63,055 nucleotides of DNA from contig PDIP01000009.1 in the NCBI GenBank assembly GCA_002811645.1, positions 134,150 through 197,204 on the forward strand. The letters are read 5' to 3'. The stretch is from Corallochytrium limacisporum Hawaii. Lineage: Eukaryota; Protista; Pluriformea. Both the position numbers and the translations under genes were made by a program. Below, piece after piece: positions 1 to 63,055 of the stretch. A model generated the notes under the pieces. The model ran no database searches, was not told the DNA's origin, and saw only the letters and a list, made by a program, of their open reading frames with translations. Numbering within the stretch: position 1 is the first letter of the stretch; every line of letters begins with the position of its first letter.

Positions 1-741
1 TTTCTCCCTCCCTCCTTATTCCGGTTGATTAAATGTGATTTGGAGCAATATTTCGACGCAGAGGATAGTAGTATTTTAGCTCTCTGCGTTTTCCAGAGGC
101 CGTTAGTTGTAATTTGAATTGCACTGTATAGCAATAGTTTAACACATACCCAGGGAGAGGAACACACCCCACTCATACTGTACCTGTCTGACACTCACTA
201 CCTATTTGCTTGCGGAGATCCCTAATTTCATATGCCCGTCTGAGTTTTCTTTAGAAGACCCCTTCCCGTGGTCGGCTCGCTCTGTGCGGCAACGCAATTC
301 CCACCGTTTACTCTTCCGACGGGGCTTCAGGGGATTTCGCTCGTACGGTTCCCCCTGGTTACGCGGTGCTGAAATTGCTTAGTTCGTGAGGAGTCGAAAA
401 TTAGAGGCAAACTCCTTTCTCCCTCGGTGTGTTTTGCGATGTAATTCGTTCACCTTGACTGACGGGCCTCGAAAGGACTGAGCCAGACTTCTGGGTGAGT
501 ATGCAGGTTCGCCCGCCGTAAAGTAGAGGCCGAGTCTACCAGGGATTAGGTGGCTTTGCACCCTTGAAAAGTACGTCCGATGTGTCGCAGCCATTTCGAG
601 CGGTCATTCTCGTAAGTGATGAAGCCAGGCCAATTAAAGAGGATTCTTGACTGGTATTTGAGCAACTTCTGTATCAAACACCATAGGAATCAGATCCCGA
701 GAAACGGGACAAAGCCACCTTACGGATGAAAAGAGACAAAA

Positions 742-1173
742 ATGGCTGACATTGTCAACGGTGGAAATCTCGGTGCAGTTGAGGCTGCATACGATGGTAA
801 TGTCGACCAAGAATGTGAGGAAGAGCATGAGCCTCGTGTGAGTAAGGAAATGTTTGAGGAAGCTACGGATCTTCGCCGCTTGGCTGATGATGAAGCCGAA
901 GACATGGAAGTGGAAACGTACACGGAGGGTTGGTGGGGCAATGTTGAATGGCTGGGGTACCGCATCCTGAAGAGCATAGACTACGTAGGAGAGTCCATTG
1001 CAGACTTTTTTGGCATCACAGACTCAAAGTACGCAGACGTCATCGAAGAACATGACGAGATTATGGCAGAAGAGGCAAAGGAGTGGGCAGAGGCTGCAGC
1101 TTATGCAACCCGGGAGATGGCTAAACTGGAAGATGCCATGCCACAGCCTCTTCCGCAGGCAATGAAAGGATAG
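742..1173 (+). CDS. FAM177A1: FAM177-family small acidic protein
   Basis: 143-aa ORF with ATG in AAAATGG context. The segment DYVGESIADFFGITDSKYADVIEEH resembles the conserved FAM177 core (DFLGEKIAS.LGI.TPKYQYAIDEY). Confidence 0.7.
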   Translation: MADIVNGGNLGAVEAAYDGNVDQECEEEHEPRVSKEMFEEATDLRRLADDEAEDMEVETYTEGWWGNVEWLGYRILKSIDYVGESIADFFGITDSKYADVIEEHDEIMAEEAKEWAEAAAYATREMAKLEDAMPQPLPQAMKG

Positions 1174-1293
1174 CCAAGGGACGCCATATGGTGATGCGTA
1201 CCAGCTGAATTCGCTTACATACAAACAATTAAAGAAAGGACCACTAGTATCCTGTAAAGACTATGATGCATAGTGTCGAATTCTATCTTAGGC

Positions 1294-2352
1294 TCATTTG
1301 GCCGGTTCTACAGCCCCACAGTTCTTACACGTTCGCAATTCTTCCGTACCATAGTAGCGCTTTATGACTGGTGCAAGCTGTGAGCCGAGATCAGTGCAGT
1401 GGAACCTCTCTTCGTACATGATATCGCGGCAATTGGGACAGTACCAACGAAGGCCGTCCAATTCTGACTCCTCACGTTCCCTCTCAATCACCAAGCCAAT
1501 GGTATGAGGGAAACGCTGAGGGCTATGAGGCACCAGTCCTGGAAGAAGAAAAGTGTTGCCTTCCTCGATAATAACATCCCGGAACTCACCACCATCCACG
1601 ACTTTCAGGCACATCTTTCCTTGAAGCTGCAAGAACCATTCTTCACCCTCATCGATGTGGTAGTCTGTCCGAGTGTTTGGTCCACCCACGACCATTACCT
1701 TCAGCTGGCATCCCTTACCATACACCATCTTGTTGCCAACCGGCGGCTTCAACTGATCTCTAATACTGTCAATGTGGTTCCGCAAGTGGAAGGGGTCCGG
1801 ATGAGTCTCCATGTTCACTTTGGGTGACTTACCTCCATCCTGAATCTCCTGACCTTGCGTTGCTGGCCCTTGGAGCAGAGCACCCTCACAGCCCTGGCAA
1901 GTTTTGGTACCACTGCCATGTGTTGATACGTCTTCCTCTGTTTTCAGTTCTGTAATCATCAAGCACTTCCCGCAGACAGCCCAGTGCAACTCTGAATCCG
2001 ATACCTTCTGGCGCAGAGACATGACCTCACCAGCGGTTGAGTCAAGGATACGAGGGACATTGCCTGGCACAAGATAACAGTAACCTTCTTCCAATGTCAC
2101 ACTTCGGGACTTGCTCCCATCGATGATGTGCACCTTCACAGTTCCACTCAGACCCCAAAGCCAGATTTCATTGGTATCGACTGTGTACGACGAATTCCTA
2201 CTGCTGGGCTGCACCTCCACCTGAAATTGACATCGTTTTGTGAAAAGATTGGTTCCGTGACCTGACCTCTCAATCTCTTTCACTGCAGACCAGAACGGGT
2301 ATGCCGCCGGCCTGTGGACTTTTGGATCAATGTACGGCAACGAGGAAGTCAT
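1294..2352 (-). CDS. HAAO: 3-hydroxyanthranilate 3,4-dioxygenase with an N-terminal degenerate duplicate domain
   Basis: The C-terminal half has LKPPVGNK, VGGPNTRTDYH, EEWFLQ, LLPGLVPHSPQR, LRWYCPNC, FHCTDLGSQL and RTCKNCG. Fe ligands H232/E238/H276 are intact. The N-terminal half is a diverged copy. Confidence 0.95.
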   Translation of the reverse strand: MTSSLPYIDPKVHRPAAYPFWSAVKEIERSGHGTNLFTKRCQFQVEVQPSSRNSSYTVDTNEIWLWGLSGTVKVHIIDGSKSRSVTLEEGYCYLVPGNVPRILDSTAGEVMSLRQKVSDSELHWAVCGKCLMITELKTEEDVSTHGSGTKTCQGCEGALLQGPATQGQEIQDGGKSPKVNMETHPDPFHLRNHIDSIRDQLKPPVGNKMVYGKGCQLKVMVVGGPNTRTDYHIDEGEEWFLQLQGKMCLKVVDGGEFRDVIIEEGNTFLLPGLVPHSPQRFPHTIGLVIEREREESELDGLRWYCPNCRDIMYEERFHCTDLGSQLAPVIKRYYGTEELRTCKNCGAVEPAK

Positions 2353-3060
2353 ATCTATTGTTATTGCGAAACAGGTTATCTAAATCTAGCGCAAGAAGCT
2401 CAGGGCATATCTCTGATGCTCACTAATATGCACCTTCACATCCTAGATCATCGCTGTTGCATGAATTCCAACTGAACACCCTACACAGTGGCACATCCTT
2501 TTGTGCGTCTGATTTTGGCATCGCTCACCCAGCTGCTGCGTGGCGATGGACAGGGGATGGAGCACGGAGTTTACGCACGCTAAATTGGCCATGAATTCCT
2601 GCCCCACAATTTACCCCGCGAAGCATTTCATTTCTGAAATTTGGCTCAGCCGCCACCCCAAACCCAAAGAGGAGCACGCATCGGGCAATAGAAAAAAGTA
2701 CTCAGAGTTAGGTGGCTAACATTCACCAAGGGATATTTACATATACGGACGCCGACCAAAAAACCGGCGGATTGGGTTCCAAGGCAGCAGTTGTAAGAAT
2801 CGATGGGGCGCTGACCGTGTCAACAAGAGCGACAAGAAGACGTTGTCGAGCCTGACAGAGAACAACATCGACACGATTGGGCATAGTACTTCTCAGAAAC
2901 ACAGTCCGAGTCATGTCGTTGGTTTGCCATTCCTTCCCAAAGCCCTATTGCCCATATGTGCCGTCAACTAAGAACTCAGTATTACATTTGTATTAATTCA
3001 TGTCAATCTTATATTATCCGTGCTGAATTACGTTCAAATAAGTTATATGTGACCCCTCAT

Positions 3061-3279
3061 TTAGTTAGGGTTGTCCTCAGCAGCCTCCTTTTCGAGCATC
3101 TTAATGCGAGATCCAACAATCGGCATATGCTGCATGATAATGTTGGGCTGAAGTGCCAAGAAACCAATGGTACCTACTGTAGCACCCCAAGCCATTAAAG
3201 AAGGTACCCAGTTGATCACACGCTCCTTGGTAAAACCCAAGAGATGAAGGCTTCCTGAAGGGGGGGTCGGCCGCACCAT
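3061..3279 (-). CDS. QCR10: Cytochrome bc1 complex subunit 10 (QCR10/UQCR11-like), 72 aa
   Basis: From the ATG at 3279: ...NWVPSLMAWGATVGTIGFLAL...HMPIVG. This matches the W.P....WG single-TM pattern plus the P..G motif of QCR10/UQCR11. Confidence 0.7.
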   Translation of the reverse strand: MVRPTPPSGSLHLLGFTKERVINWVPSLMAWGATVGTIGFLALQPNIIMQHMPIVGSRIKMLEKEAAEDNPN

Positions 3280-4057
3280 TCTTGTTCTATTTGCTTTACT
3301 ACGAATTTTCCCAGAGATAACTGTACGTGTAAGATTTGTACAGTAATCATGATAATTTTGTATGCGTACAAAAGCTTTAATAGCAAGATAGATCCTAAGA
3401 CTGGAAGGCACTTTTTATTGGAATGCAATATTGCAACAAGTTTAGTGTCACAAACGCCGACGGAAGACACTGGGGTATGGGACTCATTCCAGCAGGAAGT
3501 ATTTCCTTGCGGACCACGCATCACATTCGCCCTCTCAACTTCTGCTGCTGTGTAGAAGACAGCCTCCCGTTTGGAGCCCACGGTGTGAATCTATCGGCCC
3601 GTGGCCACCGCGCGGAGCGGGGAAAGGGGCTGAAAACAATGGGATTTGTTTATCTCGCCCTGATGTCATATATTGGCTATGGAAGACTGGCAGGGTAGGG
3701 GTTTCTGATACAGAACATAAGGTGCGGTGTCTCAGGGACACAGCAAAGTAAAAAAGTGCGACTCACTGCTCCAGTCGTGGGGGTTGAATTCTATATACGG
3801 ACCTTGCTCAGTCGACAATGAAATTGCCTAAGCACCGTGCGGGTCACCCATCTGGAGCACAAGGAACGGGTCAAGCTGTCGTTGTTCGTGTATAGCTATT
3901 CCAAGGAGAGAGGCATGGTAGATCGATGGGACAGTGCCTTGAACACAGTTCACTGATATGAGCAATTAGCACAAGACATGTAGGGTAGCAAAGATACAAG
4001 ATTGTTAACTCATGTGAGCGTAGACGTCGCACAGACACTTTTCGACAAGCCTTCTGA

Positions 4058-6253
4058 ATGCTCTCATATGGACGGAGCTCCATCGGGAGACTCCGCACTG
4101 GAAACCGAGTAGTACCTTCACAACTGTTTCAAAAATATTTGTCGCAGTTCGTGAACGAACCTGAACGACTGACACGCGATACGTACGATGTCGTTGTTGT
4201 CGGGGGCGGACATGCTGGCTGCGAGGCCGCGGCAGCGAGTGCAAGAATGGGAGCCAAGACACTGCTCATTACCCACAAATTCTCGAAGATTGGAGAGCTG
4301 AGTTGTAATCCATCCTTTGGTGGTATTGGTAAGGGCCATTTGATTAAAGAAATCGACGCACTGGGAGGAATTTGTGGGAAACTTTGCGATGAAGCAGGTA
4401 TCCATTTTCGCACGCTGAACGCTTCAAAAGGACCAGCTGTACAGGGGCCTCGGGCACAGATTGACCGTGATCTATATCGCCAGGGCATGCAGGCTATGCT
4501 CTATGATCAGTACAGAGGTCATTACGGCCTTGAGATTCTGGAGGCAAGCGTTGAGGACCTCTTGGTGGACCACAACGCTGATTCCGAGTATCTCAAACCG
4601 GTGTGTCACGGAGTGGTCGTGGAAACTAGTCGTGGCCCGCAGAACTTGCCTGTCAGAAGTTCCATAGAGAGCAAGACAACAATAATAACGACCGGTACCT
4701 TTCTTCGAGGAGAAATTCACGTCGGTATGACTGTGACACCTGCAGGCAGGCGTGACGACAAGCCTGCCGTGGGACTAGGCCAGACGCTGGAGGAGCTAAA
4801 AATCCCGATGGGCAGGTTGAAGACTGGCACACCCCCCCGCATCAAGCGTGAGAGTGTGAATTGGGACCATCCATCGCTTACTGTTCAGCCAGGAGATGAG
4901 AATCCGACACCTTTCTCTTACAGCAACCAGTTGGTGACGCGCTGGCGACGGGAGGACCAGATCGAATGCCATATGACTCGCACAAACAAGGAGACTGAGC
5001 AACTGATTCACGAGTCAATGGATCGCAACATCCATGTCATTAGGCAAGATGTGTATGGTCCTCGATACTGCCCTTCAATTGAATCTAAGGCCTTGAAATT
5101 CCCCAATCGATCGCATCAGGTCTGGTTGGAACCGGAAGGTCTGGACAGTAACATTATCTACCCCAACGGCATCAGCATGACGATGCCACCGGAAGATCAG
5201 CTTCGGGTGGTGCAAAGTATCGCAGGATTAGAGGAAGCAGAGCTTGTATTCCCGGGATACGGTGTTGAGTACGACTACTGCGACCCCCGGGATCTCCAGA
5301 GGACGCTAGAGAGTAGGCGAATCAACGGTCTCTACCTTGCTGGACAGATCAACGGCACCACAGGATATGAGGAGGCTGCTTCACAAGGCCTGTTCGCGGG
5401 TGCCAATGCAGCTTTGCAGAGCCAAAACTATCCCCCAGAGCTGCGCTTGGAGATTAAGCGCAGCGACGGCTACATTGGAGTACTCATTGATGACCTCCTT
5501 CGGCATAGCGATGACCGGCGGGAACCGTACCGCATGTTCACATCGCGGGCGGAGTACCGACTGTCTCTCAGAGCGGACAATGCAGATGTCCGCCTTACAC
5601 GCCGCGGTCATCAATTCCCCGGCCTTGTCTCCGATGAGGCACATAGGCGAGTACTGTACATCGTGGACGCCCTGGAACGTGGCCGTCATATGTTGCAGTC
5701 TGCTAAATTGTCTCCTATAGCCTGGTCACGCTGTACTGGTGTTACGGAGGGAGGTCCATCGCTGCTCAATCCGGACCCAATCAGTGCCTGGAAACTACTG
5801 AGCTTTAAGAGTATTTCCCTGCAGCAGATCATTGATTCTGCGCCAGCAGAGATGGGTCTGGATGCTGTGGACTATGCTTTGGTTGGAGAGCGCCTGGAAA
5901 TCGAGGGCAGATATAGCGATCTCTTGCGCCGACAGGAAGGGCAGATCCGCGAATTTGCTCGCAGTGAGAGCCTACGACTGCCCACGGACATTGACTTTGA
6001 AAATCTCACATTCCTCGACAAGGAAGAACGTGAGCTGCTCAAGAAGCATCGTCCGGCTACCATCGGGTTTGCACAGAGACTCTATGGTATGTCAGCGGCT
6101 AGCGTCTTGCGACTTATGAAGTATGCAAAGGGACGCGGAGGCAATCAACGGGGTGTCCAACAGCACAGTCGCCTGCGGCAGCGTCATCAGAAACACGAAC
6201 ACCACAAGGACGATACCCCAGCCTCTGTGTCAGCGGCCAGTGGAGCGGACTGA
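4058..6253 (+). CDS. MTO1: Mitochondrial tRNA U34 modification protein MTO1 (GidA/MnmG family)
   Basis: [21 protein letters not shown]-binding motif, [62 protein letters not shown], and an Arg-rich N-terminal presequence. Confidence 0.97.
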
Positions 6254-6336
6254 CTTACAGAACCCAACATCCAAACGAAATAACTGGTAAAGAATTTACA
6301 AGGACTAAACCTTTCTACCTTTATGTCTAGTACTAT

Positions 6337-6900
6337 TTACTCCCTATGGATTAGAACAAAAAATCCCAACACTCCGAGCAGAACAAATTTGAATTGAGGA
6401 TAGTCGTTCATGAGAATCGTAACCATTCCAGCTTGGGGCAGGAATACCCGTGCTCGACCCACGATGTCCTGACGCTTCAGCCATTTAGTGCCCCTTGAGT
6501 ATATTCCCCGACGGTCGTGAACCTCGTTATTGTCACCTTTTGTTAAAATCAGCGGTGATCCAGGGTCGTCAGGCACTTCGTGAAGTTTGATGATACGATG
6601 AATAATGGGAATGTCACGACCAGGCAGTTTGTAGACAACACTCTCCCCGACACGCAGCGGTTCAAAGTCATAGTTTGTGATCAAAAGGAGATCTCCACGA
6701 TAAAAGGACGGTTCCATGGATCCGGACAGGACCACTACTATTGGCGACTCAGAGTTAGTGGCAAGAATTAAACCACGCCATAGCATGAACGCACTTGTTA
6801 CCACTATTCCGAAATTGATGATCTGTCCCAACATTTGACGCACTGTGAGGTAGACAAAGTCCCCAAACACGGGGTGGAGCATGCTGCGTACATTCACCAT
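6337..6900 (-). CDS. SEC11: Signal peptidase complex catalytic subunit SEC11
   Basis: [45 protein letters not shown]. Confidence 0.97.
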
Positions 6901-7307
6901 TTTTAAATGTTGTTTTGTCCCAAGCTATGACTGTTTACTGTGTGTCTCGTAGATGGAGCTGGACGTGGTACAATCTTTAAATATCCCTGTACGTTGATTG
7001 TACGTGCTCGTGTTGTGACTAGCGCAGCGCCGCCCTCCTTTTTGTTTTCCCATTTTCTTAGGCAGAGACACACTGACGTTGCAGGTGACCTGTATTCAAT
7101 TTTCTCATCGGTCGGAATACCGGGGGAGGGGGGGTCGGTCATACTGAAGGTGAGTGTGCAGGAAAGCAGTGGGAAGGGAGAGGCGATGGCGCAGGTAGAA
7201 GCAGCAGTGGCGGAGAATGTGGGACGAGCGTAGTAAGGAAGTACCAAGTAGTTTATGTCATCGCTTCGTTGGATACGGCGAGATGGCTGGCGTTTTTTGC
7301 TCATCTG

Positions 7308-10300
7308 TCATCTGTTGTGATTTAAATTCCGCTTGAGCTGTGCACCCAGGCTACTCCGCGGTGATGACTGTGCGCCTTTGCGCACTGGAATCAGTGTTGG
7401 GGTAGTGCAGACGCTACCCGACAGACTCCTGGCATCGGGGCCTGCGTCCGCAGCATCCGTATTAGGACCAGTGTTGGATCGCATCGACAGCGGCGTCTGT
7501 GTCTCGGAGGCCAAAGAGGCCTGAGTGGCCCTACGACTTGTGGCAGACTCCAATTCGTGCAGGAGCTCCGCATTAACGGCATGCAACTCCTTAACTTCGG
7601 CCTGAGAGACGTAGAGTTCCTCGATCTTGTTCTTCAGCGCGGTATTCTCCAAGGCAAGGTCACTCGCAACAATGTTTCGCGAGTCCATGTCCTCCTCAAA
7701 ACTGCTGAGTTTGCTCAGAGCAGCCTCAAATTTTTTTTGCATGGTCACCAAAGATTCACGAAGGGATTTCTGGAGAGCACGTTCCATGCGAAGATCTTCT
7801 GTGGTACGCAGCAAGCGTTGTTGCAAGTCTCCGCGACCTTCGGAAAGGCGCTGATTCTCCACCGCAGCCTGTTCCGCCTGCGCACTCAACAGATCCAGAC
7901 GCTGGGACAGCTCCATGAGCTGATGCCTCGCGTCTGGGCCAGCGTCGTCGCCCCGTTCAGTACGATGTAGGAGTTTATCGTGCCCATCGCCTCCCTTGGA
8001 TCCATGGGTCTTAATGAGGATCCTGTCCACCGCATTGCCCATGTTCTTAACGTCCTTCAATAGTTTTTCTTGCTCTTTGCGTTCAGTGTCGAGGGCCCTG
8101 TGCATGCGTTCCTTCCGTTGCATCGTCCGTTCGTAGTCATCGTAGAGATTGTTGTAGGTGGCAACAACGCGCTGACAGAGACTGTAAAAGCCGCTGCTCC
8201 GTTTGATAGCATGCGCGGACGTCCACATATGGCGTGAGAAATACACCGTGCGCCAGATTTCTGGCAGGATCGTCGCAAGTATAGTGGAAATGGCGGTTTT
8301 GGGCTCCTTGCCTCTGGAATCTGCGATAGCTGCTAGTACCTTGGTAAGGGATGAAGTTCTATCGGCCTCATTTAGGAGCTGGCCCGTCCGGTGCCTGGAG
8401 AACTTGGCTAAGCGACACATACGGACACTGGCGCACACAAACAGGCCCACGCAGCGGAAGCGGACCACACCGGTGAGATCACGCAATCTTCCGCTACCAT
8501 TTGGGTCCAAGACCCGGCGAGAGACAGTAACAGTGTTCATCATGGCAAGACACAGGTTATCTTTCAACCAGACCAAGGACTGGGACTTTCGCTTCTCATC
8601 CATGTACGCCAATGACAGGAGCAGAGTGATGCGATGCAGGTCTCTTTCCTTCTGGGCCACCTGTCTCTTACTGTCTATCAGAGTAGATTCTAATTCCTTC
8701 ACTTTCGGCTCAGTGACCTGCACGAGCTCCGCGGCTTCCCGAAGCCGCTCCTGCAGTTTGCTCTCTTTCAGAGCCATTGAATCGAGGAGCTGGGCATTTT
8801 CCGCTTTGAAATCCTCAATCAGCTCCTGGCCTTCCTGCCACACGGCCAGTAAGTCGTCAAAGTCCTTTCTTTGCAGTCGCAGGTTCATGTCCTGCTGTTC
8901 CAGAGAGTTCGTCGCCTGCTGTAGCTGCTGGCAGCGCAGGGCACGCTCACCTGAGAGTTCTCGAATTCCGAACAGCAATGCTGTATTCAACTCATCAAAG
9001 CTTGCGCCGGACATAGTGGTTGGTTGCAGCTCCGGCGGCAGATGCCAGATTGCATCGACAAGGGAAGCTCTGTGTTTGTCATTCAACTCGTGGACACGAT
9101 CGCTGAGGTGTCGTACGGTCTTCTCAGCTTCCTGCAAACTGGCGCTAAGGTTACCATCAAGATCAAGCTGATTACGATACTTCTGGACCTGGAAATTCGA
9201 TTGCTCTAGAGCCTCCAGAGCACGGTCCCGTTCGTTGACGATCTCAGTGAATAGTCCATGTGCCCGCTCCAGTTCTTTCTGTGTTTCACCGCGGAAAGCC
9301 GTCACGGAATCTGCAATACTCCGAAACAGCGTCTCCAGTCGCCTCACCAATCTCAATTGCTCTCTCTGTTCGTTTTCGTACTCAAGCGCACCGAATTGGG
9401 ATGACATACTCGTATCTCCCAACTTGCGTAAGGGTGACTGTTGCGTTGGACCACCATCCGTGTAGGTGTCCTCGAAGCTCTCTTTGAGTACTTCGGGCAT
9501 CTGTACCTGTGACAATGCAGTTGTCAATGTCGAGCGCAAAGCTTCCGTCACAGAGGTAGTGATTGCTGTCTGCCGCTCCAGCTTCTGTGCCATCCTTGTC
9601 TTGGCAGCATGAGCCTTGCTACACTCTGTCTCTTTGGCTTGATACCGCTTCTGATCCGATTCCGATCGCTGTCGGTATTGCTCTGCTAACTTTAGCTGCT
9701 GATCATACTGATCCTTGAGCGTGCGAACATGTTCCCGAGCTTTGGCAAGCTCAACTGTATTCTTCGTAGCGGTCTCCCTTACGCTTTTCAGCTCCTCATT
9801 CAATTTGTTGTTCTCTGCTCGCAGTGGCTTCAGTTGCTCATTCGTCAGTTTGAGGCTCTTTACTTCTTTAGAGATCTTCATCTCAGACTCTGTTTTCTCG
9901 ACTTCGATTGTCTCAAACTTCTTTTTCCACAGGCCTGACTGCTTCACAACCTCTTCGTGTCGTTCCTGCAGGGAATGATGACGCTGTTTCCAATCATTGG
10001 CTGCATGTTTGGCCTTCTCAGCCTCACGCTTCAATACTGCATTCTCTGCGAGAAGTCCGTCATTCTTGCTCCGCAGAGTCTTCGATTCTGCGTTCAATTT
10101 TCGAATCTTATCCGTATCGTTCTTCTTGCTCTCTACATGCGTCGTCCGCTCCATAGCGAGCACCTTCTCAAGATCACCCATCTGCTTGGTCATGTCCGAG
10201 ATTGATACGTAACACTCATTGAGCTTCTGATATGCCTCATCCATCGCAGATTCCATGCTTTTTTCCATTGCGTCCTTCAAATCCTTCATTTCCTGATTCT

Positions 10301-10766
10301 TAGATGTACTGACTTCCTCAATAGCCTGTTTGGCATCTTCTTGAACCTCCTGAAATGCCTTTTCCAGCTTGCTCAGGCGTGTGGCCAGCGTGTTTTCCTT
10401 GGCTGCCGCACTTTCCAAAATGCTCTCCACTTGGGCTCTTGTTCGAGTCATTGTCGTTTCAATTGCATGTTTCTCATACTCCAATTTGGCCACTGCAGCC
10501 TTCTCGGCTTCGAGAGCAGACTCCAATGCCGCACTACGTCGTTGTAAGCCCCGTAGTTGCTCAAAATACTGATCCTGAGTGGCGCGGAACTGTTTTTTCT
10601 GTGAATGATATTCTCTTTTGAGAGTCGCATCTGCTTCATTTTGTCGACTCACCCGCTCTGAAAGCAAAGTGACCTGCTCACGTAATACATCGCTTTCATT
10701 GCGCGCCTCTCGTGAGCGATTGAAAGATGTGTTTGCCGGGGAGGGACTCAAGGTCCTGGCGGCCAT
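7308..10766 (-). CDS. Long coiled-coil protein, CCDC171-like
   Basis: About 1150 aa of heptad-rich sequence, with the likely ATG at 10766 (the ORF-track start at 10799 is GTG). LEYE...LEKAFQ near the N-terminus and RFRCVGLFVCASVRM resemble CCDC171 and the PACT-type RFR...A..R motif, recognised from memory. Confidence 0.6.
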   Translation of the reverse strand: MAARTLSPSPANTSFNRSREARNESDVLREQVTLLSERVSRQNEADATLKREYHSQKKQFRATQDQYFEQLRGLQRRSAALESALEAEKAAVAKLEYEKHAIETTMTRTRAQVESILESAAAKENTLATRLSKLEKAFQEVQEDAKQAIEEVSTSKNQEMKDLKDAMEKSMESAMDEAYQKLNECYVSISDMTKQMGDLEKVLAMERTTHVESKKNDTDKIRKLNAESKTLRSKNDGLLAENAVLKREAEKAKHAANDWKQRHHSLQERHEEVVKQSGLWKKKFETIEVEKTESEMKISKEVKSLKLTNEQLKPLRAENNKLNEELKSVRETATKNTVELAKAREHVRTLKDQYDQQLKLAEQYRQRSESDQKRYQAKETECSKAHAAKTRMAQKLERQTAITTSVTEALRSTLTTALSQVQMPEVLKESFEDTYTDGGPTQQSPLRKLGDTSMSSQFGALEYENEQREQLRLVRRLETLFRSIADSVTAFRGETQKELERAHGLFTEIVNERDRALEALEQSNFQVQKYRNQLDLDGNLSASLQEAEKTVRHLSDRVHELNDKHRASLVDAIWHLPPELQPTTMSGASFDELNTALLFGIRELSGERALRCQQLQQATNSLEQQDMNLRLQRKDFDDLLAVWQEGQELIEDFKAENAQLLDSMALKESKLQERLREAAELVQVTEPKVKELESTLIDSKRQVAQKERDLHRITLLLSLAYMDEKRKSQSLVWLKDNLCLAMMNTVTVSRRVLDPNGSGRLRDLTGVVRFRCVGLFVCASVRMCRLAKFSRHRTGQLLNEADRTSSLTKVLAAIADSRGKEPKTAISTILATILPEIWRTVYFSRHMWTSAHAIKRSSGFYSLCQRVVATYNNLYDDYERTMQRKERMHRALDTERKEQEKLLKDVKNMGNAVDRILIKTHGSKGGDGHDKLLHRTERGDDAGPDARHQLMELSQRLDLLSAQAEQAAVENQRLSEGRGDLQQRLLRTTEDLRMERALQKSLRESLVTMQKKFEAALSKLSSFEEDMDSRNIVASDLALENTALKNKIEELYVSQAEVKELHAVNAELLHELESATSRRATQASLASETQTPLSMRSNTGPNTDAADAGPDARSLSGSVCTTPTLIPVRKGAQSSPRSSLGAQLKRNLNHNR

Positions 10767-11210
10767 CTTTGCTGGATCACTAGCGTTCACAGTATCCACT
10801 CGTCCTTACATAATGCAAAAGTATAGACTATGATTGAAAGTCTTACCCGGCGTGAACGAATGTCAATAGACAAGTTAGTGTGTCGATAATAGTCACCAAA
10901 GTACCACTGTGCGTCCCAGACTCTTGGACCTAGTTGGGAGCCTTCCCCTTTCCTTCCTCCCGGTTAGGTGTGCCAGGAAAAGCCACAGCTGAGTGTGGAG
11001 TTTCTGTGGTTCAGGAAGCAAAACCCACCCATTGAAATGGTTCCCGCCAAAAAAAACCCAAAGAAGACCGCCCTCTCGGCTAATGATGGGGGTCACGGAG
11101 ACGTCGACTAGCTGACACATATCGCAAGACCCAGAGGAAAACACATGTAAACCAAGGAGTTTAAGAAATGATCAAGTTGACATACATATGTATTTGGCCT
11201 TTTTTCACAG

Positions 11211-12200
11211 CTACTCTTCTTCCTGCTGGCCATTCGTAAGATTGTCCAACCTGACATATCCCGGCAGATTCTCAGGTGCTTCCTTCCTGAGCGGGGCCTG
11301 GCGATATAGGGTTCCAGCAAGGACGCAGACAATGAGAGCAAAGATCCCAGTTCCGTTGGCATGCTGGTCCCAGATAGTAACATTGATGAGAATAGTTGCC
11401 AGCTTGCACAACACACCAACCAGAGTGAAAGACGTGGCACTAACCATTGCTCTCAAGTTGAATCCTGCATAGCTCATCCCAACTCCGGCAAGCATGGCAA
11501 GACCTAGAGCGATAATAGTCATTTGATCAAACTCAACCTCTGCGAGCTTCTGAAACTCGTTCATAACGACGCCAAAGAGGAAAACAGGAGGAATACTCAA
11601 TAGGTTGTTGTAGTACACCCGGCCCCAAGTCGTCATTTCCACAGTGTTCATCACGTGCTTAACATAGAGCATTTCGAACACGATGATCCCCAAGTACAAT
11701 ACTGCCCAACTGTAGGCAGTGACTTCAAAGCCGTCATCAGTCATGACATAGATGGAGGCACCGATCACAATGGCCGCCATTGCACCAAAGCTCTGATAAG
11801 AAGGCAGCTCTCGGTTCAAGAAGAAGTAATCGCCCACACTTACCGCCAGCGGTGTCAGACTGCGGAAAACGATGACAGTCTCAACATTAGCATATTCTAA
11901 TGTTTTCACATTGGTGTACAGAGCAACCGCAAAAACCAAAGCAATGGGTATAAAACTCTTTACCTTCTGCTCCTCAAGTGCATCCACCTTGAGTCCGTTT
12001 GTTCTCTGCAGGATCTTCACTACAACGGCGCTGGCAACTAGCTGGGTTATGATCACGAACGATGATGATTTCGCATGGAAAACAGCTAGTTTGTTTAAAA
12101 CCAGCAACGTAGACGAACAGAATGCATAGAATGCGATGGCAGACGCGACTATCGTGCGGTCCGATTCTTGTCCTTGCTGAGCTGGAATTGACACTGCCAT
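11211..12200 (-). CDS. Golgi nucleotide-sugar transporter (SLC35/TPT family; GONST3/4-type GDP-fucose/GDP-mannose transporter-like)
   Basis: About 10 TM helices; LLVLNK, NVETVIVFRSLTPL, WGRVYYNNLLS, SATSFTLVGVLCK. Confidence 0.88.
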   Translation of the reverse strand: MAVSIPAQQGQESDRTIVASAIAFYAFCSSTLLVLNKLAVFHAKSSSFVIITQLVASAVVVKILQRTNGLKVDALEEQKVKSFIPIALVFAVALYTNVKTLEYANVETVIVFRSLTPLAVSVGDYFFLNRELPSYQSFGAMAAIVIGASIYVMTDDGFEVTAYSWAVLYLGIIVFEMLYVKHVMNTVEMTTWGRVYYNNLLSIPPVFLFGVVMNEFQKLAEVEFDQMTIIALGLAMLAGVGMSYAGFNLRAMVSATSFTLVGVLCKLATILINVTIWDQHANGTGIFALIVCVLAGTLYRQAPLRKEAPENLPGYVRLDNLTNGQQEEE

Positions 12201-12755
12201 GTTGTCTCTGTCCCTGCTCTTGAAAATTTTGCGTCGCTAGATATTATCAGGTACAATAGAGCTGTAAATGGTTGATCATGCTCAGTGAAATAGTTTAAGG
12301 GCTGTGTTACTTATGCTGAACTGACAGAGTCATCGCAACAGACATCTTGCACTCGCCCTCCACGTTGCTATGCTCATGACGGCCGATATTCGCGACTCCC
12401 CTCTTCCGAAGAATACCACTAAGAGCAGATAGAGGGAGTGGGAAGTCCCAGGATAAATTCATAAAATTGCGTCGAAACAAAATCTGACTGTCCCCTATAT
12501 AGTGTGGGTAGGCGTATTGGGTTCGATTCAACTGCTTAAGGGTCACATACGGGTTCGTACTCGTTTCGAGAGGGTCTGTAAAAGGACAACAACAGGTTAC
12601 TTGTTTCGTTGGGGGGTCGGTGTTGATTCTATTGAAAGGGGACTTGGGGGGGGGGGGGTTGGGGGGAGAGATAATATCACCGCACATTCGTCGCAATCGG
12701 TGCCCACACTAATCCAAGAAGGTAATGTCCGTCCCCTCCCCGCGTACACACTCGT

Positions 12756-13670
12756 TCACATTGAAAACATGCCAGTGGTGCTTGCAGGTGTGATGGTGGG
12801 GCGCAGCGCCTCATAGCATCCAAGGATCTGATACTTTTCACTAAACTCCTCTATGGACCTCAATGCATTCTGCATTCTGGGGTCCTCTACGTTGCACTCA
12901 ATGTCCATATAGTAAGTGTACTCCCAGATGTGTGTGGCGCTGCTGACGCTGCCAGCTCTTGTCGACGGCCGACTCTCCACCTTACTAATATTAAGTTCTC
13001 GCATACTGAACGATGCGAAGGCGCGGAACAAGGCACCGGGAGAATTCTTCAACCAGAGGGCAATGGTGGTCTTGGCCTTGCTGGGACTCTTAACAGGCTT
13101 CTGATCCTTAGCAATCACGACATACTTCGTGAATGACCGGGGATCATCCTCACACGCCTGCCACAAGATATCCAGGCCGTACTGCCTGGCAGCATTGGCA
13201 GATGCAACAGCGACCTGAGCAACGTTAGCATTCTCCTTGACGTATTGACAGGCGAGCGCTGTGTCGGCGAGAGAAAGGAGCCGCAACTGCGGAAACTTCT
13301 TGTTCAGGTTTACTTCGCACTGGTCAAAAACTACTGGGTGGCTATAAGCTTCCGTACGCTCATGGAGTTCAAGGCCAGGTAGGCCGCACACGCAGAGTTC
13401 ATCATGCAATGCAAGCTCTCCAACGATACGATTACCCTTTGCCAAGAAGAGATCGTACACATTTCGGAAGTTCCCGGACATACTGTTCTCGATCGGGAGC
13501 ACAGCATAGCTAAGTTCCCCACTTGCAACCTTCTCAAACAATGAGATTACAGATTCCACGCCCACAAACTGCGTTGGAATCTCGTTTCCAAAGGAATACT
13601 CATCAAAGAAGCGCTTGGCAGCATTTTCACTGAACGCGCCCACGGCACCCGCAAACCCAACTTTGACCAT
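12756..13670 (-). CDS. PHA2: Prephenate dehydratase with C-terminal ACT domain
   Basis: GAFSE.AA, LPIENSMSG, YSHP...QC, PGAL, NISKVESRP, W.Y..Y.D, ILGCY. Likely ATG at 13670. Confidence 0.92.
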   Translation of the reverse strand: MVKVGFAGAVGAFSENAAKRFFDEYSFGNEIPTQFVGVESVISLFEKVASGELSYAVLPIENSMSGNFRNVYDLFLAKGNRIVGELALHDELCVCGLPGLELHERTEAYSHPVVFDQCEVNLNKKFPQLRLLSLADTALACQYVKENANVAQVAVASANAARQYGLDILWQACEDDPRSFTKYVVIAKDQKPVKSPSKAKTTIALWLKNSPGALFRAFASFSMRELNISKVESRPSTRAGSVSSATHIWEYTYYMDIECNVEDPRMQNALRSIEEFSEKYQILGCYEALRPTITPASTTGMFSM

Positions 13671-14365
13671 GGTCTTGTCTTTGAAATTTCCTCCAAGCAC
13701 ATTGAATCTCTTATTCTTAGGTAAGAATTTAAAGTGAAATTATGATCATCCAGCAATTATATACCCGTATGTCCGATATTGGAGTTCAAAACAGGCTGGT
13801 GGAGTGACATTGCAATCGTTGGTACCGACCTTTGTTCACAGGGCGGGTCCCGGCCCAAGTGGGTTTGCGCAGTGTCATCTGTGCATTTGGACTGCGGACC
13901 GAAACTCAACTGGAAATGGCTCATGTAAGCTAAATGGTACATTCACTACGGACTTGCCACGGCAAAACAACACGAGTAGTATCGCTGAGAGAAAGCCACT
14001 CCTTCTTTGCTGGGGGTTTCCCTGCTGCGCCAAGTAGGTCGAGTGCGCTGGAGGTACTAAATATATGGGTCCCTCTGTTGTGCCTCTCTCAAGTGCATAC
14101 TTAATTGATGGGGGGACAGGCGCGGAGACTTACGAACTCGTAACGCTCCTGACACGGTATTTTTTGGTCCTGGCGTGACAATTGCGATGGTAGCTATTTC
14201 AAAATTGAGCAAGGCCTACAATATCGAGCAATGCTGAAATTCCTGTGAACACTAGAGAGCAGTGAATATCACTCTGTAGATTAGATTTCTCAGCGATACA
14301 GATCAGTCTTCAATGGATCATGGAGCAGACAGATAGTAGATAGATCCCATTCTTGACAGTGAGAT

Positions 14366-16753
14366 ATGAGCAGAAAGGTTAAGATCAAGTACACCCTCAG
14401 CAGCGGTGTACAGGAAGGACACCATTTCGGCATAAATGCGTTTGCGCTGCACGAAGACAAAAGCACCATCTTCACTGCTAGCAGAGATGCCACAGTACGT
14501 CGTTGGGGTTTGGATGCCTTCTATACTGAACGGTGCAAGCCACAGCAGGTCTACACCGGACACACTGACTGGGTTAACGATGTAGTCTGGGTGCCCAACA
14601 ATGATCTGATGTTTAGCTGTAGTAATGACTCCACGGTAAAGGTTTGGCAGAGCTCTACGGGTGCCTTACACACAACTCTCGATACCCACAGTGACTATGT
14701 TAAGAAGCTGGCGTTTGCCCAGGAGAAGAATACAGTGCTGTCAGCCTCCCTGGATCGTACCATTTTGGTGTGGGATGTGGCTGCCATGGGCGGGGAAACG
14801 ACGGGCACGGAGCCAGTGATGAGACTGAATGGACACAAGGAGAGTGTATACAGTGTCGTGGTAAACAAGGAGGGTACGTTGGCAATCAGCGGTGGCATAG
14901 AGAATAGTTTACGTATGTGGGACCTGCGCAGCGGTCAGAAGATATCCAAGCTCAAGGGACATAACGATATGGTACGTGCCATTCTCTTGGATCCCAGTGG
15001 TCGCTTCTGCTACTCTGGAAGCAGTGATCAGTCCCTAAAGGTATGGGATCTTGGGCAGCAGCGGTGCGTGTCTTCCTTTGACATCCACGACGATAGCATT
15101 TGGGCACTGAGTGCGTGCAGTAAATTTGCCAACATCTACTCCGGTGCGCGTGATGGACGTGTGATTGTGAGCGATCTGGCAGCAGAGACACATCGGCCAA
15201 TCATTCAAGCCCGTTCACACATCCTCAACATTGCTTGTGTAGAGAACGCGACGAAGATGATCATCGCCAACCCAGAAAGTACGTTACCGGTGTACGCAAT
15301 CCCCGCGGAAGAGACCGATATCAGTGACACGCCAACGGGAGCAATTAAGGGGTCAAGTGGTATCACTCAGGTGCAAATTCTTAACGACCGGCGTCATGTC
15401 ATCTCAAAGAATGCCGCGGGGCATGTCCAGCTGTGGGATCTGTGTGCGGCAGGCTTGCTTGAAGATCTTGGGGACGTTGACTTTGAGGCAGCGGTGTCGG
15501 AACGGTTCAAACCACTCAGCATCCCGACCTGGTGCTCTTTGGATATCAAGACAGGTGTCATCAATGTGATTATTGATGAGCTGCAAGCCTTCTACGCCGA
15601 GGCGTATGCCACGGACCTCGACTTTACGCGCCACAGAGATGACGAAAGAGTGAACATCGGTGCTCTGGTGCTACAGGCGCTGTTCGAACCGTTCCGTGCG
15701 ATGATTTCAAAAATTGTCTCCGTGCGACAAGGGGCACTCTCAGGTCGTGAGGTCCCCGAGGACGTCCAGAGCTTGGCACAGGACGAATCGGACACCTACG
15801 CGCCTCTGCGCGCAGTTTGCATACGGATCGCAGCTGCACGGCGATCCCGGGCAACTGGTCAGGACCATGCCTTGGTGGCAATGAGTGAGACCGACGAGAA
15901 GCAGCGTGCGGTGAATGCCCAGGCTCGAGCCTCCAATGCTGCCAACGCCCATGTTCGTGCCCAAATGTTAGCCAAACAGGCGTCTGCTAGTGCACCCCAT
16001 AATGGTGACACTGAGGGAAATGATAACGAGGGCAACAGAGAGGAAGCTAATGCAAAGAAGCCTGACGAAGCACAGCCTAACGGCGATACAAACGAGGCGG
16101 AGGCGATGAACTCTGAAGAAAAGAAGACCGACACAGCTGACGGGGAACCCATTGGAGATTCACCAAAAGAATCGCCTACGAGAACGAATCCAAGCCGTGA
16201 TCTGGCACGTGACGGTAGCACCACCCAGACTGAAGTACCTCTGGATCCCAACCGGAAGAGTACCGACGAGTACAGCATTCACACGGGCCACAACCACTTC
16301 GTCATTCCAGATGACACCCTCGTCACCATCACTGCCGGAAATATTGTACAGTACATTGGACCGAAGGCACAGCTGCGGGACCTTGAAGTGTCAAATCGGG
16401 TGGCTGAAATCCTTCCGAAATGGATCGAAGCGTGTGTCTTCCGAAACCAGATTCCGTTCATTGACGCGCCGAAGATTGCCTTTTACCTGTCCTGTATGGA
16501 TGAGGGGCTGCCGGCCCTGCCGAAGGGCAACAAACTTATCGCCAATCGTTCGCTGCAGGTACGTAAGGTCTTAGAGTACGTCTCCAGTAAGATTTCTACC
16601 GATGAGAAGCGATACGGGCCTGAGGACATCACTATAGCATGCAACGATCACGATGTCACGGCTGATTTAACACTGGGTGCAATCAAATTACACATGTGGC
16701 GCGGTACAAGTGACGAGCTTACCCTTCAGTATAGGGGTAAGACCACAGCGTAG
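14366..16753 (+). CDS. WDR48: WD-repeat protein 48 (UAF1, cofactor of USP1/12/46)
   Basis: HTDWVNDV, HSDYVKKLA, GHKESVYS, LKGHNDMVR, KVWDLGQQRC, PTWCSLDIKTG, and a C-terminal SUMO-like region (PKIAFYL, L.A...LQVRKV.EYV, LTLQYR). Confidence 0.95.
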   Translation: MSRKVKIKYTLSSGVQEGHHFGINAFALHEDKSTIFTASRDATVRRWGLDAFYTERCKPQQVYTGHTDWVNDVVWVPNNDLMFSCSNDSTVKVWQSSTGALHTTLDTHSDYVKKLAFAQEKNTVLSASLDRTILVWDVAAMGGETTGTEPVMRLNGHKESVYSVVVNKEGTLAISGGIENSLRMWDLRSGQKISKLKGHNDMVRAILLDPSGRFCYSGSSDQSLKVWDLGQQRCVSSFDIHDDSIWALSACSKFANIYSGARDGRVIVSDLAAETHRPIIQARSHILNIACVENATKMIIANPESTLPVYAIPAEETDISDTPTGAIKGSSGITQVQILNDRRHVISKNAAGHVQLWDLCAAGLLEDLGDVDFEAAVSERFKPLSIPTWCSLDIKTGVINVIIDELQAFYAEAYATDLDFTRHRDDERVNIGALVLQALFEPFRAMISKIVSVRQGALSGREVPEDVQSLAQDESDTYAPLRAVCIRIAAARRSRATGQDHALVAMSETDEKQRAVNAQARASNAANAHVRAQMLAKQASASAPHNGDTEGNDNEGNREEANAKKPDEAQPNGDTNEAEAMNSEEKKTDTADGEPIGDSPKESPTRTNPSRDLARDGSTTQTEVPLDPNRKSTDEYSIHTGHNHFVIPDDTLVTITAGNIVQYIGPKAQLRDLEVSNRVAEILPKWIEACVFRNQIPFIDAPKIAFYLSCMDEGLPALPKGNKLIANRSLQVRKVLEYVSSKISTDEKRYGPEDITIACNDHDVTADLTLGAIKLHMWRGTSDELTLQYRGKTTA

Positions 16754-16777
16754 ATATTGCAAGCACGGAACTTCCGC

Positions 16778-16783
16778 AATAAA
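16778..16783 (+). promoter_or_regulatory. Candidate AATAAA polyadenylation signal of WDR48
   Basis: AATAAA about 25 nt after the WDR48 stop codon. Confidence 0.45.
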
Positions 16784-17076
16784 GTATCCCCTTTGTCCTT
16801 GAATGTGTAAGTCAGCAGGCGCGCAAGTCTGTACGATATATGATAATTCTGCGATGAAGTGGTCTCTTAACGCCGCTAGTACCGGTGAGCAGTCTCCGAC
16901 ATGCCCACACTCGTCTGGGCGCACAGGGCGCCCCCAGTTTCCAGCAAAAGTCCGGCACCGGTGGGTGAGTTGGGGGAAAAGGGGCGGGGGAACTCTCCCG
17001 AGCAACCGTCCGGACGCCCCAAGGGAACACACCCTTCACTAGCAGCAGGAACAGCAGGAACAAACAACACACGACC

Positions 17077-17235
17077 ATGACCGAAGAGACCCGGGCTCTG
17101 GTCCTAGCTTACTGCAACGCCACCTACTCTTCTCCGGACGAGTCGAGCACCGAGCCTTCTGGATTTGGCATTGACCCCTCAACCACGCTCATTGAGGATG
17201 TGATGCTTGAGACGGACGAGTTTGAATCACAATGA
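17077..17235 (+). CDS. Possible 52-aa acidic microprotein
   Basis: MTEETRALVLAYCNATYSSPDESSTEPSGFGIDPSTTLIEDVMLETDEFESQ*. ACCATGA start after an A/C-rich leader and a GC-rich island. Below the ORF-track size cutoff; no homolog recognised. Confidence 0.35.
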   Translation: MTEETRALVLAYCNATYSSPDESSTEPSGFGIDPSTTLIEDVMLETDEFESQ

Positions 17236-18002
17236 ATCACAACTTTCACCAGACTCTACGTCTGTCCGGATGCTTGAGATGACGCTGCATAGCATTACCG
17301 ACAATCCACACTTTCGTTTGGACATGCTCTGAAACTTGGAGGCGGTGCTGCCACAGGCAAATTCATAGTTACGTGTGCCCCTGGAGAGAAGACAGCCAAA
17401 TTCCAAAGAAGTTTGTGTAAGGTATATTAAACGTGTATCCCCTCCCCCGGGGGGGGGGGAAGGTCCCGGCGGGCGGGAAAAACACACACATTTCAGAAAC
17501 ACACACAAATATGAACGACCAAAAATTGGAGTAAACTTTCGTTTTCTAGTGATTTTGGATGGGGGGGGGGAAGGGGGGCTCTTCTTGTCAATTTAGCCTC
17601 CATTTCACGGTGGCCTGGGCGGTCATATTGAATGTACCAAAGTTGGTTGGCACAGACAGTACTCTATACATTCTGAACTGGCACCCGCGCCCTTCCCATG
17701 GCTAGAGTACTGGAAATGTAGAACTGGTGGTGTCCTTCCATGTACAAACGTAGGAAAGCCAGGTTCAACACAGCTGAGTAGACGGCCAAGTGGCCGCAGT
17801 ACTCAGGCACTTCGCCCTTCATATTCCTTGCACTGTGGGCATAGTCGCATGTGATATACAGAGCTTATAAAATTATAAATACAATGATCAACCACTCAAG
17901 CTATTTGGATCAAGCACGGGTATATGAGACACAGCTGGCAAACGAGCAAGTTTACTGCTACCGGTTTATTTTTTAGTAGATTGGATAAATAAATCAGCAA
18001 GC

Positions 18003-18782
18003 ATGGCTGTTGGCAAGAACAAGCGCCTGTCGCGTGGTAAGAAGGGACAGAAGAAGAAGATTATCGATCCCTTCACCCGCAAAGACTGGTACAACATTAA
18101 GGCCCCGGGTCTGTTCTCCGTGCGCGATGTGGGTAAGACTCTTGTGAACCGCACCCAGGGTACCAAGATCGCCTCTGAGGCTCTGAAGGGTCGCGTCTTC
18201 GAGGTTAGCTTAGCCGATCTGAACAAGGATGAGGATCAGAACTACCGCAAGATGCGCCTGGTCTGTGAGGAAGTGCAGGGACGCAACATCCTCACTAACT
18301 TCCACGGTATGGACTTCACCACTGATAAGCTCCGCTCTCTGGTCAAGAAGTGGCAGACTCTCATCGAGGCCCACGCTGACGTGAAGACCCTCGACGGATA
18401 TGTTCTGCGTATGTTCTGCATCGGTTTTACCAAGCGCCGCCCCATGCAGGTGCGCAAGACCTCTTATGCTCAGAGCAGTCAGATTCGTGAGATCCGCCGC
18501 ATCATGGTTGAGCACATGACTCGCGAGTCCACCGTCTGTGACCTTAAGGATCTGGTCAAGAAGTTCATCCCCGAACAGATTGGCAAGGACATTGAAAAGC
18601 AGTGTGAGTCTGTCTACCCTCTGCAGAACGTGTTCATCCGCAAGGTCAAGATCCTGAAGAAGCCTAAGTTCGATGTTACCAAGCTCATGGAACTCCACGG
18701 TGGAGACCTCGGCGGCGAGGACCTCGGCACTGGTGTGCCCCGCGGTGACTTTGTTGAGCCCGCCCCCCAGGAGTCTGTCTAA
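18003..18782 (+). CDS. RPS3A: 40S ribosomal protein S3a (eS1)
   Basis: [63 protein letters not shown]; strong codon bias. Confidence 0.99.
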
Positions 18783-19414
18783 ATGTTTATGACACGACTG
18801 CCTAAATTGTGGTTAACATAACAACAACTTCATATTTAATTCTCTTTCAGCATGTAACGTAATCATGTCCATAGCATAACACAAAAGCCAAACTTCACAA
18901 CAACAAAATATCGCATGGATTTAAGCATCATGGGGTCTTTCTACATGGTCTCTATGTAGAAATGCTTGTCGTGGTCTTAGCATATAGTTTCAAATCCCGC
19001 GACTATTTTGCCAGCTTTGAGCATAATTCTCCTTTTATATTAAACAGAAAGTTCATCGTTTCTATACAGCAGTCTTGTCAGAGCATAGTTGGGCACCCCA
19101 TGGTGCCAATGTAATGCGGTTGTTTGGGAAGGGTAGATAGACTTTAATCTGTGTACACGTCAATGGTCCCAGAGTTTCGGCTTGCTGGTGGGCGGATCCT
19201 TCCAGTGACACATCAATGCAGCTTTGTCAGTGGCACTCTTTTGAGTCCCACAGACTTTTCACGCACGTAGCCAACTGATTGTGGCTCATCTATGCCCCAG
19301 CGTCTTTTTGTGGACTGGTTTTGTCGTCCACCATGGTCCCCCATGCGCATAGCAGAATGCCATTTCTTTCATGAGGCTCAAGAATGATTCTTTGGTTACA
19401 CTCAATATTGGTTC

Positions 19415-20173
<759 letters not shown>

Positions 20174-21159
20174 TTAAATGTAGCCAAGAGTAAATTTGAA
20201 CTTGATCTAAGGACACTGATACACCAATCGCACTCTCTTTTGAAACGATACCCTGTCTGTTTTGTACGACCTCGCTGCAGACTATGTTATCCTGATGAAC
20301 CGTCACGAATGTTGATGGGCAACCCAACTTCAGACCGGCTCTTTCATACCTTTGATCTACAGTGAAGGAAAAAGATATGAAATCACAAGCACCAAGAGCT
20401 TCTTCTACATTACGCTTATGAGAGAATGAAGAATCAAAGAAATGAACACAAGAGAAATGGAGACACTCTCCGCGTCCTTTGAACGTCGCGCTCAATGCCT
20501 GTGCAAAGCCACCGAGAGTCCGACCGCACCGGTCACCATCGGTCCCTGCAATCTTCCCATCTCGCGCGCCTCAATTTCCGTCCAAATTTGCCATTGTCTC
20601 AGTACAGAGGTGGTGTCGTTGTTTTGTCGTTTTGGTCCCTCTGGGGGTGGGGTACGGGTGGGGATCTCTTTCAACGTTCCCCAATGAGGACAGAAGCGGG
20701 GTTTCGTTCCTCCCGCTCTTCCTGAGCGCCCCGGGCGACGAATGCATTCGGTCGCTGGCAGCGCTCCCGCTAGGGGAAGGGTCACGGGCACCCGGAAACC
20801 ACGGCCCTCAGAAGGCGGGTATTGTAAAGGGGGGGTGTGTGTGTCTTTTTTTTTTTGGAATTCTAGCCCGCCGGTGCGCTTGACCCGGTAGGGCGGGCTG
20901 CTGATTGAAGGAGGGGAGGAACGGGGACCATCGGGGAGGATCAACTGGGTGAGTTCAACCCGAAGGTCTCAGTGGGAACAGTCGACTGCGGAGAGAAGGC
21001 CCCCTTTGGGGGGGGGGGTGCGGGTCCCCTGGCAAAAACTGTTCAGACGCCGGCCCACCCTCCCTGGGTTTGCTTTGGAAAATCAATACAAAAGTAGTTA
21101 ATCAATTTTTATACATTTACTGGGTTTCAGTATTGGGAGGGCGGGAATCAGTTAAGCAA

Positions 21160-23514
21160 TCAAGGCTGTACAGCAACCTCGTCGCCGCCACTTATGAGAT
21201 CACCAGCTGGTTCACCAGGTTGCGGTAGTCGGAATCTTCGCGCAAACGTGTGGAATTGTAACCTTGGATGATTCTTGATGGCCCATTCGTACACGTGACG
21301 GTAGACGTCATCTTTGGGTCCATCATAGATGGGTTCGCTGGGAGGACCCTTGAGAAGACGCAAGGCCGGCCCCGGTCCGCTCTCATTGCTGACTGCCCGG
21401 ATCTTTGCATCGTTGCACATCATGGGCATACAAGTAAGGATCCATGGCGTTTTCTCTTTGTTTCGGCTCCACAGTGGAAGGCGCTCAAGAAGGCTTTGAA
21501 ATATGGTCAGATCCTTATTCTGCAAGCTCGCTAGGGCGACCATACAGCCAGGCCACATGTTCCGGCGCAGCAGGGGATATACGCGACAGGCGTGCTCCCA
21601 TTCGTGGATCAAATTCCTGACCGCGGTCTCTGTGTCGGGCTCCTGATGCATGCCATGCAATAGGGCATCATTGGTGGCTTCAAGAACTCTCTGAGGCCAT
21701 CCAAAAGATCTGGTTGTCATCGGACTGGCGACTCCGAGAATACGATATGTTTGGGACAGATCGGAGCTGCACCGCAGCATCAAGGTAATCATCTCAAGAT
21801 TCAGGGGCAGCTTTCGATCTAACATGCTCTCTACCATCAGGGAGCCCATTTCTCTGTCATCTGCTTTCGCAGCCCGATGTAAAATTGGTCTGTAAACCCA
21901 ATTAGGGACGGTTCTACCCTTGGCGTCACATGCCTGTTCAATATGTTGAACGATGTCTGTCAAGTCCTGCTGCTGTCCAACTTCATCATAGTGCTGCAGA
22001 AGGGGCCGCATGTTATCAATATCCTCGGATGTGCTCTTCGGTAAATGTTTGAGCATGTCCTCAATATCCGTGGGGCTGGTTACAATTCCTTCCTGAGCAA
22101 GTGCCCTCAACACTAGTAGTCGTATATCTCGCTTAATGCTCGCATGTTGGGACTTTACAATTCCGACCAACTCTTTGACGGGCAATGGTTCTCCAGCCAC
22201 ATAATTTAGATACTTACCGATCGCATACTCACTGGCGTTCAATGGACCCGTCTTTTCATTACATAAGCGCCATAGCGTGTCTGCTGTCTCATAGTCTTTC
22301 CGGTGAATACAAAAAATTTGCATCCGTAGTTGTAACTCTGGGCCAGCGGCATCCAGATGATCAGGGTTTGCTAGAAGGTGTTCAGTAACGGATGACAATT
22401 TGCGGACATGCTTGTTCTTTGCATACTTATCCCAAACATTGCAGATACTCTCACTGGTCAAGGCAGTTGCACCTGTCAATATGGATGCACGTAGTACATT
22501 GTCCTCAGTCATAGCGTCCATGCTCCGCTGCCCATTAAGAAGCCCCCCGAAGTCCTTCCTCTGAATACGAGCTCCCTTGCTACCCCATTGATCCATGATC
22601 GCAAGTAGCTCATTCGTTTCCCTGGAAGGCTTTGACTTTCCCGATTCCAGAACTGCTTTGAGATTGGCCGTTGACAGTGGCATTCCAAACTTCCGCGCCC
22701 ACGATGGTGCAAGTTTGATATCCTCTGTTTCCTGTCCGTGAGTCCGGAAGCGTCGCTCTTCGGCACCCATAGCCACGCTGTGAGCCAAGCGTCTCTTGAA
22801 AGCCTCTACAAGAGTTCGTAGCAGTTGCTCATCTTTCACATGTTCCTCAAGCACACGGTGGAGCTGGGCGATCAGGCGATCAGTACCCACTCCCTTACCT
22901 TCTGATCCAATGATCTTGTATGCCGTATCTGTTGGGCCCGTCATTCTCCTGAACATCCACCCTGGGGTATCGCTTCTCTCACGAGCACCTAACGGAAGGT
23001 TCCGCAGTTGGCTTTCGATGATTTCGGCGGCGTGGTCTTGAACTAGGTTAGTGTCTTCGCTGAAGATCGCAAGCAACACCAGAAATTGTCGGGCCAAGTC
23101 CCGAGGAATCGTCACCCCAAAGCGTTGCACACGATGCATAACTTCACAACTGGTACGCACAACCTCTTCCCTTTCAATATCGTACGAGGGCAATCGCTTC
23201 AAGAAGTCTGAAATCCGGGACAAATTAATAGACTTCCCTTGACGATCTAGGACTTTATGAACCTTGTTCCGGTCATTCTGGAAGTCCGAACGATGAGTTT
23301 TTTCCATTTTGGCCAATGTCTTGGCTCTTGCGCTCCCTTGAGACTTTGGACGGAATGTTAGTGGGTCATGGCCTACAGCAGGAAGCTTTGCTACTCTATA
23401 ACCCTTAGACGGCCCGCGTCTGGGTTCTGTTGAGTATGCCTGGAGTGCAGTAGTTACTATTAAAGGCCTGCGTAACTGCTCAAGCGGCATTCGGAGCGCC
23501 AGCGCTCTGATCAT
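21160..23514 (-). CDS. Uncharacterised helical protein, probably mitochondrial (about 784 aa)
   Basis: Long ORF. The likely start MIRALALRMPLEQLRRPLIVTTALQAYS looks like a mitochondrial presequence. Helical Leu/Arg-rich composition with weak PPR-like segments; no family recognised. Confidence 0.7.
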   Translation of the reverse strand: MIRALALRMPLEQLRRPLIVTTALQAYSTEPRRGPSKGYRVAKLPAVGHDPLTFRPKSQGSARAKTLAKMEKTHRSDFQNDRNKVHKVLDRQGKSINLSRISDFLKRLPSYDIEREEVVRTSCEVMHRVQRFGVTIPRDLARQFLVLLAIFSEDTNLVQDHAAEIIESQLRNLPLGARERSDTPGWMFRRMTGPTDTAYKIIGSEGKGVGTDRLIAQLHRVLEEHVKDEQLLRTLVEAFKRRLAHSVAMGAEERRFRTHGQETEDIKLAPSWARKFGMPLSTANLKAVLESGKSKPSRETNELLAIMDQWGSKGARIQRKDFGGLLNGQRSMDAMTEDNVLRASILTGATALTSESICNVWDKYAKNKHVRKLSSVTEHLLANPDHLDAAGPELQLRMQIFCIHRKDYETADTLWRLCNEKTGPLNASEYAIGKYLNYVAGEPLPVKELVGIVKSQHASIKRDIRLLVLRALAQEGIVTSPTDIEDMLKHLPKSTSEDIDNMRPLLQHYDEVGQQQDLTDIVQHIEQACDAKGRTVPNWVYRPILHRAAKADDREMGSLMVESMLDRKLPLNLEMITLMLRCSSDLSQTYRILGVASPMTTRSFGWPQRVLEATNDALLHGMHQEPDTETAVRNLIHEWEHACRVYPLLRRNMWPGCMVALASLQNKDLTIFQSLLERLPLWSRNKEKTPWILTCMPMMCNDAKIRAVSNESGPGPALRLLKGPPSEPIYDGPKDDVYRHVYEWAIKNHPRLQFHTFARRFRLPQPGEPAGDLISGGDEVAVQP

Positions 23515-24246
23515 GTTTGCTTCTGAGCAGAATATCAACCTAGACCTACCGCATGATTCGTGCGCAATAGTACATCGGTCAGTAGGCAACCCTTTCTCAC
23601 AATTACTCCCGTTTACAAACTTTACATGCAAGAGGCGTATATGAATGTTAGTACACTGCTGCATTAATTTATTGAATCCCATTGGTCACCAAGTACCTTG
23701 GCCCGACAAGCCTTGCAAAGATTCTTGCAATCCTAAATGAGACCTCCATGAGGGCACTAGACCCGCCCGTGGCAGTCCATGGTCCCCCTCCAAATTCCCT
23801 CTCCCCCGCCGGGCCGGACAGGGACCATTCACTATAGCGGCAAGTCCAAGAATGTTAAAAAGGTCCGGATATTGGAGAGAACCCCATCGTCTGGACAAAG
23901 CAAGTAGATTTGATATGGAACTCCATGGGTCAGGCGTTTTCTCTATAGGGTTTAACCAATTTGCGCGCGAAGGATTCAAGTAGGGAGTTTACATCCGAGG
24001 TCGTGTACGGCGTACATGACAAATATACGGTATCGTTCATGAGATGGATCCAATGTGAACCATACTGAAAGAATTCTAACAGGTAGAAGTGGACTCGAAC
24101 TTGAATCACGAGCCTTCCACAAGAATAGCGCTCACACGCGAGAACACTAAGCTGTGCCCGTACCAACACACGCTATTGGTTCGTACGCGGGGTCGTGACC
24201 TGCAATGGGACTGATAGACATTACCAGGTGACCAAACATATCCATT

Positions 24247-25503
24247 ATGGCCTTGGGTTTTTTGCATGCGCCAAGGGCATCTTCATCTGCAACACGAATA
24301 ATGTGTCGCCAGGTGAGGTTCCGTACTGCTATGGCTCCAGAGTTTTACCAAATCAGGAAACGGGAACCAGAGTTCGCGCCTGAGATCAACCCACTGAAAG
24401 TACCACTCTCGGGCCGCTATAGGGGACAGGAGGGCATCATTCAAAGCGATCACTACTCAGAGTGCCATATTCCCCAGTCGATTTTGCGTCCCAAGAAAAC
24501 GATCAGTGGTAAGCGGTGGTATGTGCTCAACCAGGATGAGTGCAATGAGCACAACCAACGTGTCCGCTATGCCAGCGTCAATACCATCCTGGATGCTACC
24601 AAACCTGACCATATCAAATTTGCATTGCACCGATGGCGCAAAGCAAAGATTGCCGAACTCGGGGAGGAAGGGTTTAAGAAATTCTCATCGGGAATAATGA
24701 CCGGAGGGTCCCGATTCCACAAACTAATCGAGCTGTATTTGCAAGGTGGACGAAAGTCCATCCCAGAGCACGATATGACTCTGTTCAGCTGGTTTGTGAA
24801 TTGTAAACCCATCCTTGACCAGATTGAGTTTGTCACACACGTCGAAACGACCGTGATTCATCCTCAAATGGGCTATGCCGGCACATGTGATTGTGTAGCT
24901 ATGTACAACGGACACCTGTGTGTAGTCGACTGGAAGACACGGGCCAGTGGAAGTCGCAAAGATCACATTCGAGACACATATGACAATCCAGTTCAGATTG
25001 CAGCTTATGCCGGAGCAATCAATGCCGACCGTCTTTATGACGAACGTATCACTGCAGGCCTGCTTGTGATCAGCTACCCGGACCAGCCTCCAAGTATCCA
25101 TTTCATAGAGCCGGATAAGTTGATACAGTACTGGCAACAATGGGCAACTCGCGTCACAGAGTACTACAATAGTGGAGCACAACTACCACAGACTGCTTCT
25201 ATGGCTGATGCATCAGATGAGGAGGAAATTTGCGTAAAGTCACCAACTCCGTCAGCATCGGCATCCACAATGACACCGTCACGGTCATCAGCGTCAGCAA
25301 CACAATCAATCGCATCCAAGAAACAGACACCAGTGGCAACAAGGAAAACGCCAGTGTACCGCCGTGATGAAGGCCTGGAGGAGCCTGAGTTTAAGCCTAT
25401 GTTTTTGGGCAGTCCGCCTCCAAGCACGACAGCAACCCGCACAACATCGGCTCGGTCTTATTCACGACATGCAAAGAGCAGCGCAAAAGTCACACGAACA
25501 TAA
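24247..25503 (+). CDS. MGME1: Mitochondrial genome maintenance exonuclease 1 (PD-(D/E)XK nuclease)
   Basis: SVNTILDAT, L.RW...KIAELGEEGF, G..FH..IE, E..V.HP.MGYAG..DCVA.Y.G.LCVVDWKT, TYDNPVQIAAYAGAIN. Ser/Thr-rich C-terminal tail. Confidence 0.93.
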   Translation: MALGFLHAPRASSSATRIMCRQVRFRTAMAPEFYQIRKREPEFAPEINPLKVPLSGRYRGQEGIIQSDHYSECHIPQSILRPKKTISGKRWYVLNQDECNEHNQRVRYASVNTILDATKPDHIKFALHRWRKAKIAELGEEGFKKFSSGIMTGGSRFHKLIELYLQGGRKSIPEHDMTLFSWFVNCKPILDQIEFVTHVETTVIHPQMGYAGTCDCVAMYNGHLCVVDWKTRASGSRKDHIRDTYDNPVQIAAYAGAINADRLYDERITAGLLVISYPDQPPSIHFIEPDKLIQYWQQWATRVTEYYNSGAQLPQTASMADASDEEEICVKSPTPSASASTMTPSRSSASATQSIASKKQTPVATRKTPVYRRDEGLEEPEFKPMFLGSPPPSTTATRTTSARSYSRHAKSSAKVTRT

Positions 25504-26006
25504 ACCCATCGACGATGTCCCGAGACACTGATCATAGGCACCATCGGGACCAGCACCACTGGTCTCATTAAACCAGATACATGTCCGTAGCATACGAATC
25601 CATTCGTCTAGCCTGCATGATGTAGTTACAAACGGCTTACCCTTCAACATGGCCCACTTCGCAGTCCGATCCCCCCTCCCTTCCCCCTCCCACTGACCCC
25701 AAGGGCCAGCATCACTTGCGGCGAAAATCCTGGGAGGGGCACCAGTCCTAGGCTGCTGGGAGGGAGGAAACGGATCGAGGGGAGCAGGCGGGAAGTGGTC
25801 GGCAGAGGCAGGAATTTCAGCCAGTACCAGCGAAACCGGGATCGATGGGCAGAAGCCCCACGCGACGAAATGAGAACGATGCCAGATTTTTTTTTTCATC
25901 TTTTTTTTTTCCTTTATGTGGACTTCTGTTTCCGCTGCCTGTCCCATGGTCGATAGGGACCCAACCGACCGGAAGACCAGTCCTCTCTTCCCCCCCCCCC
26001 CCCCCC

Positions 26007-26112
26007 NNNNNNNNNNNNNNNNNNNNNNNNNNNNNNNNNNNNNNNNNNNNNNNNNNNNNNNNNNNNNNNNNNNNNNNNNNNNNNNNNNNNNNNNNNNNNN
26101 NNNNNNNNNNNN
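26007..26112. other. Assembly gap (106 N)
   Basis: Run of N with the same GGAAGACCAGTCCTCTCTTC(C)n sequence on both sides. Confidence 0.99.
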
Positions 26113-27035
26113 GGAAGACCAGTCCTCTCTTCCCCCCCCCCCCCCCCGGCGGGAATGTAAGCTTTCGTTCTCCCCTAACTTCACCCCGACTCGGTTATTA
26201 CACGTCCTCCTTTATTTCTTTTTTCTATTATACATTCTACCACCTAGGACCCCATCCGAGCCCGTCCCCGGTGATGGTCTGAAGCCCATCTTCCTGTAGT
26301 GATGGCCATCAAGAGCCCAAAAAAAAACAGGGGGGTTGGGGGGCCAAATAGCCCCCTTTTTAAGAGAAGGGTACAACCTCCTTCCCCCGGCCTTCCTTTT
26401 TCCCCAAGGTCAGAACATATCGGGGAGTGGGAGGCCGAAGAAGAAGAACAGGAAAAGCACGAGTAACACAATGATGAAAGCACAAGCGAACCGAAGGATA
26501 AAACGGGAAGAGGAACAGGAAAGAATGCAGCTGATAGGAACCCAGCGGTCTTGGCCGCCACCACTCCCCCACCGGAAATACGCGTGCAGCACCAGAGCAG
26601 AAAGAAAAAGGGAAGGTGTGCCGGGGTTTACGTAAGTCGGTTCCTTCTTAGTGTTCAAACACTGAAGCAGGCTGCGTGCTCAATGCTATGGAAATATTGG
26701 TGCCTACACGCAGTGACGGAAGAGTGGTGTGTCTGTGGTGCAGAAAATGGAAACTGACAACCGACGGAGCGAGACAACGTGTCAGAAAGAAGGGAAAAGG
26801 ATAAAAATGGCATTGGACGGGTCCAGAGCCGGTACGGACACAGAACACTACCGTCAAAGGGTATCTAAATGTCCAGTATTTTTTGGAAACCGTTCTAAAT
26901 TCCGCAGATTCATCTTATTGCATAGAGTAGTAACGTAGATCTATCAGGACTTATTTAGGGCCTCTGCCTGGGAAAGGATAGTCGAAACAAAGGAGACACG
27001 TAGTAACACGTGACTCAGAATCGACACGACTAAAC

Positions 27036-27971
27036 ATGGCCACTGCCACAGTAACCGCCAAGGGGCCGAAACAGACTTCCGCCACGGCCACCCTGGCCAC
27101 TAAGGCGGAACACAGTCCTTCACGGAAACTGTTCAACCAGATCTTTTCTGGTTTTGTTGCGGGTTCGACCGAGTTGATCATTATGTACCCCTTAGATGTA
27201 GCTAAGACAAGAGCACAATTGGCGGTTGGGTCACAACGTGGTCCTGGACTGATCAGCACCCTGGCCAAGGCCGCTCGCGAGGAAGGCTTCGCTGTGTACC
27301 GTGGCATTGGCTCCGTGCTGACCGCCGAGGGACCGAAACGGGCCATGAAATTTACCTCCAACGAACAATTTAAAAACTTCTTTGCCACAACGCGGAGTGA
27401 TGGCACCAAGCTCGTGACACAGTCTACGGCCACCTACGCTGGCATTCTCTCAGGCATCTCCGAAGCTTTCATCATCACGCCCTTCGAGCATGTCAAGATT
27501 CGCATGCAGCAGAAGGGATCGTCAGCTCTCTACAAGAATAGTGCGGATTGCTTGAAGCAGATCAACCGGGGATACGGACCACTGATGGTTTACCGCGGTC
27601 TGGAGGCCACCTGCTGGCGCCATGGTGCGTGGAATGGTGGTTACTTTAGCGTAATCTTTAGCATTCGTCAGTATGTTAGCAACGGCCAGGTTTCGAAAGA
27701 TCCCCTAACAAATCTGGCAATCGGTACTGCAGGAGGTATCTTTGCTACTGCTGTGAATACTCCGTTCGATGTGGCCAAGAGTCGGATACAGTCCTCTCCG
27801 CTCGATAAAAAGGTTGGATGGACCGTGCCTAAGGTGTTTGAGATTGGCCGCGCCGAGGGTCTGGCAGCTCTATACAAGGGGTTCGTGCCCAAGGTCGCGC
27901 GTTTGGGACCTGGGGGTGGTATTATGCTCGTTGTCTTTGACGCGGTGATGTCTTTTCTAGACCGGTTTTGA
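27036..27971 (+). CDS. SLC25A21: Mitochondrial 2-oxodicarboxylate (2-oxoadipate/2-oxoglutarate) carrier
   Basis: Three Px(D/E)xxKxR repeats (PLDVAKTR, PFEHVKIR, PFDVAKSR) plus ODC-type EGPKRAMKF, RHGAWNGGYF and RLGPGGGI. Confidence 0.88.
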   Translation: MATATVTAKGPKQTSATATLATKAEHSPSRKLFNQIFSGFVAGSTELIIMYPLDVAKTRAQLAVGSQRGPGLISTLAKAAREEGFAVYRGIGSVLTAEGPKRAMKFTSNEQFKNFFATTRSDGTKLVTQSTATYAGILSGISEAFIITPFEHVKIRMQQKGSSALYKNSADCLKQINRGYGPLMVYRGLEATCWRHGAWNGGYFSVIFSIRQYVSNGQVSKDPLTNLAIGTAGGIFATAVNTPFDVAKSRIQSSPLDKKVGWTVPKVFEIGRAEGLAALYKGFVPKVARLGPGGGIMLVVFDAVMSFLDRF

Positions 27972-28104
27972 GGTAAACACATTCCGTAAAGAAAACGAGA
28001 CACGTGTAACTTAAGAATCCATTAAAACTCATCACAATTGATACTGTATATAAAATGTGCTTGATTTGAAAGCGCCAATCGAACAAGTTTGTGACCGTCT
28101 CTGC

Positions 28105-29334
28105 CTAGGGATGGTAGATTTTCAATCGACGAGAGACGGTCATGCGGCAGACAGGGCATGTCACTAGCCTTTCTGCACAGTGATCGCAGGCACAGAAATG
28201 GGCACATTCGAGCAGCAACATTGCCCGCGGCCGTTCCTGGCACACTACGCACTCCCCGACTACGAATGAGCTGGTGTCGTCAGCATCGGAGCCGTCGAGA
28301 CCCTCCTGCTGCTCCTGCCTCCTGCGCTCTGCACGAGCCTCCAGCTCTTCTCGCCAGCGCCGGATCTCTTCGGCTTCAGCACGCTGCCGCCACCACCTCC
28401 TCAGATACACCGCGAGCATCACCAGTCCGAGCAGACCAAGTCCGCGCGACAGCCAGCGCAGGATACGCGTAGAACTGCGTTCGTCCGCAATGATTTCGTT
28501 CAAGGTCTTGCGACTTATGTACCATGACAGCCCTGACTCTGGGGCGCCGATAGAGACAATATGGTTGACGGCGGTTTTGCTACTGCCTGCAATCTGGGAC
28601 CGTGCAATCTTTGTGCCAAGACCACTGTGTGCTGCATACGCTGTACCAATGACGGTCAGTGTGTCTCCGGTGCGGATGGCCCTTTGGGTCTCCTCAAAGC
28701 CCTTTAGGCGCTCACCGATCATGTAACCAGTCACTTCGGTGGCGATTCTTGCGGCGTGATGGTCACGTTCACGGGCTCTACCCGTGCTAGTATTGCTACC
28801 GAGTGTTTTGCCGCCATGTATCGGACTGTACTCATGGAAGACAGTCTGCATAGCCTTGTCATCGACAGGGCCCGTGATCCGGACGAAAGGACCCTTCAAT
28901 GTCTCCTTCCGGCCGTCATGGGCTTGTGGCTGTGTGAATTTGACATTGGTTACCAGGCCAAACGGCACTGATTGATCTGTGCGGCGGATTTCGTGCTCCG
29001 AGTCCTCCCACTGACGCTTGCGCTCATTCCACTTCGCTGTGTGCTCCGTCAGTGTGGTGCGAAGGAAGAGGATTGATCTATGCCCGTCGTGGTCGATCTC
29101 ATGGTTAGGCTCTTCGGAGGCAACTCTTCCCCTGACCGCTACATACGGGATTTCACCGTACGGGTTGTTCTGGACATTCTGCACGAGCTCGTCGAGGCTC
29201 TTGGGCACGTACGCTTGCTGTAGATTCTGGACGTCTTTTTCCTTGGCTTCGCAGGCCCAATGGCTGATCAGTGACAGTCCTGCAGACGCAACGGCCGCAA
29301 AAAGCAGCCCATCTGCGCCGTTGACAATTGACAT
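28105..29334 (-). CDS. MUL1: Mitochondrial outer-membrane E3 ligase MUL1/MAPL (GIDE domain + RING)
   Basis: N-terminal TM, PYVAVRG.V, GER.KGFEET, second TM, C-terminal RING CVVC...CAHFCACDHC...CPVCR. Confidence 0.88.
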   Translation of the reverse strand: MSIVNGADGLLFAAVASAGLSLISHWACEAKEKDVQNLQQAYVPKSLDELVQNVQNNPYGEIPYVAVRGRVASEEPNHEIDHDGHRSILFLRTTLTEHTAKWNERKRQWEDSEHEIRRTDQSVPFGLVTNVKFTQPQAHDGRKETLKGPFVRITGPVDDKAMQTVFHEYSPIHGGKTLGSNTSTGRARERDHHAARIATEVTGYMIGERLKGFEETQRAIRTGDTLTVIGTAYAAHSGLGTKIARSQIAGSSKTAVNHIVSIGAPESGLSWYISRKTLNEIIADERSSTRILRWLSRGLGLLGLVMLAVYLRRWWRQRAEAEEIRRWREELEARAERRRQEQQEGLDGSDADDTSSFVVGECVVCQERPRAMLLLECAHFCACDHCAERLVTCPVCRMTVSRRLKIYHP

Positions 29335-30000
29335 CTAAGGATGTACTATGTTCTATGCTATTTCCATGGTATCTATCAGATTCCTGGCCCCTGGTTTGAT
29401 CGTTGGCTATCCATCGACATGGGATCTGCACGGCATGACCACAAGTGTTGTATATTCAGTGTTGATCCCTCATATTCTACTGAAAAGTAGTTTAACAACG
29501 CTCGAATTGCAAATCCAGAAGCCTAAAGCCAGGCAGGGCCTCCAAGTCCACCACTGCTTGCTGGTCACAAGACTCCAGCAAGCACGTTCTCTGCCAAGAA
29601 CGCCGCTCTCTCGAGACAAACCCCTCCGACTCCCCACCGGCCCATCGGCCGCAAATAGTACAGTCGTGTGATACGGAATCGGGCCAGGGGTTAGCTCCAT
29701 CCAAACTTTTGTTGCCCATCGCTCTCCCCGCCCTTCTCCTGCCTCTCCGTTGTGACCCAGATCCGCCCGGCCAGTCCGAACGCCCTGGTGCTAAATTGTT
29801 GTGGGCTTGGGTGTTTGTGCATTTCGGTCGGTGCTTTTTGGTTCAGTGGCACATCCGTTGACGAGCATGACCAGAATTTATTTGTTGTCCAAAGTACGTT
29901 GGGTGTTTCAGGACTTGACCAAATTTTAAGTGGACATGTAATAGCACGAGATGAAGTTGAACCCTGAGTGTTACTTTACGCTTCGCCGTGAATCAATTCG

Positions 30001-30987
30001 ATGCGCCTGCTTTGCGTTGCTTGTCCCAGAAATCTGCGAAGTGGAAACACGCACAACTATTTACTAACACAACATATAAGGAGAGGGTGTCACAGGGGGC
30101 AGAACAGAAATATGCTTGGCTCTGGGCCACACAAGAAATGCCGCAATACGTCTTACAAGGGTAGTGAGAACTCAGTGGATCGCACGCCGGTTCCGGATGA
30201 CAAGACTAGCTGGCAGCTTTCGTGGCCTGACTACAAACCAGTCGAATTCACCGATCCCAAGGTGCTAGCAGGGCCTGTATGGGCCGATCCGGTTGACCCC
30301 AAGGGCATCAAGTACAACACTCTGGACAGCAACACAGGGATCAACCGGTTGTCACATGGCGGCACCTATGAAGTACATCAGACCACAGGGGCACCTTTAA
30401 ACCCGCAAGGCCGAACTGGCATTTGTGGGCGTGGACTTTTGGGTCGATGGGGCCCGAATCATGCCGCAGATCCGATCGTTACGCGCTGGAAGCGTGACGA
30501 GAACAGAGAGAAGATTTTCGGCAGCGATGGCAATCCAATCCTTCAGTTTGTGGCCATCCAACGCAAGGACACAGGAGAATGGGCGATTCCAGGCGGCATG
30601 GTTGAGGCTGGGGACACCGTGAGTGCAACGCTCAAGAAGGAATTCGGTGAAGAGGCCCTGAACTCGCTCGAGTGGGACGAGGAGCGCAAGACGAAGTTGT
30701 GTGCGAAAGTTGAAGAAATTTTGAGCGATGGTCGTGGAGAGCGGATATTTGCCGGTTACGTTGACGATCCCCGCAACACAGACAACGCATGGATGGAGAC
30801 AGTGGCAGTGAATTTCCATGATGAAGTAGGGGCTGCTTTTGATCAAATCACGCTTCACGCAGGAGATGACGCAGGACAGGTGAAGTGGGTTGACATCCGC
30901 GCCGACATTGCGCTGTATGCCAGCCACGCAAACTTCATCCGTGCCGTAGCTAAACTGAGGCATGCATCAGAGAATGCTCAGTCGTAA
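30001..30987 (+). CDS. NUDT9: ADP-ribose pyrophosphatase NUDT9 (mitochondrial type)
   Basis: NPQGRTG..GRGLLGRWGPNHAADPIVTRWKRD, WAIPGGMV...TLKKEFGEEAL, GYVDDPRNTDNAWMET, AGDDA, LYASH. Confidence 0.96.
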   Translation: MRLLCVACPRNLRSGNTHNYLLTQHIRRGCHRGQNRNMLGSGPHKKCRNTSYKGSENSVDRTPVPDDKTSWQLSWPDYKPVEFTDPKVLAGPVWADPVDPKGIKYNTLDSNTGINRLSHGGTYEVHQTTGAPLNPQGRTGICGRGLLGRWGPNHAADPIVTRWKRDENREKIFGSDGNPILQFVAIQRKDTGEWAIPGGMVEAGDTVSATLKKEFGEEALNSLEWDEERKTKLCAKVEEILSDGRGERIFAGYVDDPRNTDNAWMETVAVNFHDEVGAAFDQITLHAGDDAGQVKWVDIRADIALYASHANFIRAVAKLRHASENAQS

Positions 30988-31599
30988 ATGTGAACATGAT
31001 ACAAACATCATCCACGTACCGACGACCATAATACATCAGTGCCCACTCAACACAATCCTCGAAAATGATATGTCACTTGGGACCGATATAGGGCCCCGCG
31101 CAATTTTCTCTGTACCCTCATTCAGAATCGCTCCTCGTCGCTTTTCCTTCAGCCGTGGGGGACCCTGAGAGTTCCCAAAACATAGGACAAGAGAGCCCCC
31201 AGGAGTGGGGAGGTGAGCGACCCGACGGGTTGACTCCGATCCCCCATTGGTGAAGAGGGAAGAATGCGGGAACGACGGACGGCCACCCGGACCCGATTAA
31301 GTCAACACCCCCTATCGCCCAAGGCGGGACAGTAGCGGTGGTGGCCCCCCCCATGGATGTCTTCGTAGTTTCGGCGTATCTGCTGTAATGGTGTGTATGG
31401 TATTTCAACCGTATATAAGACTATCGTATAGGTTTCACTACTGTACATTCATTGTTTTGAATTAGGTGCTAGTGGCAGAGGGTTTGAGCTTTTTTGCGAT
31501 CGAAGTAAACCCAATCATTCTCCTTCTCAGTGCCATCAAGAGCAACTTGTTTTGTACACATAGAGCAGAAAATAAGTGGAACAAACAGAATTTGTAGAG

Positions 31600-32088
31600 A
31601 TGGCGGGCTGTTTAGACGGTTTCAATTTGGCGGATCTGAAGGAAAATTTCATCCTCCCTGATTGGTTGCATGACGCACGAAACTCAATTGCGTCCTATAT
31701 CTCTGGAGCGTTCTTTGGGATTGCATGGTGGCTCTTGATCGATGCTCATGCCACAGACCCCTCAATGAATGGTGCGTTTTATGTATGCGGTGTTGTTAGC
31801 ACGCTCAGCCTGTTCATGGTGAATGCATTAAGCACAGGAGCCATAGATGAAAGCGGCTACGGAGGGTTCGGAGAAGGTTTCAGCCCGAAGGCGGCTCGGG
31901 CCTGGCTCCTCATGGGATTTATTCTGCTTTTCTCTGGTATCATTTCCAGCGCATGGATCATGTTTGCTGATTACATTGTGCCTGGCTCTGATAAGCAATG
32001 GACGGGCATTGCGCTCTTCCTGCAGAACGTACTCATCTTCCTGGCCGCATTAATCTTCAAATTTGGACGTGTTGACGACGAGTCTTAA
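31600..32088 (+). CDS. TMEM50: TMEM50/Vps68 (UPF0220) membrane protein
   Basis: RNSIASYISGAFFGIAWWLLIDA, AR.WL..GF, GIALFLQNVLIF...IFKFGR. ATG at 31600. Confidence 0.92.
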   Translation: MAGCLDGFNLADLKENFILPDWLHDARNSIASYISGAFFGIAWWLLIDAHATDPSMNGAFYVCGVVSTLSLFMVNALSTGAIDESGYGGFGEGFSPKAARAWLLMGFILLFSGIISSAWIMFADYIVPGSDKQWTGIALFLQNVLIFLAALIFKFGRVDDES

Positions 32089-32163
32089 ATGAAAAAAGTC
32101 ACCAAACGTTTGGCATCATAGTAATTCAAATTTCATCATTACATTTTCCAATAGACAAATCTA

Positions 32164-32622
32164 TTACAGATCATCGAATTTGAACAAGACTTTGTCAAAG
32201 TTAGCAACATACCCGTCCTTCGTGATTTGAATTCCTTCGTCCTTCAGCATTTGCATCTTCTTGTTCACTTTGTTGCCCTTGCCCCACTCGCCATCAAAGC
32301 CTCCAATAAAACCCTTGGCATCTACCACTCGGTGACAGGGCACCTGTGGAGCATAGGCATTCTTGCGCATGGCTTGTCCTATTGCCCGAGGCGCACTGTG
32401 TAGATGTGCTGCGAGGTCTCTGTAGGTAGTGATCCGGCCGCGGGGCACACGGGCCAGCGTTTCATAGACAGAGCACTGAAACTCCGTGGATATGGTCTTC
32501 AATTGGATTTGGTCTCCATCTGCGCTAACAATTTTCTTCACACCTGGGTGAAAGACGGGGCGACTTACTTTCGCGGGCATGGCTCTGCTGATTGTGTTCG
32601 TGATCTGCTGTGCTGTGCTCAT
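32164..32622 (-). CDS. MGMT: O6-methylguanine-DNA methyltransferase (DNA-binding/active-site domain)
   Basis: FQ..VY...VP.G...TY..LA, PRAIGQAM..N, active-site PCHRV, K..ML.DEG. Confidence 0.9.
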   Translation of the reverse strand: MSTAQQITNTISRAMPAKVSRPVFHPGVKKIVSADGDQIQLKTISTEFQCSVYETLARVPRGRITTYRDLAAHLHSAPRAIGQAMRKNAYAPQVPCHRVVDAKGFIGGFDGEWGKGNKVNKKMQMLKDEGIQITKDGYVANFDKVLFKFDDL

Positions 32623-33032
32623 ATCAGAGATTGTGTCTCACTTAATTCCTAATTCAGGGTTTTGGTGTTAGCTTCATCACAGTTCGTTGTGCCACATCCA
32701 CCAAATACCAATATTGATTGCTGGAGGCAGAGGAAAAGGTCTGCCTCCGAGCTGCAGATCGCGTCGTTGCCATTCATCTGGTGTGAGCTCAGACAGAGCG
32801 ACGGGAGGCGAACCCGACCGAACCCCCAAGCTGCGAGAAGGGGCGCGGCCCGGTGGGGAAAATTGGGGAAAGGCGATAGTTTTTCTCCTCCTGCTCGGAA
32901 GGTGTCGGTCTCATGTGGTGCGCACAGGTAGTTGAGAGGAGACGAGGGATGATGGGATAGCCACTAAAGCCAGTGACAGACTGTTAGTTATTGTGTCGTA
33001 GATCAGATATTGAGATTCGATATGATAGTGTT

Positions 33033-34022
33033 ATGAAAATGGTAACGATGCAGATGTGGTCTCGCTCTGTGATGTCCGGCGCGCTCGGCAGTTGGCTGCA
33101 TGGGTCTCGTCAACGACGGATGTATGTCACAGGAGGTCAGGCCGTTTGCGAATGGGTTCAAAAATTCGAGGAAGCTAAGGTACCGGAAGCAGAGCATTCA
33201 GCAATGCTGCTCTTACAGCACGCTCTGGGAGAGTCCTCAGGTTCAGTAGACTCTCTTTACGAATCCGTGAAGGACTGTGACCTGGACAACAGCACAATCA
33301 GCAAGTTTACAAAGTATTGCCGACAACGACTGCAACATCAACCTCTGCAGTATATTATTGGATTATGGGCCTTCCACAACATAGAGGTCGAAGTAGCAGC
33401 ACCGGTGCTCATTCCTCGTCCGGAAACCGAGACGCTGGTCGACCTCGCTCTAGACAGCATTGAAGCGATGGACACGCATCCGATCCGGGTTCTTGATGTC
33501 GGCTGTGGTACCGGGTGCATCTCTCTTGCCATTGTCCATGCACTTCGCGAGATGGGCAAACCAGTATCTGCACATGCAATTGATACCAATGCCACTGCTG
33601 TGGCCTTGGCCCAAAGGAATGCAGAGCGGATGGGATTGACTGAGCAGTTCTCAGTTGAACAGGGTGACGTGGGTGTGTTTGTGCCTGATGAACCATTCGA
33701 TTTGCTGGTGTCCAACCCCCCGTATCTGACTTCGGCGCAAATGACAACTCTGCCAAAGCAAATCCGGCGTTTCGAGGACATGCATGCCTTACACGGCGGC
33801 AAGGACGGCCTCGACACGATACGTAGCATTCTCAAAGCCTCTGACTTGCTGGTCAAACCAGGGGCACAGGTCATTATTGAAATCGATCCGGATCAAGTGG
33901 ACAACATTAACAAGTTCATGAGGTCAAAGAAAGCGAGGCATTTAACAGCTGTAACCTACAAGCAGGATCTGCTCAAACGAGATCGTTTCTTGGTGACGTC
34001 CGTGAAAAATGATCCACAGTAG
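33033..34022 (+). CDS. HEMK1: Mitochondrial release-factor glutamine methyltransferase (HemK/PrmC)
   Basis: PLQYIIG, VLIPRPETETLV, LDVGCGTGCI, VSNPPY, AL.GG.DGLD. First ATG at 33033. Confidence 0.95.
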   Translation: MKMVTMQMWSRSVMSGALGSWLHGSRQRRMYVTGGQAVCEWVQKFEEAKVPEAEHSAMLLLQHALGESSGSVDSLYESVKDCDLDNSTISKFTKYCRQRLQHQPLQYIIGLWAFHNIEVEVAAPVLIPRPETETLVDLALDSIEAMDTHPIRVLDVGCGTGCISLAIVHALREMGKPVSAHAIDTNATAVALAQRNAERMGLTEQFSVEQGDVGVFVPDEPFDLLVSNPPYLTSAQMTTLPKQIRRFEDMHALHGGKDGLDTIRSILKASDLLVKPGAQVIIEIDPDQVDNINKFMRSKKARHLTAVTYKQDLLKRDRFLVTSVKNDPQ

Positions 34023-34083
34023 CACTATGATAAGAAGCTTAGGCTATTCTTTAATTTGTTAACTTATGTCGCGCGCCGTTCGT

Positions 34084-35166
34084 TCAGCGCAATGGCTGCT
34101 TCTGCATCTCGCCGTTGCTCAAGCGTCGCGGGCACTGCACGGGTCTGGTTGAGTGGGACTGCAGTGCATGTGCGTAGTAAGACCATTGGTTTCGATTCCT
34201 CGTGTACCATTCAATGGTTTCCTTGAGCTTACAGAGGTGCCCGCCACTATCGCTAAAGATATGATGTTCCTGGTCCCAAATGTCCGACATGAATTTTGTA
34301 CAGTCTAATGGATACCAGTGATCGTTGACCTGGCGATCCATGACATAGTCAATGTACTTCTCGGGGTCAGCATCAGGATGGATCTGCTCTATGAGCATGA
34401 CTGCCAGGTCACGGATTGTGATAGGCTGCATACCCGGGTTTCCCACATTGTAGATGCTGCCAATGCTTCCCTTGACCATGATCTCCCAAAGTGCTTTGAC
34501 AGCATCATCAATCCACATGAAGAAGCGCTCGTCTTTGCCGCTGCCGTGGATCTCGCACTTCTTGCCGTCGAGGAGACGGCTGATGAATTTTGGAATAACT
34601 TTTTCTGGGTATTGTCGAGGTCCGTACAGATTACACGGCCGCACCACGATCAAAGGAAGATTGGTGTACCGAAATGGTCGCAACATCATTTCACCAGCGG
34701 CCTTGGATGCCGCATACGGATTTGTGGCCTCCAAGGGATTATCCTCCTTGCAGTATCTCCGGTTGAAACCGCCATATACCTCATCTGTACTCACGTGCAG
34801 GAAGCACACGAGTTTTCCGTAGTCCCGACATGCCCTCGCCAAACTATAAGTTCCATGAACATTCGTATATATGAACTCATGCGCACTAGTAAAACTCAAA
34901 TCTACATGGCTCTGGGCGGCACAATGGATGACAGCGTCTACCTTGTGCTTCAGTAGCAGATTTAGAACATAGTCATAATCACAGACGTCTGCCTCGTAAA
35001 TAGAAACCGCGTCCGGGTTATCTAAATTGCCCCTGTGCGCCGGGTAGTCGTTGATATCCAAGACTATGACTTTCTTTGCCTTTTTAACTAGGAAGTTCAC
35101 GATATTGGATCCCAAAAAGCCGAGCCCACCAGTAACCAAAATGGTCTCAGGCACTGGCCTGGACAT
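34084..35166 (-). CDS. TGDS: NDP-glucose 4,6-dehydratase (TGDS/RmlB/RHM N-domain type, extended SDR)
   Basis: ILVTGGLGFLGS, H.AAQSHVD.SF, HVSTDEVYG, NPYAASKAA, N.YGPRQYPEKVIPKFI. Confidence 0.9.
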   Translation of the reverse strand: MSRPVPETILVTGGLGFLGSNIVNFLVKKAKKVIVLDINDYPAHRGNLDNPDAVSIYEADVCDYDYVLNLLLKHKVDAVIHCAAQSHVDLSFTSAHEFIYTNVHGTYSLARACRDYGKLVCFLHVSTDEVYGGFNRRYCKEDNPLEATNPYAASKAAGEMMLRPFRYTNLPLIVVRPCNLYGPRQYPEKVIPKFISRLLDGKKCEIHGSGKDERFFMWIDDAVKALWEIMVKGSIGSIYNVGNPGMQPITIRDLAVMLIEQIHPDADPEKYIDYVMDRQVNDHWYPLDCTKFMSDIWDQEHHIFSDSGGHLCKLKETIEWYTRNRNQWSYYAHALQSHSTRPVQCPRRLSNGEMQKQPLR

Positions 35167-35465
35167 ATTTGCTTATATAGTGATGTGTATTTACCACCTG
35201 GTTTACGTTAACAAGTGTCGTTTTCTTTAACAATTTCGTCTTTGACTGGCATACATTGCTGCCTAGACCCCAAAGCAAAAGTACCTGGGTGCTCATCCAC
35301 GGACTCTACCACCCTCGGATACGCCCCAACTCCGCTTCCTACATATGGAGAATCAGGGGCAGGTCCCGCCCGGGCCCTGCCTCCGAGGAGGTAAACTAAA
35401 ACTGAAGCACTCATTATTACTAATTTACCCCGCTCGGTTATTGTGGTGGTCATAGAGAGCTTTCT

Positions 35466-35810
35466 TTAGTCCGAGTCTGAATCGGAAGCATAGGCAGCCA
35501 GTGCACTGAGAGCGCTTTCTGGACCTGAAACTGGTTTGCTTGCTTTCTGTTCTGGGTCCAGTGACTTCTGTGGTTTTGAGGCCTGTTCTGAGGCACGAGG
35601 AGGTCCAGAAGACGTGTTTTGATCCGGCCACGGGATTGCATCTAGATCTGGAATGAAGTCGTACGGTGCGCCACTGCGTGGCAGAGGTGGAAGGTATCCA
35701 TCAGGAATAACAATGATTTGCGGAGGTTCTTGCCATCCTTTTGCCTTTTCTGACCCTGATTGCTGGCCCCTCGGATCCGAACGGTCTATCCGTCTACGTT
35801 TCGGATCCAT
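35466..35810 (-). CDS. Hypothetical 114-aa protein with basic N-terminus and acidic C-terminal motif
   Basis: MDPKRRRI (NLS-like) ... SALSALAAYASDSDSD*. CAAATGG start context. Confidence 0.55.
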   Translation of the reverse strand: MDPKRRRIDRSDPRGQQSGSEKAKGWQEPPQIIVIPDGYLPPLPRSGAPYDFIPDLDAIPWPDQNTSSGPPRASEQASKPQKSLDPEQKASKPVSGPESALSALAAYASDSDSD

Positions 35811-36873
35811 TTGGACACTATTCTGCCTCTGGCATGAGGTCCCTTCGGCCAATACCAAAGTCAGGGCATCCTAATTAGAATCACATGACCCAAAATATAT
35901 CAAATAACATGAACGGTGTCCAGAAACAATGCAGCAGGCTTGGACACTGCCCGCCGAGATCTCGGAATCACCCTCCCCAACCCCGTGTTTTGTCTTCCTA
36001 TTTCCCGCCAACCCTAACCCCGTTCAGCTGAAGGGACCGAGAAAACAAAAAAAAGGGGGTTCTAGGCGGGCGTTTTTGCAAGAGTCCATCAGCAGACCAC
36101 AACCGGTCCCAACCGATGTTCGGGTCAAACCTGACCTAGAGAGTACCGGGTCCGGTTTGGGTCGGAAACCCCTCTATCTCTACAGCCCCCCTGCCCCCCC
36201 GGCGGGGGGGGGGGCGGGGGCTTCCCACCTTTTTCCCGGCTTCGCCTCGTTCGGTCTTCATCTTTCGTTCGATCACATATAAATCTAGTATGGTGGTATG
36301 GTGTCCTTCTTACCTCTATAACCCTTGCCTCGGTGTGCAAGAAAGACTGTGCGTGTGGGTGGATTGGCTACCCTTCTCGCCTTACACGCGAAGTGCGAAG
36401 TCAGCAATTGCCGGAGTGGAGGAGGTTATGAGAAACTGGTTCAATACGTTCTGTAGGAGATGAGCGACTCAGCCACACGCTTCGGTGGCGCCCCCCCCCC
36501 CCCACACACTCCGACGTCTGTGCGGACAAGCGACGGAGTAAGTCGGCGAAATGGGGGGGGGGTGCAGTTCCCGAAGGGCTCCCCCAAAGCGCAGGGGAGG
36601 GGAAGAGAGGTCACACGGGGCATTTGTGCGAGTTATTGAGCATATACGGCCACCACATGCGAGAGACATGGAACGGATGATTCTGCCCTTGTATTTGGGG
36701 CCTCCGATCAGTGGCAAAGAATTTGAAGTTATTACTTTAGTCACTGTGTCTATAGATAGTGTTTGGATAGGGGGAGATATTGTAATTGGTAAGAATAGCA
36801 GTTGAAGAATAGTCATGAAGCTTCTGAGCTATGGATAGGCCCGCATCCGGGATATAGACTCTACCCAAACACG

Positions 36874-39800
36874 ATGGAAGAATACGTTGAACACTGGGCT
36901 TGGGACCCAGTATACACCCACACTAGACGTGACGCAGAGGTGTCAGAAGATAGTCTGTTTGGAATAGATGGCACGATCATCTACAAAGTTGCCACGGCAC
37001 TGCCGGTCGTAGTGCTCTGCATTGCTGGGTTCTGGAGAATGGTTGTTGCCATGCGTTCCACAAAACAGAGGCCTGATTTGTCTGCCAAGCCTCTGTATTG
37101 GGTAAAGCTAGCAATGGTCGGAGTTCAATTGGTGCACGCCGTGCTGTTCAGTGGTGAGCTATGGCTGTCGAGTGGAATTGAGGACTGGTACGGTATCTTG
37201 TCCTTTCTGGGCGCAGCTGTGGTGATGGTGTTGATGGTGGTTGACCATACTATAAACAAAGTGAACAACTATGCCATTCAGGCATATTTTCTGATCACAT
37301 TCCTCATGAACCTGTTGGTGATCGGTCTGAGGGTCTCGCACACAATCGACACACCAGGCCTGGAGTTGATCGATATGAGTACAGGTCTGGCGATCATTTG
37401 TGTCAACATGGTGCTGTCTGGTGTACGTGATCACGAGAAGGCACACTACATTGCCATTGGTGATGAGGATGATGAATTTGAAGAACACGAGACGGATAGA
37501 CATGGTTGGCCCGAAGAGGACGCGAACTTCTTCTCCCGTATCACGTTCTGGTGGATGACAGACATGATTGTTCTCGGGCACAAGAGACCGCTTGAGTCGG
37601 GAGATTTGTGGTCACTGTCAGATGATCTTAAAACGGAAAATCTTCAAAAGAAGTTTATGGAACACTGGGAGAGAGACCTTCGCAAAGGGAAGGCAAATGT
37701 TTTCCGCACGATTTTGCTTGGATTTGGGCGACAGTTCTACATGGCAGCTCTATTCAAGGCTTGTCAAGATATCTTGGCCTTTGTAAGTCCCCAATTGCTC
37801 AAGGCATTGATCACCTTTGCAAAAGATCTCAATGCACCATGGTATCATGGTGCCATGTTGGCTGGAATGATGTTCTCCACGGCAATGCTGCAAAGTGTTG
37901 TTCTACATCAATACTTTCACCGTTGTTTTGCATCTGGTGTGAAGTTCAGGTCTGCAATCATCAGTGCCATCTATGAAAAGTCGTTCAAACTCAGCAGCAA
38001 GGCTAGGCAGGAGAGTACAAGTGGTGAAATTGTCAACTTGATGGCCGTCGATGCACAGCGGTTTATGGATCTCACCACTTACGTGCATATGATTTGGAGT
38101 GCACCCTTACAGATCGTCTTTGCACTGTACTTCTTGCATGACCTGTTGGGTTGGAGTGTATTTGCGGGTGTCGGGGTTATGTTGATCCTTATGCCCTTCA
38201 ACACGTTAATTGCCTACCTCAGCAAGAAGCTGCAGATCAAGCAAATGAAGTGGAAGGATTTGCGGATCCGTTTGATGGGTGAAATTTTGAACGGTATCAA
38301 AGTCATCAAACTGTACTCGTGGGACGAATTCTTTGAGGAGAAGGTTTCTGATATTCGTCGCGAGGAAGTTGCTGTCTTGAGGAAGGCTGCCTACTTGGAT
38401 TCAGCTTCAACATTTTCATGGTCTACGGCCCCCTTCTTCGTGGCATTGTGCACATTTGCGACGTACACATTGCTGGGCGGGGATCTCACTCCTGACAAAG
38501 CTTTCGTCGCCCTGAGTCTCTTCAATTTGCTGCAGTTTCCTCTGAACATGTTGCCAATGCTGATCACCTCACTTGTTCAAGCACAGGTTGCTGCAAATCG
38601 AATCGGCAAGTTCCTGAAGCACGATGAACTGGATCCGGATAACGTGCAAAAGGAGGCTTTCCAGCCGGGCCAACCGGTGCTGGAAGTCCGGCGGGGTACA
38701 TTTTCTTGGGGCTCGGAAGATGATCATGTCCTCAAGGACATTAATCTGAACGTGAAGCCTGGCGAAATTGTGGCTGTGATCGGTTCCGTGGGCTCTGGCA
38801 AGAGTTCACTACTAAATGCTATCCTTGGTGATATGATCAAGGTCAACGGCCAAGTGGTCCAACGAGGATCCCTGGCCTATGTTCCCCAGCAGGCCTGGAT
38901 TCAGAACGCGACAGTGCAAAACAACATTCTGTTTGGCAAGTCTTACAAACAGGATGAGTATGAGCGGGTGCTGGATAGCTGTGCACTGCGGGATGATCTT
39001 AAGATTCTGGCTGATGGAGACCAGACCGAGATCGGCGAGCGCGGTGTCAATCTTTCCGGAGGGCAGAAGCAGCGCGTGTCCTTGGCTCGTGCTGTATATC
39101 AGAATATGGATCTCTACCTCTTAGATGATCCATTGAGTGCCGTTGACGTACACGTGGGCAAACATCTGTTTAAGCATGTTATTGGGCCCAAGGGTGTTCT
39201 GAATAGCGCGGCACGTATCCTTGTCAGCCACCAGCTGTGGACGCTTCCCAAGGTAGATCGAGTCATTGTACTGCGAAACGGTAAGATTGCCATGGAAGGT
39301 CACTACAATGAGCTGATGGAGAACTCTAAGGACTTCTGTGATTTCATCAATGAGTATGCCGAAGAGCACCACGAGGAAGAGGACGAAAACGTGCCAGAGA
39401 GCGATGAAGAAAATGGTTCATTGATTCCCATAGAGAATGGTGAGGCCCCGGACGTTGATGGCAGTGGAAAGGGCACCAACGGAACTCACAATCCTGCCAA
39501 GCCTGTAGTTGGCAACGGGAGCACGAAAGGAGGTTTGATTGAGATCGAGAAGCAGGAGGTGGGAAGTGTCGACGTGGGCGTTTACTTTAGTTATCTTAAG
39601 GCCCTTAGTCGCATGGGAGTATTTGGAATCTTACTCTTTGCAATCTGTCAGCAGGCCAGTCAAGTTATGACCAATGTGTGGCTTTCATGGTGGAGTAATG
39701 CAGTCGAGGTTGCAAAGGAGCACGGTGAAAAGGCGAGTGTCCGCTTCTGGCTTGGTGGCTATGGCTTTTTCGGTCTTGCCCAATCTGTGTTTGTTGTGGC

Positions 39801-41907
39801 TGCTGCGATTACAATGTCTCTAACGTCTCTCTTCGCGGCCATACGCCTACATCGTCAAATGCTACACTCTGTACTGAGGTCACCAATGTCCTTCTTTGAC
39901 ACGACTCCTGTGGGTCGCATTGTGAATCGTTTTTCCAAGGACATTTACGTCGTGGATGAAGCGATCCCAAGGACAATGCGGTCGTTCATAAGCACATCTC
40001 TCAGAGTCATAGGCGTCATAGCGGTCATTACGTACTCGACGCCGCTGTTCATTGTCGCAATTGCACCTCTTTCCGTCGTCTATGTGGTAATCCAGCGCTA
40101 CTATGTCGCTACGTCTCGTCAATTGCAACGTCTGGATAGTGTCAGTCGGTCTCCAGTGTACGCCCACTTTGGCGAGACCCTGGGCGGTCTTTCCGTGATC
40201 CGTGCGTTTGGCATGGTGAGCGAGTTTTGTCACAGTAGCTTTGAAAAAGTCGACTTCAATGCCATGGCCTACTTCCCCAATGTCTCTGCCAATCGCTGGC
40301 TGGCTGTACGGTTGGAGTTCATGGGCAATCTGGTCATTCTGTGCGCTGCAGGATTTGCGGTGATAGAACGTGAGAAACTGGGCCCTGCTCTTGTCGGCTT
40401 AAGCATTTCCTACGCGCTCAGCGTGACGCAGTCCCTCAACTGGTTGGTCCGGATGACTTCCAATATGGAGACAAACATTATCGGTGTGGAGCGAATTCAG
40501 GAATACTCTACCCTCACCCCTGAAGCCCCGCGGACCATGCCGAATGAAAACGATTTCTTTGAGGCAGACTATGCTATGCTCGAGGACATAAGCGCCACGC
40601 CTCGAAGCTCTGGTCGTTACCGTCGCTTGAGTCGAGTCAGCTACACGTCGCAGGACGAGCTACTCAGCAACGACAGGGCCACCCCACAGAGCACGCCGCG
40701 GCAGAACTCTGCTCGCAATCTCGCACGCCGGTCGAGTCAATCCATAATCTTGGATGGTGGACCAGAGCAGAATGCGCTGATCAACGGCTCGCAATGGCCT
40801 ACGGAGGGACGTGTGGTGTTCCGTGAATACGCCGTGCGGTATCGCAAGGGTCTGGACCTCGTGCTCAAAGACATTAATGTCCACATTGAAGGGGGCGAAA
40901 AGATTGGTGTCTGCGGTCGCACGGGTGCTGGCAAGTCAAGCCTGACACTCGGTCTGTTCCGCCTTATCGAACCGGCCAGCGGTAACATTTTTATTGACGG
41001 CATCGACATTGCCGGCATGGGGCTCGCTCGCTTGCGTAGCAGCTTGACCATTATTCCCCAGGACGCATTCCTATTTACCGGTACCGTCCGGGAGAATGTT
41101 GATCCGACTAAAGCATACAGTGATGCTGCCATCTGGCGCGCGCTCGAGAGTGCGCATCTCAAACTTTACATTGAGAGTCGACCAGGAGGTTTGGAGTCCG
41201 AGGTGAGCGAGAGTGGCGATAATCTGTCGATGGGTCAGCGGCAGCTGCTTTGTCTCGCCCGTGCCTTGCTACGGCGCACTAAGATTCTCATTCTTGACGA
41301 GGCCACTGCCTCCATCGACATGGAGACCGACAACCTCGTGCAGAAGATTATTCGCGAGGAGTTCTGCGACTGTACCGTGATAACCATTGCGCATCGTCTT
41401 AACACCATCCTTGATAACGACAGGTAAGTATAAGCTGAGGGCACCAACAGTGGCTTGCGAAGGGTCCTTTAGTGTTTCTAAGGCTGAGGTCTCTTTTTCT
41501 TCCCGAAGGAGCCTCTCTCTGAGCACAGGGTCTGCGCAGCCAAGGAGGGCGCCGGCCCCTCCTCTCCCCCCAGTTTCTCTCCCCCCTCCCTGCCCCTTTC
41601 TTTCCGCTGGCTGCTGGCCTGGCTTTGGTGTGTGTTTTATTATGAGTTTTGTATGCATGCAAAGGAGCCCCCGTTTACTAACGACGTCCCCCTTACCCAC
41701 TTCCCCGCCCCGCTCTCTCTTTTTTCAATTTTGTACAGAATATTAGTCTTGAGTGCCGGTCGCGTGAAAGAGTTCGACAGCCCGGACAAGCTCTTGGCCG
41801 ACCAAGAGTCGCTTTTCTTCCAAATGGTGAATGCCAGCAGTGCCAAGCGTACCGATCACGGCGATGGCAGTGCCAGTGGCAGTGCCAATCTGGTAGAGAT
41901 TCAATGA
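36874..41907 (+). CDS. ABCC: ABC transporter subfamily C (long MRP1/YCF1 type with TMD0); exons 36874-41423 and 41739-41907
   Basis: TMD0, then PEE.ANFFSRITFWW; NBD1 GSVGSGKSS / NLSGGQKQR / YLLDDPLSAVD; FFDTTPVGRIVNRFSKD; NBD2 GRTGAGKSS / NLSMGQRQ / ILDEATA / IAHRLNTI. Splicing adds RILVLSAGRVKEFDSP..LL. Confidence 0.96.
41424..41738 (+). other. Spliceosomal intron of the ABCC gene (315 nt, phase 2)
   Basis: AG|GTAAGT donor, TACTAAC branch site (41676-41682), long pyrimidine tract, TACAG acceptor. Splicing restores D-R-ILVL. Confidence 0.95.
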
Positions 41908-42129
41908 AAGAATTGGTACTTAAGGCATTCTGTGAAACCAATGTAACTATAGTGCCGTCAACAAAGGACATGTGTCCGGGAACGATTATTTGACATGAAT
42001 GTAATATAGGTTGTTCTCTACACTTTTCAATGTACTTGATGAACGTGAGAATGGGATAGTTGAGAGCGTAGTAATTTACAGCACAGACAGGTGGTGAACG
42101 AGACTCGTCATGGACGCAGCACACGGACA

Positions 42130-44277
42130 ATGCCACCTGGAAAGAGCCGAACACGAAACAGACTCAAGCAACCTACCCCACAAAACAACGAGTCAGACGT
42201 CAAGAGCGTGATATCCAATCTCATCTCAGAGATTGTGGAAACAAACAAGGACGTCACAGACACAGCTCAACTAAAACGGCTAAAGAAGCTTGTCAAGAAC
42301 AACGATCGGAATGTTGAGATCGTGTACGACTGTTTTCAGGACCATTTGAAAGAGAACGACTCATCGGTTAGGCTGCGATGTGTGGAGCTGTGCAATTACA
42401 TGTTCACACGCTCACACGTCTGGCGCGTGAAATTAACTGATGACTTCCAATCGTTTATTGATTTGTGCGTCGGGCTCGACCAGAACTCCAAGAGACCTGG
42501 CCCGGCGGCGGAGTCAGAGAAGCTTTTGACAGAGACACTGAAAGCAATCCGCGAGTGGGACGGACGGTTTGGCTTTGCATACAAAAAACTCCATTTGGGC
42601 TACAAGTTTCTCAAGGACAGTCGCAAGGTGGACTTTGCTCGACTCGAACTCACCTCAGACGCGGACGTGCGGCAGCGGAATATCGACCGCGCGGAGGAGG
42701 AACGACGGGCTTACCATCGCTTTGTGGCAGTGCAGGCGGAATGGTTGGAGAATGAGGCTGAAATTATGGAGATGTTGGGCAAGATTGAGACAGGTCTGGA
42801 CCTGCTACGAGAACAACAGTGTCAGGCACAGCCGTCGTCATCGTCACAACCCCGGGCATCGTCCTCGGCCCCTGCGACATTCGGCGGTAGGGTTACAAAG
42901 GAACCATTACTGAACGTCCGTGAGACGGTGGAGAACACAGACATCCTTGATGAAATCCGGGACGGCTATAAAGCCATGGATCACAAATGGCGCCGTTGGA
43001 TCGACCGGCGTATTCAGCAGCTGCTTGCACCCTCGTCGTTGAGTGCGAGTGACGCCGCAATTAAGGATCGATACCTGCAAACGATAATTGATGTCAAGGA
43101 TCGCGTGTACCGAGCAATGCAAGAGCTCAAAGCTACAGGCATCGCCCTTGAAATGAAAGAAAAAGTCTTGCTTGGAGGTGGTGACGGCAATGACGTAGAA
43201 GGCGTAGACGGTGACGATGACGATGAATTTGAAGAAGTCGATATGGACGAAGAAGTCACTGCGGACACTGGAGCAGAAACACATTCATCATCAGGACCGT
43301 CACGAGCACAGCCACGCAGTACCCCGAACACAGAAGTACTGTCGTCATACCCGAAAAAGACAGAAGCAAAAACGGCCAACAGGCAGGCTGTCATGGAAGC
43401 GAAACTGGATCCGAGTGCCAATACTCGTTTCGAAGCACTGCGAAAGGCTTTGGACGCAGAACCGGCGCCAGTGCAAGCTGAGGGCGAAATAACAGCTCCG
43501 GTCGCCAAAAGTGGTGGAGACGAACAGCAACAAAATGAGGAATACGGCAACGACCTGAAGGCAAGCGCTCCGGTAGTACCCTTTAGCACCGACCTGCAGA
43601 ATTGGGAGCAGACGACTCTCGAAAACACTGTTCGGCAAACGCGCTGGTACGGACGTGAGGATGATGCTGAGGTAGAGCTTTCCAAGGATGCAGTCAGCGA
43701 CATGATCCATACGCGTCGCATAGCGTACCAACATCCGTCCATGACCCGCGTGATCAAAGCCTGTAGGCATCCGATTGCTGGCGGCAAGCTTTGCCCGCGG
43801 CGTGATCGCATTGCTTGCCCTTTCCATGGTCCAATCATTCCCCGGGACGAGGAAGGAAATCCGGTCGACACTGCTGGTGGCGATAGTGACAGATCAGAAC
43901 GCAAGAAAGGCAAAGGGAAAGCACTCACTGCGTCTTCATCTTCCACAGACTGGCGCACCCTCGAAGCAGACGTCACCGAGGCATTGGGAGATCCGAAAAA
44001 GAAAGGCAAGCGACGAATTGTCATAAACGCCGACGGCACTGGTGTGGTCGAGGAGCAGGGGCGAGAGCGAGCCGCTACTGCGGAGGAACTTAGGGAAGAG
44101 CGTAAGCGGCGTCGCAGAGAGGCTCAGAAGCGCAAGGAATCTGCTCCTGTTGCGGTGCTGAAACGGAAGCTTCTGAATCCGAGCGCCAACAAGCGCGCTC
44201 GGTTGGAGATGCAGCGCGCGGAACGGGCGGAAAATGCATCCAAATTTGACGACCACTGGCAGTACCGCTATAGATAA
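42130..44277 (+). CDS. UVSSA: UV-stimulated scaffold protein A
   Basis: N-terminal VHS-like region (LKRLKK, FTRSH.WR, L.LGYKFLK) and C-terminal C3H finger CRHP..GGKLCPRRDRIACPFHGPIIPRD. ATG at 42130. Confidence 0.92.
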   Translation: MPPGKSRTRNRLKQPTPQNNESDVKSVISNLISEIVETNKDVTDTAQLKRLKKLVKNNDRNVEIVYDCFQDHLKENDSSVRLRCVELCNYMFTRSHVWRVKLTDDFQSFIDLCVGLDQNSKRPGPAAESEKLLTETLKAIREWDGRFGFAYKKLHLGYKFLKDSRKVDFARLELTSDADVRQRNIDRAEEERRAYHRFVAVQAEWLENEAEIMEMLGKIETGLDLLREQQCQAQPSSSSQPRASSSAPATFGGRVTKEPLLNVRETVENTDILDEIRDGYKAMDHKWRRWIDRRIQQLLAPSSLSASDAAIKDRYLQTIIDVKDRVYRAMQELKATGIALEMKEKVLLGGGDGNDVEGVDGDDDDEFEEVDMDEEVTADTGAETHSSSGPSRAQPRSTPNTEVLSSYPKKTEAKTANRQAVMEAKLDPSANTRFEALRKALDAEPAPVQAEGEITAPVAKSGGDEQQQNEEYGNDLKASAPVVPFSTDLQNWEQTTLENTVRQTRWYGREDDAEVELSKDAVSDMIHTRRIAYQHPSMTRVIKACRHPIAGGKLCPRRDRIACPFHGPIIPRDEEGNPVDTAGGDSDRSERKKGKGKALTASSSSTDWRTLEADVTEALGDPKKKGKRRIVINADGTGVVEEQGRERAATAEELREERKRRRREAQKRKESAPVAVLKRKLLNPSANKRARLEMQRAERAENASKFDDHWQYRYR

Positions 44278-44371
44278 AAAAAAAAAGGGCTTCGACAAGA
44301 ATTCCGCATTAAAGAAACTTCATTGTTTATTGAGGCGCTTCCTCAGAGACGAGGAAACGCCTAAATCCACC

Positions 44372-45766
44372 TTAGGGCGATTGCATCATTTGCCTCGCGC
44401 GCCGCGATGCCAACCTTTCTCCACGAGTTCCTCGTGGTGCAATCTCGCCGAGGTCGTCGTCCGACGATGACCCGGCACCGTCGTCGGCGGCTGCCCTCTG
44501 GCCCTTCTTAGCAGCGACCAAGCGGTCTTCATTCAGACCACGCATAGCACGACGCTTTTTCTTGGCGAGGTAATCACCGACCTCATCTTCGTCGTCATCC
44601 ACATCCTCATCGCTATCCAAGTAGTCTGCGCTGACATCCTGGAAACGTGTTTCTTGCAGCATGCGGTTTCGGGTGTTCTCGCGCTTTCGGCTGGCCCTTT
44701 CCTTCATCTTCTCCTGCTTCATTGCGTTCATCATGTCCTCATGCGGGTCAAAATCACCGCCTACCATGACCTGTACCTTGGCCTTGGCAGTTGGGTTTGA
44801 CCGATCGGCCAACATTGCGGAGAGGTTTCGCTTGCTCGGCCCATCTCGCGCCTGCCGGGCCACCCTGCCACGCTCCTTCATGGGTGTTCGACTGAGCTTC
44901 GATGTGATCGGACGGATGTTCATACGCTCTCGCAGGACTCGCTGTCCAAGCCAGGCGTTTCCACTCGTCTTGAAAAAGAGCTGTGTACTGTCGTCGCCGC
45001 GAACCCGCTGTCGGTCGACTGCAAGGTATTCGTTACCAATCTTCAGATGCATGCTACCGTCCTCCCAAGTAACGAGCCGGGCGTTGCTGACCTTCTCGTC
45101 TGGGTCACTCTCATTGTTTGCCTTGCGCAACTGCCAGCGGATGGTCAGAGATAGACGACGGTAGAGTTCCGCTTCGGTGAGGTCAGGTCCTTCCAAGGCC
45201 TCAAATTTGTCGCTTTCGAACGGACGATGCTGGATTTCCATAAAATCAGGTAGACGGCAATAGTACATGGCATCTTTGAGGGGAATTTGTACCAAAGGCA
45301 GCGTCATGTCAATAGTCTTCTCCTCAATATGGGCCATGTGATGGCCCGAGTAGTCTGCACCAGCCTGCGCGTGACTGGTAAAGAACTCGTTGTCGGAAGA
45401 GTCACTACTGGCGCCTAAATCGTCATGCACGGTTGATGCCCGTCGTTCGACGTCCTTGTCCTTGTTTTCGTCATCACCACTGTCAATTTCAGCCCGCTTG
45501 TCTTTGTCTTCTTCATTGTCACCCGCGGCTGCGTCGTTTTCGTCGTCTGACTCGGAGTCGGATCCGAAGAACTCTTTGTGTGCGTCCACAGCGTCATCAT
45601 TGCCATTTTCGTCGCCAGCTGGTGCTTCGCCTTCAGCTGTCTCTTTGTCTGCTCCCTCAGTGGTGGTAGGACCCCGGATTACTTCCTCATCGTCATCGTC
45701 ATCTCCGAACATGTTCTGTAGTGGCGAGTTCTCCTGAGGAGGGGTTTCCTCTGGATTGTTTGACAT
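44372..45766 (-). CDS. LEO1: PAF1 complex subunit LEO1
   Basis: Acidic N-terminus, LP.F..I..RPF, TIRW, SNARLVTWEDGSMHLKIGNE. Likely ATG at 45766. Confidence 0.92.
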   Translation of the reverse strand: MSNNPEETPPQENSPLQNMFGDDDDDEEVIRGPTTTEGADKETAEGEAPAGDENGNDDAVDAHKEFFGSDSESDDENDAAAGDNEEDKDKRAEIDSGDDENKDKDVERRASTVHDDLGASSDSSDNEFFTSHAQAGADYSGHHMAHIEEKTIDMTLPLVQIPLKDAMYYCRLPDFMEIQHRPFESDKFEALEGPDLTEAELYRRLSLTIRWQLRKANNESDPDEKVSNARLVTWEDGSMHLKIGNEYLAVDRQRVRGDDSTQLFFKTSGNAWLGQRVLRERMNIRPITSKLSRTPMKERGRVARQARDGPSKRNLSAMLADRSNPTAKAKVQVMVGGDFDPHEDMMNAMKQEKMKERASRKRENTRNRMLQETRFQDVSADYLDSDEDVDDDEDEVGDYLAKKKRRAMRGLNEDRLVAAKKGQRAAADDGAGSSSDDDLGEIAPRGTRGERLASRRARQMMQSP

Positions 45767-46717
45767 TATTTTGTTTTGAATTTTATGTTTGTGGACTATC
45801 GCGTTTTTCTTTAACTTATACCCATGTAGTAGAAGATTTACATGTTCGTGTATTCCTTCCAAGCCAATATTCCAATGCTATGTACGATGGTTCACAGGTT
45901 TACTGACACGAACAGCTTTTTACTGCAGTGGACCTGATTCACCAGAGTATTGTTTTGCGTCATTGTTCGGAAATACCACACTGTATCACATGCAACACAA
46001 ACCAAAAAGAAAACCACTCTGTCTTGTCGCCGTTACCCAGTTCTTCGTAAGAACGCGGAAAAACTGTAGGAACCAAGTGGAAAAGGGAAAACAGTTCAAG
46101 AGGAACTCATTCCATGCCGCGAGCCAGGGCGCTACTTGACAGTTCAACTCGCTCCGCCCGCTCAGCCTTCCCTCACCCCGCCGCTTGTCCCTACCTCCCG
46201 CCTTTGGAGCTCTCAGGAGAGTTTTTTAGCTCCAGCCGGGCAGAGAGACCACACGCGGAGCCCAGGGACTGTGCGGAGTGAGGGAGAGCGGGGGGAGGAA
46301 ACGGGTGAAGCGCAGCTGGCTCAGGAAGGGCGATCTGAGTGCACACCTTCCACCGCCGAGAGCCTGGTACATGCATTGCTCGGTTATGAGCCATGCATAC
46401 ACTGTCCCGCAGTTCGGTCATTGAAACATAGGTCACCTACGAGTACGGTACGGTGAAAGGGTCGAACGATTGATTACACGATATTCAGAGCAATAGATAA
46501 GGCAGAGGCATTGGTCTGCAATGCTACTGGCCAGGCTCCACGGGCCTATCGGATGAGAGAGTTGTAGAGTGGACGATGTTTTAATGTTTTATCTTGACGC
46601 TACCCTGCTAACGCGACTATTTTGACATCCAATCAGGGTAGCTGGATACTAAGGCTTTGATATCCCGAGGAACCCCTCCCGAACTATGTGTTTTAAAACT
46701 TATTTCCCATTGATGAT

Positions 46718-47167
46718 TTACTGGGCCTCCTTCATTTTCTCAGCCTGCTCTTGCAGCTTTTTGAAGTATTTTTTGGAGGCCTGATCCTCAGGGTAAACAG
46801 ACTTCTCCATGGCAGCGTAGGCGAAGAAGAAGGCACCCAGACCGAGGCTCATAGTGACGGAGAGTTGCAAACTTCCCTTTGTTGCCCCCGCTGCAGCTGC
46901 ACCTACCATGGCTGCAGGGACATAGTTATAAGAGTCATCTTTTCCGCGGATCATGGAACCAGCGGCCTTGCCCATACCAAATGCCATTCCAATAAGTCCG
47001 AACATAACGGTCCGTGAGCCAATCACAGAGACTGTGTGTCTGAGCTGAGGCAGGGTAGAGTCCTGGACCTGAGGTTTGGCATCCCAGGCAGCTTGAAGTG
47101 TTCCCAGCACAGCGCCACCAAGCAGGCCAGCTTGGCCATTCTGTGCAATATCGTTCATAGCACCCAT
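46718..47167 (-). CDS. NDUFA11: Tim17-family protein, probably complex I subunit NDUFA11 (B14.7)
   Basis: Gly-rich TM helices and the Tim17-family motif IRGKDDSYN. G.L.AAW...P.V....LP.L..T resembles the plant/protist B14.7 pattern. Confidence 0.7.
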   Translation of the reverse strand: MGAMNDIAQNGQAGLLGGAVLGTLQAAWDAKPQVQDSTLPQLRHTVSVIGSRTVMFGLIGMAFGMGKAAGSMIRGKDDSYNYVPAAMVGAAAAGATKGSLQLSVTMSLGLGAFFFAYAAMEKSVYPEDQASKKYFKKLQEQAEKMKEAQ

Positions 47168-49291
47168 GATTAGTTTACTCTATCCTATTGAACAAACGCC
47201 TCCTGAGCGACGACAAGCTAGCATAAACAAAAAGAGTCGTGTTTTAGTATTGGAATCACAATCACCACATTTTATACCCCGTCTGAGGGTGTTTTATCAA
47301 TGCAATAAGTTGACTATAAGGAGCAAATGGGTAATGTGCATCTGAGGGCCCACAAACCAGCGCGGACCGCCATGACGCCTACAACAGCGCTCAAACCACT
47401 GGCTCTTCAGACTGTGGTGGGCCACCGTTCCTGTGTTTGTACCGTGGTCTGTGTCGCGGGGTGTATGTGTATGGTTGCTCTATAGGCCTGGTGTGTGCCC
47501 AACTGACTGATAACAAAGCGAGTGCACCAAACTGGCCAAGGTGCCATATATACAAGCCACTGGTGGCTGGAGCGACTGACTAGTCGTCGCCAATACAGTT
47601 TCTATCCTAAGGTGGGGGCATGTGGGAAATGATTTGGGGATATTTACGTACTGGCGAAGTAAGGTGGAGGGTAAACAATTTCCGGATTGTTTTTCATCAG
47701 TCGTGTGCAGCACTTTCAGTATGGGAGCTGAACAGTTGCTTGTGCTCACCGCTGGGAGTCGCCACTCTCATAAGCCATCCATAGACACCCCAGGCCGGTC
47801 CAAGGTGATATTATATACTGACTATCTTAAATTTGATTGAGTTGCTAGCGATTCTGTTTACTAAATGTACTGCGTCGGGTGGACACGGAGAGAGGCGTGT
47901 CTCTTTAATTCGGAGTCACAGCGACATAAAGCACAGAAAAAAGGCAATATATTTCAAAATATATTTCAAATATTTTGAATATTCAAATATGCAGCTCCGT
48001 TCGGGTCCCTTGCGGGTCCCGGCCCTCAAGGTACAAATATCGCGGCGCACCTCTTGTGCGCCACCTTTTGCAGGGCACCTCGTATACTCCAGACGACGAC
48101 AAAATGACACACAGCCGCCAAGTTGTGGACACGCCTTTTTTGCATTAGCCGGCGCCAAAAGAACTGATCGAAACGGGCAGGTTAAATGATGTTCTGATTC
48201 TCTCCATGATGTGATTGTTTGCCAGCAAATGGCTATTGCTTGATCATTTTGTTGGTGATGGGATAGACCACAGCGGATTCTGTTCCATTTGGTGCTTGCA
48301 CCAACTCGGGGCATATGGGTGCTTGCGTAGCCCCCAGTGCTTCGTTCAGTGGCCTGTTTAGACAGCGCAGGCCTTGCTTGCTGGGGTATCCTGCAGTTGT
48401 CGACCTCGGCTTGATGATGATGATGATGCAAGATAAGCTTTCCCTTCTACCAATCTGAGATAAAGCAGGAGGACACAAGCAGGGGAAAACAAGACGCAAA
48501 GGGCATTCCATCGTCATTGATTATGTATTAAGGTTTGCGAGTGCGCTACATTTCGATATTGATTCTGTCAGCAATTGTCCCGCAGCACCCGGGGGAGGGA
48601 TGGGGGGGGGGGGAGAACAGCATCCTCAGTCTTCTGTTTACAAAATTCTGTGGCGCGGCTTGTGGCGCTTATCCCAGTCGTTTCATCCTTAAAATCTTCA
48701 GTTATCTTTATTCCATTTCATACTCGCCGGCACATTCAAATACCTCGACTTCCTGCGAGCGCTTCTACCTAAAGCTCTGACATATGCCATTTGGTTATGC
48801 GAAGAGGGTTGCCTTCATGGAGTGCGAACTTTGCAGTTCAAATGTATAGTACTTGTAGGCATTCCTCTCAGGATGACGCGACAAGCGCAACCATCGTCAT
48901 CTTAGAAACAATTTTAGAACTAAATGATGACCCTCACATCCATCGTTCTAACCTGCGTCGATATGAGCAAGATCTTTCTCAGCATCTCTTTCTGCTCTAC
49001 CGTTTACTCGTCCGACCCCGCAAAATCCTACCGTCGTATTGGCCCACAGGCAGAAAAGTGGACATAGCACTTGGACCACAGGAAGGTAGGATTTGCGCTT
49101 GGGGGGGGGGGGAAGACATTGAATGCAATGGACGATATATAGATTTTATATTTATGTATGTGTGCGATCATGATGGATGACGAAGACGCTAGTCAACTGG
49201 GACAACAACGCTCTTCGCTGTGTGTATGTGTGTGTGTGTTTGATGCTTCATGGTGGAAGTGGTTTTTTGATTAATAGCAGGCACCTGTGTC

Positions 49292-50107
49292 TCATTGTTG
49301 GTTCATATCCGGGCGAATTGCGGCATTGACAGCATCATGTTGTGCCTTGAAATGGATGAACTCATGAGCAGAACAGTGCTCTGACCGGGCGAACGACAGA
49401 GAGCAGACACGGCATTTGAAAGGCTTTTCATTGGTGTGGCTGCGGTGATGACGGGTCAGTTGATCAGAGCGCACAAAGCGCTCATTGCAGTCGGGAAACT
49501 TGCACTGGTAAATCTTCTCACCTGTATGGGTGCGGATGTGGGCCTTCAGATGAGGCTTCCGCATGTACGTCTTGTTGCAGCCAGGCCAGTTGCAAGCGAA
49601 CGGCCGCTTGGTGGTGTCAGAGACGTTCTGACGACGGCGACGAGGCAGCGGGAAGGTCACCGGGAGAGAGGGTGCCGGTTTGCTGCTGGGCAGTTGCATA
49701 ACAGGGGCAGGGTTCATGGTTGGCATAATAGGCATATTGGACATCATCATGTTGCTGTAGTACATTTGGTGTTTGCTCATGAGCATAAGATCAGCACGTT
49801 CGTGATGCCAGTCCTGACCAATGTAATCATGGGCCAGAGGGCGGGGCTCCATGACACGTCCAGCACCGTAGATCATGTCCGCGGGGCTCGGCCCATTGGG
49901 ATGTGCAACAGGTAGAGTGGCGTCAGGGGCACTCATCACACTGTTGTGAGAGGGAGGCAGAGATGCCTCACTGGACAGATCAACGGAAACAATGTCGTTG
50001 GTAACTTCGGAGAAGCTAGTGTGTGTGCCATCGTCAATGTAGGTGGACGGGCGGTAGTAGTTCATCTGCTGAAAGGAGGTCATGGGTAATGTCGAGCCGG
50101 TATACAT
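49292..50107 (-). CDS. KLF: KLF/SP/WT1-type C2H2 zinc-finger transcription factor (three C-terminal fingers)
   Basis: [10 protein letters not shown]...[49 protein letters not shown]...H. C-x4-C / C-x4-C / C-x2-C spacing; basic RRRR before the fingers; Met/Pro/Ser-rich N-terminal region. ATG at 50107. Confidence 0.9.
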
Positions 50108-53100
50108 GAGATTCAAATACAGTGATTCGTTATTTGCTATCTACTCGATCCGCGCGGTCAACTTCAAATACCCAAGAAGTATATGAAGCAGTGTAAATGT
50201 AAGGTTCGTACAGCACAGTGTCCTTCATTACAACCACTGGTATCGTCAGCCGAAAGTGCCGAACCTGCTACCAAATCCAGCAATCCAATTCTCAAAGAGG
50301 GTGGAGGGATAACGAGAGTGTGAGTCTGCCAGCTTAATCATACTTCGAATGGCAACCCACGGTATCCACCGCCCGCCAATACTGAATATACTGGAGTTTG
50401 TGGCCCTACCGCCCGATTTTCGTACTTTGGTTCGAATCTCTCTCGTGCCTCCTCCTCCTCCAGGGTGTGTTGTTACACAAGTCTTGTGACCCTCTTTCCC
50501 TTCCCTCCCATTTTTCCTTCGCTTCACTCTCTCCCCCCCCCCTTTCTCCCCCCCCTCGCGTTTTCTTTAAACTTTGTTCGCGCGCTCCTCTCGTCCCAAA
50601 ATTGGGGGGTCCCGGTCAAAAACTGTGGGGGCGGTCCAGCGAGTGAGCGAGACATTGGAGAGACTAGAGGATTTCTGTGGCCAAGGGAGGGGTACGGGGC
50701 TCAACTAAGCTAAGGTACACCAAAACCACACCACCCAGGACGATCCGTGGGGAGGAGGGAAAGGGGGTCAGCCTAAACCGTTTGGATGCTTTCCATTGTT
50801 TGTACCTACCCATTACGATGTCAAATCGCTTGTTGTCCTCTTGTCCTCGCCCGTATTACTCCAGCGGCAGGATGCTTGCCATAGTCATTGTTGTTGTCAA
50901 CCTACGCCGGTATCCATCCTCCCTCCCTCCCTCCCTTCTCCCCTCTTTCCCCCTTCCTGCCCCACAACCAGATCCATCGCCTGTTGTCTGAACCTCTCGC
51001 TCTCCTACTCTTAGCCACCAGTTACCACACCTCTCGCTCTCTCTCTCGCTCTGCTCCTCCGCTCCCCCCCGGGGGGGGGGGGGAGAGGGGGCGCCTGACA
51101 CAGACCCCATCGATTTTGGGGGGTTTACTGGGGTAGGGGCCCCCGGCCTTTCCCAGCCCCTCCACGAAAACAAAAAAAAAAACAAAGAAAGGTAGAAAGT
51201 CTGACAAGGAGTGACGAAAAAGGGTTTTCCCAGCCATTATAAATACAATGGGTCAGCGCTTAAAATGTCGGGACCGTTCGCCACATGTGCACCCGTGTTG
51301 CCGTCTTCATTTGCCCCTAATTGCCTTTGGGACCCCTCCATTGTATTTTTGTGTGTGGCGATCGCGAGGCTCGCACGTGCAGCTCCAGAGCGGTGCTGGG
51401 GGCGTCGGTCGCAGCCCCCCCCTCCGCTCTCTCCCTCGGTAAAGCGGGCAATTTCTCAATTCGGTACATTTTGTATAGAAATTGTGACCTGTGCGGTATA
51501 CAAGACGAACGGGAGGATCGAGTACGTAGAAGTGGCGGCACCATCGAAGCAAATAGTGGGTATTCTCGTTTCAAAGCGAGGGATCTCTGTTTCAGCGGGC
51601 GTATCCTTTCTACGTTTAGGGTGAGCTACTGCCTGTGGCAATACTAAAGAAGGTACCCGGTACCTTGCCGAAATCAACCAGAAGCATTTTCACCACATAG
51701 ATCCCCCAATTCTCATCATTCTCCGGGCATCTGCATCATGGCCAAGCGGGCCCCTGGCCGGAACCGGCCCATTCAGTATACCGTGGTCAGAATTGTCGTC
51801 GGACTCTCTGACCAACATTGCACTCCTATGATCGGTGTTTAGATCTCGAAGTAACGCAGGGGAGACGAGGCAAGCGGGGCGACCCCCCCCCCGAGCCCCT
51901 TTTTTGATGGCTGGTGTTTTCCGGGCCTGCTAATCTCACGCAAAATCAACAGAAGTCCATTCAAATTCTATAGCAGCCATGCTACCGGGCGGTTGCGTAC
52001 GCAGACCGGATTTCATCGTCGAAGTCCTTTCCTCAGTTATCAACGAAAGTGCCTACCGCTCCGCTTAGATACGCAACCAAGTTTGGGCTTTTACGGGGGC
52101 ACTGCATCCGTACTTCTGTAGATGAAACATAGTCGCGAGCGCACTTTCACATTGAACATACTGAGTTTTGTAGGCTGTCCTCAACCGTTCGGAACGTTCC
52201 AAACCTTGCGAAAGGGGACTATACGAAGAACTGGTAAATTCACCCAAGGGTATGGCGTATACTCAATGTGTTCAAGCGAGCGGCATATTTCCTTCCTAGC
52301 ACGCATATGCTATCTTTGCTATCATTCAGACAAGGAGGCTTGTTGAAGTGAATTAGAAAAAATAGCGCAGAAGGTCCTATCATGTCTGTAGCATGCAGGT
52401 ACAAGCCGGTACAAGTGGTCGAAGCAAAAACCCTCCTTCCGCTCGAATGTGTACCACAGTCGAGGAAGCTCATGAAAACATCACAAGCCCTACTTGTGAG
52501 AGATGTTGCAACACGGTAAATATAGTCACTAAGAGCGCCAAGTACTAATTTACTACCTCCCTATCAGCCTGAAATCCAAACTACACGTCTGACTGGACAC
52601 CTGCTGGTTACAACACTGAATTCACCGATGCACGCGTATTCATGACATTACAAACGACCCGAAAGACTGAGGTAATCTTTCGCAGGACATGCCGGTGAAC
52701 CACAACAATGGAAAATCTTGCGATTTCATGAAAACCGAGAAAGGAAAAAAAGGAAGACAGCTGCATGTCTGTTTTGATGTCGAAACGTCTGGACGCCTAC
52801 TAGCGCCGAGACTACTAAATTAAAGGAAGCATTCTGTCAGATCACCCCAATCAAAACGTCCTGCCAAATAGAAAAAGAATCCGAACCTAGAAAAAGTAAA
52901 TGAGAACGTGGAGTTATTGCTGGGGAGGAGAAGGGGAAGGGGGGGGGGAAGGCAGCCAATTCTATAGGCTTATGTAAACGCAACAACAATATTTGTCTGG
53001 GCCCTGTACTGTGGAGTTATGGTAACGTAGGAGAGGGAGGAAAAAAGGGGGGGGGATAAGCACGGGTCTTGAGGATAAAGGCATAATCAAAAGTGGTAAA

Positions 53101-56100
53101 CACACTGCGAAAAGAGTACAGTTTGCACACTGACTCACCACCAGTTGCACCCTTGTGCCTCCCACGCATTGGTAGGTAAATAGTAGGAAGGCGAGAAGTC
53201 AAAGACCTCTGGAAGAGCGTACTGTTTTCTCGGACCTTCAGGGCTTGCTCATACAAAATACCTGTACACTCACCGGCGTCTGCAATGACTTGATAATCTA
53301 CGTGGGAGGTGTCCGTATGCGTGGGGGTGGCAACCCCTGTCCCTTCTGAAAATTTGTCGCCGGTAAAGCTATTAATTCTGTTTGCTTCTGTTCTATGTCA
53401 AATAGATGATGAATTTCCGAATGAAATGAGTCCTGTTCATCGTCTAGCCTTGTCGCTTCGTCATGTTCTTGCTCTTTTACCTCAAACTCAGCAATATCGA
53501 GCAATTGAAATCCATCCAAAACTAAACCACCCACACAAGATACATTCCATATCTACAGGAATTAGATACAATGCTATTATAACAAAGTTCGTACCAGTGT
53601 TTGGGTATGCGATCAGTAGAATTATACCCAAGCGCCTTGGGGACATCCCTTCTCTGTACCCAAACATGCTGGCTAGAGATCCAAACACAGCAGGTGCCCT
53701 TTAAGTCCGCGAGCGATCAACGTGGCCCGCTGCCTCTTGATCGGAAAGGTCATGTTCCCCGGTGCACGCTCGCAGTACATCCAGTACAACTCTATTTGGG
53801 CACTGTATTGGGGGCTCCTATGGACCATCGCCAATCGGGAAATTGTATTCCACAGGAATTGTTTCTCTATGCTCCGACGTACTGCACGGGAAACGACAAG
53901 GAACACTTTTTCCTGACGAAACACCCCCACATAAAGATTACATTCGGGGTTCTTATATATTTACCGAACGGTTGAACGAGGGGAATATATGCTTTGCAGT
54001 GTCATTTGATCGGGGGATGCAGAGCCCCTCGAGGCACAGTGCCCGCCCAGAACCGGCTCCTTCCGATTTGTGCAAGTTCACTGTCCATATTCACTCTCAA
54101 TTGCTTGACAGACAAGTATTAAACTCTAATTCAAATAGAGATCTAGTTTTCGCACATGGTCTTTGGGCATTCGATGCTGTGCTATATTAGAAAGCACAAG
54201 CCTATGGCAGCAAACACGATGCGTTTCAAAATCTGTGTAGAACACCCAGTAAAACTTCCAAATAAGCGGGAGGCGACAGGCGGGAGCCGAGAGGTGCCTT
54301 CCGCGCACACGAACCCTTAGTTCGCTGAACTCGGTGCGCTCCCTCCTATCCTATTGGCTTTGCTACACGAAAGCAAAGAAGATCCAGAGTGTGGGTCCCT
54401 GCACGAGCCAGGGTCGGTTTCGTTGAAGGAAAATGAAGAATGTCGAAACACATGGTTTACCTTCGATCTTGGGCCGTTCCAAGTCTGTAATGAGCACACG
54501 GATATAGAAGGAGCGAAAAAAAAACAATACAGTCTCGTTGACTGCCAGAGTGATGAACTGCTTGGGCGGAGGGTGCTATTTGCGGATCTCTTTCCACCAA
54601 TCCACACCTGGTGACGGAGACGAAACCCAACGAAACCAGTACACCTACGACCGTTACCAATCAGTCCTTCTCCTCCCCCTTTCCGTCTATGTCTTTGTTC
54701 TCAGCTGTCAAACCGGCTTCTCTCTGCCCCCTCTTTTCCCCACGAAGTCAGCCAAGTCGGTGCAATCGACCCATCCGCCCGCGCACAAAAATCGGTATTC
54801 TTACTCTCTGGTGCTTCCGCTGGCTCACTGGTTCTCTACCTTCTACCTCGGCTGTCCGTCCATTGCCGGGTCCCAGAGTCTCTAAACCCGCAAGGGTGGA
54901 CAGTTTGTATGCTGCTTCGATTGGGGGAGGGTGCAAGCTAGGGTTCAGCTTAAGTCACAACAAGATCCTTGGGGCTCCACAGCATCCCATGCACCCGCTG
55001 CGGGGTGAGGACGTCTAGAAAATGGGCGAAGCCTGTACTAAAAGAACTGCAGCGCTGGTGTATGATGGTATGGACCATCGTCTGCTCACTCCGCAAATAG
55101 TCCCCGATGTCGCATCCATGGAGCTCGATATTCCCTCGACGCTATCGTGATGATGCTGGTGCTGCATCTTATGTGTTTGGGTGTGCACTCCCGCGGTCTT
55201 CCTTGTAAGTTTTGCTTTCATGACAAACACTTTCTGAGTGGTAGTTTATTTCTCAGTTTCGACGGGGAGAGAGAACGCTCCCGATCGAGCCCACAAACCC
55301 GCGTCAGAGCCACTCAACCATAGTCGATCTGGTTCACCCTTTCTTTCTGAACTTCTTTCCTTCCAGTTTTCGTCTTACGCGGCCGCAGTGTCAACACTTC
55401 GAGTTGCCAACGGGCCTTATTTTTAGGACCAGTAACCGAAACCGCTTCGCCACCTTGCCCACATCACCGGCCTCGAGATATCCAACTAGGGATCGTCCTA
55501 CGATCCAAGAGAGTTGTCCAATCCCACATTTTCTTCCTGGAGATTTCTTGTTGAGACCATCCCTAGTTTGTACCAGTAGCAATAAACAGCACTTAGTTCC
55601 CTGGCTATATGCCGTCCAGTGTCTGTGCGGTCGGTAATAGTCAGACGCAGAACCACTGTGGGTAAAGCATACGGTTCTCGCGATGTACGGTCTTTGTTGG
55701 CACTGGTCTCTGTGCGTTGGTTCGATACGGATTCTTCTCACCATGGTATTCCGATCGAAGTTATGGCACTATCGCCGATTTTTTGCCTCTCGTGGAGATG
55801 GCACATAAACTACGGGTTTTGGGAACTGACAGATCTTGGCACCAAATTGCATAGTGATCCCGATTGTTGATCTGCAGGGCGCCACCATGGTGCAGAGCTC
55901 AGCCTTATGTGAAGAAAGCAGAAATTACGTACACTTTATGGATGGCAGGCAGAGCTCATTCCCTGTCAAGAGTAGGAGGTAAAAGTAAGAGGCGTAAGTC
56001 ATATGTCGTTACCATTGTGTTCACAAAAGGTCCGTCCTAGGAAACTGGTACTTCCTGCTCTGACCTTGGAGTGTTGTGTGCTTGCAATGTACTGCGCACT

Positions 56101-58798
56101 TCGAAGGAGTAGTGAAGAGCGAATGGATAGTAACGCGAGGAGAGTTCCTATCGGTTCAAAGGCCGGTTCACCAGCAGCACTCTGTTTACCGCAAGCTTCA
56201 CCAGCATAAACAAAGTGCACAGCTAGGTGCCTGGGATTTGAACTGAAAATATTTAAATAAAATAATGAATCAAAAATATATTTCCATTTCACATCAAATT
56301 TAATCACAGCAGCCTATGAATTTTATGTCCGGATCAATCGTGCAACACTCAAAAATGGACTCCTGATCGATGTGGACAGACGAGTCGATTGTTGCCACTG
56401 GGTTTGTCAATGGGGACCTCTTTCTGAACGCTTGCTTGTGTCTTACAAGTGCGGACATCCAAGCATGCTCCTGTCTCCCCATCCAGTAGCAAACAGTGGC
56501 GGGTCCCTAGTATGCGGCAAGCCCGTGTTCTCGCACCTTAGAAGCATCTTCAGCTCTCCGACCGCCACCGATACCCTCGCAAGCACCTAAAAATGTTTGA
56601 TGTCATGTAGGTTGCATCAGATTCACCACCCTACGTACGAGCGCGCATTTCAGGGTTCGAAGAAATCACTACGTCAATGAGCGAGTCCAATTAAATCGAG
56701 TTTCAAATCCCTCTGTGCATGTCCAACCCACATCATACGTCCTTCCCCTTGCCATCATCATCGTCACATAACATCGCGCGTTTCTGATACACTTTAAACC
56801 GCAATGTACACCGTGTCAGATTTTCGCCATTCAACATGCTCGCTCTAGGTCCGGCTGGAGTAATAATAGCGCACAGGCATCCCACCCTAGCGAGTAGTAA
56901 GTGCCCATGGACAAGGCGAGGCGAGGTGGAGCCAAATGGGCCAGGACTCTTGGAAGCCGTAGGGGCGGGTGTGTATCGTATGGGTCCGTCCCCCTTTTCG
57001 TGTCTATTGGGGCCCCCGCCTTGGACTGCAGCCCTCTTTGCTGACCCCTAATCTTTTAAAAAAACGACCGCCTACCCTTTTCATCCTCCTTATTTCCCAT
57101 GAAGTCCGCTGACATGTCGGGCCATGGTGCCCAGTATTCAAGGTAATGCAAGATGAATAAAGAAGATGTACTGGGTGATACTACTGTCCTACCATCTCAC
57201 TAGGTGAGCTCGCGAATTATAGTGGTAAGATCCAAACATACATTTAATACACAAATGGTTTGTGGAAATGAGCACATCAAGGCACTACGTACATCTTAAC
57301 TCGGTTCATCATCAGGAACGGGGAAAGCCGAGCCAAGATGTCAGCAGACATCAGCACAAGTATGAAGAATGCCCATGTCCAATGACACACAATCCACAAT
57401 CAGTCCATTACTTTTGCATCATGGTGGTGACTGATGCGTTCCCTTTTCTGCAGGTTGGTAGCTTTAAAAGTTCCTCTGTGCCCGGGTTCTCCCCGAAACG
57501 AGAAACTTTTGGTCGTGTGCGCAGCGGGGATGTAAGGGGGGGGAGCAAAAGAAAGTCGTAAGATCCAAGATCCACACCAAAAGTCGGAGCACAGTGTGAG
57601 TGACGCAGAACTGGTGGGTGCTGCTGCGGGTGTGCTTTGCATTGCAGCAGTTTGACAGTGCTTGTAGACTCTTTGGGTGTGGTGTGTGGAAACAGTTCCG
57701 TTTCAGCTGTCTCCCGTGCCTTCGTATGATGCTGCTTTGCGTTTAGATGACTCCGGTGACTTTGCATTTCGCACACAGTTTTGTGCTCAGCAGTTCTCGC
57801 CAGTTCACGGGGTCGTTGTGATCTTTCCCACCCTTACCCCCGTGGCGCTGTGAGCCGTGTCGTGAGGATGTACGCACACACCGGGACCCCGTCAACGATG
57901 CCAATGCATTCATTCAATATACATGTCCCAGTTTGATAATCTTGGACCATTGATGGGAAAGTCCCGGACAAAAACCCATGCTCCGCTAGCACAGAACCAA
58001 ACTCTAATGAGAAGCTGAAGCAATCGAGGACACCAACTTTTCTTATGGACTTATCCAACCATTGCGTTCCAAATATATACCAAAGCCTTCCTCATCTCCC
58101 ACTTCCGAAACCCCCGCCAAAGGAGACGGAGATTTCTTGTTTTAGCTTTCGCAGTTTGCGAAAATTTCGATGTGTTTTCCTCCGTGTCTTTTTAGTTCCA
58201 TATTTTTTTATTGTATTTTCCATTTCGTTCTTGTTCGATGGTTTGAAAATGAATTGCTCTTCTGCGGGGAAGATCGGACCCCTCCTCTCCCCAACTAAAA
58301 AAAAACAAAAAGAGAAGACCTCTTTCTCGCTCTTGCAGGAAAGTTTCTTTTGCTCCTTAATAAAAATGACAGAGACCAATTTTTTTTTTAGCGTTCTCAA
58401 GCGCATTGAAGTTCTACTTTAATAACCCCCCCCCCCGCTTCTACGCCTCGCTCCCGTTTCTTCCCAGGCGAGACCGGGAGACAAACGACAAGCCATTGCA
58501 ATGGGAGAGAGATCACGCGAGTAGAGTTTCCCTTATTTTTTTTCTGTATCCTGTATTTTTTTCCTTTTTATCGAATGGTTTCCATACGACACCACCTTTG
58601 GAAAGATATACTCTGTCGGTCGGTTTACAAGGAACTAAGGTGCGCACCCTAGACCTTCGCTTTTTCATCCGCATCCCTGGTCATGTCTAGGGTTTCATAA
58701 TAAACATATTGTCAGTTTCCTATAATTCTGGATTCGTATTAATGTGCGTATTCTATAGCAAGCATTGGTCATTTAATCGCGGAGTGAGGTAGGCAGAA

Positions 58799-58843
58799 AG
58801 AGAGAGAGAGAGAGAGAACACGCAGAGAGAGAGAGAGAGAGAC

Positions 58844-58896
<53 letters not shown>

Positions 58897-58905
58897 CAGG
58901 GAAGG

Positions 58906-58971
<66 letters not shown>

Positions 58972-58985
58972 CAGGGAAGGCCGAG
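58799..58985 (+). repeat. (GA)n microsatellite with a duplicated 20-bp interruption
   Basis: Long AG dinucleotide array with GGGAGGCAGGGAAGGCCGAG at 58891-58910 and again at 58966-58985. Confidence 0.97.
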
Positions 58986-61246
58986 CCACTCAGTACGCGC
59001 GCTTTGGTCCGGAAAAATCTCAAGCCAGCTCTGAGTGTGATGCAGCGAAGATGTCGTTCGATCATGCATCCCACATGCATCCACCCGCTGTGGATTTTGA
59101 ATCATGTGTGGAAAGCATTGGGTAAACCCCCTTTACATTGATTATGAATAATTGGTGCGATGCCTGATGGAATACTGATGGCGCCTCCTGCACAACTCCG
59201 GCGACCACAACTTGCCACATGACTGCACTGTTGTTGGTGTGACTCATGTCCGTTCTTTGCCTGATCGAAGAGGATTGGTTTGTATGTGATGCACATCGCT
59301 TAACTGATGGAACCCAGTGCTACAATTAATAAGTTGGAAGGAGCTACAATGAGCTCTGAGGTCCGCGGACAATAGGGGGGCGCGGGCTTTGCAATTTGAG
59401 CCAGGGCAATAACCCATCCTACCCTCACAGGTTTCTTGCTTACGGATTGTGGATTCGTCTTCGCAAGTCATCCACTGGCATCGTAAATCCCAACGGGAAC
59501 TCTACACACTCTAGCTGTTCCCTTTATAGATCCCTCACTATCGCAGCATGACCCAGAGAATCAGATGATATACACTTTCCTTCATCAATGGGATTCCATT
59601 GACAAGCTCCTCCCTCATCCGGCCCCCGTCTTCTTGCTGTCATTTTCTTCGTCGCAGCGACACCAGAATCTTGAAACTGAAATGAGAGTGCTCAAGGCTA
59701 TATCGCACATTACACTCTGCGCAGACCAGCCCAGCCCGTCTGAGGGTTGTCTTCGTTGGCGCTTCCCTATTCGTTGTCCTATTTGCATTTGCTTCAAAAA
59801 ATGAGTATTTATCAGAACGATCATGTTTCGCAAAATGATAAGGGCAGTTTTACGGGATCCTCGGTTCCAAGTTCGTGCGTGCCGTGAGAATCGTGTTTCG
59901 GTGGGGCAGCCGAGAGCATATCTGCCGCCCCACTCCAGCACAGGAGCAGCTGACCTGCGGGACAGAAAAGGAAACTGGTACTCGACTGTGTGTGGCGTGT
60001 CTAGACAGTGCCCTGCAACGGTGCTAAATCATCGAAACTGTGCACCTGTACACGAAATGAAGACTCCGTGGAGTACTCCACTGAGTCGAGCGCAGTGGGA
60101 AATGTCAAAATGCTTGACCCGTTCGACAGAGGAGAGGGGTGGACCGCGAAACCACAGGGATACACAGGTAACTCTCTGTTCTGGTGAGGTCAGCAGCTCC
60201 GACACACTGCTAATGCTTCTTGCAGCCATCATCTTTTGAGTGAATGGTCCGCAGGCGCAAAGGTGGTGTTCATACACAGATGACAAGGGTACTCTGAAAC
60301 ATTGTGTGGGTGTCGTTTCGTCCTGTTATCCAAAACTTTAACTGGGGCCTGAAGAATTCATTGTCAATGTTGTCCGGAAAACTCAAGAACATCTCCGACG
60401 CGGATCAATTTGACGCTATCCCATCCCTCACCACACACTAAAGAGCCCAGAAGTTGAGCCGGCCCCTGGCGCAGACCACTGTCAGAGTTCGGTTCTCGTG
60501 CCGATTCAAACCAAATGTGGGAAGGGGGGGGGGGCTACAAGGTCCCGGTCGAACATCTAAACAGACAACAATGCATCAATAGGGAGTAGATGGCGCTGCC
60601 TAGCGGGTGACGGGCCTGTGGTATCTGATGAACTTGTAGTGTGGCTCAGTGGGTTTTCTGCGTACCCGGTTGGACGGGTAAGCCCCGGACCTGAAAGTCC
60701 AATCTTGGCACAAGAGTCACCACCAGGGGTGCTACTGGTAGATGACCCACTACACACCAAGTGAGATCACAACAGAAAGACGACCATGGATGGTGGCGCC
60801 TCTGGGAAGTATGTCTCGGGCTGGAGAGTGCTTGCGCAGAGGCCAACCGTCGGCTCATAGGGGCTGTATGGGAACGGCTCCTTTTGTGACCGGTATGTTT
60901 TTCCTCCCTTGTAGGCTCTGTCGCCGCACCTCTAGGGGAGGCAGGTTAGGCAGCGCCGCAAGCCATTGGATATGGAGACCGGCGCACACCATCCCCTTCC
61001 GCAGTCTTCCCTCTCTCTACGGTGGTTGTGTGCCGTTAATTACCGGGAGGAGCGCGCCCCAGTCTTAGAGGGAAGAGAAAGGAGCAGAGACCCGCCCTCT
61101 GAACCCACTCCCCGGCTGTCAAATCTTTACGCGGACAGCAAGTTCAGACTACCACCTTTTCACGTTTGGGAGTTAAACGGTAGGTGCGGAGGGAAATATT
61201 TCTTTGTGGCTCCGGTGCGACCAGCGATACTGAATGTACCGAGACC

Positions 61247-61549
61247 ATGAATGTGTTGCTGATGCCGTTGCTGATCCTAGCCGTATTTTTCCCAGGAACG
61301 CCTATATTTGCTATAATAACAGGGCAGCAAAACCTGTGGTCAACGAGAAACGAAAAAGACGTTGATAGTTCCTTTCCTTACCCACCCCGTTCGAGTACAT
61401 ACCCTCCGGCTGGTATAGTGGGAGTATACGGGGCGGGTGATGGGAGTCAAGCAAGTCGCCAGGACGTGGGATTTGCAATATGGTACACACCGGAAAACGT
61501 TCCTAACGCGCCACTTGGTCGAATGGCCTCCTGGGTATTTAAAATTTAA
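61247..61549 (+). CDS. Possible small secreted protein (100 aa), perhaps extended to 61879 by splicing
   Basis: ACCATGA start and a hydrophobic N-terminus (MNVLLMPLLILAVFFPGTPIFA). The downstream ORF 61649-61879 is in the same frame. Confidence 0.3.
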   Translation: MNVLLMPLLILAVFFPGTPIFAIITGQQNLWSTRNEKDVDSSFPYPPRSSTYPPAGIVGVYGAGDGSQASRQDVGFAIWYTPENVPNAPLGRMASWVFKI

Positions 61550-62192
61550 TTTTGTTCAGGAGGAATCAACATTTGTGATAGATCATACCAAAGCGATAAG
61601 TCCGTGTAAGAGAAATTAGATAGAAAGAAATAAAACCAGGTCAATTCCATGCAAAGCAGCACTGATACCGGACGTCATCTTACCCTAGATGGCACTGGCG
61701 GTCCGGATCCCATTCAGTCCGAATTCGACGAGCACCCCATTTTTTCTGCATACCACCAATTTTACAGCTTTTTTGCCAACAAGAGTGAGGCAGCTGCACC
61801 CGCATCATCCGTACTAGGCGACTCCATCTTCCAATGGTACCATACGCTATATACCCATCTAACTGGTGGGAACCAGTAAATTAGAAACGTAACTTATCAT
61901 CTCATGTGAACACAACGAGTAAGACATGTTTAGTCCATTGAACCTATGAAATAAAGTATTTAATGAACGTAGTTTGCATTTCAACTTAGCCAACCATACA
62001 ATTTAACCAACCACGATCCACAGCTTGTTCCAGTAAGTACGCAGCTCGCTTTCCAACGCCGTGTGCATGCATGTTTGTCTGTGTTGGATTCACAATATGT
62101 GTCTATGTCACAACCGTTAGGTATCACGTTTTTATTTTCTGTAACAAATCTATGTAGTATGCATCATATTGTAGACATGGGCGCGATTGCGC

Positions 62193-62624
62193 TTATTCTT
62201 GGTCTGCTGTCATTGGCTCCAGGACATCATGGAGCGGACTCTGTGCATCGACTCCAAGATCATCCATGCTCCACAAGGCACTCTCCAAGCCAGGAGATCC
62301 CCAGGTTAGGGACTCCACTGTGCAGTCGGACTCGATGAGGGCGGTGAAGCCAGCATCGGCCTGTTGAAGCCGGAGGGGCACTGGCGGGGGAGACGGAACG
62401 TCCTTAGGTTCCTGGAAGAAGGACGATGGTAATGTTGCCGCATCCATTCCATAGGGAACAAGCGGTAAGGGACTAGGCTTGGTTTGTTGCTCTGATTGCT
62501 CTGACTTCTGTTGCTCTGCCTGGAGCCCGGAGGATGTGCCCAGCACATCATCAATGTCTGCACAGTCGTGCATCAGAGCGTCTACTTGTAGCTCCAGGAG
62601 AATGTTTTGAATCTTCACATCCAT
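62193..62624 (-). CDS. Hypothetical 143-aa acidic protein
   Basis: GAAATGG start context, protein-like acidic/Pro-rich composition, and a G/C-tract island upstream (62970-63055) as seen for other genes here. No homolog recognised. Confidence 0.55.
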   Translation of the reverse strand: MDVKIQNILLELQVDALMHDCADIDDVLGTSSGLQAEQQKSEQSEQQTKPSPLPLVPYGMDAATLPSSFFQEPKDVPSPPPVPLRLQQADAGFTALIESDCTVESLTWGSPGLESALWSMDDLGVDAQSPLHDVLEPMTADQE

Positions 62625-63055
62625 TTCATCTAATCGCTTAACTTCGCGGTGCTATTTGGTTCCTTCGTTGGCACTTAACACAGGTGCCACAGGCTGCTCA
62701 TCGACTACTTTTTACTCAAATAGCGGGGAACAAGCTGCGAACAAAGATCCGCAGCCAGCCGAATACATTTATCCATCGATCCGTCTCAAACACCTGATGG
62801 GCCAGGCATAAACTACACCAGTCACTCTATGCATAAGGTCGTTACAGCACACTTTTCCTACCGTGCCTTCCAAACACAGTCCGGCGAGGGAAGCTGTGGA
62901 CCGCCAGCGTACAATAGAGAGGAAATGGGGCTAGTTCGTGCTTAGAACCGGTACTTGGTACACCCGCGCATCAACCGTGGGGGGCCCGTCCCCTTTTGTT
63001 CTCCCCGTCTTCCCCCCTTAATCCCGCCCCCCCTCCCCCCTTTCCTCTCTACTTC

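What the first reader, a model, noticed from the sequence alone, without database searches (positions are those of the whole stretch)
1294..2352. Fused tandem-duplicate HAAO: dead cupin first, two rubredoxin-type Cys4 sites, reversed relative to animal HAAO
Seen in sequence: residues 1-155 align along their length with the catalytic residues 181-347 (KRCQFQVEV/KGCQLKVMV; SYTVDTNEIWLWGLSG/DYHIDEGEEWFLQLQG; IIDG...EEG.CYLVPGNVPR/VVDG...EEG.TFLLPGLVPH; DSEL..CGKC/ESEL...CPNC; KTCQGC/RTCKNC). The N-terminal copy has lost all three catalytic Fe ligands (H to T57, E to I63, H to R101) but keeps all four rubredoxin-like cysteines (C127, C130, C152, C155). Established knowledge: bacterial and yeast HAO are homodimeric monocupins with a second Fe(Cys)4 site, while vertebrate HAAO is a monomeric bicupin with the catalytic domain first, a degenerate C-terminal cupin and no Cys4 site. 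The EIWLWGLSG segment recalls the vertebrate C-terminal DVWLWQLEG. Inference: this is either an independent single-chain mimic of the dimer or a permuted relative of the animal bicupin, carrying an extra metal-storage site. I do not know this architecture as described.
Basis: partly seen in the sequence, partly recalled or inferred. Interest (0 to 1): 0.8.

Follow-up and report, generated by a model that had tools for sequence, protein, structure and literature searches.

The report
Tandem HAO enzyme, first half dead
This gene of a single-celled relative of animals encodes its only enzyme for one step of making NAD from tryptophan. The enzyme is built as two copies in one chain, of which the first has lost its active site but kept a four-cysteine metal site. 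That is the mirror image of the animal enzyme, and relatives show that either half of an old doubled gene can die.

Summary
ORF 1294-2352(-) encodes 352 aa made of two 3-hydroxyanthranilate 3,4-dioxygenase (HAO) units.

- **C-half:** a full HAO. It passes the Pfam and NCBIfam cut-offs and keeps all six catalytic or substrate residues and the Cys4 site.
- **N-half:** 33% identical to the C-half (E 6e-13). It folds as an HAO cupin, has lost every Fe ligand and keeps all four cysteines.
- **Whole model:** it superposes on bovine HAAO (Z 24.5) with live and dead domains swapped.
- **Expression and copy number:** an RNA-like contig spans exactly the whole ORF, and this is the genome's only HAO.

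The interpretation needs changing, because the architecture is not unique.

- About 16 uncultured eukaryotes and Pigoraptor chileana carry HAO-HAO with both halves intact.
- Chromosphaera perkinsii and two environmental proteins are also dead-first.
- Capsaspora, Spongospora and animals are dead-second.

The best reading is an old tandem gene with lineage-specific decay of either half, not a permutation. Trees cannot prove this. Every dead half that still has its tail keeps 4/4 cysteines, which suggests the Cys4 site is selected independently of catalysis.

I found no paper describing tandem or dead-first HAO. I rate it a new variant of a known kind, of moderate interest.

The parts
1294..2352 (-). 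Complete intronless ORF, 352 aa plus stop: tandem HAO, dead N-half and live C-half
   Evidence: The identical protein is in EukProt.
1999..2352 (-). Residues 1-118: degenerate HAO cupin barrel. Fe ligands are replaced (T57, I63, R101), and R99 and E110 are both replaced by S.
   Evidence: pLDDT is 78-95 in the full model. The N-half model's top 22 PDB matches are all HAO.
1873..1998 (-). Residues 119-160: shortened rubredoxin-like tail of the dead half, with C127, C130, C152, C155. There are 21 residues between the CxxC pairs, against 33 in the live half.
   Evidence: All four Cys fall in columns that are invariant across 26 domains. 4/4 Cys are kept, against 16/55 other conserved positions. 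pLDDT is only 60-78.
1795..1872 (-). Residues 161-186: low-confidence linker. It ends in the VNMETHPDPF motif that opens an HAO unit and contains Met181.
   Evidence: pLDDT is 54-73, and below 50 at residues 171-173.
1459..1794 (-). Residues 187-298: catalytic HAO cupin with R228, H232, E238, H276, R280, E290
   Evidence: It superposes on bacterial HAO at Z 21.6, rmsd 1.3 A, 40% identity.
1297..1458 (-). Residues 299-352: canonical rubredoxin-like tail of the live half, with C305, C308, C342, C345
1250..2398 (-). Extent of one RNA-like contig (run X1) that covers the whole ORF plus 44 and 46 nt of flank
   Evidence: table 8. Neighbouring genes lie on separate contigs of different depth.

Best explanation
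The gene encodes the organism's only 3-hydroxyanthranilate 3,4-dioxygenase, which acts in the kynurenine route from tryptophan to quinolinate and NAD+.

The protein is a single-chain pseudo-dimer. The C-terminal unit is a complete catalytic HAO, with the 2-His-1-Glu Fe(II) site, the two substrate arginines, the catalytic glutamate and its own Fe(Cys)4 site. The N-terminal unit is an HAO copy that can no longer bind catalytic iron or substrate. It takes the place of the second subunit of the bacterial or yeast homodimer, as the C-terminal domain does in animal HAAO. It still presents a CxxC...CxxC metal site.

It most likely descends from an old HAO-HAO tandem gene whose two halves were both active. 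That state survives in Pigoraptor chileana and many uncultured eukaryotes. One active site was later lost independently in different lineages: the first here, in Chromosphaera perkinsii and in some environmental eukaryotes, and the second in Capsaspora, Spongospora and animals.

Status of each step:
- Shown: the sequence anatomy, the relatives, the predicted fold and arrangement, the single locus, and an RNA-like contig over the whole ORF.
- Inferred: the scaffold role, metal binding by the N-half cysteines, and the single ancient duplication.

My sub-confidences are about 0.9 for the architecture and the HAO role, and about 0.55-0.6 for origin by differential decay.
For: - **C-half is a bona fide HAO.** It passes Pfam 3-HAO (E 4e-66), TIGR03037 (225 bits against a cut-off of 146) and PRK13264 (241 against 220). 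It is about 60% identical to the bovine and human catalytic domain. All six functional residues and the Cys4 site are present.
- **N-half is a diverged copy.** It is homologous to the C-half at E 6e-13, and all functional residues but one ambiguous Arg are replaced.
- **Structure.** The full AF2 model has pLDDT 87.4 and pTM 0.86. It superposes on bovine HAAO at Z 24.5 and rmsd 2.5 A over 249 residues, model 15-295 on chain 2-281. The top 22 Foldseek hits of the N-half alone are all HAO, at E 1e-9 to 1.5e-6; the next cupins are at 3e-5 or worse.
- **Genome context.** There is one HAO locus in the 24-Mb assembly. TDO, kynureninase and QPRT are each found at one locus.
- **Expression.** Contig 1250-2398 of run X1 spans the ORF, while neighbouring genes lie on other contigs of different depth.
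- **Strain comparison.** A second strain shows four differences in the ORF, all synonymous, one of them in the Cys130 codon.
- **Relatives with both halves intact:** P0002-P0015, P0017 and P0018. Opistho-2 is Pigoraptor chileana.
- **Dead-first relatives:** Nk52, which is Chromosphaera perkinsii, plus P0025 and P0026.
- **Dead-second relatives:** Capsaspora P0028, Spongospora P0039 and animals.
- **Age of the duplication.** d1-d2 identity within intact tandems is 53-66%, the same as between proteins. In one clade d1 and d2 form separate supported groups.
- **Cys4 retention.** The site is kept 4/4 in all five tail-bearing dead domains, although only 29-45% of other conserved columns are kept.
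Against: - The domain trees are unresolved. All dead domains are long branches that collect at the base.
- The AU test does not reject the N-half and C-half of this protein being sisters, that is a private duplication (p 0.158).
- Intact d1 and d2 do not separate across all tandems, so several independent duplications remain possible.
- The Pigoraptor transcriptome came from a culture fed on a bodonid, so the live-live protein could in principle belong to the prey.
- Contigs cannot exclude an extra transcript or translation start at Met181, which sits exactly where a stand-alone HAO would begin.
- Metal binding by the N-half cysteines is not shown. That segment has pLDDT 60-78 and a 12-residue deletion.
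- The organism name comes from earlier unchecked notes of this scan.
Confidence: 0.7

Rival explanations
1. Private duplication: a monocupin HAO gene duplicated in tandem and fused within the Corallochytrium lineage itself. Its upstream copy then decayed. On this view the other tandem and bicupin HAOs arose by separate duplications.
For: - The AU test does not reject the N-half and C-half as sisters (p 0.158).
- Intact d1 and d2 do not form two global clades.
- Bicupin HAO also occurs outside Holozoa (Spongospora P0039), so duplication may be recurrent.
Against: - Every named holozoan in the hit list has a two-unit HAO: Pigoraptor, Capsaspora, Chromosphaera and animals. One early duplication therefore needs fewer events.
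- The halves are only 33-35% identical, while live halves of other tandems stay at 53-66%. This shows old or fast divergence, not a recent event.
Confidence: 0.2
2. Permuted animal-type bicupin: the ancestor already had a live-dead HAAO, and the domain order was swapped here, for example by duplication of the two-domain gene and loss of the outer parts. On this view the dead N-half is orthologous to the animal or filasterean dead C-domain.
For: - The N-half scores higher against a profile of dead second domains (50-52 bits) than against the live profile (32-36 bits).
- There is a faint WLW-motif match to the bovine C-domain.
- The live C-half groups weakly with the live first units of Capsaspora and Pigoraptor.
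Against: - The same excess holds for every dead domain against any dead-domain profile. It includes first-position, tail-bearing dead domains (N-half 52.6 bits against that profile), so it reflects permissive profiles and convergent replacements.
- The shared states, E57 to I/V/T and E110 to S, are scattered over dead first and dead second domains of unrelated lineages.
- The N-half keeps the whole Cys4 tail, which all animal and filasterean-type dead domains lack.
- Live-live tandems exist.
Confidence: 0.05
3. The N-half is not part of the working protein. Translation or transcription starts at Met181 and gives a normal monocupin HAO, and the upstream 180 codons are a decaying leader.
For: - Met181 lies in VNMETHPDPF, exactly where stand-alone HAOs begin.
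- Contigs cannot show transcript starts.
Against: - 180 codons stay open, which has a chance of about 2e-4 at 3 stops per 64 codons (my arithmetic).
- Met1 is the first ATG after in-frame stops and lies inside the RNA-like contig.
- The N-half folds confidently as a cupin packed on the C-half, with pTM 0.86.
- It keeps 4/4 metal cysteines while only 29% of other conserved positions survive.
- The one strain difference in it is synonymous.
Confidence: 0.05

Closest known systems
Animal HAAO (bovine 3fe5, human 2qnk/5tk5): monomeric bicupin
   Same: - It has two HAO-derived cupins in one chain, with one active site.
- The predicted arrangement superposes at Z 24.5 and rmsd 2.5 A over 249 residues.
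- Its live domain is about 60% identical to the live half here.
   Different: - The polarity is reversed. In animals the first domain is catalytic and the second is dead; here the first is dead.
- The animal dead domain has no Cys tail, and the animal live domain has mostly lost the Cys4 site. Here both halves keep it.
Bacterial and yeast monocupin HAO (Cupriavidus 1yfu, yeast 1zvf). From my own knowledge these are homodimers with a rubredoxin-like Fe(Cys)4 site, which Liu et al. 2015 (J Biol Chem 290:15621) proposed as an iron reservoir. That paper is cited in PMC10143591; I could not read it.
   Same: - The C-half matches over its full length: Z 21.6, rmsd 1.3 A, 40% identity.
- It has the same ligands and the same Cys4 site.
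   Different: Here the partner subunit is covalently fused, catalytically dead and trimmed. It lacks the LxPPVGNK loop and 12 residues between the two CxxC pairs.
Live-live HAO-HAO tandems: Pigoraptor chileana 'Opistho-2' (P0003) and about 16 proteins of uncultured eukaryotes (P0002-P0015, P0017, P0018)
   Same: - The two-unit layout and linker are the same, and there is a Cys4 tail on both units.
- They are 43-45% identical over 85-90% of the query.
- P0002 and P0013 lie among eukaryotic genes.
   Different: Both of their units keep all catalytic residues. I found no paper describing them.
Chromosphaera perkinsii Nk52_evm1s2038 (P0019), with environmental P0025 and P0026
   Same: They are dead-first and live-second, and both units keep the Cys4 site.
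   Different: - Their first units are less decayed. Nk52 keeps E57, H95 and R99; P0025 and P0026 keep H51 and E57.
- Their first units are not detectably closer to this N-half than live domains are (26-30% identity).

Membership tests
3-hydroxyanthranilate 3,4-dioxygenase (Pfam PF06052 / TIGR03037): C-half, residues 181-352 | Profile score over the curated cut-offs | tested here: met
   The half alone scores: Pfam 202.6 bits (cut-off 25), TIGR03037 200.7 (cut-off 146) and PRK13264 216, just under its 220 cut-off. The whole protein scores 241 on PRK13264.
3-hydroxyanthranilate 3,4-dioxygenase: C-half | 2-His-1-Glu Fe(II) ligands (H51, E57, H95 in Cupriavidus numbering) plus R47, R99 and E110 | tested here: met
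   H232, E238, H276, R228, R280 and E290 align to these columns.
3-hydroxyanthranilate 3,4-dioxygenase: C-half | Enzymatic activity: ring cleavage of 3-hydroxyanthranilate | not testable with these tools
   Inferred from sequence, from its being the only HAO locus, and from the presence of TDO, kynureninase and QPRT.
3-hydroxyanthranilate 3,4-dioxygenase: N-half, residues 1-180 | Profile score over the curated cut-offs | tested here: not met
   Pfam 22.8 bits against a cut-off of 25. NCBIfam 28-29 bits against cut-offs of 146 and 220. Homology itself is clear: E 6e-13 to the C-half.
3-hydroxyanthranilate 3,4-dioxygenase: N-half | Fe(II) ligands and substrate-binding residues | tested here: not met
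   T57, I63 and R101 stand at the ligand positions, and S at both R99 and E110. This is a pseudo-enzyme domain, not an HAO.
3-hydroxyanthranilate 3,4-dioxygenase: N-half | HAO-type cupin fold with C-terminal tail | tested here: met
   The AF2 model has pLDDT 77. Its top 22 PDB matches are all HAO, with TM 0.56-0.71 over 137-177 columns. Caveat: the input alignment consisted of HAO domains.
Rubredoxin-like Fe(Cys)4 site of HAO | Four Cys as CxxC...CxxC in the family's columns | tested here: met
   C127/C130/C152/C155 and C305/C308/C342/C345 all fall in columns invariant across 26 domains.
Rubredoxin-like Fe(Cys)4 site of HAO | The site actually binds a metal, with tetrahedral geometry | not testable with these tools
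   No model coordinates were available to me. The N-half tail has pLDDT 60-78 and a shortened spacer.
Animal-type bicupin HAAO | Catalytic domain first, degenerate tail-less domain second | tested here: not met
   The order is reversed and the dead domain keeps its tail. It works like a bicupin HAAO but is not of the animal type.

The most novel reading that the evidence does not exclude
The Cys4 centre of HAO has a function that does not need the catalytic site of its own domain, such as iron supply to the neighbouring active site or fold and redox stabilisation. Dead HAO halves would then be kept partly as carriers of that centre. Four independent lineages have killed one half, and each kept all four cysteines in it. 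This protein, with two Cys4 sites and one active site in a single chain, would be a natural separation-of-function construct for testing the 'iron reservoir' idea.
Probability: 0.3. Interest if true: 0.6.

Novelty: new variant of a known kind. Interest (0 to 1): 0.45.

Why it matters
Animal HAAO makes the precursor of quinolinate and of NAD+, and it is a two-domain enzyme whose second domain has no assigned function.

This locus and its relatives suggest where that domain came from. Live-live, dead-live and live-dead forms exist side by side among unicellular relatives of animals. Either half of a doubled enzyme can become the silent partner, which makes this a clean natural example of reciprocal pseudo-enzyme formation.

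The strict retention of the four-cysteine site in dead halves gives a direct handle on the debated role of the second iron site of HAO.

Tried and rejected
- **Domain trees.** I built trees of 76, 93 and 52 rows. The backbone is unresolved and the dead domains collect by long-branch attraction, so they give no usable placement of the N-half.
- **AU test of N-half plus C-half as sisters.** It was not rejected (p 0.158) and so is not decisive. I ran no further AU tests, because each took about 5 minutes and was likely to be equally indecisive.
- **Dead-profile score as evidence for permutation.** The higher score of the N-half against dead-second-domain profiles looked like support. A control showed that every dead domain prefers any dead-domain profile, and the shared states are scattered, so I rejected it.
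- **Word search with the dead first unit of Nk52.** It found only itself.
- **ESM Atlas feature search.** It returned only large bacterial monocupin clusters.
- **Literature.** Ten searches found no description of tandem or dead-first HAO. The 2014 survey of eukaryotic NAD synthesis (PMC4217691) does not mention HAO domain structure. Liu et al. 2015 (PMC4505474) is not held. A search for TSA prefix GILK, the source of P0016, found nothing.
- **Window scans.** tRNA and Rfam scans of the window were empty.
- **Not run.** I did not run the exhaustive representative search, because the claim does not rest on absence of relatives.

Full report
**What is there**

Window 1294-2352 (minus strand) is one uninterrupted ORF of 352 codons. 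Its ATG is the first in frame after stops 10 and 12 codons upstream. The identical protein is already a predicted protein in EukProt.

Earlier notes of this scan name the genome as Corallochytrium limacisporum, a unicellular relative of animals. I did not verify the name. The best matches of the live half are consistent with it: Capsaspora at 66% identity, and Pigoraptor. The neighbours are ordinary eukaryotic genes unrelated to this pathway:
- a FAM177-family gene at 742-1173(+);
- a small QCR10/UQCR11-like ORF at 3064-3276(-);
- MTO1/GidA at 4058-6253(+).

**Checking the observation**

Residues 181-352 are a textbook 3-hydroxyanthranilate 3,4-dioxygenase (HAO).
- For this half alone, Pfam 3-HAO gives E 3e-60 and TIGR03037 gives 200.7 bits against a cut-off of 146.
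- The half is about 60% identical to the catalytic domain of bovine and human HAAO.
- R228, H232, E238, H276, R280, E290 and C305/C308/C342/C345 all fall in the functional columns.

Residues 1-180 are a diverged copy.
- BLASTP against the C-half gives 33% identity over 101 residues, E 6e-13.
- Pfam scores 22.8 bits, just under the cut-off.
- The Fe ligands are T57, I63 and R101, and both R99 and E110 are replaced by S.
- The four cysteines C127, C130, C152 and C155 sit in the four rubredoxin-site columns, which are invariant across 26 aligned domains.
- The copy is trimmed. It lacks the LxPPVGNK loop and 12 residues between the two CxxC pairs.

**Fold and arrangement**

With a 27-sequence alignment, AlphaFold2 gives pLDDT 87.4 and pTM 0.86. 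The N-terminal barrel is confident (78-95), its Cys tail is less so (60-78), and the linker is poor.

The whole model superposes on bovine HAAO (3fe5) at Z 24.5 and rmsd 2.5 A over 249 residues. Model residues 15-295 lie on chain residues 2-281 at 15% identity. In other words the dead first cupin lies on the animal live cupin, and the live second cupin on the animal dead one. The C-half alone matches bacterial HAO at Z 21.6, rmsd 1.3 A.

The N-half folded alone has pLDDT 77. Its 22 best PDB matches are all HAO structures, at E 1e-9 to 1.5e-6 and TM 0.56-0.71. Other cupins start at E 3e-5. The alignment given to the predictor consisted of HAO domains, so this is consistency, not independent proof.

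**Is it one gene product?**

Run X1 behaves like an RNA assembly.
- Its contigs coincide with gene units (722-1241, 1250-2398, 2805-3321, 3960 onward).
- The contigs have very different depths, with holes between them.
- One contig spans exactly the ORF plus 44 and 46 nt.

Run X2, a different strain, differs at four positions in the ORF. All four are synonymous, and one lies in the Cys130 codon.

Contigs cannot exclude an additional start at Met181, which lies where stand-alone HAOs begin. Several points argue that the N-half is translated and under selection:
- the 180 open codons, with a chance of about 2e-4;
- the confident fold;
- 4/4 cysteines kept, against 16/55 other conserved positions.

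**Context in the genome**

A six-frame search finds only this HAO locus in the 24-Mb assembly. It finds tryptophan 2,3-dioxygenase, kynureninase and quinolinate phosphoribosyltransferase at one locus each. The gene is therefore the sole HAO of an apparently working kynurenine-to-NAD route.

**Relatives change the interpretation**

The word search returned 1234 HAO-like proteins. Splitting the best 120 into domains and reading the functional columns shows a full series.
- **Both units intact, each with Cys4:** P0002-P0015, P0017 and P0018. These are mostly from metagenomes. P0002 and P0013 lie among eukaryotic genes such as HSP70, an exosome subunit, Yip1 and kinases. P0003 is from 'Opistho-2', which is Pigoraptor chileana, a filasterean.
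- **First unit decayed, second live, both with Cys4:** this protein; Nk52_evm1s2038 of Chromosphaera perkinsii, an ichthyosporean; and P0025 and P0026.
- **First unit decayed and without a Cys tail, second live:** P0016, which is decayed only in part (H51 to Q, tail lost).
- **First unit live, second dead:** P0020, whose dead unit keeps Cys4. Capsaspora P0028, P0021-P0023, P0027, P0029 and P0030, Spongospora P0039 and animals have lost the tail of the dead unit. Most animals have also lost the Cys4 site of the live unit.

Hence the arrangement is not unique, and 'dead-first' has arisen or persisted in several lineages.

**Origin**

Intact units are 53-66% identical, both within a protein and between proteins. 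The duplications are therefore about as old as the lineages compared.

In one clade (P0006-P0014, P0017, P0011) first and second units form separate supported groups. Elsewhere the backbone is unresolved, and all dead domains are long branches that gather at the base. The AU test does not reject the N-half and C-half of this protein being sisters (p 0.158).

Parsimony over named taxa favours one early live-live tandem followed by independent loss of either active site. Every named holozoan has a two-unit HAO, and one filasterean is live-live while another is live-dead. This is an inference, not a demonstration.

The permutation idea gained apparent support when the N-half scored 50 bits against a dead-second-domain profile and 32 bits against the live profile. 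A control on the cupin core removed that support. Every dead domain, whatever its position, scores better against any dead-domain profile. This N-half scores 52.0 bits against the filasterean-type dead profile and 52.6 against the first-position, tail-bearing dead profile. The shared replacements (E57 to I/V/T, E110 to S, N to S) are scattered over unrelated dead domains. The presence of the full Cys tail in this N-half, absent from all animal-type dead domains, also argues against permutation.

**How it probably works**

The C-half catalyses the reaction. The N-half replaces the second subunit of the ancestral homodimer, which is inferred from the superposition on the animal bicupin. It probably also binds a second Fe or Zn through its four cysteines.

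All five tail-bearing dead domains, from four lineages, keep 4/4 cysteines while keeping only 29-45% of other family-conserved positions. The rough chance is 0.007 for this protein and about 2e-7 across the four lineages if they are independent. This suggests the site is selected for its own sake.

From my own knowledge, the rubredoxin-like iron of bacterial HAO has been proposed to refill the catalytic site (Liu et al. 2015, cited in PMC10143591). I could not read that paper. A 2:1 ratio of such sites to active sites here would fit that idea but is untested.

**Novelty and score**

The bicupin principle is known from animals, and tandem HAO proteins sit unremarked in databases. In ten searches of the held literature I found no description of live-live HAO tandems, of a dead-first HAO, or of Cys4 retention in dead halves. 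That includes the main survey of eukaryotic NAD synthesis.

I class it as a new variant of a known kind, with interest 0.45. It is a tidy evolutionary series and a useful natural construct, not a new mechanism.

No part of the window was treated as human-like, and the gene has no introns, so no spliced model was needed.

Noticed in passing
window 3064-3276 (-), within X1 contig 2805-3321: A short transcript has the highest contig depth in the first 6 kb of the window apart from a contig that only touches bases 1-70 (157.7). It encodes a 71-aa single-pass protein resembling complex III subunit QCR10/UQCR11. Pfam UCR_6-4kD gives 22.7 bits and QCR10 gives 20.7 bits, both below their cut-offs.
   Followed up: partly
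window 742-1173 (+): A 143-aa acidic protein matches the FAM177 family (E 2.9e-12). The family has no known function. The gene lies tail to tail with the HAO gene, and their contigs end 9 nt apart (1241 and 1250).
   Followed up: partly
window 4123-4133, in the MTO1/GidA gene 4058-6253 (+): The second strain (run X2) lacks 1 + 8 = 9 nt near codon 22-25 of MTO1. This is an in-frame loss of three codons in the presumed N-terminal presequence.
   Followed up: no
proteins P0056, P0076, P0100, P0117: Some HAOs of about 320 aa carry an N-terminal RidA/YjgF (PF01042) domain. The one that carries a name is gammaproteobacterial. This is a different fusion, joining HAO to an enamine/imine deaminase fold.
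   Followed up: no
P0039, Spongospora subterranea: A plasmodiophorid (Rhizaria) has a live-dead two-cupin HAO. Bicupin HAO is therefore not confined to animals and their relatives.
   Followed up: no
L003 6001-7491 (P0013), and P0014, P0024: In these gene calls the first HAO unit is interrupted by about 35-50 residues that match nothing. This is probably an unspliced intron in the automatic gene call.
   Followed up: no
P0034, P0036, P0040, P0043, P0047: The closest relatives of the live halves of the dead-first proteins P0025 and P0026 are 'monocupins' with unexplained N-terminal extensions of about 60-130 residues. These may be further-decayed or truncated first units.
   Followed up: no
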